From: Azolla caroliniana
Lineage: Eukaryota > Plantae > Polypodiophyta
DNA: 10,316 nucleotides
Assembly (NCBI GenBank): GCA_043228905.1
Contig: JBHGNT010001284.1
Span: 1 to 10,316, forward strand
Reading direction: 5' to 3'
Shown: in pieces, positions 1 through 10,316 of the stretch
Layout: each line of letters starts with the position of its first letter
Numbering within the stretch: the stretch's first letter is position 1
Translations under genes and position numbers: made by a program
Notes under the pieces: generated by a model
What the model saw: the letters and a program-made list of their open reading frames with translations, nothing else
Databases searched by the model: none
Told to the model about the DNA's origin: nothing

Positions 1-143
1 AGATAACGTTAACCATGGAGAAGTTGTTGCAGCTAGTCCCACGCTTCCGCCAAACCATGGAAGAACGGGTGACGGGCATACCCAAGGTGAGCGTTGTTAC
101 GAACCTTACGGACGTGAGTGACGGACCGCCTGTAGTGGATCAC

Positions 144-488
144 CACAACCCGGCTATTACATTGATATTACACGGACAGGAAATTCCTGGATGCGTAATC
201 GATGGCGGCTTAGGCGTTAATGTAATTAGCACGAAAACATGCGAGCAATTAGGCATTTCAGAATGGGAGGCTTGCCCATTCTGGCTCCGAATGGCAGATA
301 CCCGCTTAGTACGACCATTGGGGTTGATTCGCAAGATAGGCATTATCGTGGGCGGACATCGCATCGACATCTCGGCGGTTGTCCTCGCCTTGGACGCCCC
401 AGGGGCATACCCCGTGCTTCTGGGCAGACCGTGGCTTCAGGCAACAAATATCAAGCAGAGCTGGCAACACAAGTGTATCAGTTTCTGA
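144..488 (+). pseudogene. Retropepsin aspartic protease domain
   Basis: CVIDGGLGVNVIS (catalytic Asp codon 201-203), LRMAD flap region and C-terminal VLLGRPWL motif. Confidence 0.88.
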
Positions 489-1065
489 CACAGATGCACT
501 AAGGTTCGCGTACCTACGGAAGGAAGCACGCCACAATCCAAGGGTATAACACCATTATACGCAGAAGATATAAATATGTTGGTTGGGATGGAGGATGCAG
601 AATTAGAGGCATACCTAGATGAGCACCCTCGGATCATTCCGTTGTTCAAAATCAACATCATCGCAACCGCGGCAGAATATGCCACGGCCACTATTCTCCA
701 CGACGAGGCTTACGAACCAAACCTGGAGTCCATATTGGAACTCAGCAGAGCACGGGTGGCATTCGAAAGGGAAATGGAAATTTCACGATGAGTCATCGCC
801 TCCGCCCTGGAAGAAGTAAACGTGGGTATGGAGTCCAAACCCCGTTTCCTCTCCATCACAAAGAAATTAAGGCCGGACCAGAGAAACACGATGATCGAAC
901 TACTCAAGAAATATAAAGATGTGTTCGCTTGGGCTCACAAGGACATGAGGGGTTAGATCCCAAGTTTTATCAACATAAGATCAATTTAGCAACCAACGCA
1001 AAACCCGTCTAGCAACGCCGCTACCGCATGAAACCGAACTACGCGACCCGTTAAACAAACTCCTA

Positions 1066-1605
1066 AATGCGGGTTTCATACGGCCAGTTAAACAAGCCAC
1101 ATAGTTAAGTCCGATAGTAGTCGTTCCAAAGAAAAACGGAAAAATATGGGTATGCGTGGATTACCGAAAATTAAACGTCGCAACCATTACGGACGCATTC
1201 CCTTTACCATTCACCGATAATGTATTGGACGTCGTCGTAGGACATAAGATGTATAGTTTTTTTGATGGCTTCAGTGGGTATAACCAGGTACACATGCATC
1301 CTGATGACCAAGAGAAGACGGCATTTGTCACGGACTGGGGAGTCTATGTGGCAGTCGTCATGATGTTCAGGCTAAAGACGGCGCTAGCAACATTTCAACG
1401 GACAATTACGGAGATCTTTGGGGAATATATTCCGGCATTCATGCAAGTTTTTTTAGACGACTTTGCGGTATATGGGAAAACAATCAACTATTTTACACAT
1501 CTGCAACTGTGCCTGGAACGTTGCCGCACCGCACGCTTAAGCCTGAATCCCACGAAATGTGCCTTCGGTGTGACCAGCGGGACTCTCCTAGGCCATATAG
1601 TCAGC
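1066..1605 (+). pseudogene. Reverse transcriptase domain (Ty3/Gypsy)
   Basis: SPIVVVPKKNGK, CVDYRKLN, FPLP, DGFSGYNQ, KTAF, ATFQR, FLDD (1450-1461), KCAFG, LGHIVS. Confidence 0.96.
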
Positions 1606-1872
1606 AAGGATGGAATAGCGGTCGATCCGAACAAGATCTCTTCGATTACGCAAGCCAAAACTCCGACAAACGCAAAATCAGTCAGCCGGTTTTTAGGACA
1701 AATACGATGGCATAGTCGGATGATACTATATTTGGCGGACTTCGCCACGCCGTTACATGCTATCGTGCATCGGACTCCCTTCCAATGGACCGCAAGGGAG
1801 GACAAGGCCTATGAGGCGCTTAAGATAATGCTCACACAGGCCCCCATCGTACAGCCACCAGTTTGGGCGAAG

Positions 1873-2238
1873 CCATTCCACGTGTTCGTCGACGCCTCGG
1901 ACATAGCAATAGGGAGTGCGCTAATGCATCTCACCGAACCAAACTGGTACCGGCCAATGTACTACGCTAGTCACATATTATCAACAGCAGAGCATAACTA
2001 TTCCACAACGGAGCGGGAGGCGCTAGGGATGATCTATAGCATCAATAAATTCCGGCATTATTACCTGGGGAGGAAATTCACGTTCCACGCGGATCATTCG
2101 GCACTCCTATATTTGGTGGAGAAACAAGCTCTGACAGGTAAATTGGCACGACGGATGCTGCTGGTTCAAGAATTCGATTTTATAATTCAGCACCGACCGG
2201 GGATGCAACACACAGTGGCAGATTTTTTGAGCAGACTC
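1873..2238 (+). pseudogene. Ty3/Gypsy-type RNase H domain
   Basis: PFHVFVDASD, YYAS, NYSTTEREAL, DHSAL, QEFDF, VADFLSRL. Confidence 0.95.
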
Positions 2239-2520
2239 AATAATGGAGAAACAGTACAGAAGGACGACGATGATTTTCCGAACGCCGACATCCTACGGGT
2301 AGCCACACTAGCAGAAAGAACGGAATCGACCTTTCCGGACCGGTGGCTTATGGAAATGACATACTTTTTTACTACAAGACTGCCTCCACCACAATTAAGC
2401 ACGGACAAGAAGAAATGATTAGCCGTCTGAAGCCGTAACTTCTGCCTCGTAGAAGGAATTTTATATCACAAAGGAAGTGATGGCATTTGGCGACACGGGG
2501 TACGTCAGGATGAGAAAGAA

Positions 2521-3652
2521 GCAGTTTTACGGGAGGCTCACTACGGCACGGCAGGCGGCCATTACGCGGGTGATGTTACGCCCGGAAAATATGGCAAGTG
2601 GGCCTATGGTGGCCGACAACACATAAGGACGCATACGAGTATTGTAGAAAGTGTGATTTGTGTCAACGGATGGGCCAGCCCACGGAGGGCGCAAGGATGC
2701 CACACCAACCTGTATTACCGTTAGACCCCTTCCAAAAGTGGGGATTGGATTTTGTGGGCCCCTTCACATCGAAGGCAGCCCGTACGGGCAATAAATACAT
2801 ATTGGTAGCCATGGATTATTGCACCAAGTGGGTAGAAGCAAAGGCACTACGAGAAAATACGGCAGCCGTCACAACGAGATTCCTTTACGAGCACATCTGG
2901 TGCCGGTTCGGCTGTCCGATTGAGCTCATCACTGACCAGGGGAGCCACTTTCTCAATACGGTTGTTCGAGAACTAACACATCATTACGCCGTAGTCCACA
3001 AGAAGAGTATACCATATTATCCACAGGCGAATGGGTTAGCGGAATCCACCAACAAGACGTTGCAGACCATCTTGAAGAAAATCGTCAATGAAAATAGAAC
3101 GGACTGGGATACCAAATTACAGAGTGCGTTATGGGCGTACAGAACCAGCTACAAAACAAGCATATAGTCAACGTTGTTTCGACTAGCGTTTGGACTGGAG
3201 GCCGTGATGCCGGTAGAGTTTCAGATACCCAGTTTACAGATTCAGGTACGGGACCGACTATCAGAAGCCAAGTTGGAGGACGTACGGCTCCACCAGTTAC
3301 TCGAACTCGGCGAAAACGCGTACACAGCATGGTTGTCTTGGAGCAGGAACAACGACGGCGTAAAGCGTTTGTAGATCGACATCGGAATGCATGGGAAAAG
3401 GATTTTGTCGTCGGTCGAGCAGTACTGGTTTTCCAAACCCGCATGGGCCATATGCTCGGGAAGTTACGATTCCGCTGGACATGCCCGTACTGGATAATTG
3501 GAGCAGAACAAGGCACGTTCCAACTAGGTACGTTGGTTGCGGAAGTCTTATGACAAAAGGTGAATGGGTTTTACCTTAAACCTTACCTGGGCCCTACGCC
3601 ACCTAACCCATTCACCGCCGGACAGGACAAAGGAAGAGAACCCGCGGCGTAA
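2521..3652 (+). pseudogene. Integrase (HHCC zinc finger, DD35E core, GPY/F-type C-terminus)
   Basis: H at 2539, GGH at 2560, CDLC; D 2748 (WGLDFVGP), D 2934 (TDQGSHF), E 3042 (GLAESTNK) with exactly 35 residues between D and E; KLRFRWT[C]PY as a mutated GPY motif at ~3482-3490. Confidence 0.95.
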
Positions 3653-3990
3653 GTGGACGGGCCCACTTGTATCATAATGTAAGAATAGGTTGTATGTAAC
3701 CGTTACGAAAAAAAAAAAGAGGAGAAGATAGTGACACTATTAAAGAAAAAGGACTGAATGCATGCACAGACTCCTAGATCAAGAACACGCAGCACCACGA
3801 TGGCTCATCGCCCAATGAACCCTAGGCCATAGAAAGAAGAAAATAGAAGATCTTCTGCACAAAATAGAAACCCACCTCCTAACCCTCAGCGCTCTCATCG
3901 CTCCCTTCCCTCACCTTCTCCTCCATCCTCTCACAAAGCTCCAACCCATTGCAACCACACCAGTCTCCTCCCCACGAGCATAGTTTGGCG

Positions 3991-6717
3991 ATGCCGATCT
4001 TCATCTCTACCGCCTTACGCCAATGGCTCGTGGAGAAACACCTGGATGGGTACATCCGGGTCGCAGAGGCACCTCCACACCCAGATGCCATGGACATCGC
4101 CAGAAAGCTTAATATCGACACGGTCACCAACTCTTCCATCCGGAAAAAGTTGGACCTGTCATCGCTAGGCGAGAGGCATTTCGACATCCCTCCTGCAGAG
4201 GCACTGCAGAGATATTTCGGTCCATATTCCTCCTCCGCCAAGGCCTATAGAACGAAGCAGATCCCGGATCCCTTCTTCCGTGAAGTTGTCAAGTTCCTAT
4301 TAGAGGTCGGATGCGTACACGTCAACGCATATGGGATGCCCAAGCAAAAGGCAGGTATCAATATTGATACCTTTGAAGGGCGTGCGGTCAATTGGGGGGT
4401 CATCACAGGGTCAACGTTAAGGGAAGGCCTGCATGCGTATCAGGGAGGCAAGAAGCTCAGGCCGATCATACAACAGTACCTTACGGTGCTATTCCCACCC
4501 CGAGGCCTGCCGGCACCGAAGCCCAGCAGACCCACGCCTCCGCCCCAATCCGCGAAGCGCAGGTTAGCGGAGTTAGCTGCCCCAGAGTGGGAAGAGGAAC
4601 CCCAACCCGCCCAGCCAGACACACGGACAACGCAGGAAGAACAGCCGGCGCGCTCCGCGGAAGCAGCCCCAGAGCCAGACGCCGAAACACGGTAGGATAG
4701 CCCCAAACCGAAACGGCGGAGGTTGGACCGGAAAGATGGGCGGGGATTAGTCAAAGACGTCCCCACGGCGGCAGAGACAATGACCGAAGGCGATGGCTCC
4801 GTAGCTACGGAGCCCAATACCACCTTTGAAATCATCCGGGAGCCACGGCCGATCATTACGAGCCAGTCACAACGAGGGAAAGCCGTATTGACAGCGGAAA
4901 GCGAGGTTTTGGCATATCCAGATATCCCGGACACGGCCCATGAGTTCAACGCCCTCTTGCAGTTCGAAAACTCTTTTGAGCTCATGGAATTCCTGGCAAC
5001 GCAACAGATAAAGGCCTCACAACGAATGGTAGAGGAGCACGCGGAGCGCTAGATGATCGAGCGCGCCCTAACACAAACGACGGAGAGCGACAATGCGGAC
5101 CAGCTAGCCAGGGTCGGCAGATAGAGGAACGCCGGTGTACGTCGAGTGGGGATGGAGCTACCCCCATTAAACACGGCCCTAGTCAAAGTCCATAGGGAAC
5201 TAGCAAAGGTCAGCACGAGCACCAAGGAGATGGCCATTAAAAATAAGAATGTCTGGAAGAAGGTGAAACTGACCCAAGCCAAGCTGCAAAAAGCCAACGA
5301 ACGCATCGCGGAGTTGGAAACTAACGCGACTATGGCGCAACAGGCAACTCCGCCACCAACCCACACCATCGACGCTTTGAAGGAAGAAATTGAGGCTCAG
5401 ACCACCATCGCCTCAAAAGCAAAAAGGGTCGTACAACTAGCAGAATCAAAAATTGACCACCTTCGCGCTGAACTTCACCAATCCTCAGACAAGGAAAAGG
5501 ATATCTGGGCTAACGACCGGAAGGCAGTAAAAACCCTTGAAGAGAAACTCGTTGTGGAGGCAGCTCAGCACACCCGAACAAAAGAAGAAAACGCCCAATT
5601 ACAGGAGGAAGCGAAGAAGTCGGAGGCGGCAATCGTGGGACTCCGGGCCTTATTGGAGAAAAAGAAGGTATGGTTCGACAAGCAGCTGGTGGGCTAACAG
5701 GAAAGAAGGCATCAACTCGAAATCCGCCTAAACAATGAAATGGGGAAACTAGAAGAACTCCATGCGAAGGAAGCCTAGTTGTGGGCGGGCATGAAGAGCA
5801 CGTACGAAGAAGCGGCGGCAGTTAGCCAGCAAGAAATTGCAAACCTCAAGAAGGCGGTAGAAGAAGCAGGCAACCGCTGCCAGGCCATCACAGACAACGT
5901 GCATATCCTTCTCCAAACGAATCGGGAGAGGTTCACAGCGCAATTGAAAATGGCGCTAGACAAAGGATGGATGGCGTGGGCAGCCCAAGCGGCGGAATTG
6001 CACGCGTATCATGCGGACTGGGAGAACAAGCAAAAAGACGTCTGAGGCTTCTATAAACTCAATGAGGAGAGCATTGCGGCAGTACGCGAGGACCTAGCGC
6101 AGGACTATCGCGTGCTAGCAGACCAGCATTCCGAAGAACTCGCGCAGCTATTAGACGATTTTGGGGAAAGCCAAGAGGACCTGTTTCACCATATCACACA
6201 AACCGACAGCACGCGAACAAATGAGGAATCCGTCGCGCCACCAATTCTAGACACTACCGAAGAAGAGAAACCTCAGGCCAGGTCACCAGACATTACAACT
6301 ACGGTGAACAGCGCAGCGGGGTCCCCCACATTACCAGACAGCGACACCACAGCCCAAGAGGAACCCCATCTACCGGAGCATACGCTAGCGGCCGACCACA
6401 CGGAGAACGTTGCGGACCAAGCGGAACCACAACCCCACTCCCCAGAGCGTACAACAACGGCCGACACCACGGAGCAAGTGACGGAGGAGATAGCGCCGCG
6501 ACCGACCGCAAGCCTGCCGACGGCTGAGCTCAACCCCATAGCCCAAGAAGAGCCCATAGAACCCGGACCGCCCACACAGGACGATCGTGACACCAGGAGA
6601 AGCCCTCCCGACCACACAGGGGAACCACACCACGATGCACCTACAGGCTCTACGTCGTCCACAAACGCGGACACCGTAGCAGAGCCAAACATCCGGGACA
6701 TTTTGGAAGAAGATTAA
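3991..6717 (+). pseudogene. Extra sense ORF downstream of pol; ~908-aa coiled-coil protein of unknown function, six internal stops
   Basis: Track ORFs starting 3949, 4723, 5146, 5779 and 6112 are all in frame 1. Reading the gaps shows no frameshift, only stops at 4693, 5050, 5122, 5695, 5776 and 6043. First in-frame ATG is 3991 (gcgATGc); the frame is open from 3883. Confidence 0.88.
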
Positions 6718-6731
6718 TGGGATGGGTCCGA
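6705..6731 (+). other. Candidate polypurine tract of the Gypsy element
   Basis: GGAAGAAGATTAATGGGATGGG(TCCGA), preceded by TTTT and followed by TGT; imperfect purine tract. Confidence 0.5.
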
Positions 6732-7211
6732 TGTGCCATGGCACTGTCCCACAGGCGTGCCAGGTGTTGTCTGCTGGAATAGTAACCAACGGACAAGAGT
6801 GCAGGAATAGGAAATAGTATAAGATTGTAACGCATGTAACGGTTCACGCGGGAAGCGTGAACGGCTAAAAGACCCTACGTATATAAAGGGCAAAAAACCT
6901 CTAATAGAGGTAGCCTGTAATTTTGGAATGTAAAGAAGCGTATCGTAATAGAATTCTATCTTCTCTGATATCTATGTATAGCTACGGCTAATCTACTATG
7001 TGTTTGGAATACCTGAGAGTGTAGAAGTAAGAAATGTGAGCATGTAGCCACTATTAAGGAGTTCGGTTGTAGCCGTCTCCCTTATACGCTGCTAGGTTAC
7101 GGGGAACATCCCCCTACGTGTTACGCACAAACGTCACCGTTCGTTGTCTCACGGTCACTTGGAGGTCTAGGTCGAAGGACTGACCGCAGACCGTGTTCCT
7201 AATCGGCAACA
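6732..7211 (+). repeat. 3' LTR of the Gypsy element (alternative 5' end at 6765)
   Basis: Ends GGCAACA (7205-7211) at the compositional junction. Its reverse complement TGTTGCC resembles both TGTGCC (6732) and TGTTGTC (6765). Internal TATATAAA and TGTA-rich tract. The partner LTR is not in the window. Confidence 0.75.
6880..6887 (+). promoter_or_regulatory. TATA box of the LTR promoter
   Basis: TATATAAA followed by GGG, in the position expected for U3 of the LTR. Confidence 0.6.
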
Positions 7212-8869
7212 ATGATGTAACTGATGATGATGATGATGAGCAAAATAATGATCATTGTATTCCAAGTGACGAGATTGATGACATTCTAGCAGTTCCACCA
7301 CAAGAGGAAGAGATTAGATGGTCTATGAGACAAAGACAACCTTCTATTAGATATAGTCCACATGAATATGTGATGCTCACAAATGGGGGAGGGCCAAAAA
7401 GATTTAGAGAAGTTATGGCACATGATCAAAAGAGAAATGGTTTGAGGCCATGACAGATGACATGAAGTCCTTGCAAGATAATCACATTTATGACTTAGCA
7501 AAAGTTTCCTAGCAAGATAGCGTTGAAGAACAAATGGGTTTACAGGCTAAAGACCGAGGAACATTGCTCACAACCAAGATACAAGGTAAGATTGGTTGTG
7601 AAGGGATTCAATCAAAAAAAGGGTGTTGATTTTGAGGAGATGTTTTCACCCGTGGTGAAGATGTCCTCAAATAGAGTTGTACTTGGGATTGCAGGTAGTC
7701 TCAATTTAGAAATTGAACAAGTTGATGTAAAAATCACCTTCTTTCATGGTGATTTGGAAGAAGAAATTGACATGGAATAACCTAAGGGGTTTGAAACCAA
7801 AGGAAAAGAAAACAAGATCCTAGACTTTGGTACAAAAAATTTGACTCGTTCATGTTAGACCACAGGTATAACAAGACTAACTCAGATCATTGTGTTCTTT
7901 AAGAAATTCTCCAATGGTGATCTCATCATTCTACTCTTGTATGTAGATGATATGTTGATCGTTGGTCAAGATACCAACCAGATTGAGAAATTGAAGAGAG
8001 AACTTAGCAAGTCTTTTGCTATGAAGGACTTGGGAAAAGCTAAGCAAATCCTTGGGATGAAGATAACCAGGATAGAGCAAGTAAAAAACTTTGGTTGTCT
8101 TAAGAAAAATATATTGAGATTTAACATGGCTAAGTGTAAGGCAATCAACACTCCACTCGCAAGCCACTTTAAAGTCACTCCGAATAGTGCCCTACAAGTG
8201 AGGAAGAACATGAAGAAATGAAACAAATATCACATGCTTTTGCAGTTGGTAGTTTGATGTATGTTATGGTTTGCATGAGGCTTGAGATTGCTCATGCAAT
8301 TGGTGTTGTAAGTCATTTTCTCTCAAATACTAGCAAAGATCATTATCTTAGAGGCACTTTGAGAGTTTGTCTAAATTTCATTCATAACCAAACTATGTTA
8401 GATGGGTATACAGATGCAGACATGGCTAATGACATTGACTCTAGAAAATCCACATTAGGGTATTTAATGATCTTTGTAGGGGGAATTGTCTCTTGGCAAT
8501 TGAGACTTCAAAAATGTGGGGCATTATGCACAACAAAGGTTGAGTATATTTTTGCCACAGAAGCTTGTAAAGAGATGTTATGGTTGAAGAGATTCCTACA
8601 TGAGTTGGGGTTGGTGTGAGAAAGGTATAAGCTTCATTGTGATAGTCAAAGTGCTATACATTTATGCAAGAACTCTTCCTTTCATTTTTAAGTCTGAACA
8701 TATTAATGTTAGATACCATTGGATTTAAGATGCGTTTGAAGAAAATCAAATGCACATTGAGAAGGTTCATACCAATGAGAATGGCTTCGACATGATGGCA
8801 AAGTGTTTGCAAAGAGAGAAGCTTGAAGCTTGCAAACAAAAAGCACGTTTGATTGTGCCCCCTACTTGA
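7212..8869 (+). pseudogene. pol: Copia pol remnant: linker, RT, RNase H
   Basis: RQPSIRYSPHEYV, KNKWVYRLK, RYKVRLVVKGFNQKKGVDFEEMFSPVVKM, EQVDVK, HGDLEEEI, LLLYVDDMLI (YVDD 7940-7951), FAMKDLG, VGSLMY, GYTDADMA..DSRKST, CDSQSAIHL, HINVRYHWI; stop TGA 8867-8869; many frameshifts and small deletions. Confidence 0.94.
7222..7239 (+). repeat. (TGA)6 microsatellite encoding poly-Asp in the Copia linker
   Basis: tgatgatgatgatgatga read directly. Confidence 0.85.
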
Positions 8870-8885
8870 GATAGAGGGGTAGAAT
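8868..8885 (+). other. Copia polypurine tract
   Basis: GAGATAGAGGGGTAGAAT directly after the pol stop and directly before TGT; resembles the Copia GAGGGGGAGA(A/T)T-TG pattern. Confidence 0.75.
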
Positions 8886-8994
8886 TGTGGGGGGGGTGGG
8901 GGGGTTTCCACTCAAGTGGAACCAACAATTAAAAGGCAATAAGTAAAAAGGTTGCGGCTATTTGTGGAATTGTTGCACTACCTTTTACTTATTG
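8886..8994 (+). repeat. 5' remnant of the Copia 3' LTR
   Basis: Starts TGT after the PPT and contains two inverted repeats; sequence character changes at ~8995. Confidence 0.55.
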
Positions 8995-9381
8995 TTCATA
9001 TGCGGTTTAATAGGTTCAGTTCAGGTTCAGGTTTTTTTAACAGTTCGGTTCGGTTTCAAACATTAGAAACCACGGTTTAAATGGTTTAATGGTTTTTTTT
9101 TAATTGGTTTTAAACAATCTTTTCATTGTTAGACCTTATTTTCACATTTTAGAAACATCTTTAAATTTTAAAAAATTTAAAATAATGAAATGTTTAAAAT
9201 TTTAAATTTTAAATTTTGACACAAGTTGAAAACCAAAACCGAACCACGAACTGTAGTTTTAATGGTTTGAAACTTTTTTACCAATTCGGTTTAACGATTT
9301 CTTGGTTTGATTCGGTTTGGTTCAAGTTTCAAAATTTTTAAACAGTTCGGTTTTGACCCTCTCGAATAGAACCGAACTGTT
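8995..9381. mobile_element. Degenerate non-autonomous DNA transposon/MITE-like segment (hAT-like subterminal motifs)
   Basis: Many GGTTC/CGGTT/AACCG motifs at both ends around an AT-only core; TTTTGACCCT at 9351-9360 resembles a hAT-MITE terminus. No clear TIR pair or TSD found. Confidence 0.5.
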
Positions 9382-9467
9382 GCTGATTGTTATATGCCAT
9401 TACGGAGGGGTAGAGTAAGCAAACAGAAGAAACAAAAACCCTTTTCTCTTTTTCGCTCAGAAAAATC

Positions 9468-9521
9468 AAAAAATTTGACAGAGTGAAAACAACATGAATA
9501 AAAAATTTGATAGAGGGAAAA
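9468..9521. repeat. Imperfect direct repeat, 22 bp x2, 32-bp period
   Basis: aaaaaatttgacagagtgaaaa (9468-9489) vs aaaaaatttgatagagggaaaa (9500-9521), 20/22 identical. Confidence 0.7.
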
Positions 9522-9523
9522 AT

Positions 9524-9542
9524 AGAGAGGGAGAGAGAGAGA
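9524..9542. repeat. (GA)n/(CT)n tract
   Basis: agagagggagagagagaga read directly. Confidence 0.8.
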
Positions 9543-10316
9543 TCAAAAAGGGCACACGGGATAGAAGTGAAGGAAGCTTGAGACACTACTGATTTCAACG
9601 AGCACCATAGCCCACTTCTATTATATGTGCAAGAGTTCTTTTCTCCATCAATTTCACGCACTACTCACATATAAGCAAATCTTCCTGCCTTCCTCTTAGA
9701 GCTACATCATGGTAGAAGCAAGACAGCAAGAAAAAGGTATTGACAGTGGTCTGTTTTGATGTAATTGGAAGACCTGCCCCAAACATCCACCAATGCCGAT
9801 ATCCTTTGCTTCTAGATGTATGGTGAAATTGTTTTCAGTTGAAACCAAGTTTGTTGTAAAGTGAAAAAAAATTGTATCTTCACATTTTCAATCATTTTGT
9901 AAGACTAGCATGCCCTAAATGCAATAGGGTTTTCTTTGTAATTTCATTCCCATATATAATGTACAGAAATTAAGGGAAAATGAAACAATTTCATTTCGTT
10001 GTGTGCGTTTGTCAATTAGTTTTTTGACAGCCTTTTTCCCAAACACTTGGAACCATGTACCATATAGAATCATTCTTGCACAGATGTTACAGATGTCATG
10101 TTGCAACAAGCAGACAATAGATTTCTTTGCACATCGTATGTGCTTTGATTATTGAAATTCAATTATCAATTGTCAAAGATCAACGATAGACCATTCTGTC
10201 CCCCAACCCACCTTTCTAAACAGTTGCATGCCCCAACCTTTTCAAAAAAAAAATTGAAGGCATAATTTCAAGGTCTCGTCACTTCGGTGAATCACTTGAG
10301 CCCCGAGACATTTCGT

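Follow-up and report, generated by a model that had tools for sequence, protein, structure and literature searches.

A decayed copy of a conserved accessory gene behind the integrase of a Ty3/Gypsy retrotransposon in Azolla caroliniana, with an N-terminal domain predicted to resemble VANC21

The window, which is the whole stretch of DNA analysed here, comprises 10,316 nt of Azolla caroliniana contig JBHGNT010001284.1 (assembly GCA_043228905.1, forward strand). It contains the 3′ two thirds of one Ty3/Gypsy retrotransposon on the + strand, recognised by its PR-RT-RH-INT order, an LTR with TG...CA ends and a PBS. The window opens within the polyprotein, and gag and the 5′ LTR fall outside. The features of the element and its flank were as follows.

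3..488, + strand: aspartic protease region of pol (weak Pfam gag-asp_proteas match, E 0.033)
1105..2418, + strand: reverse transcriptase and RNase H (RVT_1 E 4.9e-17, RT_RNaseH E 1.7e-27)
2431..3652, end approximate, + strand: integrase (rve E 2.4e-14, Integrase_H2C2 E 2.5e-4)
3653..3990, + strand: spacer between pol and the accessory gene, a candidate internal promoter judging by motif order by eye
3699..3705, - strand: spacer copy of the 7-mer TAACGGT, a candidate cis site
3991..6717, + strand: accessory gene, a sense extra ORF of 908 codons (ATG 3991, TAA 6715-6717)
6744..6764, + strand: conserved motif complementary to the family PBS core, 2 nt before the LTR at the expected place of a PPT
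6765..7211, + strand: 3′ LTR, 447 bp, TGTTG...CAACA (boundaries from run contigs and related loci)
6837-6843, + strand: LTR copy of TAACGGT, upstream of a TATA-like box
7212..8880, end approximate, + strand: flank, a degraded Ty1/Copia RT-RNase H remnant (RVT_2 E 2.8e-21, 4.4e-16)

The protease region was 64% identical to that of the intact relatives L031 and L032, in which gag, zinc knuckle, PR, RT, RH and INT lie in one ORF. The integrase of the window copy contains stops and frameshifts, its pieces being spread over different frames, and with pol interrupted in this way the copy is dead. The LTR boundaries were drawn from three run contigs that match only from 6765 on, preceded by 152-333 unrelated letters, and from loose contig ends that accumulate at 7211 in four of four runs. 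Ten related loci had identical TGTTG...AACA termini and LTR lengths of 420-536 bp. The family is present in high copy: 8,556-13,910 contig pieces per run fell on 3700-7300 (four runs from at most three studies), most of them 90-99% alike, although contig-piece depth does not equal copy number. In the Copia flank GC falls to 0.35-0.40, and the Gypsy element is inserted into this Copia remnant. An AT-rich region at 9020-9360 with imperfect direct and inverted repeats is possibly the relic of a small DNA transposon. At another locus, a stretch of the minus strand (L006:7741-12368) holds a further Gypsy element, unrelated and with an RT 33% identical, in tail-to-tail arrangement with a relative of the family.

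The initial annotation had joined five ORFs into a hidden gene of ~908 codons in the env position. The accessory gene indeed occupies a single frame (frame 1) with six internal stops (codons 235, 354, 378, 569, 596 and 685) and zero frameshifts, and intact homologues exist. Its stop-free pieces have 234, 118, 23, 190, 26, 88 and 223 residues, and the five longest of them correspond to the five ORFs. Over the gene, stops number 39 and 25 in the remaining + frames, compared with a mean of 33.7 and a minimum of 18 among 2000 base shuffles. Of 216 positions of relatives aligned with the six stops, 199 hold a sense codon, 16 a gap and one a stop, which indicates that the stops reflect decay of the window copy. 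The annotation had also let the frame run up to the PPT. This did not hold: the gene ends 47 nt before the LTR, and no purine tract lies beside the 3′ LTR, where 10 of the 20 adjacent nt are purines. The true start of the gene is uncertain. The frame is already open upstream of ATG 3991 (3883-3990), and some relatives (P0007, P0010, P0020, P0030, P0194-P0200) have in-frame extensions of 70-100 residues from an earlier ATG. These extensions are not kept between subfamilies, and Met at position 1 is kept in 87% of rows.

Database searches gave seven homologues of 538-872 residues at E<=1.8e-165 and seven further ones with 44-47% N-domain identity, and 238 clusters matched the N-domain (E<=0.001), including a 1072-residue protein at 36-37%. 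None of these 14 long homologues carries a name and no sequence library names the family, which the annotation had not recognised either. For the related stretches, found in metagenome contigs, 80 of 94 were used. Eight loci, selected as intact, were stop-free over 803-889 codons. Among the 35 loci with 900 bp of flank, 25 had the integrase directly before the gene and in the same orientation. The accessory gene is under strong purifying selection. N-domain dN/dS (Nei-Gojobori) was 0.011-0.030 in six pairs with dS of 0.73-1.54; values of 0.11 and 0 came from two pairs that were nearly identical, and one further pair was saturated. The remainder of the protein gave 0.15-0.33, and RT and integrase 0.023-0.041, by the same method; all these ratios are subject to the caveat that metagenome contigs may be mosaics of many copies. 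The annotation had staked its claim on other copies being open and on a dN/dS away from 1, and both were observed.

In four pairs (L006/L009, L006/L007, L006/L010 and L020/L023) N-domain dS exceeded dS in the remaining gene by a factor of 1.7-3.3, for which recombination between subfamilies or mosaic assembly is offered as a reading. The N-domain of the window is 77% identical to the L006 group and 65% to the L020/L032 group, RT 82% and 76%, and integrase 89% and 83%, respectively. All three are nearer to the L006 group, which fits inheritance of the accessory gene with the element. The L006 group lacks, in frame, a stretch of ~70 residues (codons 355-430) that the window shares with the L020/L032 group and P0194-P0200.

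The protein anatomy agrees with that given in the initial annotation, with a folded part at residues 1-172, a Pro/Glu linker with basic motifs, long helices and an acidic Pro/Thr tail.

3991..4506, + strand: N-terminal globular domain, predicted VANC21/DUF1985/PMD-like fold, stop-free
4507..4920, + strand: disordered Pro/Glu linker (pLDDT <50 in a homologue model)
4555-4563 and 4711-4722, + strand: basic motifs KRR (residue 189) and KRRR (residue 241)
4921..6210, + strand: helical region, a conserved amphipathic helix pair followed by long coiled-coil-like helices (alignments and P0006 model)
near 5950-6060, + strand: conserved W-x-x-QAAEL...GF(Y/F)K module (alignments)
6211..6714, + strand: acidic Pro/Thr disordered tail
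6691-6714, + strand: terminal motif I-L/F-D-I-L/F followed by acidic residues (alignments)

Five features were kept in alignments down to 27-31% identity: the 172-residue N-domain, the basic motifs in the disordered linker, the amphipathic helix pair near 315-345, the W-x-x-QAAEL...GF(Y/F)K module that ends the helical region, and the terminal motif. The basic motifs, found in all eight homologues scanned, are likely nuclear localisation signals. The terminal motif stood at or near the C terminus in the same number (8/8), again down to 27-31% overall identity; the acidic tail is otherwise unconserved, and the model shows a short terminal helix. We take this hydrophobic-acidic motif to be a candidate short docking motif of the SUMO-interacting or activation type. 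The model of P0006, an intact homologue, predicts a folded N-domain followed by disorder at 188-303, almost unbroken helix over 307-735 and renewed disorder at 737-872 (mean pLDDT 61.5, pTM 0.27); its helices matched generic coiled coils only.

The gene has the position and orientation of env and of the Athila 3′ ORF, as an Env-like membrane protein for cell-to-cell spread would have. The usual 19-residue hydropathy cut-off for a transmembrane helix is ~1.6. The highest 19-residue Kyte-Doolittle mean was 1.04 in the window protein, where the annotation had likewise seen no transmembrane-length run, and 0.87-1.31 in eight homologues. Since hydropathy never exceeded 1.31 in the nine proteins, this candidate was rejected as very unlikely. 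The proteins furthermore have 1-7 cysteines and basic motifs throughout, and their N terminus belongs to the folded domain, of which residues 7-26 form helices.

The structure of VANC21 is reportedly the subject of a paper by Tanaka et al. in 2026 (doi 10.1266/ggs.25-00096). The predicted N-domain fold aligned over 163 residues with VANC21 305-528 (PDB 9lnk) at 7% identity, the N-domain being ~50 residues shorter across the aligned span. The accessory protein is likely a remote member of the PMD/VANC fold group. DUF1985 (PF09331) gave no match at E<=1 among the matches listed (25 of 46 families in one search) and none at E<=10 for seven diverse homologues. In the same Pfam scans neither PF10536 (PMD) nor PF03078 (ATHILA ORF-1) had an HMM match among the matches listed, PF10536 appearing solely as an Atlas lead (0.82, 20% of members), and PF04195 (TRP28) had no match here. 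The order of a globular domain followed by a coiled coil, as in the PMD extra ORFs of Tat/Ogre, is present.

Pfam scans of three intact polyproteins of relatives (E<=0.01) gave one RNase H region and no second, and the intact polyproteins contained no chromodomain. Tat and the chromoviruses were thereby excluded, leaving an Athila-like or an unnamed non-chromovirus branch. The best RT matches had no name; the first named ones (at least 90% query cover), at 39-45% identity, belonged to Riccia, to Adiantum and to a conifer-type record, which points to a non-flowering-plant type of lineage. As in Athila, there is no extra RNase H or chromodomain and the extra ORF is 3′ and sense. The missing PF03078 match is no argument against Athila, since PF03078 occurs in only 16% of Athila elements (PMC6317226). 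Phygy and Selgy as such were rejected: REXdb lists no extra ORF for them, and one is present here.

VANC21, from the Arabidopsis MuDR element VANDAL21, binds a 9-base motif in the non-coding parts of that element, where its targets are tandem repeats, and causes loss of DNA methylation (PMC5735166); its dimerisation via a coiled coil is predicted (PMC13547354). Like VANC21, the protein described here is a transposon-encoded accessory protein with a coiled-coil part, and its predicted N-domain fold gives the alignment described above. Unlike VANC21, it is encoded by a Gypsy LTR retrotransposon rather than a VANDAL/MuDR DNA transposon, and it differs in the low identity, shorter domain and lack of a DUF1985 HMM match given above and in the tandem target arrays, of which none were seen. 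VANC is called dicot-specific, structurally like MAIN and proposed to derive from captured MAIN (PMC13547354). The PMD-C domains of the host proteins MAIL1, MAIN and MAIL2 resemble DUF1985 of VANC, and these proteins counter Polycomb at short DNA motifs (PMC5418596; 10.1101/2024.09.27.615353). Unlike the accessory gene, whose homologues follow the integrase in 25 of the 35 loci with enough flank, they are host genes, and there is no sequence match.

Among retrotransposons, PMD-A clades are Gypsy-encoded in angiosperms, their ancestry in Gypsy or host being stated as open (PMC5418596). In Tat III-V elements there are extra ORFs of the PMD or PMD-coiled-coil kind, either antisense 3′ or sense 5′ and first seen in gymnosperms (PMC4408406), and REXdb confines PMD matches to Ogre and ATHILA ORF-1 to the Athila 3′ sense ORF (PMC6317226). 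The accessory protein likely belongs to the same fold group as these Tat III-V/Ogre ORFs and is likewise the product of a Gypsy extra ORF, with similar domain order; those have a PF10536 match and an extra RNase H on the element, whereas here the ORF is sense after pol and both are missing. It resembles the Athila 3′ sense 'env-like' ORF in position and orientation and in sitting on a non-chromovirus element that has neither extra RNase H nor chromodomain (PMC6317226; PMC7264820), and differs in the absent PF03078 match and transmembrane stretch, the short LTRs (420-536 bp) and an RT only 39-45% identical to its nearest full-length named relatives (liverwort, fern, conifer-type record). Retand elements with TRP28 (PF04195) and Smc-like ORFs share a long pol-to-LTR region, a coiled coil and a conserved globular domain predicted to bind DNA (PMC11963269); their TRP28 ORFs are antisense, limited to flowering plants and matched by PF04195, none of which applies here. 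Phygy and Selgy, from non-seed plants, are likewise non-chromovirus elements and lack an extra RNase H, but they and TatI are listed without an extra ORF in any position (PMC6317226). Reviews leave the function of such ORFs open (PMC7264820).

The spacer showed, by eye, a motif order common to the window, L006, L020 and L032: a conserved 7-mer, an A/G run, a TATA-like A/T motif and a C/T-rich leader. The 7-mer TAACGGT was present as one spacer and one LTR copy in five of five elements from three subfamilies, and in coding DNA once in 28,078 bases. ACCGTTA lay 200-470 nt before the ATG in 25 of the 47 loci with that much flank. GT(A/G)AC(C/G)G words numbered 2-6 per LTR, against 0.3-0.5 in shuffles. 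Enrichment of this kind is post hoc, since the motifs were chosen by eye from the same sequences; conservation of TAACGGT across saturated dS would be the better argument for a site. These motifs also resemble host MYB sites. The window element contains no tandem target array, and its U3 holds only short dispersed motifs.

The explanation that we tentatively prefer, with chances a little below even, is that the window holds a decayed copy of a conserved accessory gene whose product, a nuclear protein of VANC21/PMD-type fold, binds the element's own non-coding DNA and counters silencing. The gene would be transcribed from an internal promoter in the spacer, and the protein would enter the nucleus through its basic motifs. 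The N-domain, with conserved K84, K118, K120, R144, K154, Y79, Y86 and H110, may bind DNA, TAACGGT in the LTR and spacer being its candidate site. The coiled coil could drive self-association or multimerisation, and the acidic-hydrophobic end motif might recruit a host chromatin factor that lifts silencing. The annotation had proposed a nuclear scaffold or regulator, for example a VANC-like anti-silencing protein; this is partly supported, and the resemblance of the predicted N-domain fold to VANC21 has been added. With the same fold and DNA binding, the protein could also be an ordinary trans-regulator of LTR and internal-promoter transcription, activating or damping it (autoregulation or copy-number control) without reversing silencing marks. 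Instead of tandem arrays, the LTR and the spacer each have one copy of a conserved 7-mer just upstream of a TATA-like box, which is consistent with this; the acidic tail with its end motif would be in keeping with an activation domain, the TRP28 proteins of Retand have been proposed to act as regulators (PMC11963269), and MAIN and MAIL1 were first identified as silencing factors (PMC5418596). We consider it unlikely, however: both tested proteins of the fold group oppose silencing marks, VANC acting against DNA methylation and MAIL1/MAIN/MAIL2 against Polycomb.

The ~430 helical residues of the P0006 model argue for a tether or scaffold, in which the N-domain would grip cDNA or target chromatin and be joined through the coiled coil to integrase, to Gag or to nuclear import. 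The N-domain is as constrained as RT and integrase, which hints at a core role; the element lacks a chromodomain, the extra proteins of ATLANTYS (globular plus long-helix) resemble the axis protein ASY2, and nuclear import of the pre-integration complex has been proposed for such ORFs (PMC7264820). The coiled-coil matches are generic, however, and Phygy and Selgy are described as moving without any extra ORF. We regard this role as unlikely. It is also conceivable, if improbable, that the VANC21 match is a chance likeness of small helical domains and that the N-domain has an unrelated fold, in which case the likeliest candidate would be a protein- or RNA-binding module that acts on the RNA of the element or on how priming takes place at its unusual 3′ end, which lacks a PPT.

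For more than 20 years the extra ORFs of plant retrotransposons have lacked a clear function, and env-like is a common name for those that follow pol. The protein described here is likely a distant representative of the PMD/VANC fold, which the literature searched does not describe for this position and lineage. The family offers a compact, well-folded 172-residue domain, hundreds of natural variants and a predicted structural link to VANC21, which alone among transposon accessory proteins has had its complex with DNA solved; with this domain, this link and a short candidate site, binding and anti-silencing are directly testable. Such a divergent member, found on a putatively early-branching Gypsy lineage, would be relevant to the origin of PMD in Gypsy or host (PMC5418596) and to the proposal that VANC came from captured MAIN (PMC13547354). 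The bolder claim, of a sequence-specific VANC-fold anti-silencing system borne by a non-flowering-plant Gypsy lineage and binding TAACGGT-type sites in LTR and internal promoter, is doubtful. If true, an anti-silencing protein would for the first time be assigned to an LTR retrotransposon, and the 'env-position' genes of plants would gain a function. Retrotransposons would then have had the PMD/VANC fold earlier than angiosperm MAIN and dicot VANC, the opposite of the proposed capture from host to transposon.

At the 3′ junction, the reverse complement of the PBS core preceded TGTTG in 14 loci and the window, in each case with its end 2 nt from the LTR, and this motif was the best-covered stretch in public runs (depth peak 6744-6771). 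Such a PBS-complementary motif could let tRNA prime the plus strand, or could pair with the PBS. A purine run after the spacer 7-mer (window 3706-3730) occurs in all subfamilies and could be an internal PPT. In several loci (L012, L016, L019 and L023) homology is lost about this run and unrelated DNA follows, the plain reading being assembly breaks at a homopolymer.
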